Source of the DNA: Candidatus Parcubacteria bacterium
Lineage (GTDB): Bacteria > Patescibacteriota > Minisyncoccia > JAHIHE01 > JAGLIN01
Direction of reading: 5' to 3'
Length of the DNA: 27,635 nt
Assembly (NCBI GenBank): GCA_023142975.1
Contig: JAGLIN010000051.1
Location: forward strand, 1 to 27,635
A program made the position numbers and the translations under genes. Under the pieces are notes generated by a model. That model had not been told where the DNA came from, ran no database searches, and was given only the letters and a program-made list of their open reading frames with translations. Of the stretch, positions 1 through 27,635 are shown piece after piece. Numbering within the stretch: the stretch's first letter is position 1; the number at the start of each line of letters is the position of its first letter.

Positions 1-13
1 TCATTGAGATAAA

Positions 14-40
14 CTGGATTCCCGCCTCCGCGGGAATGAC
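14..40. repeat. REP-like palindromic repeat (ATTCCCGC-CTCC-GCGGGAAT core; dRS3/REP-like)
   Basis: CTGGATTCCCGCCTCCGCGGGAATGAC has an 8-bp stem and 4-nt loop. A second copy lies at 15817..15842. It resembles the ATTCCC-N8-GGGAAT repeat known from Neisseria dRS3. Confidence 0.75.
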
Positions 41-59
41 AAAAATAATATTTCATTTA

Positions 60-1811
60 TTACATCCCCAGCACTGTCATAATAACATGGAGCAAACCAT
101 ATGCCAGAAGCGCGATCATTAATCCAATTACGGCTCCGCTTAAAATTCTTTTTGAAGAAGAAATTCTCTCTTCATTTCCAGCGGAAGTCATATACATTAT
201 TCCCGCTATTATAATAAACAACAGCGCGATTGAACCAATCAGCCCTAAAATAAATCCCAAAAGAGTTTCTCCCGCTTCAACAACTGTTTCAACTGTTCCT
301 CTGAGAGGATTGCAAAAATACCAAGCATTCGGATCACAGACGGATGTGCAAAAGAAACTTCCATCTCCGTCAAGATCTAAATAGCTAAGTCCCACGCAAC
401 ACAAAGCGGCATCTCCGGGATCTTCTCCTTCTTCAGCGCAACCTTGACAAATGCCATCATTACATATATCGGTTCCCGCGCAATCAGCGTCTACTATACA
501 TTGAACGCATTGTTGAGCAACGGTATCACACACGGGAGTTCCGCCCGAACAATGTTCATCTTTTAAACAACAAGCGGTTACATTAATTGTATTTGCAACG
601 CAACCTGCTGCATCAACACAAGTTTCTGTACCTTCCGCGCTCGTCGCATCTATTTCCGCGCAAGCGGAAGTTGTGCAAGTAATATTAGAAACACATGCAG
701 CTACGCAAACACCACCGCTACAATCACCAGAACAACAATCACCGTCACCTCCGCAACCTCCACCATCAGCAGTACAAGCAACAAATTCACAACTACAATC
801 ACAAGCATCGTATTTATCTACGCATGGCGGAGTTGGAGGATCTGGAGGAATCGGAAAACATCCTCCTGGGAACCACTGAGGATTGCACATCATATTGCAA
901 CTTCCAGCACAACTCCAAACTTTCCCGCCACCGCAATTATCTCCATCTATATCACTGCAATCTTCAAATCCTCCTCCAACACAGTCTTCAGCTATATAAC
1001 CAGCACCACTATCACAAACCCAATATCCACAATCAGTATCAGTTATACAAGCTGGATCAACGCAAACTGTATCGCAATCTGGTTCAATAGTCTTGCAATC
1101 ATCCTCATTCGTGCATCCCTCGCCACAACCCTTATCACAACAATCATTCGGACAATTCGCAGTTGTTTCAGCTCCAGCGCAAGTGCCATCATTATTACAA
1201 ACTGCTGCTGCCGTCCACTGACAATTATTATCACAAGAACCCGAACCGTCCGGATTAACCCATGTAGGAATTTTTTCGTCGCATTCAGTACTTGCGCCAC
1301 AACCATTTGCTTCACACATTGAGTCTCCTCCTTTCGCTATGTCCGCATAAACTCCAATATCATCTCCCCAAATTCCATTCTCCGTATTAATTCCAGAGCA
1401 AGCAATACATCTGCCAGATGACCAGACTCCATACTCTTTGTCATTCTCATCACAACCTCCAAAAAATCCTCCCTTTCCTTTAACTACAACACATGAATCA
1501 CCATCATTAGCTGTTATTCCGCTACAACTATCTTCTCTACAATGCCTAGTTCCTATATCGCAAGAATTCACAGCACGAGAATACGCTCCCGTTAATGCGG
1601 ATACATCAAGTGGAATTGCCATACACCATTCGGTAGATTCACAAAAAAGCAAACTTTGATCCGTTACAACTATTCCGCAATCGTCATCAAGAGGTCTTTC
1701 AGCGCATCCAAGAAAAGTAGCGGCACTAGTTTTATTAATTCCCACTACTAAAAATATAGGAAAGATTATAATTGCTATAATTCCTACTAAATATAATTTT
1801 TGTATTTTCAT
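60..1811 (-). CDS. Secreted Cys-rich surface protein with C-terminal TrbC/VirB2-like (T4SS-pilin family) two-helix domain
   Basis: N-terminal signal/TM segment and about 66 Cys by my count. The C-terminus GFILGLIGSIALLFIIIAGIMYMTSAGNEERISSSKRILSGAVIGLMIALLAY is the pilin pattern common in Parcubacteria. Confidence 0.8.
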   Translation of the reverse strand: MKIQKLYLVGIIAIIIFPIFLVVGINKTSAATFLGCAERPLDDDCGIVVTDQSLLFCESTEWCMAIPLDVSALTGAYSRAVNSCDIGTRHCREDSCSGITANDGDSCVVVKGKGGFFGGCDENDKEYGVWSSGRCIACSGINTENGIWGDDIGVYADIAKGGDSMCEANGCGASTECDEKIPTWVNPDGSGSCDNNCQWTAAAVCNNDGTCAGAETTANCPNDCCDKGCGEGCTNEDDCKTIEPDCDTVCVDPACITDTDCGYWVCDSGAGYIAEDCVGGGFEDCSDIDGDNCGGGKVWSCAGSCNMMCNPQWFPGGCFPIPPDPPTPPCVDKYDACDCSCEFVACTADGGGCGGDGDCCSGDCSGGVCVAACVSNITCTTSACAEIDATSAEGTETCVDAAGCVANTINVTACCLKDEHCSGGTPVCDTVAQQCVQCIVDADCAGTDICNDGICQGCAEEGEDPGDAALCCVGLSYLDLDGDGSFFCTSVCDPNAWYFCNPLRGTVETVVEAGETLLGFILGLIGSIALLFIIIAGIMYMTSAGNEERISSSKRILSGAVIGLMIALLAYGLLHVIMTVLGM

Positions 1812-1893
1812 TTTTTTGTGTTAATTATAAAACTATTTATATTATACAGAGTTTTTAATTACAAGTAAAGTAAAAAATTTAGAAAAAAAATAG

Positions 1894-2160
1894 CTAATGA
1901 CAAACTCCGATTTTCTTTTTTGGAATTGTCTTAGCTATATTTGTAATTTTTATTATTACTGCTTCGTCTTTTCTATACGCTATTATAAAGCATATGGAAA
2001 AGAAAATAACATAAACAGCAATCATTCCTACTATTCCCCACTGATAAATACTTATCAAATAGAGAACTTTTGGCAAAGAACTAACTAATAATAAAAGGGT
2101 TAGCCCTCTTATTATTATATCTGCCGTCTCGTCAGATACCATTTCATCAGATTCGTTCAT
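1894..2160 (-). CDS. Small hypothetical membrane protein (88 aa, about 2 TM)
   Basis: Two hydrophobic segments. GGAGG lies 7 nt before the ATG, and there is an upstream TTGACA-N17-TATTTT promoter. Confidence 0.6.
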   Translation of the reverse strand: MNESDEMVSDETADIIIRGLTLLLLVSSLPKVLYLISIYQWGIVGMIAVYVIFFSICFIIAYRKDEAVIIKITNIAKTIPKKKIGVCH

Positions 2161-2197
2161 ATCATTTCCTCCAACTTTTATTCTAATCTATATTTAT

Positions 2198-2226
2198 AAA
2201 ATAGTACAAAAGTCTATGTTTGTCAA
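2198..2226 (-). promoter_or_regulatory. Sigma70-type promoter TTGACA-N17-TATTTT
   Basis: Perfect -35 at 2226..2221, 17-nt spacer, -10 at 2203..2198, and an A/T-tract further upstream. Confidence 0.6.
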
Positions 2227-2276
2227 GAAAAATTTTAAAAAAAATTTTAAAAAAAATAGGACAGAGATCTAATTCT

Positions 2277-2717
2277 CTATCCAGCAAGAGTTATTTTTTC
2301 TTGCTTTTTGTTTTCCCCAAAAAGATGAGGGGTTTTTCCTGCTATCAATCCTACCATTATTTTGGCAAGGATTAATGAAATTACGACGACTGTTCCAATC
2401 GTGTGATAAATCCACCATCCTGCTAAATAATAGGCTATGGGGAAAAATAGCAAAAAGCCAAACAAACTTGCAAACACAACAAAGATTGTTGCATCCAAAA
2501 ATCGTCCCCATACGACAGAAGTTTCAATCTCTTTCAGTTTTGATAGATACATTATTGAAAACATCACTATTAGTGATGAAACCAATAAAATTATCATCAA
2601 ACTTAAAAAAAGACTTCCGGGTCCTGCAAAAGATATAAGCAGGAATTTTCCAAACACAAGGAATGCTATCACAATAGACACTCCCAGCATACTCTCTAAA
2701 GAACCGTTACCATTCAT
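2277..2717 (-). CDS. Hypothetical membrane protein (146 aa, about 4 TM)
   Basis: Four hydrophobic helices. GAGGTGA precedes the ATG, and there is an upstream TTGACA promoter. Confidence 0.7.
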   Translation of the reverse strand: MNGNGSLESMLGVSIVIAFLVFGKFLLISFAGPGSLFLSLMIILLVSSLIVMFSIMYLSKLKEIETSVVWGRFLDATIFVVFASLFGFLLFFPIAYYLAGWWIYHTIGTVVVISLILAKIMVGLIAGKTPHLFGENKKQEKITLAG

Positions 2718-2754
2718 TTAAATTCACCTCTTTACTACTTCTAAAACTACTAAT

Positions 2755-2782
2755 ATAATAACTAAAAATAAAAATCTGTCAA
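2755..2782 (-). promoter_or_regulatory. Sigma70-type promoter TTGACA-N16-TATTAT
   Basis: -35 at 2782..2777 and -10 at 2760..2755. Confidence 0.55.
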
Positions 2783-2831
2783 GACCGAGTTTTCAAATAA
2801 AAAATTGACTTGCGTGACTAACTAAATAATC

Positions 2832-4889
2832 CTATCCCTGCTTCACCGGCAATAAAATTTTTACCACCGAGCCCCTCATAGATCCCTCGCTGGAAAATTT
2901 AACTTTGCCATTATGCGCGTCAACGATTTTCTTGGCAATAAACAATCCCAGTCCACTGCCAGAAGCGTTTTCAATGGACGCTTTTTTGCCTCTCGTAAAT
3001 TTTTGGAAAATCTTTTTCTGATCGCTTTTGCCTACGCCGATACCAGTGTCTTTTATAATAACCTCCACATACTTCCCAGACTTTTTAATATCTATCTCAG
3101 CGCCGCCTTTTCTTGTGTATTTACACGCGTTGTCAATCGTATTCACGAACACCTGCCTTATATAATTCGGCTCCACTTCAATTTTTGGTATATCCGCGTT
3201 GTCATTAAATTTTAGATAAAGATTTTTTTTGTCAAAATTCGGTCTCATAATATCTACTGTCTCTTTCGTAATTTCTCTTAAAGACATTTTTTTAAACTGA
3301 AATTTCATAAATCCCCCTTCCAACTCAAGAGAATCCAACATATCATTTGTGATATTATTTAATCTCTCGGAACTTATATATATTCTTTTCAACATCTTTT
3401 TCTTTTCTTTTTCGGATAAATTATCAAAGTCTCCATTATGCCACATAGCGATCATTCCCCTGATCGTCGTTAGCGGAGTTCTTAATTGATGAGAGGTGAT
3501 ATGCAAAAATTCATTCTTCATTTCCATAAGCTCTTTTAATCTGATATTTGCCATCTTCAAATTTTCATTCAAAATTGACAACGCTTTTATCTGCTTTTCT
3601 GTCTGCTCATAAAGCTGGGCGTTTTCAATCGTCGCGCCGATATGCGAAGAAAATCCCAGAAGAATATCTTTATCCCTTTGAACAATTTTGCTTTTCGGCT
3701 TTGTCCCGACAAAAACAATTGTTCCTTTTACTCTTCCGCCAGAAAGCATTGGAATAGAAATAAACGATTTAGCGCCAACCACTTTTTGAATTAATCCGCA
3801 TATTCTTTTGTTCACGGTTGGAGCCACAAAATCTTCAAATTTACTGCCTATCTGCATTTCTTTTGTTTTGATGGTTTTGATAACAAGATTGTCGGCTTTA
3901 TCAATATTCTCTGAATATTTCCCAAATGGTTTGTCTAATAATTTTCTTGCCTTTTTTACAATTTCTGATTCTGTGATAGAATGAGTATATACTTGATTAG
4001 TCTTTGGATTATACATAGTCAAAACGCCACCAGCGTATCCAAGATGTCCTAATTTTTTGGGTATGCTATTCACAACCTTTTGTGTGATGCTTTTAATTTT
4101 TAAAGAACTGGCAGCAATTGTTGAGATATCAAGCAAGGATTCCAAATCTTCAGTTTTTTCCTGAAGGTGAACGACTTGCAATTGTGATTTCTCGTAAAGT
4201 TTAGCATTATGAAGAGCGATTGCCATTTGATCGGAAAACGATTTTAATATAATCGCTTCTCTCGTATCTATCAATCGTCGTGAACTTACTATCAGAACAG
4301 AACCAACAGCAACATTTCTTACAACTAACGGAACAATGAGAACAGACTTAATATTAAATATTTTTTGAATTAAAAAGGCTTTTCTTTCAGAAAGAATAGG
4401 AGAAACAAAATCTCTAAGATCATTTCCAAAATAAGCTTTTTTAGTGTTCGCACATTTTACTGTAAAGTTATTTTCTATTTCTAATTTCCCAACATGTTTT
4501 TCAGTAGATTTTCCAAAAATAATTTCCAGTTTTTTAACTAAATCAGAAGAAATACAATAAGGATATTCTATTCCTTTTTCTTTTTCTACAATAAAAAGTG
4601 TACCTATAGGATATCCTAAATCTTTCCTTATTTTATCTACAATCAATTGAGAAGCTACTGTAAAATTTAATTTACTTAATATCTTTTGATTTATGTCTTG
4701 CAATAATTTTATATCCCGTAAACAAATTGATGATTTTTGTTCATTTTTAACTATTTGATTAAAGTCAAAAATTGAAACTTTTCCAAAGAGCGATCTAGAT
4801 AATTTTAAATCAGAATTAACATAAGTTTTGGGCAATCGTTTCTCTTTTTTTGCTTTTTTGTAATATTTTCTAAAATTAAAAAAAATCAT
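2832..4889 (-). CDS. Cytoplasmic sensor histidine kinase with two GAF domains (GAF-GAF-HisKA-HATPase_c)
   Basis: H-box SHQLRTPL, N-box NTIDNACKYT, G1 DTGIG, G2 GSGLGL. Two repeated GAF-like units end in SFSDQMAIALHNAKLY and GFSSHIGATIENAQLY. No TM helices. Exact start codon is uncertain. Confidence 0.9.
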   Translation of the reverse strand: MIFFNFRKYYKKAKKEKRLPKTYVNSDLKLSRSLFGKVSIFDFNQIVKNEQKSSICLRDIKLLQDINQKILSKLNFTVASQLIVDKIRKDLGYPIGTLFIVEKEKGIEYPYCISSDLVKKLEIIFGKSTEKHVGKLEIENNFTVKCANTKKAYFGNDLRDFVSPILSERKAFLIQKIFNIKSVLIVPLVVRNVAVGSVLIVSSRRLIDTREAIILKSFSDQMAIALHNAKLYEKSQLQVVHLQEKTEDLESLLDISTIAASSLKIKSITQKVVNSIPKKLGHLGYAGGVLTMYNPKTNQVYTHSITESEIVKKARKLLDKPFGKYSENIDKADNLVIKTIKTKEMQIGSKFEDFVAPTVNKRICGLIQKVVGAKSFISIPMLSGGRVKGTIVFVGTKPKSKIVQRDKDILLGFSSHIGATIENAQLYEQTEKQIKALSILNENLKMANIRLKELMEMKNEFLHITSHQLRTPLTTIRGMIAMWHNGDFDNLSEKEKKKMLKRIYISSERLNNITNDMLDSLELEGGFMKFQFKKMSLREITKETVDIMRPNFDKKNLYLKFNDNADIPKIEVEPNYIRQVFVNTIDNACKYTRKGGAEIDIKKSGKYVEVIIKDTGIGVGKSDQKKIFQKFTRGKKASIENASGSGLGLFIAKKIVDAHNGKVKFSSEGSMRGSVVKILLPVKQG

Positions 4890-4917
4890 AAATTTTTAAT
4901 GAGTTTTTATTAAATCT

Positions 4918-5826
4918 ATGTCTTATAAAAAATTTTTGTCTGAATATAAAAAATTTATCTCAGATAAGGAAAATTTTAAAATAATCAGAAAAACTACAAT
5001 AGATTATCCGCACATTCTAAAAAGTAGTAACCGAAGCGCAAAAATCTTAAACAAGATAGCTTTTTTTTCTCAACATGTTTCTAATTCGTCAGTAAAAAGT
5101 AAACAATTTGATATTGTTTTTAAAACATCTATATTTATATCTACGATTGATGATTTAATGGATGACAAACGCATAAAATTTTCTACAAAGGTTGCTCTAT
5201 CAAAAATGCTCATAGCTATCACCAAAAAAATCAAGAATGAAAACGACATCAAAAAATTACTTACAAAAAGCAAAAGTAATGATATGTTATTGCTTAAAGA
5301 AAAGGATCTTCTAAAAATTATTGCCTACATTACAAAAATTATTATTACCGATAAAAATCAAAAGTCATATAATCTTTGGAAAAACAGTTTTGAAAAGTTT
5401 ATTAAAGCTATGCTTTATGAAGAAAAAAATCATATGACCAACTCCATTGAAAGCTATTTAAAAAATGCTCGTTTAAGTATTGGGGTTTCCTTTGTTTTAT
5501 CTTCCTATTTTATGACCAATAAAATTAATTATATATCGCTTAAAAAACTACAAGAACCTCTTGAGGACTTAGATATAATAGTTCGTCTTTCAAATGATAT
5601 TTCCACACACGATATTGACGAAAAAATAGATGCAATAACAATTATTGAATTAAAGAATAAATCCCCTCAATTATATCTGAAAAAATTAATTGAAAAAAAC
5701 CTACTAAATTTAGAAACCAGACTGAGTAATATAGAAATATCTGAAAAGGAAAAATGGACAAAAAAAACAATCAAAGAAACAGCTAACGTTTTAATTCTAA
5801 TTTATAAAAAAAACTTTTTTTCTTAA
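4918..5826 (+). CDS. Class I isoprenoid/terpene synthase-fold protein (terpene cyclase- or ComQ-like prenyltransferase)
   Basis: DDxxD motif (IDDLMDD) and NSE/DTE-like second metal motif (RLSNDISTHDIDE) at the usual spacing. About 300 aa and helical in character. Confidence 0.7.
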   Translation: MSYKKFLSEYKKFISDKENFKIIRKTTIDYPHILKSSNRSAKILNKIAFFSQHVSNSSVKSKQFDIVFKTSIFISTIDDLMDDKRIKFSTKVALSKMLIAITKKIKNENDIKKLLTKSKSNDMLLLKEKDLLKIIAYITKIIITDKNQKSYNLWKNSFEKFIKAMLYEEKNHMTNSIESYLKNARLSIGVSFVLSSYFMTNKINYISLKKLQEPLEDLDIIVRLSNDISTHDIDEKIDAITIIELKNKSPQLYLKKLIEKNLLNLETRLSNIEISEKEKWTKKTIKETANVLILIYKKNFFS

Positions 5827-5877
5827 CAAACTACAACGTAAAATTCAAATTTTAATTTTGCTTGATTTTTATTCTCC

Positions 5878-7005
5878 CTACCACAAATAATCACGCTCTT
5901 TTTTCCAAATCAAAGAAGATTTAAATATCCTAAAAAAGTTTTTTCTTAAATTTGGTTTAGACATAATTATAAATAGTCTTTTCAAAAAAGAACTATTTTC
6001 TTCAAAAATCTTTCCCAGTTCACTCATAACCTCATTATCCAAACTAAATAATATCTCACTCACCTTAAATAATTTCCTATCCGCAAAAGGCATTGCTTTA
6101 ATTTTCGCCTCGTAAGAATCAGGCTTATTTTCCAAAATACATTCCGCCGCTGTTTTTCCTGACATCATCGCTTGCGTCATTCCGCCCTTGAAAATCGGAT
6201 CAGCCAAGCCAGCCGCGTCTCCGACTAAGAACGCTCCGTTTTTGTAAACCTTGCGCCAAGAAGTGCTAAATGGAATATTTCCGCTTCTGTTTTCTAAAAT
6301 TTCGTAATTGCCATAATTTTTCTTTACCGTATTTTCCAAAAACTCGCCAAACTCCTTTGAGAAATTTCCCATACTGCCAATTCCAACATTGGCGGTATTT
6401 TTTGACTTTGGAAAAATCCAGGCGTAGCCATGATTATATTTCTTATTGTCAAAATAAATTTTTGTCGTTTTGGTATCCAATTCCTTTTCAGTTTTTATTA
6501 AATATTCAACAGCGGGAACAAACTTCATTTTATTTTGATTTTCCGGAAAAACTTTTTTTCTAACAATCGAGGACGGGCCATCCGCGCCGATAATGTATTT
6601 TGATTTAAATACTTCCCCGCTTTCAATAACTACTTCCCAAAAATTATTTTCAAATTTTAGATCTGTTACTTTCGCGCTTAGTCTAATCTCCGCTTTGGCA
6701 TCTCGCGCCAAATATTTTTCAAACTTTTCTCGATCAATAACATATCCCATCGCCTCTTCGTGAAACTTGCCGATTATCCTTCCGCTTGGCATTATTTTTT
6801 CCATCTTGTGAATTTTACAAGATATCCACAAATCGTCTGGTTCAATTCCCTGCATCTTCAAAGCGTTCCCGCTAATCCCCTCCCCGCATTGCACTGGCTT
6901 GCCAATCTCTTTTTTCTTATCTAAAATCAAAGCGTCTTTTAAATGTCTCCCCGCTATCAGCCCCGCTGGTCCCGCGCCAATAATAATTGTTTGATATTCT
7001 CGCAT
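5878..7005 (-). CDS. Geranylgeranyl reductase-family FAD-dependent oxidoreductase
   Basis: GAGPAG dinucleotide-binding motif, PVQCGEGI, GYAWIFPK (YxWxFP), LVGDAAG and P..KGGM. Confidence 0.88.
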   Translation of the reverse strand: MREYQTIIIGAGPAGLIAGRHLKDALILDKKKEIGKPVQCGEGISGNALKMQGIEPDDLWISCKIHKMEKIMPSGRIIGKFHEEAMGYVIDREKFEKYLARDAKAEIRLSAKVTDLKFENNFWEVVIESGEVFKSKYIIGADGPSSIVRKKVFPENQNKMKFVPAVEYLIKTEKELDTKTTKIYFDNKKYNHGYAWIFPKSKNTANVGIGSMGNFSKEFGEFLENTVKKNYGNYEILENRSGNIPFSTSWRKVYKNGAFLVGDAAGLADPIFKGGMTQAMMSGKTAAECILENKPDSYEAKIKAMPFADRKLFKVSEILFSLDNEVMSELGKIFEENSSFLKRLFIIMSKPNLRKNFFRIFKSSLIWKKERDYLW

Positions 7006-7035
7006 TATTTATCTTAAGATTTTTATTATGTTTTT

Positions 7036-7046
7036 ATTATAACACA
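7036..7046 (-). promoter_or_regulatory. Extended -10 promoter TGTGTTATAAT
   Basis: TRTG-n-TATAAT consensus 30 nt upstream of the GGR start. The same motif occurs at 12108..12118 and 18990..19000. Confidence 0.55.
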
Positions 7047-7103
7047 AAATAAAAAACGAACCAAAAAATAAGCTGGATTATAACAATCCAACCCGACTTA
7101 ATT

Positions 7104-8375
7104 TTATTCATCTCTTGCTTTTTCCAGATCCTCCGTAACCTGACTTGCCTTTTCCTTTAGCATTTCTGCGTCAGGCTGCATAATTTTCTTGTCATATTGC
7201 GCTTCAACCAGCTTGGTAAAAGCGTTCATTTCATTCTGCGATACTTGAATCATATTGTCAGCGATTACTGTTTTACCACTATCCAAATAATCCAGCGCCT
7301 GATTCGCTTTTGATTCTGCGTTAGTTAATTTTGCCAATAAGGCGTTCTTAATTCCTTGATCAATATCTGAACTATTGACCAGCTCTGCTAACCATTGGAT
7401 TTCCAATTTGGAATATTCGACCATACTTCTTTTGTCCGCCCTAATCTTCAACTCCGCGAATGATGTGTTGCTGACATCCACGTTTGTCTCTGATTTCGCG
7501 TTCACGCTAAAAGTATAATTCACATCTTCCATTCCAGCCCAATTTTCAGGAACGCTTACCATAAGCGGTCTGATTTCCGACATACTTGGATTGAGTTCCA
7601 TATTTGAATTATTGAAAGTAGTCCAAGAACACTGGATAGCTGTAGGATAGCCTCTATAACCTGCGAAGTTTTCCGCTTCAAATGAAACATCATAAACATC
7701 GGCAAGATCGCCTTTGTTTGTAATGTTCACTGAATAAAAAACGGAGTCTTTCGGACTCGCTTCATTTTGAGCTGGAGTTATGTTGACTTCAACGCCATAA
7801 CCATCACTTTCCATATCTTCAATGGCTTTGATGATCGCATCTGAAACATCAGAAGCATCTGGTGACAGATATACTTTCCCGCCAGTTCTTTCTGATATTT
7901 CAGAAAATGCAGCGTAAGTGTCAGGATCAGAACCCACGACAATGCTATATACTCTGATCGGATCTATATTTTCAGACCAGTATGTTACATTATCAAGAGT
8001 ATGACCTCCGTCCCATAGTTCAGGAGCATAAGACTCAGGACCGCCTTGAGGAGGCGCATCACCCATTAAAATTATTGACTTAAAAGCTCCTTCCCTCCAG
8101 CCATAGTTGTCGGGATTGCCAACGCTATCCTTGTCTACATCTAACATATAGACATCACACCGTAAAATGGCACCAAGATTACAAAAGTATGCTAAAACAT
8201 TATCATCTATATCATCATCTCCCACATCATCAATAACAATTTCATTATCCCCATCATCCACCACTGGCGCCTGAACAGGCTCGTCTATCTTCACAAAAAC
8301 AACCCACCCCAAAACCAGCATCGCAACAACCACACTCAACCCTACAAAAATAATTGGTATTGATTTTTTGAACAT
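7104..8375 (-). CDS. Membrane-anchored extracellular protein: N-terminal TM and acidic linker, C-terminal half of a vWA domain, Ig-like (CARDB/NEW3-like) domain, helical tail
   Basis: GWREGAFKSIILMGDAPP, VYSIVVG and SERTGGKVY are vWA strand/helix motifs, but no DxSxS MIDAS strand precedes them. YSVNITNKGDLADVY is Ig-like. Confidence 0.65.
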   Translation of the reverse strand: MFKKSIPIIFVGLSVVVAMLVLGWVVFVKIDEPVQAPVVDDGDNEIVIDDVGDDDIDDNVLAYFCNLGAILRCDVYMLDVDKDSVGNPDNYGWREGAFKSIILMGDAPPQGGPESYAPELWDGGHTLDNVTYWSENIDPIRVYSIVVGSDPDTYAAFSEISERTGGKVYLSPDASDVSDAIIKAIEDMESDGYGVEVNITPAQNEASPKDSVFYSVNITNKGDLADVYDVSFEAENFAGYRGYPTAIQCSWTTFNNSNMELNPSMSEIRPLMVSVPENWAGMEDVNYTFSVNAKSETNVDVSNTSFAELKIRADKRSMVEYSKLEIQWLAELVNSSDIDQGIKNALLAKLTNAESKANQALDYLDSGKTVIADNMIQVSQNEMNAFTKLVEAQYDKKIMQPDAEMLKEKASQVTEDLEKARDE

Positions 8376-8446
8376 AGTTTTAAAATTTTATTATTCTTAA
8401 GTTAAAAATAACAGAGAGTGAAAAATATGTCGATTTATTGAGTTGA

Positions 8447-8887
8447 TTAACTCCCAATCACAACTATTTTCAACTTCCCTTTCAGTTGATCATCGCTTAC
8501 TATTCCAAAAATAATTTTTCCTTGTCCGCCTGATTTTTTATGTATTTTTTCGCCGACTTGTTTTACTTCGTCCATTAACAAATCTTTACCAGCGTAAATA
8601 ATATAGAGAACTTTTTTTAAATAGTCTTGTTTGCTGGTTAAATTGGTTTTGGAAAAAAGATTATTTACGATTGCGGATATTTCTTTTTTTGAACCAGTGG
8701 AATTATTAAAGAATGTTTCGCCGGAATTTTTGACGATGGTTTTTAGATCGGCAAAGTCAACATTGATAACGCCGCATTTGATAATTATATCAAGGATAAC
8801 AACGATGGCGTCGGCGATGATTCTTCTGCTGGAACGGATTTGTAATCCGTTTCTTTTGTTTTGAAGAATAATAAAGATTATTGAAAC
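8447..8887 (-). pseudogene. FtsZ C-terminal domain-only reading frame (no canonical in-frame start; pseudogene, frameshift or non-AUG start)
   Basis: My translation of the 146-codon stop-free frame reads ...RRIIADAIVVILDIIIKCGVINVDFADLKTIVKNSGETFF...KKVLYIIYAGKDLLMDEVKQVGEKI...KIIFGIVSDDQLKGKLKIVVIGS*. This matches the FtsZ T7 loop (GxINxDFAD) and C-terminal domain. Confidence 0.75.
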
Positions 8888-8922
8888 TTAGAAACATTTG
8901 GAACTGGTTACAAACCAGTTCC
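8831..8922. repeat. Pair of related REP-like hairpins in opposite orientation
   Basis: GGAACGGATT-TGT-AATCCGTTTC (8831..8853) and GGAACTGGTT-ACA-AACCAGTTCC (8900..8922). Confidence 0.6.
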
Positions 8923-8956
8923 CGCGTGAATCATTTATTTAATTATCAGTCCAACT

Positions 8957-8986
8957 AAAAACCTGCTTTGATTGAGCAGGTTTTTT
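8957..8986 (-). terminator. Intrinsic terminator after sppA (possibly bidirectional)
   Basis: AAAAACCTGCT-N7-AGCAGGTTTTT, 22 nt past the sppA stop. Confidence 0.75.
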
Positions 8987-9008
8987 AGATGACTCAAATT
9001 TCTATAAG

Positions 9009-9827
9009 CTACTGACATATTTCAATATCCTCGCCGATTTTTCCTCTTAAATATTCCTCCACTTCATATCTCCCGCCAATTCGGTCAATCAAATTATTTT
9101 CTAAAGCCATTTGACCAAGCATGTCTGATCCATCGGCAAGTTCTCTTATTTTTTCAATGTCTATATTGCGATTATCAGAAACTGCTTTGATAAAATTTTC
9201 GTGGAGAATATTAACATCTCGCATCAGCAATTCTTTTTCTTCGGGAGTTAATGGTTTGTCATAATTTCCAGTGTCTTTGAATTTTCCAGCGCTTAATTGA
9301 TTATATGTCAGTCCATCTTTTTCATTTTCTTTGGCATAGTCAAGATAAGACATTGTTATTCCAATACTGCCAACATCAGAATTTTGGGAAGCAAAGATTA
9401 TATCAGCGCCAGTGGCAGACCAATAAGCGGCGGAAAGTCCATATTCTCTGATCAAAGCAACTGTTGGCTTTTTTGTTCTTTTTAATGCATTAGCAACCTC
9501 TTCTGCAGCTACGGGACCTCCGCCTGGCGAGTTTATTTCTAAAACAATGGCTCTGATATTTTTGTTATTTTCGGCTTGTTCAATAGCTCTAACAATATCT
9601 TCTGAAGCGATTTCATCCCAGAGAAGATCTCCGTATTCATTTTGTCCTTCGTTGGAAATGTATGCTATTAAACCTCCTTGGAGTTTTATGTTTGAGACAT
9701 TGCAGGATTTTTCTTTAATATTATCATCTTCAAAAAATAAACAATATTGTTCTGTCCAAAAAGTAATTACTGTTAGGATGAGTATTATAATTGACAATCT
9801 TTTGAAAAAGTATTTTGGTAGTTTCAT
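9009..9827 (-). CDS. sppA: Signal peptide peptidase SppA (peptidase S49, 36K type)
   Basis: N-terminal TM, INSPGG, catalytic SAAYW, GSIG and SAGKFKD. Confidence 0.9.
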   Translation of the reverse strand: MKLPKYFFKRLSIIILILTVITFWTEQYCLFFEDDNIKEKSCNVSNIKLQGGLIAYISNEGQNEYGDLLWDEIASEDIVRAIEQAENNKNIRAIVLEINSPGGGPVAAEEVANALKRTKKPTVALIREYGLSAAYWSATGADIIFASQNSDVGSIGITMSYLDYAKENEKDGLTYNQLSAGKFKDTGNYDKPLTPEEKELLMRDVNILHENFIKAVSDNRNIDIEKIRELADGSDMLGQMALENNLIDRIGGRYEVEEYLRGKIGEDIEICQ

Positions 9828-9855
9828 TTTTGGTTGAGTTAGTTGGTTATTTGTT

Positions 9856-11310
9856 TTATAGAATGCCTCGTTTTTTCATTTCCCAGAAACATTTTGCTGT
9901 TGCGTTTACATCGGCAAGAGAATTATGAGCATCTTCAAACTCTGTATCAAATAATTTTATATAAAGTTCTGAAAGTTTAGGCCACTTATAATCATTATAA
10001 CCATTAGAGCTTGGAATTGCGCAAAAATTTGTGGATTTCTTCATAGTGCAAATAGTTTTTTTAGATTCAAGGCTATCTGACATATTTTTTCTTATAAATT
10101 CTGCACCTACAATTTTTTCATCAAAACTTATATTATGAGCAATTATAAAATCTGCTTGTTCTATCAGATTTTGAAATTCAGTTAACACTGCCTGCAAAGA
10201 CACGCCTTCTTTTTCGGCGCGCTCAGTCGTTATGCCATGAACATTTGAGGATTCTATCGGAATTCTAAATCCTTCTGGTTTGATTATAAAATCACTGCTA
10301 CTAATTTTAGTGCTATTTTTATATACCACCCAAGAAATTTGAACAATTCTCGGCCAATTATCTACATCATTCACTGACGCATTCCAATCGCGAGGTAATC
10401 CTGTTGTTTCAGTATCAAAAAATAAATATGTTTCGTTTGATTCGGTTTGTGTTAAAAGATTTTTTGCTAATTCTACCGTAATTTTATCACCCAAAATGGC
10501 TTGTATAATTTCCTCCTTATCTTTCAACTTTTCCATTAAAGGAGTAACATCTTTTAAAAAACCTTTATGTTCTCTTAATTCTTCATCTTGAACTTTAAGT
10601 TTTTTCTCCAAGTCTTCATATCGTGTTTTTTCTGCATAGTCATCTAAACTTACAACTGATTCGGTTTGTATTAAAAGATTTTTCGCTAATTCTGGAGTAA
10701 TTTTATCATCTAAAATAGCTTGTACAAGATCATCCTTACCTTCTAACTTTATCATCAAGGGAGTAATATCTTTAATAAAATTTCTATATTCCTCTAATTC
10801 TTTATTACATTCATCATCTTTAGAGTTGCTTAATAAATTTAATGCTGACTCAAAACCTTTTATTTTACCAACAAGATATCCTAATTCCTCTTCCTTTATA
10901 CCATATTTAGAAATGTTATTTATAAATTCTTTACTTTCAGGAAAAGATTTATTTATATCTTCATAAAAACTCTCGTTTTTAGAAATGTCTGACAGTAACA
11001 TTTCTTCATCACTTGGCAAATTCGTATAATAATCATTTTCAAGATTATTTGTTCTATCCTGTTCTCTTTCTATCGCTTTTTCGGAATCTAATGTTTCGCC
11101 ATATTCATTAACTTCATTCCCATATTCATCATATTCTTCTGCGCCAGCACATGATTCTTCTTTTTCTGTTGCTTCTTTTTCTTCATCTAATCTTGCTAAA
11201 AGCTTGTTAGTTGAATCACATTCTTCCAAAATTCCATTTAGCTTATCATAGCTAAATTTTATTTCACTTTTACATACATCTTCACATAATTTTACAATAT
11301 CATTATCCAT
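9856..11310 (-). CDS. DEDDh (DnaQ-like) 3'-5' exonuclease fused to a long acidic N-terminus with a duplicated 48-aa helical repeat
   Basis: ExoI FFDTETTG, ExoII AHNISFD and ExoIII HNSLADV. The internal repeat has a 219-nt period. Confidence 0.85.
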   Translation of the reverse strand: MDNDIVKLCEDVCKSEIKFSYDKLNGILEECDSTNKLLARLDEEKEATEKEESCAGAEEYDEYGNEVNEYGETLDSEKAIEREQDRTNNLENDYYTNLPSDEEMLLSDISKNESFYEDINKSFPESKEFINNISKYGIKEEELGYLVGKIKGFESALNLLSNSKDDECNKELEEYRNFIKDITPLMIKLEGKDDLVQAILDDKITPELAKNLLIQTESVVSLDDYAEKTRYEDLEKKLKVQDEELREHKGFLKDVTPLMEKLKDKEEIIQAILGDKITVELAKNLLTQTESNETYLFFDTETTGLPRDWNASVNDVDNWPRIVQISWVVYKNSTKISSSDFIIKPEGFRIPIESSNVHGITTERAEKEGVSLQAVLTEFQNLIEQADFIIAHNISFDEKIVGAEFIRKNMSDSLESKKTICTMKKSTNFCAIPSSNGYNDYKWPKLSELYIKLFDTEFEDAHNSLADVNATAKCFWEMKKRGIL

Positions 11311-11346
11311 AATAGTATCTTTAAGTAATTAAGATTGTCTCTTATT

Positions 11347-11895
11347 TCATTCATTAAATATTATAATCGGTTTCTCTCCACATTTTTGATGCCAAATTAA
11401 TAACATCTGCTTTCCCTTTTCTATTTTTATATTTTTAAACTCGTCTTTAATTTTTCGTAATAAATCTTTTTCAACATTGCCGTATATTAACATAATAGCA
11501 TTTTTATAATTCGCTTCATTGAGAAATCTTTCAAGTTTTTTAAAATCTTCTGTTAGTTTGTTAAAGTCATCTTTTATTGTTGTTACTGACTTTACTTCAA
11601 TGACTACCAAATTTTTATTCATCTCACCTGGCACATGCACAATAAAGTCAGGTTTCTTTTTGCCATAAACAATAGCATGACCAGCTTTGTCAACTTCCCC
11701 ATTTAATTTATAGGGGAAACTTTCTCCTAAAATACAACGAAGCTGATGATAAAGTTCGTAACAATATACACGCTCTCTATATATCCATTCTTCAGAACCA
11801 ACTGTACGAAATTCAATATAACTATTATCTACCTTTTCACAAGCTTCCTTTAAACAGTTTAGAAATAAACCAAAATCGCTTTTATTATTTTCCAT
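11347..11895 (-). CDS. PD-(D/E)XK-superfamily nuclease-like protein (182 aa; start re-called at MENNKS)
   Basis: ERVYCYELYHQL helix, KPDFIVH and VVIEVK. ATG 11895 lies 4 nt after the upstream small ORF stop; the longer ORF-track start overlaps that ORF. Confidence 0.65.
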   Translation of the reverse strand: MENNKSDFGLFLNCLKEACEKVDNSYIEFRTVGSEEWIYRERVYCYELYHQLRCILGESFPYKLNGEVDKAGHAIVYGKKKPDFIVHVPGEMNKNLVVIEVKSVTTIKDDFNKLTEDFKKLERFLNEANYKNAIMLIYGNVEKDLLRKIKDEFKNIKIEKGKQMLLIWHQKCGEKPIIIFNE

Positions 11896-11899
11896 ATTT

Positions 11900-12076
11900 T
11901 TAACTTGATTTATATATAATAATTTTTTCAACAACATTAATAATATCTTGCTTTTCTAAAATTCCATTTTTATAATCTAAGAGCCATTTATCTAAATATT
12001 TTTCCCAATTATCACTCACTTCTTCTATCCAATCTTTATCGTTTTGATCTAATTTGTTTGAATTAAAATTTTCCAT
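11900..12076 (-). CDS. Unannotated small acidic, Trp-rich protein (58 aa)
   Basis: MENFNSNKLDQNDKDWIEEVSDNWEKYLDKWLLDYKNGILEKQDIINVVEKIIIYKSS*. It fills the gap between a consensus promoter and the next ATG (4-nt gap). Confidence 0.6.
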   Translation of the reverse strand: MENFNSNKLDQNDKDWIEEVSDNWEKYLDKWLLDYKNGILEKQDIINVVEKIIIYKSS

Positions 12077-12107
12077 GTTTTTTACACTTTTTAATAATTA
12101 CACCTCC

Positions 12108-12118
12108 ATTATACCACA
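12108..12118 (-). promoter_or_regulatory. Extended -10 promoter TGTGGTATAAT
   Basis: Consensus TRTG-n-TATAAT, with a possible -35 TTGATG at 12137..12132 (18-nt spacer). Confidence 0.6.
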
Positions 12119-12138
12119 AGTACCAAAACATCATCAAC

Positions 12139-12280
12139 AAAAAAGGTCCCCCGTCGGTGGCGACCCTTTCAGATCACCCAATGCCCTTTCAGGCAAAGAC
12201 CATAAACACAGTACCGATCAGAAGACCGCTTTTGTGTTTATGGATTTAAACCATACTCCAAACAAAAAGCCCGAAGGTTA
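12139..12280 (-). ncRNA. Putative structured cis-regulatory RNA ending in an intrinsic terminator (family not recognised)
   Basis: An 11-bp perfect stem with an inner hairpin, two hairpins both capped by C-UGAAAG-G, G-U pairs only on the minus strand, and a terminator with U6 overlapping the last hairpin. Confidence 0.5.
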
Positions 12281-12299
12281 GGTTAATAAATTGTTATTC

Positions 12300-12479
12300 T
12301 TATTTACAATCGCAAAACTGACAATTACTATCCGTTTTTGTTTTGCCGAATTTCTTGTCATATCTATCTGATAATTCCCGTTGATCCTTATTTGCTTTTC
12401 TAATCGCGCCTCTCATTATTCTTTCCTGCTCTTTTTCCGGCAACTCAAATAAATTTTTCTTATTATTCTTTATCTTCAT
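12300..12479 (-). CDS. Unannotated small basic protein (59 aa), probable partner/antitoxin of the zeta toxin
   Basis: ATGA overlap with the toxin stop. MKIKNNKKNLFELPEKEQERIMRGAIRKANKDQRELSDRYDKKFGKTKTDSNCQFCDCK*. Confidence 0.65.
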   Translation of the reverse strand: MKIKNNKKNLFELPEKEQERIMRGAIRKANKDQRELSDRYDKKFGKTKTDSNCQFCDCK

Positions 12480-13192
12480 ATTTCATCTTTTAATAAATCA
12501 TATAATCTTTTCTCATTGTAATTATCTTTAAGATATTTGTCAACGCGCGCAACTTTTGGATAAAATTTCTCAATATTATTACTATAATTTTTAATCACTA
12601 AATAAACTTTTACTTCATCTTTAAAAATAGATTTGATTTTTATAACATTTTCTTTAGCATTAAAAAATGACTCAACAAATACTTTTTTTGGTACTTTTCT
12701 ACCTTCTAATTTTTCCCGCTTTTTTGTAAATTCCCACGCAATCAATGGATCTTGATAAATATAATATATTCCAACAGATCTATTTCTGCTAAGTGATCTT
12801 TCAATGTTCCTATAAACAATTTCAAACTTAGCAAAAGTGCCGTCAATCATCGCATTTAATTTGTTTTTCAAAACATAATTATACAATTTATGCACGCCTA
12901 TAGACGCGGCGTTTTGCACTACATCAGAATTAGCGCCATTATATTGCGGTATCATTTCTCTTATTTCGTCAGCATCAATTCTGACTATAGGATTCGCAGA
13001 ACTTTCCGCCATTTTAATTAACGCTTTAGAATATTCCGTCTTTCCCGCCCCTGGCGAACCTGCCATAAATAATGAAACGGGGTTTTCGTTTGGTTGATAA
13101 ATTTTACTGCTAGCAAATTTTTCAAACAATAAATCTTTATTTTCTTTTATAAACTTTTTTGCTTTCTCGCTGTCTTTTGATGATTTATTCAT
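12476..13192 (-). CDS. Zeta toxin-family P-loop kinase
   Basis: Walker A GSPGAGKT, IDADEIRE, IDGT and REKLEGRKVP. Confidence 0.85.
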   Translation of the reverse strand: MNKSSKDSEKAKKFIKENKDLLFEKFASSKIYQPNENPVSLFMAGSPGAGKTEYSKALIKMAESSANPIVRIDADEIREMIPQYNGANSDVVQNAASIGVHKLYNYVLKNKLNAMIDGTFAKFEIVYRNIERSLSRNRSVGIYYIYQDPLIAWEFTKKREKLEGRKVPKKVFVESFFNAKENVIKIKSIFKDEVKVYLVIKNYSNNIEKFYPKVARVDKYLKDNYNEKRLYDLLKDEI

Positions 13193-13278
13193 ATTCTATA
13201 TTTATAATAACACTTTTATAAATTCTATTTTTACTCTACCATTCCCTACTTCAAAAATCAAGAAAAAATTCACCCCCT

Positions 13279-13974
13279 TCAAACCTCCCCACCGAAATAC
13301 CTAAAATGCCCGATTATTTCCCATCTCATCAAAACATCATCTATCTTCGGACCCGCTCCGACATTGTGGACAATCAACGGTCTTTGTTTGTCAGATGACA
13401 ATTTATCTATCACAATCCCAATGTGAGTTTTGCCTTTATTGAAAGTCCAGACAACTAAATCGCCAGATAGATAATCGTTAGGATTTTCTGTGATTTCTAA
13501 AGCTTGTCCGTGGCGTTTGAAGAAAGTCATCAGATTTGGCACTCGGCGATGATCTATGTTTGGATCCGGTTTTTTTAGTCCCCAGATTTTTGGATACAAA
13601 TCAAAATTAGCAGACATATCCTCGTGTATTTCTTTTTGCAAATCTATTCCCAACTCCCGATAAGCTCTGATAATCACATCGGCGCAAACGCCTTGATCTG
13701 CTGGCACATCGCCATTTGGATAATCAATTGATAAATATGCTGGATCGTAAACGACTTCGTGATTTGTTCGTTCTCTTGCGGAAACAACAAATTTTTCCAA
13801 AAACTCTTTTTCTTCTGCGCTTAAATTTTGCAAGCCAGAGGGATTGTAAGTTGAATTCCAAATTATTAAAGCGCCTGTTTTTGTGTAATTGAAAAAATAA
13901 AACACGCCAGAAAAAATCAGCGCTATCAACGCCAATAAAATTATAATTATTTTTTTAGAAATTATTTTTTTCAT
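13279..13974 (-). CDS. DUF1287 (YijF-like) exported protein, papain-like Cys/His fold
   Basis: N-terminal TM, YDPAY, GVCADVIIRAYR, NIDHRRVPNL and THIGIV. Confidence 0.8.
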   Translation of the reverse strand: MKKIISKKIIIILLALIALIFSGVFYFFNYTKTGALIIWNSTYNPSGLQNLSAEEKEFLEKFVVSARERTNHEVVYDPAYLSIDYPNGDVPADQGVCADVIIRAYRELGIDLQKEIHEDMSANFDLYPKIWGLKKPDPNIDHRRVPNLMTFFKRHGQALEITENPNDYLSGDLVVWTFNKGKTHIGIVIDKLSSDKQRPLIVHNVGAGPKIDDVLMRWEIIGHFRYFGGEV

Positions 13975-13999
13975 TTAAAAGTTTATTTGTTTTAAAACC

Positions 14000-14027
14000 G
14001 TAGGGGCGGGTCGCGACCCGCCCCTAC
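14000..14027. repeat. Perfect 28-bp GTAG-type REP palindrome
   Basis: GTAGGGGCGGGTCGCGACCCGCCCCTAC is its own reverse complement and is a GC-rich island in AT-rich intergenic DNA. Confidence 0.75.
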
Positions 14028-14036
14028 AGCTATAAA

Positions 14037-15755
14037 TCACATATCCATCTCCGCATTTTTCTCATACATCTTACACATCTCCTCAGTGTATCCACCCTCT
14101 CTTTCCCAACACTCCTTCGCTTGTTTTTTAAAAAACTTGCTTTGATATTTTACAATCTCCTCGTAATTTTCATTTAAAACCGACAGCGCTTTTCTTCTTG
14201 AAAAATTAAACGACTGCCAGTTTTCGCTCTGTTTTTTCTCAGCGTTTTCTAATTTTTCTTTAAAAGAAACTGGTTCATTTTCCCAAGAACCCATATAACC
14301 ATCATAATACCCGCTTCCAAAAAGAAAATCGCAACGATAATACAAATCTTTCGCTATTTCTATTTTTATTTTTTCATCTATATTATTCATCTGAAAAATT
14401 TTCATCGTTTCAGGAAGAGCGTCAATAGACAAGCGAGACAAATAAAATGAATCCAACTCTTTCTCTTGAGCCAATCTTTCTATATTTTTTCTGGCAATAA
14501 AAGCGTCGGGATTTATTAAATTTATTCCCGTCCAAAATGTAATTGTTAAACAAAATATCATTAGTAATAAAACTGGCTCTTTCTTTTCCTGAAATATTTT
14601 TTTATAGAGAAAAATCAGAAACACGGAAAAAATCCAGAGCAGAAAAACAAAAACTAAGAATCTAAAAAAAGTCAAACCGTAGCCATCAACATAAACAGCC
14701 ATTCGCGTCCAAGCAGAATAGATAATTACAGACATTTCCAAAATGAGAGCGGCGCTTAAGATTTTAAATATTTTCTTTTCTTTTAAACTCTTTCTAAAGC
14801 TTGCTTTATCCAATCCGTAAAGCAAGAAAAAAGAAATAATTGAAGTAGCAATTAATTCGTAAAAACCTTTTTTCGCGTATTGCGAATAAGTGATATATTC
14901 TTCAATCCCCCAAACATAATCTTTTCCGCCAAAGAGATAAAAAAATTGAATAGCAATAAAAGACAAAAATAATAATTCAATTAAAATCAAGACTGTTGAC
15001 GATTCAATAAAGCCCAGTGATTTATTTTCAGATGTTGGTTCAGGTCTCTGACCTGAACCCTGTATTTCTGATATTGGTTCAGAACTCTGATCTAAACCTT
15101 CTATAATCTTGGAAAAAACGCCGAGAAAAATATAAGTAAAAACTAAGATCATCAGCGCTCTCAAAATTATTTCCAGATTAAAATTAAAATTAAATACTTT
15201 TCCGACATACGCTTGAAATACCAAATCCGCTGAAGATAAAAGCCAGCAGAAAATAATTAAAAAAGGCGCCGCAATAACAACTCCTTTAATCACACTTCTA
15301 AATTTTTTGGAACCGATTTTATTTTTCTCTGGAATTGCATTTTTACATTTTGTAATAAATCGCCCCGCCCCGCGAAAAGATTTTAGGAAAAAAGACGGTG
15401 GAGAAATAATATATTTTAAGAAATTAAAATCCAAAATACTTTTATTCAGGAATAAACTGAAAAAGAAAAAGAGTAAATATAAACTGCCCCAAAAATTAAA
15501 GAACGCTAAAAACAAACTTGCTCTCAAAAACACTCCCGCGGAAAACAAAAGAACAGTAGCTAAAATAAAAATTTGAATTTTGCTTATTTTTATCTCATGT
15601 TTTTTTATTAAAATCAAAGAAAAAATTATTATAAATAAATTAAACGCGAAAAAAGAAACTCCGATTGATTTCTGGTAAAATAAATAATCAGTTAACACTC
15701 CCAGAATTAAAGCAAGGGAGATTATGAGATAGAGATTTTGTTTTTTTGTAATCAT
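14037..15755 (-). CDS. DUF4153/DUF4173-family polytopic membrane protein
   Basis: About 13 TM helices, LLSSADLVF, YSQYAKKGFYEL, RMAVYVDGYGLT and INPDAFIARKNI. Confidence 0.8.
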   Translation of the reverse strand: MITKKQNLYLIISLALILGVLTDYLFYQKSIGVSFFAFNLFIIIFSLILIKKHEIKISKIQIFILATVLLFSAGVFLRASLFLAFFNFWGSLYLLFFFFSLFLNKSILDFNFLKYIISPPSFFLKSFRGAGRFITKCKNAIPEKNKIGSKKFRSVIKGVVIAAPFLIIFCWLLSSADLVFQAYVGKVFNFNFNLEIILRALMILVFTYIFLGVFSKIIEGLDQSSEPISEIQGSGQRPEPTSENKSLGFIESSTVLILIELLFLSFIAIQFFYLFGGKDYVWGIEEYITYSQYAKKGFYELIATSIISFFLLYGLDKASFRKSLKEKKIFKILSAALILEMSVIIYSAWTRMAVYVDGYGLTFFRFLVFVFLLWIFSVFLIFLYKKIFQEKKEPVLLLMIFCLTITFWTGINLINPDAFIARKNIERLAQEKELDSFYLSRLSIDALPETMKIFQMNNIDEKIKIEIAKDLYYRCDFLFGSGYYDGYMGSWENEPVSFKEKLENAEKKQSENWQSFNFSRRKALSVLNENYEEIVKYQSKFFKKQAKECWEREGGYTEEMCKMYEKNAEMDM

Positions 15756-15816
15756 ATATCTTTTATTTAATTTTATTATTTACAATGAAACTTATTATAA
15801 AATTTAATTGTAGCAA

Positions 15817-15842
15817 TAGATTCCTTCCTCCGCAGGAATGAC
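15817..15842. repeat. Second copy of the REP-like repeat at 14..40
   Basis: TAGATTCCTTCCTCCGCAGGAATGAC is in the same orientation and shows a compensatory C-G to T-A stem change. Confidence 0.7.
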
Positions 15843-15859
15843 AGAATACTGTCTGATTT

Positions 15860-15892
15860 AAAAAAACTAAACCTTACACAAAGATTTAGTTT
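15860..15892 (-). terminator. Intrinsic terminator after rpsG
   Basis: Minus strand AAACUAAAUCUU-UGUGU-AAGGUUUAGUUU followed by more U. Confidence 0.65.
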
Positions 15893-15923
15893 CTGAAAAT
15901 CATTCTATAACTTAAAGACAGAT

Positions 15924-16394
15924 TTATCTCGCGAAATGCGCGAATGCTCGATTTGCTTCTGCCATTTTTTGGACATCTTCTCTTTTCTTCATTGCCACGC
16001 CAGCGCCTTTAGTAATTTCAATAAATTCATCCGCTAACTTTTCCGCCATTGGTTTTCCTTTTTTACTTTTTGCCGCGCTGATAATCCAGCGAAACGCCAG
16101 TTGGATTCTTCTGTCGCCACGAACCTCTATCGGAACTTGATAATTCGCGCCACCGACTCTCTTTGATTTCACTTCCAAAATTGGGCTGACTTTATTAACC
16201 GCGCTGTCAAAAACTTCCAATGGATCTTTTTTAGTTTTCTCTTTGACAATATCAAAAGATTTATAGACAACTCTCGTCGCTACGCTTTTTTTACCTTCAT
16301 CCATAATGTAATTCACGAATCTAGAAACCAGCGCGTTATTATATTTAAAATCAAGCTTAATCCCCCGATCCATTTTCTTTTTTCTTCTGCCCAT
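15924..16394 (-). CDS. rpsG: 30S ribosomal protein S7
   Basis: GKKSVA, PILEVKSKRVGGANYQVP, LAFRWI and AEANRAFAHF. Confidence 0.98.
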   Translation of the reverse strand: MGRRKKKMDRGIKLDFKYNNALVSRFVNYIMDEGKKSVATRVVYKSFDIVKEKTKKDPLEVFDSAVNKVSPILEVKSKRVGGANYQVPIEVRGDRRIQLAFRWIISAAKSKKGKPMAEKLADEFIEITKGAGVAMKKREDVQKMAEANRAFAHFAR

Positions 16395-16623
16395 ATTGTA
16401 GTTTAAAGTTAAAAAGTTTAAAGTTAAAAAGTACTTTTAAAATTATTTATTTTCCACAAGAAACTTATTGTAACTAATAGTAATTTATTGTAATTAGTTA
16501 TAGTTTATACGAGACAATTAATTACTATTAATTTCTACAAGTTTCTACAAATTTCTTTCTCTTAATTTAATTGAACAATTGTTAAAAATAGATAAGTTCG
16601 CAGTAGTGTTGAAGTTTAATCAT

Positions 16624-17040
16624 CTACTTCGGTCTTTTCGTTCCATATTTGCTTCTCTCCTGTTTTCTTCCTTCAACTCCGCCAGCGTCCAAAACACCGC
16701 GAACGATGTGATAACGAACACCAGGCAAATCTTTTACTCTCCCGCCGCGAATCATTACAACAGAGTGTTCTTGTAAAGTATGCCCGATTCCTGGAATATA
16801 CGCTGTCACTTCACTTCCATTTGTAAGTTTTACTCTCGCAATTTTACGCAAAGCCGAATTTGGTTTTGTCGGTGTCATTGTTCCAACCTTAACACAAACT
16901 CCCCTTTTAAAAGGATTGCCTCTTTTGGCTGTTTTCGGTTTATTTTTAAGATAATTAAAATTCCGCGCAAGAGCCGGCGTCTTTGATTTCTTCACGGTTT
17001 TTTTTCTTGACTTTCTAACTAATTGTTGAATAGTTGGCAT
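16624..17040 (-). CDS. rpsL: 30S ribosomal protein S12
   Basis: [22 protein letters not shown] and [13 protein letters not shown]. Confidence 0.99.
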
Positions 17041-17081
17041 TTTGATTTATAAAAATTATTTATTTTAGAACTTACACACTT

Positions 17082-17173
17082 GGAGTGTAGAACGAACCGC
17101 AGTGAAGTTCTACTTGAAAGCAGGATTAAGCGATATTTCTAGTTGAACTTCGTTGCGACTCGTTCAACGCTCC
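17082..17173. other. 38-bp imperfect inverted repeat (30/38 complementary, 16-nt loop) in the rpsL 5' leader
   Basis: Arms 17082..17119 and 17136..17173 aligned by hand. Confidence 0.8.
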
Positions 17174-17190
17174 TAACTATTTATAAATAG

Positions 17191-17219
17191 AGATTAACAG
17201 AAAGCTTGTAATATGTCAA
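17191..17219 (-). promoter_or_regulatory. rpsL operon promoter TTGACA-N17-TAATCT
   Basis: Perfect -35 and 17-nt spacer, located just after the site-2 protease stop. Confidence 0.65.
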
Positions 17220-17225
17220 ATTTAT

Positions 17226-17859
17226 TTATCCTAAAATATTAACTCCCGTAATCAAAGCAAATAGAAACAGCATAACGGGAATTATAAATTGAAAACCGAA
17301 AAATATAAAAATTAATAAAAACAAAAATCCGTTTCTTTCTAAAATTTCTCTCACATTATGCATTGAATACGGCAGAAAATGAAACAGAACTTTTGAACCG
17401 TCTAACGGAGGAATTGGAACTAAGTTAAAAACAGCCAGTAGAATATTATAAAAAACTATAATGCTAAAAAACGAGATGATGCTACTTCCTGGCGCCATTC
17501 CTTGTAATAATAAAATTCTAATTGCAACACCAAAAATTACAGCTATTAATAAATTAGACGCTGGACCAGCCAACGCGACAAGCATTTCGCCGTTTTTTTG
17601 ATCTTTTAAATTATAAGGATTATAAGGAACTGGCTTTGCCCAGCCAATTATAAACCCAGCATTAGTTAGCAACAACATAAATGGCAGAATAACCGACCCC
17701 AGGGGATCAATATGCGGAAGCGGATTAAGAGTTAATCTCCCCAAATGTTTAGCCGTCGGATCACCAAGATAGTAAGCCATCCAGCCATGAGAAAATTCGT
17801 GAATGACAATAGAAAAAATTAAAATAACGAAAGAAAAAACTTGGAATGTTTCAAACATA
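17226..17859 (-). CDS. Site-2 protease family (peptidase M50) membrane metalloprotease
   Basis: HEFSH zinc motif, RLTLNPLPHIDP, LAGPASN and NLVPIPPLDG. ATG 17859 is preferred over the TTG at 17867. Confidence 0.93.
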
Positions 17860-17889
17860 CTTGCCAAAATTAATTAATTAGATTATTAT

Positions 17890-17980
17890 ATTGCTATATT
17901 GTTCTATTGCTAAATTGTTATGCACAGCACGATAAACGATTTAACGATTTAACAATTTAACGATTTAACAATTTAATAAT
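17890..17980. repeat. Two opposed arrays of 8-nt tandem repeats
   Basis: (ATTGYTAW)-like x4 at 17890..17921 and (TTAACRAT)-like x6 at 17933..17980. The two arrays are approximately reverse-complementary. Confidence 0.8.
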
Positions 17981-17986
17981 ATCTTT

Positions 17987-18163
17987 ATGAGCAGAACATG
18001 TCAAGTTTGTGGCAGAGGAACAAGAGCGAGCCAGTCTCGCAGCCATTCCAATGTCGCGACAAAAAGAAAACAGTTTATTAATGTTCAGAAAAAAACTGTT
18101 GACGGCGAGAAGATTAAAATTTGCGCCAAGTGTATTAAGACGATGGCAAAGAATGAAAAATAG
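17987..18163 (+). CDS. rpmB: 50S ribosomal protein L28 (zinc-ribbon form; absent from the ORF track)
   Basis: MSRTCQVCGRGTRASQSRSHSNVATKRKQFINVQKKTVDGEKIKICAKCIKTMAKNEK* has CxxC...RSHS..TKR...N....CxxC. Confidence 0.93.
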   Translation: MSRTCQVCGRGTRASQSRSHSNVATKRKQFINVQKKTVDGEKIKICAKCIKTMAKNEK

Positions 18164-18214
18164 AACGAGTATTAAAAAACAGGATAAAATTATTTACTCT
18201 GTTTTTTATTTATC

Positions 18215-18934
18215 TTATTTTTTAGACAAATAAAACTTCCTCTTTTTTTCTTCAAACCTTTCAATCGCATATCGCAACATCACTCTCGGCATTTTTGAAT
18301 AATGTTTTTTTAAAAATTCCTCTTCAGTTTTCTGATCTCTTTTTCCAACTTCCCGCAGCATCCAACCGACTGCTTTATGAATTAAATCATGCTTGTCGTT
18401 TAATAATATTTTAGCGATTTTTAAAGTATCGTCAAATTCATTATTTCTAATAAAAGCAAATGTGGAAATAATCGCGATTCTTCTTTCCCATAAATTATCA
18501 GATTTTGCTAATTTATAAAGAACATTTCTCGGCTTATTCAACAAGTACTCTCCCATTATTTTCGGCGCGGAAATGTCAACCAAATCCCAGTTATTTATAT
18601 TCTTAGTGTTTTTTAAATATAGCTTAAAAATTTTATTTTTTTCACGCTCATCCCCCTTTTCATATCGCTTAACTAAAACAAACAAAGCTGACATCCGATA
18701 TTCATGAACTTTACTATTTAATAATTTCTCCAAATTTTCCAAAGATAAATCTTCAAATTTTCCAACAACTTTTCTCTGCTCTGGAACTTTGACGCCTAAA
18801 AAAATATCCCCCTCGCCATACTCCCCTTTTCCAGTTTTGAAAAATCTCTGCAAAATTTCCGCTTGTTTTGGATTAGATAATTCTTTCAGTTCTTTTTTAA
18901 GTTGGGTTAGATTTGTTTTTAAATTAAACTTCAT
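18215..18934 (-). CDS. DNA alkylation repair enzyme (AlkD-like HEAT-repeat glycosylase)
   Basis: FFKTGKGEYGEGDIFLGV, INNWDLVD, LWERR and HDLIHKAVGWMLRE. Confidence 0.88.
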   Translation of the reverse strand: MKFNLKTNLTQLKKELKELSNPKQAEILQRFFKTGKGEYGEGDIFLGVKVPEQRKVVGKFEDLSLENLEKLLNSKVHEYRMSALFVLVKRYEKGDEREKNKIFKLYLKNTKNINNWDLVDISAPKIMGEYLLNKPRNVLYKLAKSDNLWERRIAIISTFAFIRNNEFDDTLKIAKILLNDKHDLIHKAVGWMLREVGKRDQKTEEEFLKKHYSKMPRVMLRYAIERFEEKKRKFYLSKK

Positions 18935-18989
18935 TTGCTTTTATTTTAAATTATAATTATTTATCAAATTCGTTCTCATAGCGTTTCCA

Positions 18990-19000
18990 TTATATCACAG
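18990..19000 (-). promoter_or_regulatory. Extended -10 promoter TGTGATATAAT
   Basis: Consensus motif 55 nt upstream of the AlkD-like start. Confidence 0.55.
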
Positions 19001-19026
19001 AACTATACTACGAAACATTCATTCAT

Positions 19027-19058
19027 AAAAATAACCCCTTAAATAAAAGGTTATTTTT
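19027..19058 (-). terminator. Intrinsic terminator directly after the tRNA 3' fragment
   Basis: AAAAAUAACCUU-UUAUUUAA-GGGGUUAUUUUU stem with U tract; the G-U pairs favour the minus strand. Confidence 0.6.
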
Positions 19059-19060
19059 CT

Positions 19061-19077
19061 TGTCGGGGCGACAGGAT
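19061..19077 (-). mobile_element. tRNA-Pro 3'-end fragment (att-site direct-repeat remnant)
   Basis: The minus strand reads ATCCTGT-CGCCCCG-A-CA: end of T loop, T-stem 3' strand, Pro-type acceptor 3' strand and discriminator A. The sequence 5' of it is not tRNA. Confidence 0.7.
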
Positions 19078-19290
19078 GCAGTTGGGAACAATTTCCCGGT
19101 GGTTTGGGTGGGGATTTTGGAGAATTGGGAGAGCGTTGAGGGAAGGTTGGAGAGGGTGGAGAGGTTGATGAGTTGAATTATTTGTTTATTTTTTAATTTC
19201 AAAAATTATATGAAACAATAAAAACAAGGTCAAAATTGCACAGTTCTATATAAGCATGAAGTGAATAATGCTACTGTTTTTATATAAAAT

Positions 19291-19731
19291 TCATCTATTA
19301 TAACCAAATTCTTTTAAAAGAAAGTTGATGTGCTTTCTGTAATCTTCAACAAAGCTATCATTAATTATTACCTTTCTATATTTTCCAACTAATGTGAACA
19401 TAAAAATATTTTTAAGATCACTTTTCTTTTCGTCTAAATCCCAATGGGCCATCATATTTCTTGCTCTTTGAATAAACCTTAAAGATTTTTTAATATTAGG
19501 GTAGCCTTTTAATTTTTTAAAATAAGGCAGTGATTCATAAATACTAATTTTATTATCAAAAGTAAGATAAGGAGTATTTATAACATTCCAAAAAAGAATT
19601 GTTGCCTTATTATTACTTTTAGGAAAAAAATACTTTCTTAAGCGATAACCAAGGACAAACTCAACTCTCGTGGCGGATGAAACAACCTCACCTCTAATTA
19701 AATCTAATTTTTCTCTGATTTTTTTATCCAT
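19291..19731 (-). CDS. HEPN-like protein (RxxxxH)
   Basis: RARNMMAH near the C-terminus of a small helical protein, with an N-terminal Glu helix (RVEFVL). Confidence 0.5.
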   Translation of the reverse strand: MDKKIREKLDLIRGEVVSSATRVEFVLGYRLRKYFFPKSNNKATILFWNVINTPYLTFDNKISIYESLPYFKKLKGYPNIKKSLRFIQRARNMMAHWDLDEKKSDLKNIFMFTLVGKYRKVIINDSFVEDYRKHINFLLKEFGYNR

Positions 19732-19740
19732 TTAAAAATA

Positions 19741-19989
19741 TTATTTTATTTGTGTTATTGGAATTTTTGAGTCTCTAAGAAATTTCGTGAGCGTTCTTCT
19801 TTCTGTGCCACTGTTGCTTCCCGAATGTCTTTGTTGCCCAGTTCGTTTATTACAATAGCTAATGAATAGTTTATGACATGCTCTTGTCATTAAAACATAA
19901 AGTAATCTTCGTTCGTCACCCTCTTTGTCTCCTGTGTTTCGTCCGGGAATATATCCATTTTCTGCACCAACTATAAAACATACATCAAA
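19741..19989 (-). pseudogene. C-terminal remnant of a UvrD/Rep SF1 helicase
   Basis: My translation is FDVCFIVGAENGYIPGRNTGDKEGDERRLLYVLMTRACHKLFISY...TKFLRDSKIPITQIK*, covering the motif V tail and motif VI. It lacks a start and the TxHxxKGLE motif. Confidence 0.8.
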
Positions 19990-20084
19990 GTTTGAATGGT
20001 TGTTTTGTGTTGGGAGTATATAAATTTTTTGTGCGTTGGGAGTTATAATATTTACTCAAAATCTTCTATTACTTAAACCTCTTA

Positions 20085-22106
20085 TTATTTGACCAACTTG
20101 CTATCAAAAAAATCAACGATTACGGGCTTATCACAACTTGAACCCTTTCCAACCACAATTGCGCGAAAACGAGGTAAAATACTCATACTATCCAAATATT
20201 TTTGATTAATGTAGGCACTCATAAAAGTTTTTGATGTTTCGTCAAATGATTGTAAAGCAATAATAGTGTGACATTGGTACAAAATCGTTTTTGTAACTAA
20301 TGCTGTCCGTTGAGTAATAATAAGAAAACCTATATTATGCTTGCGACATTTGAGAACCATTTGAGATATTCGACTTACTTTTGGTTGTCCAAACTCTTGT
20401 TTACCAAAAGAGTTTTCCGGAATAAAATCATATGCTTCTTCCATAACAATACATATTTTTTGATTTTCATTTTTAGTTTGGTATCCAATAACTTTTTCGA
20501 TAAGCTCTGCAGTCATATCACTTAAATTGATTGTTCCGCCCCCCTTATCTTTATCTTCGAGTTGCCAATCTACAGAAACGATATTTTTGGTTGCCTTAGA
20601 TAAATCAAACTCGTTAGATTTTTGTTCTTCAGTCAGATCGGTATTGATATAACTAGTGAGCGATTGTTTGTTTTTTCTATCAACTTCAAACACCACAACC
20701 TTATAATCAATTGAGGACATTTTTTCCAAAATTTGTGCGGCCATTCTTGACTTTCCCGTGCCTGTTTTTCCTATGATTGCAATGTGATGACTTACACTCT
20801 CTTCAAAGTCTACAAAAATTGGATATTGTGAGCGCGGAACAATACCAACTTTATAAACATTGTTGTTAGTAATTTTTATTTCTTTTGTTGAAGTTTCAAT
20901 AAACACAGGAGTGTTTACGCTTGGAACCCAGCCGACATCATTAAATTTTTGTTTGTCATCTTGCCAATATCCAATTTGTTGAGCAGTTATTATTTTTCCA
21001 CCCTTTTTACTTTGCCCGTCGATACTCTCCGAATCGGTTTCAACATTAATAATTTGATATTTTGTAGAAGTTTTATAAAAATTTACAGCAATTAAATCAC
21101 CTTCTTTTAATTTCTTATTTTCATCAACATCTTCAATCATTTTTATCTTAATAACATCAATGTCTGAATTAGTATGCACAAACCCTATTATATTATCTCG
21201 GTTTTTATAAACTTCTGAAGACATTATTTCTTCTGGAATATCAAGCTCAATTTTATGGAGATAGATTTGTTTTGCAATATTAATAGTTCCTGAATTTAGG
21301 CAATAAAAATACAGATATTTTTTATTATCTGTTTTGAGCTCAAGAACAAACATCGCATAAATTAAACCTTTCCCGGCGTGCGAATTTTTAATATCATCTA
21401 TAACTGCAATATCACCCAATTTTAAAGTTGGTGATCCTGATGATTGTTCAACATAAACGACATCGGGATTTAATCTCTTAGTAACCCTACCAATCAATTT
21501 TGGTTTAGTTCTGTCCCTGATTTTTTCATATAGAGGAGTAATTAGTTTTTTATCAATTGGCTCAACAAGAATTAACATTCCCCAAAAAACAATTAGCGAT
21601 AAAACAGCTACTTGTTCTTTGTTAATTAAAAAATTGTTTTCCAAAGATGAAATGAAGTAACTAAAAATAGAAAGGATAAAAACTATTGAAAATAACATTT
21701 TGGAACTACCTAAAAAGCTTGCTATTAGATTTGCAGAATGGGCAACTTTTTGCGATAAAAAATTCCGGTCTTTTTCTTCATCTATCAAAACAAATGAAAG
21801 GAACGCTATTGCACCAACCAACAAAGAATAAATGAAAAGTGGCCAATAGAGCAGGAATTGACCAATATTTTCAAGCATTGATAAAACAACAAGAAGAAGA
21901 ACGATATTAACTATTACATCGAGTGATTTGGTAAAATATTTTTCTGTAACAAAAATACCAAGTACAATCAACAATAGCCCACTTGTAAACCAAACTTCTG
22001 CGTCCTTTCCTAAATCTATAAAAAATTTGTCTATCAATAGAAATTTAAGTACAAATAATATTCCAGCAAAAACAAATAAATAGATTAGGTTTTTTAATTT
22101 ACTCAT
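20085..22106 (-). CDS. HerA/FtsK-superfamily (DUF87) ATPase with N-terminal multi-TM domain and HAS-barrel-like regions
   Basis: About 6-7 TM helices, Walker A HIAIIGKTGTGKS, Walker B VMEEAY, and RKHNIGFLIITQR. Confidence 0.85.
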   Translation of the reverse strand: MSKLKNLIYLFVFAGILFVLKFLLIDKFFIDLGKDAEVWFTSGLLLIVLGIFVTEKYFTKSLDVIVNIVLLLVVLSMLENIGQFLLYWPLFIYSLLVGAIAFLSFVLIDEEKDRNFLSQKVAHSANLIASFLGSSKMLFSIVFILSIFSYFISSLENNFLINKEQVAVLSLIVFWGMLILVEPIDKKLITPLYEKIRDRTKPKLIGRVTKRLNPDVVYVEQSSGSPTLKLGDIAVIDDIKNSHAGKGLIYAMFVLELKTDNKKYLYFYCLNSGTINIAKQIYLHKIELDIPEEIMSSEVYKNRDNIIGFVHTNSDIDVIKIKMIEDVDENKKLKEGDLIAVNFYKTSTKYQIINVETDSESIDGQSKKGGKIITAQQIGYWQDDKQKFNDVGWVPSVNTPVFIETSTKEIKITNNNVYKVGIVPRSQYPIFVDFEESVSHHIAIIGKTGTGKSRMAAQILEKMSSIDYKVVVFEVDRKNKQSLTSYINTDLTEEQKSNEFDLSKATKNIVSVDWQLEDKDKGGGTINLSDMTAELIEKVIGYQTKNENQKICIVMEEAYDFIPENSFGKQEFGQPKVSRISQMVLKCRKHNIGFLIITQRTALVTKTILYQCHTIIALQSFDETSKTFMSAYINQKYLDSMSILPRFRAIVVGKGSSCDKPVIVDFFDSKLVK

Positions 22107-22176
22107 ATTTATAAGCTAATTTAAATCCAAAAATTTCCAATCTTTTAGATCGTTTGAATTACAAAAATATTTGTCG

Positions 22177-23742
22177 TTACTGTTTAAATATAAACTCTTC
22201 TAATTCTTTATAGGCGTCTGTGTCTGAAGTTATATATTCTGATAATTTAATTTTGAAATCGTTTATATTACCAGAATATCCGCAAACATGTTGAATATCT
22301 TGTTGTATCGACTTCAAATCTTGATTAATGATATCTGTAATTTTACTTTCATATTTCAATTCGTCAAAATTCGTACCTTTCCCAAAATGATATTTTTTTA
22401 ATATTTCTTTATCAAAAAGATAATTCTCGATCTCATGTCTCTTTAACATCCTATTCATGCTATTATCATCTAAGAAACCCTGTCTTTGTTCTTTTGTTTT
22501 TTTATCACGATCTTTTAATAAATAAAGTTCAACATCTTTAAATGCCTTATTTAGTATTTGCAATGCTACTACAGAATATCCATCCGATTCTTTGTTACCC
22601 CCGCTCGAAACAAAAAGTGTATCTGGATGACTTACAGAAAAAATTTGATTATAAATTGTTGCGTCCAATCCTTTTTCATCTCCATTCTCATCAGAACTCT
22701 TTTCGCCTTCGCAATAAATTATTTTTTTAGGAGCTAATAAACCAGTCAGATCTTCTAGCGCAGTTTTAAATATACGATGCCAATTATCTCGTGTCGTCGC
22801 AATGGGCTTTATTTCCACTGTACCATTAAAATAATCTTTTACCGAAAAATCTAATATTGATGACTTATCTTTTAGTTCTTCTTGTAATGCTCTCAAAAAC
22901 CCAATGCTGTGTGTAGCTATCCAAAGCTGACAATTATCTGGCACTAATTTTTCTATCTCAGTCAAAAGTTTCCTTTGAATTGCTGTATTGAGGTGTAATT
23001 CTGGTTCGTCTATACAATAAACCGTATTGTTAAAATCAGGTGTTTTTATTACTAAATCAATAATAATATCAACAACTTCTTTTTCGCCCGAAGACAAATT
23101 TTCGTAAGGGAAATTTTTAGAGTTTTCTTTTTCAAAAAATAATTGTCCCTTACCGTCACCAACATTGCCAAGACTAGACACTTTTACATCTAAAATATTT
23201 TCTAAAATTTTGTTGATTTTTTCTAAAAATTCTTTCTTAAATTCCGTTCCTGTTTTGTTCCCTTGCTCAAATTCATATAACAATCTTGATAACAGCCTCT
23301 CATAATTACTTTGCATACGAGAATCTATCGCATTGCTACTATATGGTCGGTTATGATCCTCAATAATATCAGGCTGGGCTTTTATGCTGTCTACTTTTAA
23401 TTTTGGAGTGAATCTATACGCTGACCTGATATAAAAACTTTTTTTGTCAAAATTCGTTGCTCCACCTCCTTCGGTTATTATTATTGATTCATTTTTGTTA
23501 TAACTTTCTAATCTTTTCTCTGGAAAAATTGAGTGCCATAATTTTGAAAAATAAGAAGCATGCTCATTTTGACTTGCTCCTTTATAATCTTTCAATTTTT
23601 CTTCAAAAGCATCAAAGACACTGCTTTTCCCGCATCCATTTGGTCCAACCAAGGCAATAATTTTTTTTGAATTATCTCCAAGGTTTATTATTAGATCGTC
23701 AAATCTTTTAAAATTTTTTAATCTGACTGTTTTTAATTTCAT
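22177..23742 (-). CDS. OLD-family ATP-dependent nuclease (ABC ATPase + TOPRIM)
   Basis: GPNGCGKS, LSSGE signature, IDEPELHL, ATHS, and TOPRIM YCEGE and DRD. Confidence 0.82.
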   Translation of the reverse strand: MKLKTVRLKNFKRFDDLIINLGDNSKKIIALVGPNGCGKSSVFDAFEEKLKDYKGASQNEHASYFSKLWHSIFPEKRLESYNKNESIIITEGGGATNFDKKSFYIRSAYRFTPKLKVDSIKAQPDIIEDHNRPYSSNAIDSRMQSNYERLLSRLLYEFEQGNKTGTEFKKEFLEKINKILENILDVKVSSLGNVGDGKGQLFFEKENSKNFPYENLSSGEKEVVDIIIDLVIKTPDFNNTVYCIDEPELHLNTAIQRKLLTEIEKLVPDNCQLWIATHSIGFLRALQEELKDKSSILDFSVKDYFNGTVEIKPIATTRDNWHRIFKTALEDLTGLLAPKKIIYCEGEKSSDENGDEKGLDATIYNQIFSVSHPDTLFVSSGGNKESDGYSVVALQILNKAFKDVELYLLKDRDKKTKEQRQGFLDDNSMNRMLKRHEIENYLFDKEILKKYHFGKGTNFDELKYESKITDIINQDLKSIQQDIQHVCGYSGNINDFKIKLSEYITSDTDAYKELEEFIFKQ

Positions 23743-23833
23743 AATTTCATAAATTATATTTTGCTTAAAACTTCCTTTAAACTCCCGCTATTCAAAACAT
23801 ACTTATAATTAAATTTTTTAACTTCGATTGATA

Positions 23834-24931
23834 TTATTTCCCGGACTTAATTCTATTACACTCTTTGCACAACATCTTACAATTTTTTTCTACTGTCTTT
23901 CCACCTTCATGCCATGGTTTAATATGATCACCTTCCATTTCTCCTATTTCAAAATGTTCTTTGCAGTCTTTGCAAATTCCTTTTTGCTTTTCATAAACTT
24001 TCTGTTTCATAGCATCAGAAAAAGCGCGAATTGAAAGTTTTCTTTCATCTTTTGTTAAAATATAAGGATAAATCCCTTTTTTATTTTCCACATCATCATC
24101 CGCTATCAACATAGCAATTTCTTTTTCAATTACTTCTGTGTCATACACCTCATTCTTAAATTCATTATACAGCGTTCCCCAATCAACACCTCTCATAAAC
24201 TTTACTCTTTTTACTGTGAAAGTCGCTTCAATCCATGAAATCACATCTTGAAAATATCTCCACAAAGCGCTTGCATTTTGGTCGTGCTGATGTTTAGACA
24301 TATAGTCCTCTATTTTTCCATCGGAAATCCATTTGATAGCAGTTTCTAAATATTCTTGGCGAATTGGAGACCCATTCAAATAATCACTTCCTATTCCATA
24401 AGCGGCACAACCATTTTTACTAAAATAGCGCTTAGCGTCAGTAACCCACGGACCTGAATATACTGCATTTTTCAATTCTTGGTCTGTTAGTTTTTCTCCC
24501 GCAATATTAATTATTTTAAACCATTCCAATTTTTCGCTATCACTGCCCGAGCAAAAGTATATTGTTAATTCATAATTTAGTATTTGCTCTTTTTTGTCAT
24601 CGGGAAGATTGTGAAACGCTAATTTGTTTCCTGAAAAATCTACTGAAAAATCTCCTTCAACATACTGACAAACTGAAATTGTTCGTTGTTGTCCATCAAT
24701 AATCTCAAAACCGCCATCTTCACGGACTGCCCAATACATCACATTAAGAGGAAACTCTTTTGTAATAGTATCAATAACAGCATCTCTTTGTTTGTCTTTA
24801 TAAATAAATTCTCTTTGGTACGGTGGGCGGATATCAAGTTTGCCACCATAACCAACAACACCATTTTCATCGTTGTCCTCAAAACCATTCGTTAATTCAC
24901 GGACTGTAATTTTTTTAAGTTCTATTTTCAT
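23834..24931 (-). CDS. DUF262 (GmrS-like) + HNH endonuclease, probable restriction component
   Basis: RPPYQRE, DGQQR and C-terminal CKDC...DHIKPWHEGG...LCKECNRIK. Confidence 0.88.
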   Translation of the reverse strand: MKIELKKITVRELTNGFEDNDENGVVGYGGKLDIRPPYQREFIYKDKQRDAVIDTITKEFPLNVMYWAVREDGGFEIIDGQQRTISVCQYVEGDFSVDFSGNKLAFHNLPDDKKEQILNYELTIYFCSGSDSEKLEWFKIINIAGEKLTDQELKNAVYSGPWVTDAKRYFSKNGCAAYGIGSDYLNGSPIRQEYLETAIKWISDGKIEDYMSKHQHDQNASALWRYFQDVISWIEATFTVKRVKFMRGVDWGTLYNEFKNEVYDTEVIEKEIAMLIADDDVENKKGIYPYILTKDERKLSIRAFSDAMKQKVYEKQKGICKDCKEHFEIGEMEGDHIKPWHEGGKTVEKNCKMLCKECNRIKSGK

Positions 24932-24933
24932 AT

Positions 24934-26052
24934 TTATTTTATTACTTTTTTATTTCTAATAATTACACGGGCGTATATGCTCATGTATAATTCTCCAGTT
25001 TCCACATTTTTAAATTTGGGATATTTGTCTTTCTCGGGATTATATAAACGATATAAAGTTCCTTTTGCATTATTTGTGAATTTTCCCGTTGATTCTCCGT
25101 CTTTTAATATTTCCATTCTTTTGTTGCAAATAAAATCAATAGAACCAACTATACCAAGAGCTATGATCTCAAACTGACCAGGATTATATTTATCCATAAA
25201 AGTGATGGGTACGCCCATTGCACCCTCATAGTCCATCGGAATATCTTTTGTAACATCTATATTAATCGCGTCATAATTATCATATTTTGGATATTTATCT
25301 TCGTTTCCATAATATGTTTTATAAAGGATTAAATCTTCGTGTCTTTCTTTATAATCTAAATTAGTATACCAACGAACCCCCTTAACTCTAATGTATTTAT
25401 TTCCATTTTCATCAATCCTACTACTAGCTGCGGTAAGTGGGTAGTCTTTAGGAACCCCAAACTCTCTATCACCGCTATGAATACTTGCTCCTAACCACAT
25501 CTTATTTTTTTTTATTAATTTAAATATTTCTTTATAGGTCAGTGCATTTAAATTTCCAATTATTACAAACTTTTTGTCGTGCTTAATTAGTTGAGCAACA
25601 TATTCTCTGAATAAAGAAAATGGTGGGTTCGTGACAACAATATCGGCTTGTTTCAAAAGTTCTAGACTTTCCTCACTCCGAAAATCTCCATCACTTCTTA
25701 AATGTTCAATTCCAATTTCTTCAAGATCAGGAACATAGTTTTCATTTTTATCTCCTTCATATTCTAAATAAATTGCTTTTTCAGAATCGTTTTGACTAAA
25801 TAAATCTACTTGCTGATTTTTATAACAAGTTGTAATTAATCTCTTCAGTCCCAATTTTTCAAAGTTATAAGAAAAGAAATGAAAAAAATTACTTACACGA
25901 GGGTCATCGCAATTACAATAAACAACTTTATTTTTAAAGTGTTTTCTGTAATGTTTTAGTTCTTTTTCAATATCAACCAGCTGAGTATAAAACTCATCTT
26001 TTTTAGCCTTGCTTGCATTGCGTAAATTTTTGTTTGAAGATATATTTGCCAT
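24934..26052 (-). CDS. Adenine-specific DNA methyltransferase, EcoRI family
   Basis: KKDEFYT, VYCNCDDP, DIVVTNPPFSLFREY and MGVPITF. Confidence 0.9.
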   Translation of the reverse strand: MANISSNKNLRNASKAKKDEFYTQLVDIEKELKHYRKHFKNKVVYCNCDDPRVSNFFHFFSYNFEKLGLKRLITTCYKNQQVDLFSQNDSEKAIYLEYEGDKNENYVPDLEEIGIEHLRSDGDFRSEESLELLKQADIVVTNPPFSLFREYVAQLIKHDKKFVIIGNLNALTYKEIFKLIKKNKMWLGASIHSGDREFGVPKDYPLTAASSRIDENGNKYIRVKGVRWYTNLDYKERHEDLILYKTYYGNEDKYPKYDNYDAINIDVTKDIPMDYEGAMGVPITFMDKYNPGQFEIIALGIVGSIDFICNKRMEILKDGESTGKFTNNAKGTLYRLYNPEKDKYPKFKNVETGELYMSIYARVIIRNKKVIK

Positions 26053-26173
26053 ATTTTTATTTTTTAAATCTATTTTTATTTTACCCTTGTTGAACTAAAA
26101 CACCCAACACTCAAAACTCCCCTTTTCCTTGCTCTTATGTTATCATTAAACCAGTAATAACTCAAGCAAAAAA

Positions 26174-27241
26174 ATGAGTAGAAAAGATAATAAAATTCAA
26201 TATTATTTAGACGAGGATTATTTATTTCTGACATTAAAATTATTAGATTATCCCAAAATGGAAAGGGGTGAGTTTACTTTTGATGAAATAAAAGCAGAAA
26301 ATTATAAACGCGCAGCGGTATCAAAAATTTTCTACGATATTGCGAATTTCAGAAACCAGGGTTTGCTGAAAATTGAGAATTTCAAATTAAATAATAGTGA
26401 CTATGCAACTACTAAAACATTAATATTAGCGATGGTAAAATTTCCTAAACATAAACTATCATTAACTCTAAATAAAATAATAAACAATAATTTTAATTTT
26501 TATGATCTTGAAATCGTTTCATCTTATAAATGCAATGATCAAGTTTTTAATTTGATTGATTTTGATATTAAAATCAGCAGAGAATCTAAGCAAATAATTA
26601 CCGATGCTCTGCAAAAATATTTAAAATTATTTGCTGATGAAGAAATAGAATCTCCGAAAAAAAACTATCTTAGAATTGAATTTCAGAAAGAAAACATTAA
26701 AAAGAAAATTGATGAGATTAGTAGAAAAACCGGACACTCTTTGGTATTAAAGAGTTCCGATTTTAATAACGAGCATAGATTTTTAGAAAGTATACTTTTA
26801 TTGGAAAGAGAAAGATTTTTAATTATAAAAAATATTAGCAGTGAAAAAAATAGGGAAGATTTATTTAACTATTTAATTAATTGTGAATCAAGAGAAAAAA
26901 GATACTCTCATCCTCCATTCTATGTTATCAAAAAAGACATGGGATTTTTAAAATTCAGTAAAAATGGAAAAGCAATAAAAATTGGCAAAACAGATTCTCA
27001 ACATTTTAGACTTTTGAAACTTTTATTAAAACCCTTTAGGAAGAAAAATGGAATTAATTATGTTTTTGAAAAGATAGAGACTAAAAGAATAAAAAAGTAT
27101 CCAGAATCAGATCTAGATGATCAAATGCGAAAACTTGAATATGTGGTAAAGGAACTTCAAAAAAAGAAAAGGTTAGGAGGACTGCTTAAAATCACTCTTG
27201 ACAAAGAAATGGAAACAATATGGATTGATTATACAAAATAA
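26174..27241 (+). CDS. Hypothetical protein with possible C-terminal winged-helix DNA-binding region
   Basis: Long ORF. The C-terminal segment (LKFSKNGKAIKIGKTDSQHFRLLKLL...LEYVVKELQKK) resembles OmpR-like wHTH regions; function is inferred only. Confidence 0.55.
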   Translation: MSRKDNKIQYYLDEDYLFLTLKLLDYPKMERGEFTFDEIKAENYKRAAVSKIFYDIANFRNQGLLKIENFKLNNSDYATTKTLILAMVKFPKHKLSLTLNKIINNNFNFYDLEIVSSYKCNDQVFNLIDFDIKISRESKQIITDALQKYLKLFADEEIESPKKNYLRIEFQKENIKKKIDEISRKTGHSLVLKSSDFNNEHRFLESILLLERERFLIIKNISSEKNREDLFNYLINCESREKRYSHPPFYVIKKDMGFLKFSKNGKAIKIGKTDSQHFRLLKLLLKPFRKKNGINYVFEKIETKRIKKYPESDLDDQMRKLEYVVKELQKKKRLGGLLKITLDKEMETIWIDYTK

Positions 27242-27271
27242 TTTCATCCAATAATTAAGATAATAAATATT

Positions 27272-27295
27272 CAGCTCATTTGAGCTGTTTTTTTT
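27272..27295 (+). terminator. Intrinsic terminator
   Basis: CAGCTC-ATTT-GAGCTG followed by T8, 30 nt past the stop. Confidence 0.75.
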
Positions 27296-27466
27296 AACGC
27301 CCCGCTATCTAACAGAATTTAGAAAAGAGGAAGTTGAAAAAAATCAACCAATACGAAGTAAATGAGGGTAATTAGCTTTATGATTTTCAGGGGTTAAAAT
27401 AACATCATCAAAAATACCTCTTTTTAGGTATAAACTACCCACGAAAAAAACTAAATACCCTCGCAT

Positions 27467-27494
27467 ACCCTCTAACTAATTTTAGTTAGAGGGT
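27467..27494. promoter_or_regulatory. Perfect inverted repeat, possible operator
   Basis: ACCCTCTAACT-AATTTT-AGTTAGAGGGT, with nearby TACCCTC copies. Confidence 0.45.
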
Positions 27495-27533
27495 TTCGTT
27501 ATTATATATAACAATGCAAATAAAATTATTTCA

Positions 27534-27635
27534 ATGCAAAAATTTTCAGAAAAATTAATCCACCAATGCCAAAGAATCATTTCAAAAAGATCCGGAGCTT
27601 TTGTGTCCGAAGATCAGGCAGAAATATATCTTGAA
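27534..27635 (+). CDS. Partial small ORF running off the window
   Basis: MQKFSEKLIHQCQRIISKRSGAFVSEDQAEIYLE... recalls small proteins I associate with CPR integrative elements (from memory, unverified). Confidence 0.45.
   Translation, partial: MQKFSEKLIHQCQRIISKRSGAFVSEDQAEIYLE

Follow-up and report, generated by a model that had tools for sequence, protein, structure and literature searches.

Does a reading frame that encodes the C-terminal domain of FtsZ, and nothing of its GTPase domain, represent a gene in its own right or the remains of a longer one? The question arises at positions 8447-8887 of a 27,635-nt stretch of a Candidatus Parcubacteria genome (contig JAGLIN010000051.1; hereafter the window). 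An initial annotation, made from the sequence alone, suggested that the frame is a maintained stand-alone paralog that might cap or depolymerise FtsZ filaments. Had this held, the locus would have defined a new class of FtsZ regulator, a natural mini-protein with the T7 loop only; the evidence leads to an ordinary gene relic.

The frame itself was borne out. Translation of 8447-8899 on the minus strand gives a TAA at 8890-8888, 146 sense codons without a stop (8887..8450) and a second TAA at 8449-8447. From 8887 to 8582 this frame contains no ATG, GTG or TTG. The first such codon is TTG 8581, so the list of open reading frames shows just a 44-aa piece with a TTG start (8447..8581), its sole entry in the fragment's frame. 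The ATG at 8897 lies one base out of frame, as had been noted, and opens an ORF of 35 aa. A public gene call (P0001) places a 144-aa protein here, starting at ATA 8881. An alternative genetic code is unneeded, the neighbouring genes being long ORFs under table 11.

The FtsZ signal in this frame is well above chance. The frame reads GVINVDFADLK, matches FtsZ collinearly between helix H7 and the final strand of the core, and encodes part of H7, the T7 loop and the complete C-terminal subdomain, in agreement with the fold pattern first reported. Pfam FtsZ_C (PF12327) scores 32.7 bits on the fragment against a cut-off of 27, and the NCBIfam FtsZ profile matches over its positions 194-320 (E 3e-16). 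In a phmmer search of the PDB, which matched 48 FtsZ chains, fragment residues 4-124 align with FtsZ ~186-310 (E 3e-10). The FtsZ-derived share of the 146 codons is 124-125 (8821..8450); the first 21 codons (8887..8825) belong to a dispersed repeat. The segment 8823..8887 on the minus strand, comprising these 21 codons and a 4-nt joint, GAAG, is a chance upstream extension of the open frame, made of repeat-family sequence and devoid of ATG, GTG and TTG.

The remaining segment, 8447..8822 on the minus strand, is what is left of the 3' end of a 304-aa FtsZ-like paralog, namely codons 181-304 and the TAA, as established by blastn, tblastn, Pfam FtsZ_C and the PDB match. Within it lie the final 14 residues of H7, the T7 loop and an entire C-terminal subdomain. 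When we compared the fragment with 40 relatives, all of them metagenome-assembled genomes, an intact 304-aa ORF was found in the congener G001, its protein 89% identical over all 125 residues, and a second intact 304-aa ORF in a genome of a different genus, G016 (69% identity to the fragment); the remaining relatives returned only canonical FtsZ at 29-38%, and one had no match. By blastn, the fragment and the intact G001 gene share 89.9% DNA identity across 375 nt, with 8822 and 8448 as the exact limits, and G001 residues 180-304 map to the fragment by tblastn. Homology to the G001 gene starts abruptly at 8822, inside H7, and ends at the stop codon; in a side-by-side alignment all resemblance between the two ceases upstream of ATCATCGCCGAC. 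The G001 protein as modelled by AlphaFold2 (pLDDT 87, pTM 0.87) superposes on S. aureus FtsZ 12-316 with a TM score of 0.84-0.86 and has H7 at residues 171-194, so the window copy begins 10 residues inside this helix. Homology to the 304-aa gene begins only at codon 181, which confirms that the GTPase domain is absent. The segment 8447-8822 almost certainly originates from the back end of this accessory short FtsZ-like gene.

The parent is not the cell's own ftsZ. The genome's normal copy lies separately on contig C18 and scores 173.7 bits on Tubulin, 122.8 on FtsZ_C and 435.5 on TIGR00065, in keeping with the diverged paralog that had been proposed as the origin. On TIGR00065 the fragment reaches 59.7 bits and the intact relative 117.2, both below the equivalog cut-off of 295.2. 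The tubulin signature GGGTG[ST]G and the G-box GGGxGN are missing from the fragment together with the N-terminal GTPase domain. It stops after the last core strand (...VVIGS), with neither the C-terminal linker nor the conserved peptide, and no division-gene neighbourhood surrounds it, the neighbours being an S49 peptidase and an uncharacterised 423-aa protein.

Upstream of the breakpoint lies a complete MITE-like palindromic dispersed repeat of ~99 nt (8827..8925, unstranded), recognised from its copies in the genome and in congeners and from read depth. It ends 4 nt short of the homology start at 8822. Terminal inverted repeats (GCGGGAAC...GTTCC[C/A]GC) enclose two 10-bp hairpins (8900-8922 and 8831-8853) separated by a spacer of ~45 nt. 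The hairpin occurs at least 18 times across the 955-kb genome, its stems covarying, and copies align across about 100 nt; further copies occur in both congeners searched, G001 and G002, and on C18 one copy precedes the probable start of the canonical ftsZ by ~330 nt. In four runs, reads cover 8818-8925 at least 10-fold more deeply than the flanks. The element is thus short, non-coding, bounded by terminal inverted repeats and present in many copies per genome and in congeners, as expected of a MITE-like sequence. Both of its hairpins score as terminator-like, and no Rfam family reached its gathering score on 8300-9100. Other truncated copies of the gene have unrelated upstream sequence, and we rejected this repeat as a general cause of truncation.

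The out-of-frame ATG 8897 and the A-rich run, from which expression by frameshift had been envisaged, also lie within the repeat. This route is not supported. The ATG is a consensus feature of the element (CCAATGTTTCCC), and more than 16 copies share both it and the A-run as part of that consensus. Independent contigs carry no indel at 8850-8897; the sole insertion call, at 8853, comes from minority contigs derived from other repeat copies. We therefore discarded a programmed frameshift from ATG 8897 across the A-run.

The fragment's surroundings show a break in synteny. Its upstream neighbour is a signal-peptide-peptidase-like S49 protease of 272 aa (9009..9827, minus strand; Pfam Peptidase_S49, E 9e-35), followed by a hairpin and T-run (CCTGCT...AGCAGG TTTTT; 8955..8986, minus strand) that, as read from the sequence, is a likely intrinsic terminator lying upstream of the fragment on the same strand. 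Homology with the congener G002 extends on the S49-peptidase side as far as 8927, crossing the terminator hairpin before it stops, and resumes at 8429 on the side of the 423-aa gene. In G002 the points matching 8927 and 8429 lie ~14 kb apart, with the window block 18935-13232 between them. Because the conserved flanks are not adjacent in G002, we take 8430-8926 to be sequence that fills a rearrangement junction.

A full-length gene mis-joined at the repeat during assembly could produce the same picture, and the breakpoint does abut a high-copy repeat in an assembly of 155 contigs with an estimated contamination of 4.9%. Such a chimera is hardly credible here, however. Independent Logan contigs from another study, built from cold-seep metagenomes, span the 8822 breakpoint and the two edges of the repeat with 0 differences (X2 over 8525-8860 and 8831-8971; X3 over 8793-9249), the unique part of the fragment is covered to the same depth as its flanks, and the genome contains no N-terminal half other than that of its second FtsZ-like gene, on contig C14. 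A contig from a strain ~5% diverged in the neighbouring gene crosses the junction too, so the truncation is not brand new. The exact junction 25-mer had 0 matches in JGI metagenome contigs.

Signals for expression of the fragment were sought next to it. On the minus strand, no sigma-70-like site lies between the peptidase terminator and 8822; the sole match in 8300-9100, at 8405..8433 on the minus strand, falls just downstream of the fragment's stop and is placed for the 423-aa gene (7104..8375). The scan used the sigma-70 consensus, and the promoters of this genome are uncharacterised. Shine-Dalgarno sites precede 6% of genes against a background of 8%, meaning that the genome does not use them. 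Missing classical signals are for these two reasons weak evidence. From the sequence we infer that the remnant is neither transcribed nor translated.

The intact parent gene belongs to a distinct family. A database search returned ~39 clusters at 40-93% identity to the G001 protein, nearly all of 302-304 aa, and with this protein as the query the family clusters score 208-596 bits, versus at most 125 bits for canonical FtsZ. The few named clusters are labelled Parcubacteria, Magasanikbacteria or Patescibacteria. In the family alignment the C-subdomain is conserved and the T7 loop is invariant ([VI]N[VI]DFADLK), with residues N200, D202, F203 and D205 unchanged across 37 members. The corresponding T7 synergy-loop motif of the fragment, N-V-D-F-A-D, is read at 8747..8764 on the minus strand (N200..D205 = 8764..8747). 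The family keeps the T5 FxFEG motif and a partial G-box. It has lost T2 (NTD) and T3 (GLGAG), T4 has changed from GGGTGTG to a GNLANK-type sequence, and the protein ends without a C-terminal linker or tail. Since the T7 face is kept and the phosphate loops are lost, these features suggest that the family may act on canonical FtsZ instead of polymerising by itself. The fragment is 86-90% identical over 125 residues to the G001 protein and to P0003-P0007, and the C-domain motifs of the family (KVLY-IYAGKDLLM-EV, IIFG-V) are present in it. The strong divergence that had first drawn attention to the frame is therefore real with respect to FtsZ but is a trait of the whole paralog family, the window copy being 89-90% identical to intact 304-aa genes.

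The 304-aa family is a sporadic minimal cassette found in variable, defence-island-like contexts of Patescibacteria. Its copies are homologous from 15-30 nt before the ATG to the stop codon, and their flanks are unrelated. Neighbouring genes encode type I and type II restriction-modification systems, Fic proteins (three contexts) and DUF2779 proteins (two contexts), as well as a KAP NTPase, TraG/MNT/AntA-like proteins and a Macro-domain protein. Among 20 flanking proteins we found no conserved partner, except for one homologous pair of ~128-aa domains in G016 and L032. PADLOC recognised no system in the intact relative and its neighbours, its sole result being a weak 1TM effector match on a neighbour of the C14 gene. 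The complete architecture of 302-304 aa, with its own ATG and a short conserved leader, is absent from the window copy, which retains only codons 181-304 with the repeat upstream.

Judging from the copies recovered, this family decays often. Among the relatives searched, four genomes hold six long copies, of which two are intact (G001 and G016:C17). The other four are the window copy, starting from codon 181; the C14 gene of the present genome (251 aa), in which codons 201-253 are deleted, including the T7 aspartates; G016:C56, which covers codons 168-235 and has an internal deletion, its 5' part and codons 236-293 having been lost; and G012:C43, which starts from codon 197 and is frameshifted. 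A fifth genome carries a 28-codon 5' stub (G005:C73, codons 1-28). The C14 gene, which is followed by a hairpin similar to that at 8955..8986, is a three-way mosaic. Over its N-part the closest copy is G001, with 29 differences in 501 nt; over its H7 segment it is the G016:C56 fragment, with 8 in 60 as against 13-19 for all others; and over its 3' tail it is the window fragment, with 9 in 153. Copies of the family thus recombine.

A length-restricted search for short proteins with the fragment as query returned only the window's own call (P0001) and P0002, from L026, which is truncated at codon 124 beside unrelated sequence and bears a +2-nt frameshift. In an exhaustive HMMER search, strong family matches fell at ~180-304 of proteins of 285-314 aa, with the exception of P0124 (190 aa, match at 67-188). 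Two further short FtsZ_C candidates proved to be a canonical ftsZ split by an in-frame TGA and a canonical ftsZ beside ftsA with an internal deletion. All four short proteins examined, including the window call, are truncated, broken or mis-called longer genes, and as far as the search extended there is no genuine, intact FtsZ_C-only gene, the very outcome that the initial annotation had named as refuting it.

We then considered whether selection acts on the fragment. Against G001 its dN/dS is 0.11-0.14, no different from the 0.13-0.15 obtained between intact genes. In a tree of nine copies, where the window copy is sister to L026, another truncated copy, distance-based least-squares fitting gave a dN/dS of 0.10 for the window terminal branch (dS 0.14), 0.16 for the L026 branch and 0.07-0.15 for intact genes. 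A crude three-taxon polarisation with a saturated outgroup assigned 8 non-synonymous and 14 synonymous changes to the window branch. Every amino-acid change in the window copy is to a residue seen in other family members, and the 124 codons are free of stops and indels although the junction is not brand new, with no detectable relaxation of selection. By themselves these values would speak for maintenance. The proposed dN/dS check thus came out low (0.10-0.14) and not near 1, but it had no power, as broken copies serving as a control are equally low: the frameshifted G012 and the deletion-bearing G016:C56 give 0.08-0.20 against their nearest intact relatives. Because most of the divergence predates inactivation (dS of at least 0.3), dN/dS cannot separate a recent relic from a maintained gene. 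The argument that divergence without stops marks a maintained stand-alone gene is accordingly not supported, and the frame is a 5'-truncated piece of the 304-aa gene, cut at 8822.

That the fragment nevertheless works, whether as a mini-protein or as a recombination donor, we consider unlikely even for the two taken together. As a mini-protein it would be made as ~125-144 aa from a non-canonical start such as ATA 8881, would carry the T7 loop and the C-subdomain, and would cap or depolymerise FtsZ, docking on the GTP-bearing face of the cell's own FtsZ, stimulating hydrolysis and blocking the addition of subunits. The open frame, the low dN/dS, the intact T7 motif and family-conserved C-domain residues and the 144-aa gene call are all consistent with this, and so is the sister copy L026, which has independently lost the N-domain and keeps a 147-codon ORF with a GTG start. 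A stand-alone C-domain is also physically plausible, since each of the two FtsZ domains has been described as folding on its own (PMC7327170), and in E. coli, fragments of FtsZ that include longitudinal-contact sites have a dominant-negative effect (PMC9245647). The frame, however, has none of the usual start codons and no promoter-like site downstream of the terminators, its putative N-terminus would be repeat sequence with a 10-bp hairpin, and H7 lacks its first 10 residues. The copies are cut at different points (codons 124, 168, 181 and 197), so there is no conserved stand-alone architecture, and the equally low dN/dS of dead copies and the failure to find a genuine FtsZ_C-only homolog count against such a protein as well. 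The capping idea is mechanistically reasonable, yet with no sign of expression or of a conserved truncated architecture such a protein is improbable at this locus.

As a recombination donor, the fragment would be a silent 3' cassette comparable to pilS copies, retained to supply sequence to the expressed copy resident on C14 through homologous recombination or gene conversion. The C14 gene retains the N-domain and lacks codons 201-253, such that the two loci together amount to one complete gene, and the 3' tail of the C14 mosaic is nearest to the window fragment. The window fragment shows no non-synonymous excess although such 3' fragments lack promoters, and promoter-less 3' fragments are commoner among the relatives searched than 5' ones (three versus the one 28-codon stub). 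Against this, the similarity of the tail is barely better than that to P0007 (9 versus 12 differences), the G012 and G016:C56 fragments carry frameshifts or deletions, and the G016 fragment is not closest to the intact copy of its own genome. No recombinase or inverted-repeat architecture links the loci, the two lie on separate contigs (C14 and C103) of the 155-contig assembly, and longer survival of 3' fragments would be expected simply from their silence. On balance a donor role is very improbable. A broader proposal, in which a paralog family with degenerate nucleotide loops and only the T7 loop left rides defence and mobile islands and caps host FtsZ, the fragment being either a minimal capper or a silent donor that rebuilds C14, would have at best a slim chance of being right.

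A non-functional, 5'-truncated relic, and not a new stand-alone division regulator, is the probable nature of the fragment. The initial annotation had conceded that the frame could equally be a pseudogene, and this is the reading favoured by the truncation at 8822, the missing start codon and the lack of stand-alone homologs. As expected of a pseudogene, homology to an intact gene sets in abruptly within the ORF, and no canonical start codon is present. The parent is a 304-aa gene whose product has the FtsZ globular core and an invariant T7 loop but degenerate phosphate-binding loops, and lacks a C-terminal tail. In the present lineage, a rearrangement or deletion associated with the ~99-nt MITE-like palindromic repeat would have removed codons 1-180 and the gene's leader, leaving codons 181-304 between the terminator of the S49 peptidase and the promoter of the next gene. 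That the frame is still open, and continues for 21 codons within the repeat, would reflect nothing more than the short time available for a stop or an indel to appear. Recognising the relic guards against annotating it as a gene, which one public gene call already does, and the locus shows that low dN/dS and an unbroken frame can be deceptive if only distant intact relatives are available for comparison. The parent 304-aa family, compact, with its FtsZ core and no tail for tethering to the membrane, is of more interest than the fragment.

Compared with canonical FtsZ (TIGR00065; PF00091 plus PF12327), the fragment has a homologous H7, T7 loop (NxDxxD) and C-terminal subdomain, but canonical FtsZ has the GTPase domain that the fragment lacks and differs from the parent family in its intact T2, T3 and T4, its C-terminal linker and tail and its dcw-type context. 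Santana-Molina et al. (2023, PMC9871819) reported a divergent second FtsZ copy in some CPR genomes, presumed to stem from the FtsZ of CPR. Like the 304-aa family, it is far diverged from FtsZ and restricted to a part of the Patescibacteria, and the two are probably the same or overlapping. In the parts of that study relevant here the copy is treated only phylogenetically, and truncated copies, motif loss and island context are not among the features described.

The proposed capping mechanism has parallels in MciZ and in inhibitory FtsZ fragments (PMC9245647), where blocking one longitudinal face, including the T7 site, poisons filaments. MciZ is, however, a peptide that binds the T7 face and has none itself, and the inhibitory fragments were expressed by engineering, whereas the window fragment has no visible expression signal. 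The fragment also resembles ordinary pseudogene fragments at rearrangement junctions beside MITE- or REP-like repeats, with which it shares the abrupt loss of homology, the dispersed palindrome, the break in synteny and the missing start codon and leader. There is no substantial difference from these, and the fragment is unusual only in its intact frame without visible non-synonymous excess. For the intact parent family, ARC3 offers a precedent of an FtsZ-derived protein that regulates FtsZ instead of polymerising, one that is uninformative on a promoter-less fragment. ARC3 is eukaryotic and multi-domain, with a MORN domain as well, and has no sequence-level link to the 304-aa family. If members of the parent family do dock on canonical FtsZ by way of the T7 face, they would be the bacterial equivalent of ARC3 and similar inhibitors derived from FtsZ.

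The same genome carries a second copy of the FtsZ-like paralog, a 251-aa gene on the minus strand of contig C14 (8607-9362; 1240-1995 in locus L002). This copy has its N-domain and start codon, and an in-frame deletion has removed codons 201-253 and with them the T7 aspartates. Its sequence is a mosaic of three parts, with an N-part closest to the congener G001, an H7 segment closest to the broken family copy on contig C56 of G016, a relative from a different genus, and a tail closest to the window fragment. Downstream of this copy is a Fic gene.

A MITE-like palindromic repeat of ~99 nt occupies window 8827-8925. Further copies are found in this assembly at C18:8403-8505 and C14:10054-10185, on C16, C143, C64, C67, C79, C116, C138, C145, C112, C110 and C95, and on C86, where the repeat occurs twice in tandem. 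Its ends are terminal inverted repeats, GCGGGAAC...GTTCCCGC, and it has two terminator-like hairpins with stem covariation (CTG/CAG, CTA/TAG, CGG/CCG) and a conserved loop, TTTGTAA or AAAAAAA. The 955-kb genome holds at least 18 such hairpins, both congeners (G001 and G002) carry the repeat, and an Rfam search returned no family match for it. One copy lies ~330 nt upstream of the point where canonical ftsZ probably starts. Synteny with congener G002 (contig C33, locus L024) breaks at window 8430/8926 and 13232/18935: in G002, the S49 peptidase gene and the 423-aa gene's homolog are separated by a block homologous to window 18935-13232. G002 also has a 497-aa gene (L024:12819-14312) for which there is no counterpart in G000, the assembly containing the window. 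A second dispersed repeat of ~82-100 nt, unrelated to the MITE-like one, is present at L024:11937-12030 and on at least 12 contigs of G000 (C13, C20, C28, C35, C46, C70, C79, C92, C106, C122, C138 and C151) at 84-96% identity.

Opposite the family gene, an antisense ORF of 77-111 aa is open in every copy inspected: window 8631-8864 on the plus strand, L007:1685-2020 in G001, L008:1353-1586 in G016, and L026:162-452 opposite another truncated copy. AT-rich codon usage most likely explains it. Two database proteins considered as FtsZ_C-only were rejected as artefacts: L046:3-797 is a canonical ftsZ read through a single in-frame TGA, which may reflect a TGA-recoding organism, and L047:2090-2884 is an ftsZ adjoining ftsA with residues ~47-127 missing.

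Intact short FtsZ-like genes are found at L007:1498-2412 (G001) and L008:961-1875 (G016), with database members P0003-P0041. The gene is a minimal cassette, with homology stopping at the stop codon, and its recurring neighbours encode restriction-modification, Fic, DUF2779, KAP NTPase and Macro-domain proteins. Just one recurrent neighbour lacks a Pfam match: a ~128-aa domain, shared at 44% identity by otherwise unannotated proteins of two distant genomes (L008:179-880 in G016 and L032:6953-7339), upstream of the family gene in one and downstream in the other. This 304-aa family of Patescibacteria may act as an FtsZ-directed accessory factor. Its members keep the FtsZ core fold and an invariant T7 loop but, compared with FtsZ itself, have lost the T2, T3 and T4 loops and are tailless.

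Follow-up and report, generated by a model that had tools for sequence, protein, structure and literature searches.

The window, i.e. the whole stretch of 27,635 nt that was analyzed, carries on its minus strand a zeta-toxin family gene (13192-12476; Pfam Zeta_toxin, 4.6e-39) and, overlapping it, a 59-aa ORF (12479-12300) that matches no family. A structured RNA element follows the stop codon of this ORF at a distance of 15 nt and, as the first-pass annotation of this DNA had stated, ends in a U-run (12144-12137, minus strand). At the end of the U-run starts a near-consensus promoter of the same orientation, namely TTGATG-18-TATAAT with a TG before the second hexamer (12137-12108, minus strand, 10/12 matches). 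It is followed by a downstream unit (12076-9856, minus strand) that consists of a 58-aa ORF, a 196-aa ORF and a 484-aa RNase_T-type exonuclease (PF00929, 2.7e-16), after which comes the gene of an S49 peptidase. A weaker promoter-like site, TTGTCA-17-AAGAAT (12324-12296, minus strand, 9/12 matches), lies inside the end of the 59-aa ORF and is possibly the element's own promoter; at the orthologous locus in genome G013 (L023), TTGCCG-16-TAATAT is found at the corresponding place.

The host assembly amounts to 955 kb in 155 contigs and is ~95% complete. Its ribosomal protein S7 has its best relatives in metagenome-assembled genomes of Patescibacteria, and a T4SS_pilin domain is encoded in the genome. 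Host DNA occurs in cold-seep metagenomes. The sequencing runs listed as carrying it are DNA runs only, from cold-seep and sediment metagenomes, with no RNA run among them.

The element is a full-length LOOT RNA (RF03000), an assignment that we regard as practically certain. In a scan with the Rfam covariance models, positions 1-121 of the 121-position model align to 12284-12159 of the minus strand with 65.0 bits (E = 2.7e-10), as compared to a curated gathering score of 46.4 bits for this family, and LOOT is the sole Rfam match in the whole window. The RNA had been called unrecognised in the first-pass annotation, which had itself proposed an Infernal/Rfam scan; with 65 bits vs. 46.4, it belongs to a known family. 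The element extends from 12284, with a conserved leader motif reaching to ~12299, down to 12137, and is thus slightly wider than the originally flagged 12139-12280. A 171-nt region folds at -57.9 kcal/mol, compared to a mean of -41.1 kcal/mol for shuffled sequences (z = -4.36), and 0 of 200 shuffles fold as well. Hence the earlier proposal of a structured RNA on the minus strand is confirmed by the Rfam match, by the stability of the fold and by the compensatory changes described below. All six LOOT helices, P1-P6, are found in the window copy. Together with the score over the full model, the helices with compensatory changes, the conserved nucleotides CCUAA, AUGG and GAAA (the latter in P5) and the ultra-small host agree with membership in the family. 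Over the extent of the model, the window copy shows no departure from it.

LOOT is recorded in Rfam as a "metagenomic-based RNA" originating from the Weinberg/Breaker ZWD alignments (PMC7779021), is described as a six-helix RNA of ~43 base pairs (PMC7657543) and belongs to the refined families of Rfam 15 (PMC11701678). Rfam files it as an sRNA, and it is an orphan of the Patescibacteria (candidate phyla radiation, CPR) without an assigned function. In the accessible parts of Rfam and its papers, the supplement of the 2017 paper aside, no function is stated, and the main text of the 2017 paper does not mention LOOT. A literature search for 'LOOT motif' returned no paper.

In the window copy, a leader motif, GAAUAACAAUUUAUU (12285-12299, minus strand), which contains an AACAAUU-type motif, stands directly 5′ of P1. 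The leader motif is common to all three genomic copies and most of the 55 LOOT loci gathered (see below), with the AACAAUU-type motif preceding P1 by 5-8 nt in nearly every lineage. At locus L018, the end of a TTGACT-16-TATTAA promoter is separated from it by 3 nt. The motif is probably the start of the RNA. According to the Rfam alignment, the region 12249-12284 (minus strand) holds P1 (AACC/GGUU), an internal loop (UAAC/UAU) and P2, CUUCGGGC-UUUUU-GUUUGGAG, a helix of 8 bp with four G-U pairs. P3, which is given by both the Rfam model and the fold, is an 11-bp helix between a 5′ arm (A), CCAUAAACACA (12243-12233, minus strand), and a 3′ arm (A′), UGUGUUUAUGG (12210-12200, minus strand). Segment B (12232-12211, minus strand) comprises an A-run, the hairpin CGGUC-UUCU-GAUCG, which is P4 of the Rfam model, and a flank. 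This segment can either fold locally as P4 or engage in long-range pairing with the tail. Then follow P5, UGCCU-GAAA-GGGCA (12195-12182, minus strand; Rfam alignment), and P6, GGUGAUCU-GAAA-GGGUCGCC (12178-12159, minus strand), the last helix of the Rfam model. Beyond the model, the tail strand X, ACCGACGGGGGACC (12158-12145, minus strand), is complementary to B and is followed by the terminator-like U-run, UUUUUUGU, for which the A-run ACAAAAG in the 5′ part of B is a possible pairing partner. The G-rich strand together with U6 takes up 12158-12139 of the minus strand.

All the helices listed in the first-pass annotation are present on the minus strand, namely: an arm of P2, P3, P4, P5 and P6. 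Some of them are to be named differently. What had been read as a weak cUUCGg hairpin corresponds to the 5′ arm of the 8-bp P2, while the upstream UAUGG that had been taken for a competitor for CCAUA provides the 3′ strand for both P1 and a receptor-like internal loop. The UGAAAG loops, which had been likened to T-loops, are GAAA (GNRA) tetraloops closed by a U-G pair.

LOOT is present in three full copies in the 955-kb genome, all of them above the cut-off (66.1 and 65.5 bits for the two paralogues), and these copies are ~90-94% identical. In the other two copies, which are located on contigs C14 and C16, P3 is formed by CUAUUCGCACA and UGUGCGAAUAG instead of the CCAUAAACACA/UGUGUUUAUGG of the window copy. 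This corresponds to four double compensatory changes, which indicates a real structured RNA and argues against both a simple DNA repeat and a 75-aa ORF on the plus strand. That ORF (12054-12281) was rejected as a candidate, the differences between the paralogues being compensatory for RNA and not coding. The genome also has a 3′ LOOT fragment, from the P5 loop to the U-run, directly after a KilA-N gene (C16:3369-3429), as well as a promoter module without LOOT on contig C77.

A REP-derived origin, which had been put forward as an alternative, does not fit these findings. LOOT resembles REP/BIME elements in being short, GC-richer, hairpin-forming, intergenic and present more than once. However, a REP/BIME element is a simple palindrome, whereas LOOT is a multi-helix RNA of ~150 nt that is strand-specific through its G-U pairs. 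LOOT also differs by its low copy number, by its orientation with the downstream gene and by compensatory changes that keep its helices. A REP-type repeat was therefore rejected, given only three full copies, one fragment and one promoter-only piece of a multi-helix, strand-specific element.

Among related genomes, 24 of 61 contain LOOT, and a class-wide search found it in 29 of 151, with some genomes common to both sets; it is absent from all 14 control genomes. The family set comprises 55 LOOT loci. A collection of homologues had been called for in the first-pass annotation, and helices in it show double-sided changes. The tests of the tail and of covariation were carried out on a MAFFT alignment of 48 loci. 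L026, L027, L049 and L052 were excluded because the parse of P3 failed, L054 because the end of the hit offset the tail; L025, which is sub-threshold and degenerate, and L045 were also left out. It should be noted that the LOOT loci are mutually related, such that counts overstate independence, and that MAFFT aligns P3 and P6 imperfectly.

In the 48 relatives, P1, P2, P3 and P5 are 79-98% paired with double-sided changes. P1 and P2 are 97-98% paired with compensatory changes, and P5 is 98% paired with many of them, while P3 is hypervariable in sequence across the family. P6 is 61% paired on the MAFFT alignment, which is poor in this region. P4 in the register of the window is 60% paired on the same alignment because other lineages use another register, and a self-fold test was used for it instead: B folds on itself, as P4, better than shuffled sequences, with a mean z of -2.5 in 51 loci.

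The most conserved bases in the 48-sequence alignment are CCUAA, AUGG and the GAAA of P5. C4, U5, A6 and A7 are invariant, and C3 and A31-G34 are nearly so. The loop of P5 is GAAA in 48/48 relatives, while that of P6 is GNRA or UUCG. The 11-nt receptor of the GAAA tetraloop, which is known from the P4-P6 domain of group I introns and from other large RNAs, reads CCUAAG...UAUGG. LOOT shares with it CCUAA and AUGG in the right internal-loop arrangement, in addition to the GAAA loop in P5: the window copy has CCUAAC...UAUGG, and the consensus is CCUAAA...CAUGG. The position of the G-U wobble of the receptor is, in LOOT, occupied by co-varying bases; the variable positions of the internal loop are A/C in 27 of the 48 sequences, C/U in 17 and C/C in 4. 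By analogy, the internal loop between P1 and P2 looks like a GAAA receptor. Because CCUAA(A/C)...(C/U)AUGG is very near the textbook receptor, we infer that the GAAA loop of P5 may make a tertiary contact with the P1/P2 loop.

Strand X, which spans the 12-17 nt from the last position of the Rfam model to the U-run, is complementary to segment B in almost all 55 loci. In the window, GGUCUUCUG-A-UCGGU pairs with ACCGA-CGGGGGACC, and ACAAAAG with UUUUUGU. The B-X duplex has an energy of -20.6 kcal/mol and includes G-U pairs that are workable on the minus strand only. B-X and the A-run/U-run pairing together give a GC-based, 14-21 bp helix whose GC-rich base lies directly beside the U-run. Tail sequences differ greatly between lineages, and their complementarity to B is kept. 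Over 48 loci, the duplex of a locus's own B with its own X has a mean of -21.5 kcal/mol and a mean z of -3.8 relative to unrelated tails, and in 46/48 loci the own X beats at least 95% of unrelated X strands on the own B. In alignment A2 (48 sequences), the 14 pairs of the B-X helix are 89% paired, with double-sided changes at 14/14; seven core pairs, in which up to six pair types occur, are paired in 48/48 sequences. For the A-run/U-run helix, pairing amounts to 88% in the same 48 sequences. The whole structure, i.e. B-X plus five helices of the Rfam model, is 85.6% paired, compared to 38-48% in slid controls.

RNAalifold, when supplied with the alignment only and no structure, predicts the A-run/U-run helix, and it predicts the B-X helix rather than P3/P4, a preference that is partly due to the poor alignment of the hypervariable P3 by MAFFT. 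In genomes that have divergent paralogues (G006, G027 and G029), each copy fits its own tail, which favors pairing within one molecule. Real exceptions to the tail pairing are the degenerate L025, with an own duplex of -8.4 kcal/mol, and L045 (-9.7 kcal/mol). In the Rfam model and the published descriptions of LOOT, as far as these could be consulted, neither a strand X that pairs back to the P4 region nor the position of LOOT as a leader before a co-directional gene is contained.

Segment B lies between the two arms of P3, and thus the B-X helix, a duplex of 14-21 bp vs. the 11 bp of P3, cannot coexist with P3. On this steric argument, B-X and P3/P4 would be mutually exclusive. In the window, the Rfam fold has -49.8 kcal/mol and the long-range fold -52.5 kcal/mol. 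Across the family, the median difference between the two is -3.0 kcal/mol and they lie within 5 kcal/mol of each other in 42/50 loci, as estimated with nearest-neighbor energies, which ignore tertiary contacts. The propensity of B to form a hairpin and the strong covariation of P3 together suggest that both folds are under selection. The claim of mutually exclusive pairings that involve the strand before the U-run therefore stands in the form of B-X vs. P3/P4, both of which are conserved.

The pairings that had been proposed for such a switch are others, namely P6 and a terminator hairpin built from its 3′ arm. The overlap between them is real in the window sequence, where GGUCGCC, the 3′ arm of P6, can pair with GGGGGACC-U6, and the minimum-free-energy fold uses that hairpin. 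The Rfam fold (-49.8 kcal/mol) and the fold with the P6-arm terminator (-48.3 kcal/mol) differ by 1.5 kcal/mol. However, this alternation is lineage-specific and is not conserved: the pairs of the P6-arm terminator are 61.5% paired in 48 loci vs. 59.6% when slid by one column, and the P6 arm is specific for its own tail in 3/48 loci (mean z = -0.28). In most loci the local fold keeps P6. P6 has an energy of -9.9 kcal/mol in the window copy and the C14 copy, which have a U-G closing pair, vs. -12.5 kcal/mol in the C16 copy, and it is this weakening by the U-G closing pair that lets the local fold flip to the terminator-like hairpin. The window copy thus owes its flip to one C-to-U change in P6 as compared to C16. 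In addition, the terminator-like stem needs the AAA of the GAAA loop of P6 to be paired with the U-run. Across the family, the tail co-varies instead with the P4 region that P3 encloses, and it is this pairing, rather than that with the P6 arm, that is conserved.

The gene context of LOOT was determined for the 55 loci with a greedy gene call, which was preferred over an ORF-based count of orientations that is too permissive. In 51 of 53 cases, the first gene downstream has the same orientation as LOOT, while upstream genes are split 30/21. Between the U-run and the following start codon lies a median of 41 nt (55 loci), and a good promoter (10/12 matches) is present in this gap in only 3/55 loci; weaker matches are meaningless, as the sequence is AT-rich. 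The downstream genes encode a KilA-N protein, trypsin-like and subtilisin-like proteases, a secreted SNase, a methylase-Mrr fusion, Shedu, GmrSD, zinc-ribbon/DUF4352 proteins and, in the window, an exonuclease. They are thus diverse and do not fall into the one gene family or pathway expected for a riboswitch. Partial or tandem copies of LOOT are found at L032 and L036, and fragments in only 2/55 loci. As for the upstream side, the module of zeta toxin and 59-aa ORF also precedes LOOT in G008 and G013, and the G013 locus joins the upstream unit of the window to the downstream gene of C14. The C14 and C16 copies have a strong TTGACT-16-TGaTATTAT module, which the window copy lacks.

In other lineages, the 5′ arm of P3 recurs as a second copy directly before the start codon of the downstream gene (8-9 loci). 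This start-codon decoy is clear in L015, L031, L036, L039, L040, L046, L053 and L054, and in these lineages the 3′ arm of P3 could mask the start codon that bears it. Such decoys would be senseless unless LOOT and the gene share a transcript. The decoy is absent from the window and its lineage (z ~0 to +1.9), the duplex with the 3′ arm of P3 in the window having -4.2 kcal/mol (z = +1.2).

In several respects, LOOT is similar to attenuating riboswitches and leaders. It has two near-isoenergetic, exclusive folds that share one strand, a GC helix at the U-run, and a promoter-proximal position upstream of a co-directional gene. The conserved, mutually exclusive pairings of an attenuator are represented by B-X vs. 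P3/P4, the terminator role of either being putative. LOOT differs in that the 5′ strand of its terminator-like helix lies ~70 nt upstream, within another helix, and the 'loop' holds P5 and P6. In contrast to classical riboswitches, the genes downstream of LOOT share no function and there is no known ligand. The window copy also differs from attenuating leaders in that the next operon has its own promoter.

We put the probability that LOOT is a two-state, cis-acting leader/terminator module at about 50%. According to this reading, which is drawn from sequence comparison, LOOT would act in cis close to a promoter. In one state, the long-range helix and the U-run would end the transcript or lock its 3′ end. 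In the alternative state, P3 and P4 would hold B, and polymerase or ribosomes would proceed into the co-directional cargo gene. The window copy is situated between two transcription units, and most plausibly it would mainly stop or gate transcription that arrives from upstream rather than serve as the sole leader of the nuclease operon. It should be noted that the near-consensus promoter of the downstream operon and the absence of a decoy speak against the two-state reading in the window.

The main rival to the two-state module, which we consider possible but rather doubtful, is a small RNA that stands alone, acts in trans and is transcribed from a promoter of its own up to a constitutive terminator made of the tail helix and U6, with its neighbors being transcribed separately. 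A U6 after a stable helix, as in the window, could by itself be such a terminator. The strong promoter module at C14 and C16, the run of U6-U7 in the lineage of the window, the near-consensus promoter after the U-run and the lack of a decoy in this lineage are what such an RNA would lead one to expect, and a compact tetraloop/receptor fold would suit a stable RNA. It is less easily reconciled with the co-directionality of the downstream gene (51/53 vs. 30/21 upstream), with the short gaps and the recognizable promoter in just 3/55 loci, or with the decoys of other lineages, which imply a shared transcript. Moreover, the variable arms of P3 are buried in a helix, and neither arm has a second exact site in the genome, near matches being at chance level.

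The remaining explanations are improbable, in our view. A DNA-level element, i.e. a dispersed repeat or a site of recombination or integration that serves cassette exchange and whose RNA fold is secondary, would account for the 3′ fragment and the LOOT-less promoter module found besides the three copies, for the junction in G013 between the upstream unit of the window and the downstream gene of C14, and for the partial or tandem copies (L032 and L036) and the diverse cargo, which often consists of defense genes. It does not explain why compensatory changes keep the RNA helices or why the G-U pairs work on one strand only; the copy number is low with fragments in 2/55 loci, and the strong orientation bias fits an expressed RNA. 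Slightly less probable still is the attenuator of the first-pass annotation, in which P6 and the P6-arm terminator would alternate and gate read-through from the zeta pair into the nuclease operon. In favor of it are the real overlap, its use by the minimum-free-energy fold and the difference of 1.5 kcal/mol between the alternatives, all of which have to be set against the pairing that is not conserved, the retention of P6 in most loci, the single C-to-U change on which the flip rests and the involvement of the GAAA loop in the stem. The link to the zeta pair in particular is incidental, as the other two genomic copies follow other genes, none of them toxin genes, and the nuclease operon has a near-consensus promoter of its own. 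That LOOT serves as an antitoxin RNA or as a dedicated regulator of the neighboring zeta-toxin gene is very unlikely: the toxin unit ends 15 nt before LOOT, and G008 and G013 likewise have a zeta homologue upstream of it, but most LOOT loci are without a nearby toxin gene, the other two copies in this genome follow unrelated genes, and LOOT has no tandem repeats of the kind known from RNA antitoxins.

Taken together, the feature in the window is real but already catalogued, and conservation does not extend to the switch between hairpin and terminator that was first read from its sequence. Like many other structured RNAs, LOOT is an orphan, and its hosts cannot yet be grown alone. With a co-varying 3′ strand, two folds of nearly equal energy and a co-directional accessory gene, what was filed as an 'unknown sRNA' becomes a two-state hypothesis that is testable in vitro. 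Tentatively, as a wider possibility suggested by the sequence comparisons, LOOT may be a portable expression module of CPR bacteria, comprising a promoter, a tetraloop-receptor fold and a conditional terminator, which would travel with or capture mobile cargo such as nucleases, proteases and defense systems. A signal would switch it between its two folds, with the tail helix as the off state and, in some lineages, with masking of the start codon. If true, ultra-small bacteria would have in this portable module a regulatory RNA class of their own, the first of its kind, and the filing of LOOT as an sRNA would be overturned.

The LOOT (Rfam RF03000) locus L023 of the related genome G013 was compared with window positions 12137-12560 and with L002, a further LOOT locus in the window's genome (G000). 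At L023, LOOT is adjoined by the same 59-aa ORF end as in the window, while the sequence 3' of the U-run is that of the copy on G000 contig C14, with its protease-like gene, and not that of the window. L023 thus joins a window-type upstream region to a C14-type downstream region, which indicates that the flanking sequence has been reshuffled with the breakpoint precisely at this RNA. Genome G008 (L018), too, has a zeta-toxin homologue upstream of its LOOT copy. In some genomes, a single contig carries two same-orientation copies 1-7 kb apart, namely: L036 in G070 (contig C11:12604-12722 and 13873-13996) and the pair in G141 (contig C3:82421-82535 and 89503-89626), giving LOOT-gene-LOOT-gene arrays.

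Incomplete pieces of LOOT loci occur in G000. Contig C16 (3369-3429; L001, oriented 2544-2600) carries a partial LOOT that begins at the P5 loop and comprises P6, the tail strand X and the U-run; it is 96% identical to the full LOOT copy 1 kb upstream. A KilA-N gene ends with its stop codon immediately 5' of this fragment, and a protease-like gene lies 3'. This arrangement suggests insertion of the KilA-N gene either within a LOOT or beside one, with duplication of the LOOT 3' end, similar to the displaced 3' fragment left behind by elements that integrate into tRNA genes. Contig C77 (3562-3628) carries a promoter module of ~65 bp that matches the one at the C14 and C16 LOOT copies, in the order TTGACT-type -35, TGaTATTAT and GATAGAAAATGAATAACAATTTAG, with LOOT absent behind it; the similarity ends 3 nt inside P1.

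In the window itself, a predicted sigma-70-type promoter with an extended -10 (12108-12137, minus strand; near-consensus TTGATG-18-TGgTATAAT) has its first bases in the 3' end of the LOOT U-run and would drive the 58-aa ORF and nuclease operon. A comparable site is present at few LOOT loci. The 58-aa ORF (11900-12076) and a 196-aa ORF (11347-11937), both on the minus strand and without a Pfam match, share 38 nt when the longest possible start is taken; the true start of the 196-aa gene is therefore probably some later codon. Elsewhere, a 583-aa protein (60-1811, minus strand) ends in a T4SS_pilin domain (PF18895), common in CPR genomes, whose match scores just below the Pfam cut-off.

Nearly all start codons downstream of LOOT (L001-L032) are preceded by 20 nt consisting only of A and T, e.g. 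ATTAAAAAT-ATG, and these 20 nt contain no Shine-Dalgarno-like purine run in nearly all cases. Judging from these sequences, translation in these genomes may not need such a site to start. If so, this would affect the workings of start-codon masking, the pairing of the P3 3' arm over the next gene's start proposed for other lineages.

Follow-up and report, generated by a model that had tools for sequence, protein, structure and literature searches.

Lysine 42 of ribosomal protein S12 (uS12; K42 in the mature E. coli protein, K43 when the initiator methionine is counted) has been studied as closely as almost any ribosomal residue. Replacing it by threonine is a textbook streptomycin-resistance mutation that is costly and makes decoding hyper-accurate. 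In the structure of the Thermus 30S subunit with streptomycin, K42 hydrogen-bonds the drug and bridges to A913 (PMC2916820). With arginine in its place the salt bridge is kept but streptomycin is no longer contacted, and the ribosome is resistant without being restrictive; with threonine or alanine both contacts are lost, and the ribosome is resistant (highly so for K42T) and strongly error-restrictive (PMC2916820).

Resistance-type residues at S12 positions also occur naturally. A 2026 preprint that screened 15,721 mainly cultured species found such residues in the rpsL of 7.6% of them, nearly all being 88R or 43R (43 being residue 42 of the mature protein), with only seven species carrying others; it makes no mention of Patescibacteria (10.64898/2026.06.09.731231). 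In Sphingomonadales, Wolbachia and Planctomycetia entire clades normally carry these residues, which are phylogenetically clustered (10.64898/2026.06.09.731231). The locus described here is alike in both respects, and most relatives of its genome likewise carry 43R; it differs in that the rare and costly 43T has been fixed, with most natural cases of this residue falling in Patescibacteria. Natural resistance-type S12 is already known, and what is new is the concentration of its rare form, Thr-42, in Patescibacteria.

The streptomycin tolerance of the Saccharibacteria member TM7x (Nanosynbacter lyticus) is ascribed to its 16S rRNA and not to S12. TM7x is a streptomycin-tolerant CPR bacterium for whose enrichment streptomycin was used (PMC8651080); the genus studied here is also a CPR bacterium and is predicted to be insensitive. 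Our literature searches on rpsL variants in CPR or Saccharibacteria yielded either no paper or papers on these bacteria, among which the CPR resistome paper does not treat rpsL (PMC8651080).

The gene under study lies on a contig of 27,635 nucleotides (contig C103, hereafter the window) from the metagenome-assembled genome (MAG) of an ultra-small, uncultured Patescibacteria bacterium, which comprises 955 kb in 155 contigs and is 95% complete.

Threonine at the K42 position of uS12

The sequence-only reading of this DNA had placed a threonine, encoded by ACA at residue 58, at the K42 streptomycin-resistance position of S12. The protein is a bacterial uS12, scoring 205 bits against TIGR00981 (cut-off, 113 bits) over residues 1-138, i.e. 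its full length. In the PDB search, uS12 chains matched at 1e-58, the best match being B. subtilis uS12 (3.4e-58), with which the S12 motif around Thr58 aligned column for column. Residues 43-138 of the query aligned with residues 27-122 of the E. coli chain 4ybb_AL, so that the offset to E. coli numbering is 16 and residue 58 corresponds to residue 42 of the mature E. coli protein. Both the residue and its codon are therefore as first read (Table 1), and we found a single copy of rpsL in the genome. The gene stands in a str-operon context, with rpsG directly downstream.

Table 1. Coordinates of rpsL, its streptomycin-related sites and its partner gene in the window
Feature	Position	Strand	Basis
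rpsL, ribosomal protein uS12, 138 aa, with Firmicutes/CPR-type N-terminal insertion	16624..17040	-	TIGR00981, 2.6e-61
Codon ACA = Thr58, equivalent of E. coli K42 (K43 counting the initiator Met)	16867..16869	-	Translation and PDB alignment
Codon AAA = Lys59, equivalent of E. coli K43 (mature numbering), kept	16864..16866	-	Matched string ACACCGACAAAACCAAAT; translation
Second streptomycin/accuracy loop, residues 98-107; K103 (= K87) and P106 (= P90) wild type	16720..16749	-	Translation
rpsG, ribosomal protein uS7, downstream partner of rpsL in a truncated str operon	15924..16394	-	PF00177, 2.4e-57

K42T (K43T) mutants that are streptomycin-resistant and error-restrictive have been described in E. 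coli, Salmonella and mycobacteria, and this S12 shares with them the protein family, the aligned residue and the replacement itself; the threonine codon is likewise one base change from AAA, and both decoding loops of S12 are otherwise wild type. In contrast with those laboratory or clinical mutants, threonine is here the wild-type residue of a genus and has been kept through ~9% nucleotide divergence. The background also differs in that RsmG was not found, the 16S genes of the order have a U505-A526 pair in place of G505-C526, and S12 includes the CPR-type insertion.

The first reading had left three possibilities side by side, natural resistance or altered decoding accuracy in the lineage, or a base-call error, and had called for a comparison of S12 across related MAGs. 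In G002, the one further species of this genus with an rpsL gene, the codon is likewise ACA. Its rpsL differs from that of the window genome (G000) at 38 of 417 nucleotides (~9%), with 34 codons changed synonymously and one non-synonymously. We also searched a collection of 5.8 billion proteins for close variants, and the five closest (P0001-P0005; 97-99% identical, on ~20 contigs from JGI, ENA and other archives) all had threonine, as did a cluster of 23 members at 92% identity (P0011). The nearest lysine-bearing forms were 96% identical to the window S12.

An artefact of sequencing, assembly or binning, with AAA as the true codon, would be consistent with ACA being one base away from AAA and with the contamination estimate of the MAG (4.9%). 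However, the same codon is found in an independently assembled sister species whose rpsL has diverged by 9%, and threonine recurs in the five further close protein variants, which come from ~20 contigs in several archives. Because a threonine codon recurs both in the divergent sister gene and in independent assemblies, we exclude a base-call error and regard an artefact of any of these kinds as having a negligible probability. Thr-42 is a real natural allele and a fixed trait of the genus.

Residue 42 within the order, the class and beyond

We next analyzed the state of this site among relatives by matching the S12 motif with a degenerate DNA pattern, which shows the codon in each genome. Across the 30 genomes of the order, 10 had lysine, 15 had arginine and 5 had threonine at S12-42. 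Family f1, to which the window genome belongs, includes 2 threonine genomes (the window's genus), 5 with lysine and 15 with arginine, the arginine codons being mainly AGA but also CGA and CGT. Family f3 has threonine in all three of its species, which belong to two genera and use the synonymous codons ACG, ACA and ACA; families f2 and f4 have lysine. In a class sample of 401 genomes, the S12 motif was recovered in 362. Outside the order, only 8 of ~340 class genomes had a non-lysine codon with a second base other than A (7 arginine, 1 threonine), such that the non-lysine share is ~2% in the rest of the class compared to 20 of 30 inside the order; related genomes are not independent, and these counts are given without formal statistics. 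Lys-42 is thus unusually changeable in this order. One class genome (G348) yielded two S12 motifs, one with lysine and one with arginine, on contigs C51 and C103 of that assembly, which could reflect either a mixed bin or two copies of rpsL.

In a tree built from S7, S4, S5 and S12 with site 42 masked, the threonine genus had support of 1.0 and was grouped, with support of 0.997, as the sister of a mainly arginine clade; a second arginine clade lay elsewhere in family f1. One lysine genome (G021) was nested within an arginine genus, an apparent arginine-to-lysine reversal in genus g13, and the tree requires at least five changes at the site among the 30 genomes. Since AAA, AGA and ACA are mutually one step apart, a lysine-to-threonine change and an arginine-to-threonine change leading to this genus are indistinguishable.

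The repeated and independent appearance of threonine and arginine in the order is what would be expected if aminoglycosides produced by neighboring or host bacteria had directly selected for these residues. K42T and K42R are classical high-level resistance changes (PMC2916820; 10.64898/2026.06.09.731231), and the enrichment of TM7x under streptomycin (PMC8651080) also fits such selection. However, cost-free arginine or 88R usually prevails under selection (10.64898/2026.06.09.731231), yet threonine has persisted here, and the switching between lysine, arginine and threonine, with its apparent reversal in g13, resembles a loosely constrained site. We therefore consider selection by aminoglycosides an unlikely explanation for the fixation of threonine.

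To place the allele on a global scale, we scanned a threonine-specific pattern over one genome per species for 185,579 species; the scan sees only S12 genes with a TP.KPNS[A]LRK context. It matched 34 loci, of which 33 were real S12 genes on translation. The remaining locus (L078, from the cyanobacterium Baaleninema simplex PCC 7105, NZ_KB235959.1) lies in a 43-aa frame that is not S12 and was removed from the count. This locus has an exact 11-residue motif-coding stretch, which may be left over from an rpsL gene or may match by rare chance.

With threonine in merely 33 real S12 genes among the 185,579 species genomes, the description of the site as nearly invariant holds. Twenty-four of the 33 genes belong to Patescibacteria, as judged by record title, S12 type and genome size (~1 Mb). 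Two MAGs with the titles Pseudomonadales and Gammaproteobacteria are counted here because they have a CPR-type S12 and genomes of ~1 Mb. The others come from Poribacteria (4), Chloroflexota (3), Bacilli (1) and Victivallales (1). Patescibacteria make up ~5% of all species, and it is against this share that the enrichment in CPR is read. Four Saccharibacteria-titled records, which lie outside the window's order, are among the Thr-42 species, and none of the 33 cases is a cultured organism. By sequence, the cases fall into ~20 lineages, ~15 of them CPR. Natural Thr-42 is thus very rare, with most cases in Patescibacteria. Neither this concentration nor the polymorphism of the whole order for lysine, arginine and threonine was foreseen in the sequence-only reading.

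The ribosomal background of Thr-42

RsmG (GidB) is the methyltransferase that forms m7G527, and its loss leads to low-level streptomycin resistance in model bacteria. Using TIGR00138, we detected RsmG in none of the 401 genomes sampled from the class, although all 10 bacterial controls tested positive. The weak RsmG match in the window genome proved to be a PCMT-type methyltransferase. With RsmG missing class-wide, these bacteria presumably leave G527 without its methyl group. The Thr-42 species outside the CPR do carry RsmG. Because RsmG is missing from all sampled class genomes whatever the allele at site 42, and is present in the non-CPR threonine species, its loss is a background to the allele and not its cause.

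The earlier reading had also proposed looking for compensatory changes, and in S4, S5 and 16S rRNA nothing survived comparison with a proper baseline. No 16S rRNA of the window genome or genus was found among the assembled contigs, and 16S genes were present in 13 relatives within the order, 12 of them alignable over the streptomycin pocket. At positions 13, 526-527, 912-915 and 1490-1491 there was no difference between the lysine, arginine and threonine relatives of the order.

The pair G505-C526 is near-universal, but all 16S genes of the order have U505-A526 in its place, a compensated pair of the 530-loop pseudoknot. We rejected this replacement as an allele-linked change, as it is order-wide whatever the allele. 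Family f2 has C506-G525 as well. The order-wide change at 505/526 alters the site of primer 515F, and several of the 16S genes (G025, G026 and G031; 16S loci of the order, L031-L047) contain long insertions.

Within S12 itself, no column other than site 42 was unique to the threonine genus. The PGQHG motif of S4, whose glutamine is Q40 in E. coli, is well conserved in model bacteria. This glutamine is glutamic acid in the window's genus and methionine or alanine in family f3; it is kept in 23 of 24 lysine or arginine genomes of the order and replaced in all of the order's threonine genomes. However, this association does not stand as compensation for Thr-42 when wider baselines are considered. 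In the class, 164 of 401 genomes (at least 41%) already lack the glutamine, nearly all of them with Lys-42 and the outgroup included; worldwide, the residue is other than glutamine in merely 15 of the 32 threonine species with S4; and only 49 of the 138 nearest S4 cluster representatives have glutamine (~64% do not). The glutamine-to-glutamic acid change in the window's genus is the sole S4 change that coincides with threonine, and it is a single event. More generally, the motif is highly variable in the class, with valine, methionine, isoleucine, alanine, glutamic acid or lysine in place of glutamine (e.g. G000:C77:6861-6935). In S5, residue 119 is arginine in both threonine clades of the order, yet the site is hypervariable and only two events are involved, so we did not retain it as a candidate.

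These results bear on whether threonine was kept for its effect on decoding, in that a hyper-accurate, slow ribosome might suit an episymbiont that grows slowly and makes few proteins, with resistance as a by-product. Such a role would agree with the strongly error-restrictive nature of K42T in model bacteria (PMC2916820), with the persistence of threonine through speciation, and with three quarters of natural Thr-42 species being small-genome Patescibacteria. In contrast, most CPR species, including close relatives that share the same lifestyle, have lysine or the non-restrictive arginine, and no co-varying change was found in S4, S5 or rRNA. We judge retention of threonine for its decoding effect to be quite improbable.

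Expected phenotype and fixation of the allele

Threonine at this decoding-center lysine of uS12 would remove both contacts made by K42, and the resulting ribosome would be expected no longer to bind streptomycin, giving intrinsic, high-level insensitivity. Because K42T acts uniformly in the species tested, intrinsic streptomycin insensitivity of the genus is likely by analogy. Such ribosomes may also decode more slowly and more accurately, so hyper-accurate decoding in the genus is possible on the same comparison.

The switching between lysine, arginine and threonine throughout the order argues that Patescibacteria ribosomes tolerate changes at site 42, and it is most likely through this tolerance that threonine would have become fixed. 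The background of fixation would be a ribosome without RsmG methylation of G527 and with a re-paired 530-loop pseudoknot (U505-A526). We consider such a tolerant background a better explanation for fixation than recent antibiotic selection, which is the less likely cause. Taken together, the genus has a lineage-fixed natural allele of the uS12 K42T type, and we think it probable that this allele confers insensitivity to streptomycin and was fixed via a tolerant ribosome background.

A broader possibility, which we put forward only tentatively and regard as somewhat doubtful, is that Patescibacteria ribosomes are built to tolerate or even favor the restrictive K42T, reflecting a group-wide difference in decoding-center closure. 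If this were true, the ~15 CPR lineages and the three-quarters share of natural cases would represent recurrent fixation marking a group-wide trait, which might be connected with the absence of m7G527 throughout the class and with the re-paired 530-loop pseudoknot, and these bacteria would provide natural hyper-accurate ribosomes.

That threonine is normal in one genus and in a separate family of the order, and is found mostly in Patescibacteria, suggests that how tightly this residue is constrained varies with the ribosome around it. These uncultured bacteria could probably be enriched with streptomycin, the agent already used in the case of TM7x, and CPR resistome surveys that are limited to acquired genes will miss target-site insensitivity of this kind.

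The surroundings of rpsL also have unusual features. After rpsL and rpsG, a 572-aa DUF4153 membrane protein occurs in place of fusA and tuf (this part of the operon, rpsG included, spans window 14037-16394, minus strand). In the whole 95%-complete MAG, no full-length EF-G passed the TIGR00484 cut-off, and the EF-G matches were partial only, consisting of residues 4-176 on contig C80 and a 575-aa LepA/BipA-like frame on contig C155. The window also encodes a zeta-toxin family kinase (PF06414, 4.6e-39) at 12476-13192 on the minus strand, a few genes downstream from rpsL and rpsG.

Follow-up and report, generated by a model that had tools for sequence, protein, structure and literature searches.

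The row of co-oriented genes at positions 19291-26052 (minus strand) of the window, i.e., of the whole stretch of 27,635 nucleotides that was analyzed, is probably an ordinary restriction operon behind which second-line modules, each acquired independently, have been stacked, and not one multi-gene system. Each of the accessory genes recurs directly behind or inside restriction–modification (R-M) operons of varied types (I, II, III), and it is this recurrence at differing R-M operons that leads us to consider the locus as a restriction operon plus independently acquired modules. Similarly, defense genes embedded in R-M operons have been described as independent systems (bioRxiv 10.1101/2024.01.29.577857).

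Independent Assortment of the Array Genes

The six proteins of the window were compared by tblastn with 36 related loci. The 21 HerA-like loci contain no homolog of the window's OLD-like, methyltransferase (MTase), restriction endonuclease (REase), or HEPN-like genes, the HerA-like gene being the sole match in 15 genome loci and four further loci. The eight OLD-like loci, having no HerA-like, UvrD, or HEPN-like gene, yielded the OLD-like gene only, plus an unrelated AlkD gene, and in the seven HEPN-like loci the HEPN-like gene is the sole match, with neither a HerA-like gene nor an OLD of the window's type.

The original prediction had read OLD, membrane HerA, and HEPN as one system, and had named independent assortment across genomes as the observation contrary to it; the co-occurrence check, run across the 21 HerA-like, eight OLD-like, and seven HEPN-like loci, found exactly that, and the single system is not upheld because the genes assort independently. 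Its broader view of a layered locus, combining restriction with abortive-infection-type genes, is supported. The suggestion that the locus may contain a new system survives in part: the membrane HerA family, the only novel element of the locus, is uncharacterized, belongs to no named system, and is a candidate new single-gene module, whereas the OLD-like gene maps to merged PARIS/OLD. The case also corrects a tempting over-reading, as a neat row of co-oriented genes need not be a system.

According to another interpretation, the five genes form one methylation-associated system resembling MADS or Menshen, with the OLD-like and HerA-like genes as two effector branches. [quoted passage not shown] However, other models score far better (REase_II, 1e-137; AriAB, 3e-37; HerA, 7e-23), and the five-gene combination is seen in none of the 36 related loci, so that independent assortment largely refutes this interpretation, which we regard as highly improbable.

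Composition of the Array

The array consists of five intact ORFs and a UvrD tail (Table 1) on one strand; the first four ORFs are spaced by 2, 91, and 70 nt, and the gene row noted originally is thereby confirmed. As the contig extends no further than the window, the island cannot be followed to its right edge. No terminator was predicted between the array genes in a promoter/terminator scan that did not beat shuffled sequence; taken together with the short gaps and co-orientation, this leaves room for a common transcript of the array genes and for a cooperation between them at this locus, despite their independent assortment elsewhere. A short direct repeat at 20009-20047 does not recur in the rest of the window and is no more than expected by chance. 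A T4SS-pilin-like gene is also present in the window, and the closest metagenomic relatives are exemplified by P0002 (87% identity).

Table 1. Features of the array, with coordinates in the window.
Feature	Position	Strand	Length (aa)	Basis
Type II DNA adenine methyltransferase, EcoRI family	24934..26052	-	372	PF13651, PADLOC MTase_II
Type II restriction endonuclease, DUF262 (GmrSD_N/ParB-like) + C-terminal HNH	23834..24931	-	365	PADLOC REase_II
Single-chain ABC ATPase + TOPRIM nuclease, nearest merged PARIS (AriAB), OLD superfamily	22177..23742	-	521	
Membrane-anchored HerA-type ATPase	20085..22106	-	673	DUF87, PADLOC HerA, fold
UvrD-like SF1 helicase C-terminal remnant, not a gene	19750..19992	-	81	PF13361
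Mobile single gene for a small HEPN-like (Rx4H) protein, probably an RNase	19291..19731	-	146	Motif

Restriction–Modification Pair

The MTase covers the full profile of PF13651 (EcoRI_methylase, 3e-142) and matches PADLOC MTase_II (2.5e-129). The REase, starting 2 nt past the MTase stop codon, aligns over residues 1-364 with profile positions 1-371/372 of PADLOC REase_II (PDLC03418, 1e-137) and matches the Pfam families GmrSD_N (DUF262; 4e-16) and HNH (1.5e-11); a sequence search of PDB yielded an HNH match only. REase homologs were found in 50 plasmid records, many of them abutting an annotated EcoRI-family MTase located directly upstream; homologs of the two genes lie next to each other or overlap on plasmids, among them those of Sulfitobacter and Aeromonas, and the pair recurs there alone. 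Judging by sequence, these are a genuine, mobile Type II R-M pair, and the profile matches, the 2-nt gap, and the recurrence on plasmids all bear out the original assignment. Given the family membership of the two enzymes, the EcoRI-family methylase would mark host DNA, and the DUF262-HNH enzyme would cut incoming unmarked DNA.

OLD-Like Gene

The OLD-like protein matches the Pfam families AAA_21 (8e-20) and AAA_15 (2.4e-17), and its best PADLOC model is AriAB (3.3e-37), spanning residues 120-516. Walker A, the signature, Walker B, and the H-loop of the ATPase are all present, the conserved motifs of the protein being GPNGCGKS, LSSGEKE, IDEPELHL, THS, YCEG, KDRD, and EIENY. Neither DUF4435 nor OLD-like_TOPRIM of Pfam matches the protein at E ≤ 0.01, and a sequence search of PDB gave P-loop-level matches only. 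According to Foldseek, the AF2 model (pLDDT 77) aligns over about 600 columns with GajA (8u7i/8sm3), the retron Eco8 effector (9lpa), and Thermus OLD (6p74), with E-values from 1e-9 to 1e-11; the global TM-scores of the same alignments are low (0.27-0.32), which we take to reflect a differing domain orientation.

The family is large (3723 matches) and has no name of its own; one homolog sits between hsdR and hsdM (L030), and another stands alone on a Zymomonas plasmid. The gene appears to map to a known kind, the closest being merged PARIS/OLD, of which it would be a one-piece relative. PARIS also occurs as single-gene fusions, with Ocr as a trigger (PMC9122126, PMC11464382), and, once activated by a phage anti-restriction protein, cleaves tRNA (PMC11464382). 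By homology to PARIS, its ABC ATPase would probably act as the sensor of a phage product, e.g., an anti-restriction protein, and this sensing would release the TOPRIM nuclease, so that the infected cell is stopped.

Membrane HerA-Like Gene

The HerA-like protein comprises six to seven transmembrane helices (approximately residues 4-186), two beta-barrel domains (203-403), and a RecA-like ATPase (417-673), as seen from computed hydropathy, intact Walker A/B motifs, and matches to DUF87 (1e-11) and PADLOC HerA (7e-23), the ATPase match covering residues 419-547. The N-terminal part of about 410 aa has no family annotation, and an atlas search with the membrane domain gave no usable match. For the AF2 model (pLDDT 75), the best Foldseek matches, in the range of 1e-16 to 1e-18, are SIR2-HerA (8woc, 3e-18), HerA-NurA (9x1m), DUF4297-HerA (8ziq, 2e-16), and SsoHerA (4d2i). 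The family comprises at least 400 clusters at 50% identity, about 400 being counted as matching at E ≤ 1e-10. The PD-(D/E)XK-like motifs in the C-terminal extension of P0347 are an assignment by eye only, and the extension does not match any of the neighbor ORFs.

A metagenome scan keyed on a generic P-loop pattern yielded one useful locus, L016, whose HerA-like protein is 85% identical to that of the window. The DNA homology of the two is limited to the ORF, setting in no more than about 40 nt ahead of the HerA ATG and ending about 15 nt short of the stop codon, and the upstream neighbors are the OLD-like gene in the window and a Type III Res gene in L016. On these alignments, the gene is apparently a self-contained cassette moving as a single gene.

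In other loci, it lies directly downstream of, or is embedded in, an AlwI-like Type II system (L001), a BsaWI-like system (L002), R-M genes of Type I (L004, L006) and Type III (L005, L016), or a C5 MTase (L024); the gene order in L025 is hsdM-HerA-hsdS-SoFic-hsdR, and on an Arcobacter plasmid the HerA-like gene is likewise placed at a Type I operon. Among the Pfam families counted in the 106 ORFs no more than 3 kb away from HerA-like genes, those of R-M rank first, and R-M-like ORFs constitute 15/106 of the near set, from which the queries came, vs. 2/127 of the far set (Fisher p = 2e-4).

This enrichment, the juxtaposition or overlap with Type I, II, and III genes, and the embedding between hsdM and hsdS count in favor of a coupling to restriction, where membrane HerA would be an accessory or "guard" that requires R-M in the same cell and mounts a membrane response, either using restriction-made DNA ends or sensing the loss of restriction; a precedent is PrrC in EcoprrI (PMC3710099; bioRxiv 10.1101/2024.01.29.577857). 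However, the 3-kb surroundings are free of R-M genes in at least seven of the 21 HerA-like loci, and PARIS, which is the anti-anti-restriction system studied best, does not need R-M to function (PMC9122126). Moreover, the HerA phylogeny does not track the R-M type (five label changes vs. the shuffled mean of 4.4), and sister pairs carry different types, Type II in the window and Type III in L016 (99/100 support), or II in L024 and I in L025, which argues against a specific R-M partner. The R-M association is concentrated in Patescibacteria-hosted clades, and six homologs from other phyla, which group in a well-supported clade, lack classical R-M neighbors; hence, part of the R-M signal may reflect R-M-rich defense islands in tiny genomes. 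We find a dependence on restriction rather unlikely.

Membrane-anchored members of the FtsK/HerA superfamily are typically DNA translocases, and the gene might have no immune role, being instead a mobile-element DNA pump (FtsK/TraB/Ced-like) that hitch-hikes in variable regions beside R-M genes. Weak NCBIfam matches to CedD (1.5e-07) and TraC/TraD, serine recombinases near L009 and several other HerA-like loci, and the T4SS-pilin-like gene of the window are consistent with such a role, which nevertheless seems improbable: in the loci examined, no conjugation or transfer genes were found beside the HerA-like gene, the immediate neighbors being defense genes; the gene moves singly; scans of viral contigs revealed no relative; and the plasmid relatives are distant (<28% identity).

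We tentatively propose that membrane HerA may be an unrecognized, widespread single-gene immune module riding R-M operons of every type. A HerA-type ring ATPase would be tethered to the membrane by the conserved helix domain, an effector replacing the SIR2, DUF4297, or NurA partner; the ring would most likely be activated by foreign DNA or DNA ends, perhaps those exposed by restriction, and, in this speculative scheme, would act through the membrane domain by membrane permeabilization (abortive infection) or DNA movement. If true, this would be a new coupling of HerA-ring DNA sensing to a membrane response, and, if the gene protects against phage, HerA rings can act via a fused membrane domain and not a soluble NADase or nuclease partner. 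The family offers a concrete, clonable single-gene candidate.

UvrD Remnant and HEPN-Like Gene

The 353-nt gap between the HerA-like and HEPN-like genes holds the in-frame C-terminus of a UvrD protein, matching the last 50 profile positions of PF13361 (UvrD_C, 3.7e-09). It has an upstream stop codon, no usable start codon, and no ORF of at least 60 aa, confirming that this is a remnant, as was originally assumed; it is probably the relic of a displaced helicase gene.

The HEPN label given to the last ORF is held up by the motif R91-N-x-M-A-H96 (R91-x4-H96), invariant in 20 homologs, but not by any family match in Pfam (even at E 0.1), PADLOC, or NCBIfam. None of its 205 homologs (70-93% identity, from different phyla) has a Pfam domain, and the nearest named atlas clusters, MtlR (0.86) and DUF4145 (0.84), are both under the 0.9 level and serve as leads only. 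From the sequence, then, assignment to HEPN is plausible, and the product would be a probable RNase. The gene is located downstream of R-M genes in five of seven other loci, and searches of plasmids, phages, and viral contigs produced no homolog.

An ancestral "UvrD + HEPN" or "OLD + UvrD + HEPN" operon was also considered but found no confirmation: the partner of the HEPN-like gene in L077 is an OLD-family protein, not a helicase, and neither is found in the other HEPN-like loci.

Comparison With Known Systems

The OLD-like protein shares with PARIS merged AriAB (Rousset 2022, PMC9122126; Burman 2024, PMC11464382) and class 1 OLD a single chain in which a TOPRIM-type domain bearing conserved acidic residues comes after the ABC ATPase (AAA_15/AAA_21), the fold of single-chain OLD-family proteins, and defense contexts, including positions inside R-M operons. 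It differs in being compact and in that DUF4435 and OLD-like_TOPRIM of Pfam are not detected.

Gabija (OLD-like GajA and UvrD-like GajB) also has an OLD-superfamily ATPase–TOPRIM gene and a UvrD-type sequence on one strand. However, the PADLOC models that fit the OLD-like protein best do not include GajA, and the eight OLD-like loci have no UvrD neighbor. We reject Gabija here, as the UvrD fragment has no start codon, the HerA cassette lies between it and the OLD-like gene, and no intact GajB-like gene is present. MADS (eight genes, mad1–mad8) is rejected as well, with NCBIfam antiphage_MADS3 scoring 21.7 bits vs. the cut-off of 420 and no mad1, 2, 4, 5, 6, or 7, and so is Menshen (NsnABC, where NsnB is ABC + DUF3696), whose NsnA/NsnB matches are far weaker than those to REase_II/AriAB and whose NsnC has no counterpart.

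The barrel and RecA-like ATPase fold, Walker A/B motifs, and defense-island context of the HerA-like gene are those of SIR2-HerA (Nezha/Gao19), DUF4297-HerA, and archaeal HerA-NurA, whereas the N-terminally fused, conserved membrane domain of six to seven helices and travel as a lone gene set it apart. No SIR2, DUF4297, or NurA partner gene was found in the window or the 21 HerA-like loci, the SIR2/DUF4297 check covering the window proteins, the individually annotated immediate neighbors, and the 25 most frequent families among the 106 neighbor ORFs.

Links to R-M systems have been described for at least 16 HEPN clades, e.g., DUF4145 (Anantharaman 2013, PMC3710099), and the HEPN-like gene resembles them in encoding a small, presumably helical Rx4H protein downstream of R-M genes in most loci, but matches no existing HEPN Pfam model.

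As a whole, the array is comparable to embedded defense genes, such as PrrC in EcoprrI, TgvAB in the T1RM of V. cholerae, BrxU, and HEC-01 to HEC-09 (Payne 2024 preprint; PMC11411939), with accessory genes lying within or appended to R-M/BREX/Hma operons, exchangeable between R-M types, and read as second-line or complementary defense. The Payne 2024 preprint, in which no HerA, DUF87, or membrane term occurs, does not list membrane HerA as an embedded candidate. A further difference is the stacking of three distinct add-ons behind a single Type II pair, providing a clean example of three unrelated accessory defense genes, each using R-M operons as a landing site, and extending the idea of embedded defense to operons of Types II and III and to the ultra-small genomes of Patescibacteria.

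Composition of the array

The original prediction of a co-oriented row of five intact genes and a UvrD remnant agrees with the ORF layout and the gap sizes: the first four ORFs are separated by 2, 91, and 70 nt, and a 353-nt stretch lies between ORF 4 and ORF 5. The window spans an entire contig, whose source genome is small (0.96 Mb, 95% complete); named close homologs are consistent with a Patescibacteria genome. The array comprises a Type II restriction–modification (R–M) pair, a single-gene nuclease of the PARIS/OLD type, a single-gene cassette for a membrane HerA, what remains of a helicase gene, and a small HEPN-like gene, all with predicted functions. The table summarizes these genes and selected features of other loci that carry homologs of them.

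Coordinates and annotation of the array and of selected features in the window and in other loci (L numbers)
Feature	Coordinates (strand)	Length (aa)	Annotation
Array	window 19291-26052 (minus)		five intact ORFs and UvrD relic
Gene 1	(minus)	372	EcoRI-family adenine methyltransferase; PF13651 3e-142; PADLOC MTase_II
Gene 2	(minus)	365	GmrSD_N/DUF262 plus C-terminal HNH; PADLOC Type II REase PDLC03418 1e-137, end-to-end match
Gene 3, OLD-like	(minus)	521	ABC ATPase (AAA_21, AAA_15); best defence model fused PARIS AriAB 3.3e-37, residues 120-516
Gene 4, HerA-like	(minus)	673	DUF87/HerA ATPase, confined to final third
Gene 5, HEPN-like	(minus)	146	no family matched in Pfam, PADLOC, NCBIfam
ORF divergent from methylase	window 26174-27241 (+)	355	no Pfam or PADLOC family matched; faint sub-threshold match to tRNA-intron lyase EndA (E 0.006, 16.5 bits vs cut-off 59.6)
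AlkD-type DNA alkylation repair gene	window 18215-18934; L030:1449-2138		58% identical
LexA–methylase fusion	L003:8202-9770 (minus)	522	LexA DNA-binding PF01726 5.5e-17; S24 peptidase PF00717 3e-29; C5 methylase PF00145 6e-93
3' nuclease-type gene	L004:8887-9822		DUF4268
3' nuclease-type gene	L005:6314-7063		PDDEXK_1/Cas4-like
3' nuclease-type gene	L006:12061-12975		DUF5655
3' nuclease-type gene	L010:12143-13078		Mrr_cat
SoFic-type Fic protein	L025:5504-6646 (minus)		PADLOC 1e-118
Genes inside Type I R–M operon	L027:5250-9529		SLATT gene, 765-aa DUF87 protein, "RNA-binding domain" gene
HEPN-like locus	L077:576-6225		serine recombinase, N6/N4 MTase, MvaI/BcnI-family REase, 621-aa OLD-family ATPase-TOPRIM, HEPN-like homolog

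Independent travel of the array genes

The central result of this study is that the array genes travel independently. The HerA-like protein has full-length relatives (40–87% identity) in many phyla; the loci compared were 15 from genomes, one from a metagenome (L016), three from further Patescibacteria, and one from a plasmid. When all window proteins were compared with the collected loci by tblastn, the HerA-like gene alone was matched, none of the other array genes being found near its homologs. The OLD-like protein belongs to a very large family (3723 matches across phyla, many with 55–74% identity), and in eight loci with full-length OLD-like homologs no HerA-like, UvrD-remnant, or HEPN-like homologs were found near the OLD-like gene. 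Similarly, the HEPN-like protein has 205 homologs in many phyla (70–93% identity), and in seven other loci it never adjoins a HerA-like gene or an OLD gene of the window type. Finally, at least 50 plasmids, whose bacterial hosts are very diverse, carry genes 1 and 2 by themselves; where both are annotated (two plasmid loci), they abut or overlap, and accessory genes beside them are absent. The reading of the MTase and DUF262–HNH genes as an R–M pair is supported, by family matches and by this arrangement, and the suggestion that OLD, TM-HerA, and HEPN form one system is not, as the array genes assort independently across loci, an outcome that the original prediction itself named as its refutation. 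The array is not a new multi-gene system.

The membrane-HerA family

The nearest HerA-like relative with known context is that of L016 (85% amino acid identity). DNA similarity between the two loci starts a few tens of bases 5' of the ATG and stops about 15 nt short of the stop codon, and the 5' neighbor is the OLD-like gene in the window, whereas in L016 it is a Type III Res-like gene. The HerA-like gene forms a single-gene cassette.

In the AF2 model of the protein (built from 53 homologs, pLDDT 75), seven helices at the N-terminus (residues 2–197) are followed by two beta-rich domains (203–285 and 306–403) and an ATPase domain (417–673); hydropathy shows six to seven membrane segments in residues 4–186. 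Both Walker A (GKTGTGKS) and Walker B (MEEAYDF) motifs are intact. Foldseek matches the model to true HerA proteins of the SIR2-HerA, DUF4297-HerA, and HerA-NurA complexes (1e-16 to 1e-18); the HerA fold is shared with these complexes. SIR2, DUF4297, or NurA partners were not seen in any HerA-like locus. Conservation of the membrane domain is unusually high: W39, G43, T54, E55, T59, Q119, and other residues are invariant in 53 sequences, which suggests that this domain does more than anchor the protein. When the N-terminal 410 residues were used as a profile on their own, 637 representatives at 50% identity were found, 401 of them with E ≤ 1e-10, nearly all of 650–760 aa and with the same layout; this membrane-HerA family is uncharacterised. 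One representative, P0347 (1273 aa), is extended at its C-terminus by about 550 aa, where putative PD-(D/E)XK-like motifs (IDIEIDEPY, GTYLHEQIE, IVDWKRSKK) were read by eye; this reading, if correct, would be fusion evidence for a HerA–nuclease link.

R–M neighbors of the HerA-like gene

In several loci, the HerA-like gene lies directly 3' of R–M genes, either overlapping them or separated by up to 22 nt: a Type II AlwI-like REase (L001), an MTase/BsaWI-like REase/MTase set (L002), Type I hsdR plus hsdM/S (L004, L006), Type III mod-res (L005, L016), and a C5 methylase with a DUF4145 protein (L024). In L025 it is embedded in the order hsdM-HerA-hsdS-SoFic-hsdR, so that one operon hosts two distinct accessory insertions. 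A distant relative, the DUF87 protein of L027 (Arcobacter plasmid CP146529.1), lies inside a Type I operon and adjoins the SLATT gene; its membrane N-terminus is similar to that of the family. Other neighbors are an Mrr-like nuclease 3' of the homolog in L010, an N6/N4 methylase at 1.5 kb in L023, and the divergent LexA-fused C5 methylase of L003; a methylase that cleaves itself and responds to the SOS signal would be unusual.

The 18 loci scanned contain 106 ORFs at most 3 kb from the HerA-like gene, and among these R–M families top the Pfam scan (ResIII, 5; N6_N4_Mtase, 4; C5 methylase, N6_Mtase, and Methylase_S, 2 each; D12, 1). By phmmer with the identified R–M proteins as queries, 15 out of these 106 ORFs, in nine loci, are R–M-like, compared to two out of 127 ORFs from the same loci at a distance of at least 4.5 kb (Fisher p = 2e-4), the control being imperfect because the queries were drawn from the near set, although non-self R–M genes were still detected.

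In four loci, a nuclease-type gene immediately follows the HerA-like homolog, overlapping its stop codon in two of them. These genes show no detectable relation to one another; their position could be coincidental or could mark a slot for varying effectors.

On the maximum likelihood tree of 19 HerA-like homologs, R–M types are scattered. Well-supported sister pairs differ in type (window, II, and L016, III, 99/100; L024, II, and L025, I, 98/89), and the labels need five changes, no fewer than the 4.4 for shuffled labels. This argues against one specific R–M protein partner, and is compatible with an autonomous gene that gains from co-expression or with a gene that answers a generic signal. 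As a caveat, a supported clade of six homologs from phyla other than Patescibacteria has no classical R–M neighbor; thus, part of the association may reflect the fact that, in very small genomes, R–M genes dominate the defence islands.

The OLD-like and HEPN-like genes

The OLD-like family keeps the ABC motifs, and its C-terminal third keeps YCEG, KDRD, and REIENYLF. Over about 600 aligned columns, the AF2 model (pLDDT 77) matches GajA, the retron Eco8 effector, and Thermus OLD, all single-chain members of the OLD superfamily. With neither Pfam DUF4435 nor OLD-like_TOPRIM found in the protein, it is at most a putative member of PARIS in the strict sense, and is best described as a merged PARIS/OLD-type single-gene ATPase-TOPRIM. 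PARIS systems are known as single-gene fusions, are triggered by the anti-restriction protein Ocr, and act via tRNA cleavage (PMC9122126, PMC11464382). These properties make the place of the gene behind an R–M pair functionally sensible. In another Patescibacteria genome (L030, 51% identity), its homolog separates hsdR from hsdM in a Type I operon; on a Zymomonas plasmid it is alone among toxin–antitoxin genes, and on a viral contig it lies beside pAgo-like and Type IIG genes. An AlkD-type gene occurs a few kb from the island of R–M and OLD-like genes in both Patescibacteria genomes, and may mark a shared integration hotspot.

The relic between genes 4 and 5 corresponds to the C-terminal ~80 residues of a UvrD-type helicase (PF13361 UvrD_C, 3.7e-09), in a frame that follows a stop codon and has no start codon. 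It ends 20 nt 5' of the start of gene 5, and hence the two probably arrived together; an intact helicase–HEPN pair was not found among the HEPN-like loci examined. Gene 5 is a putative HEPN-like gene, judging by an invariant Rx4H motif and weak atlas neighbors. Ties of HEPN proteins to R–M systems and SF-I helicases are documented (PMC3710099). A methylase or Res gene lies 5' of the HEPN-like gene, on the same strand, in five out of the seven other loci. In the compact cassette of L077, the HEPN-like homolog lies 10 nt 3' of the OLD-family gene; the order is that of the window minus the HerA-like gene, with different R–M and OLD families.

Comparison with known systems

Three known systems were considered and rejected. 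For Gabija, UvrD is a relic only, not an intact GajB beside the OLD-like gene; for Menshen, matches to NsnA/NsnB are far weaker than those to REase_II/AriAB, and there is no NsnC-like gene. MADS offers a partial functional parallel, having a methylase, an OLD-like module, and a second ATPase–nuclease module (PMC13662399). The match to the curated MAD3 model reaches 21.7 bits where the cut-off is 420, and no further mad genes are present.

The neighbors of the HerA-like, OLD-like, and HEPN-like genes elsewhere indicate that each of these add-ons independently favors R–M operons, and in the window all three are stacked behind one Type II pair. The array agrees with the idea that defence genes can be inserted into R–M operons or attached to them, for which PrrC, TgvAB, BrxU, and the HEC candidates are examples (PMC11411939; bioRxiv 10.1101/2024.01.29.577857). 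The latter preprint, by Payne et al., makes no mention of HerA, DUF87, or membrane proteins, which places the membrane-HerA family outside its candidates. The novelty is modest, and consists in the membrane-HerA family and in three independent R–M add-ons stacked at one site.
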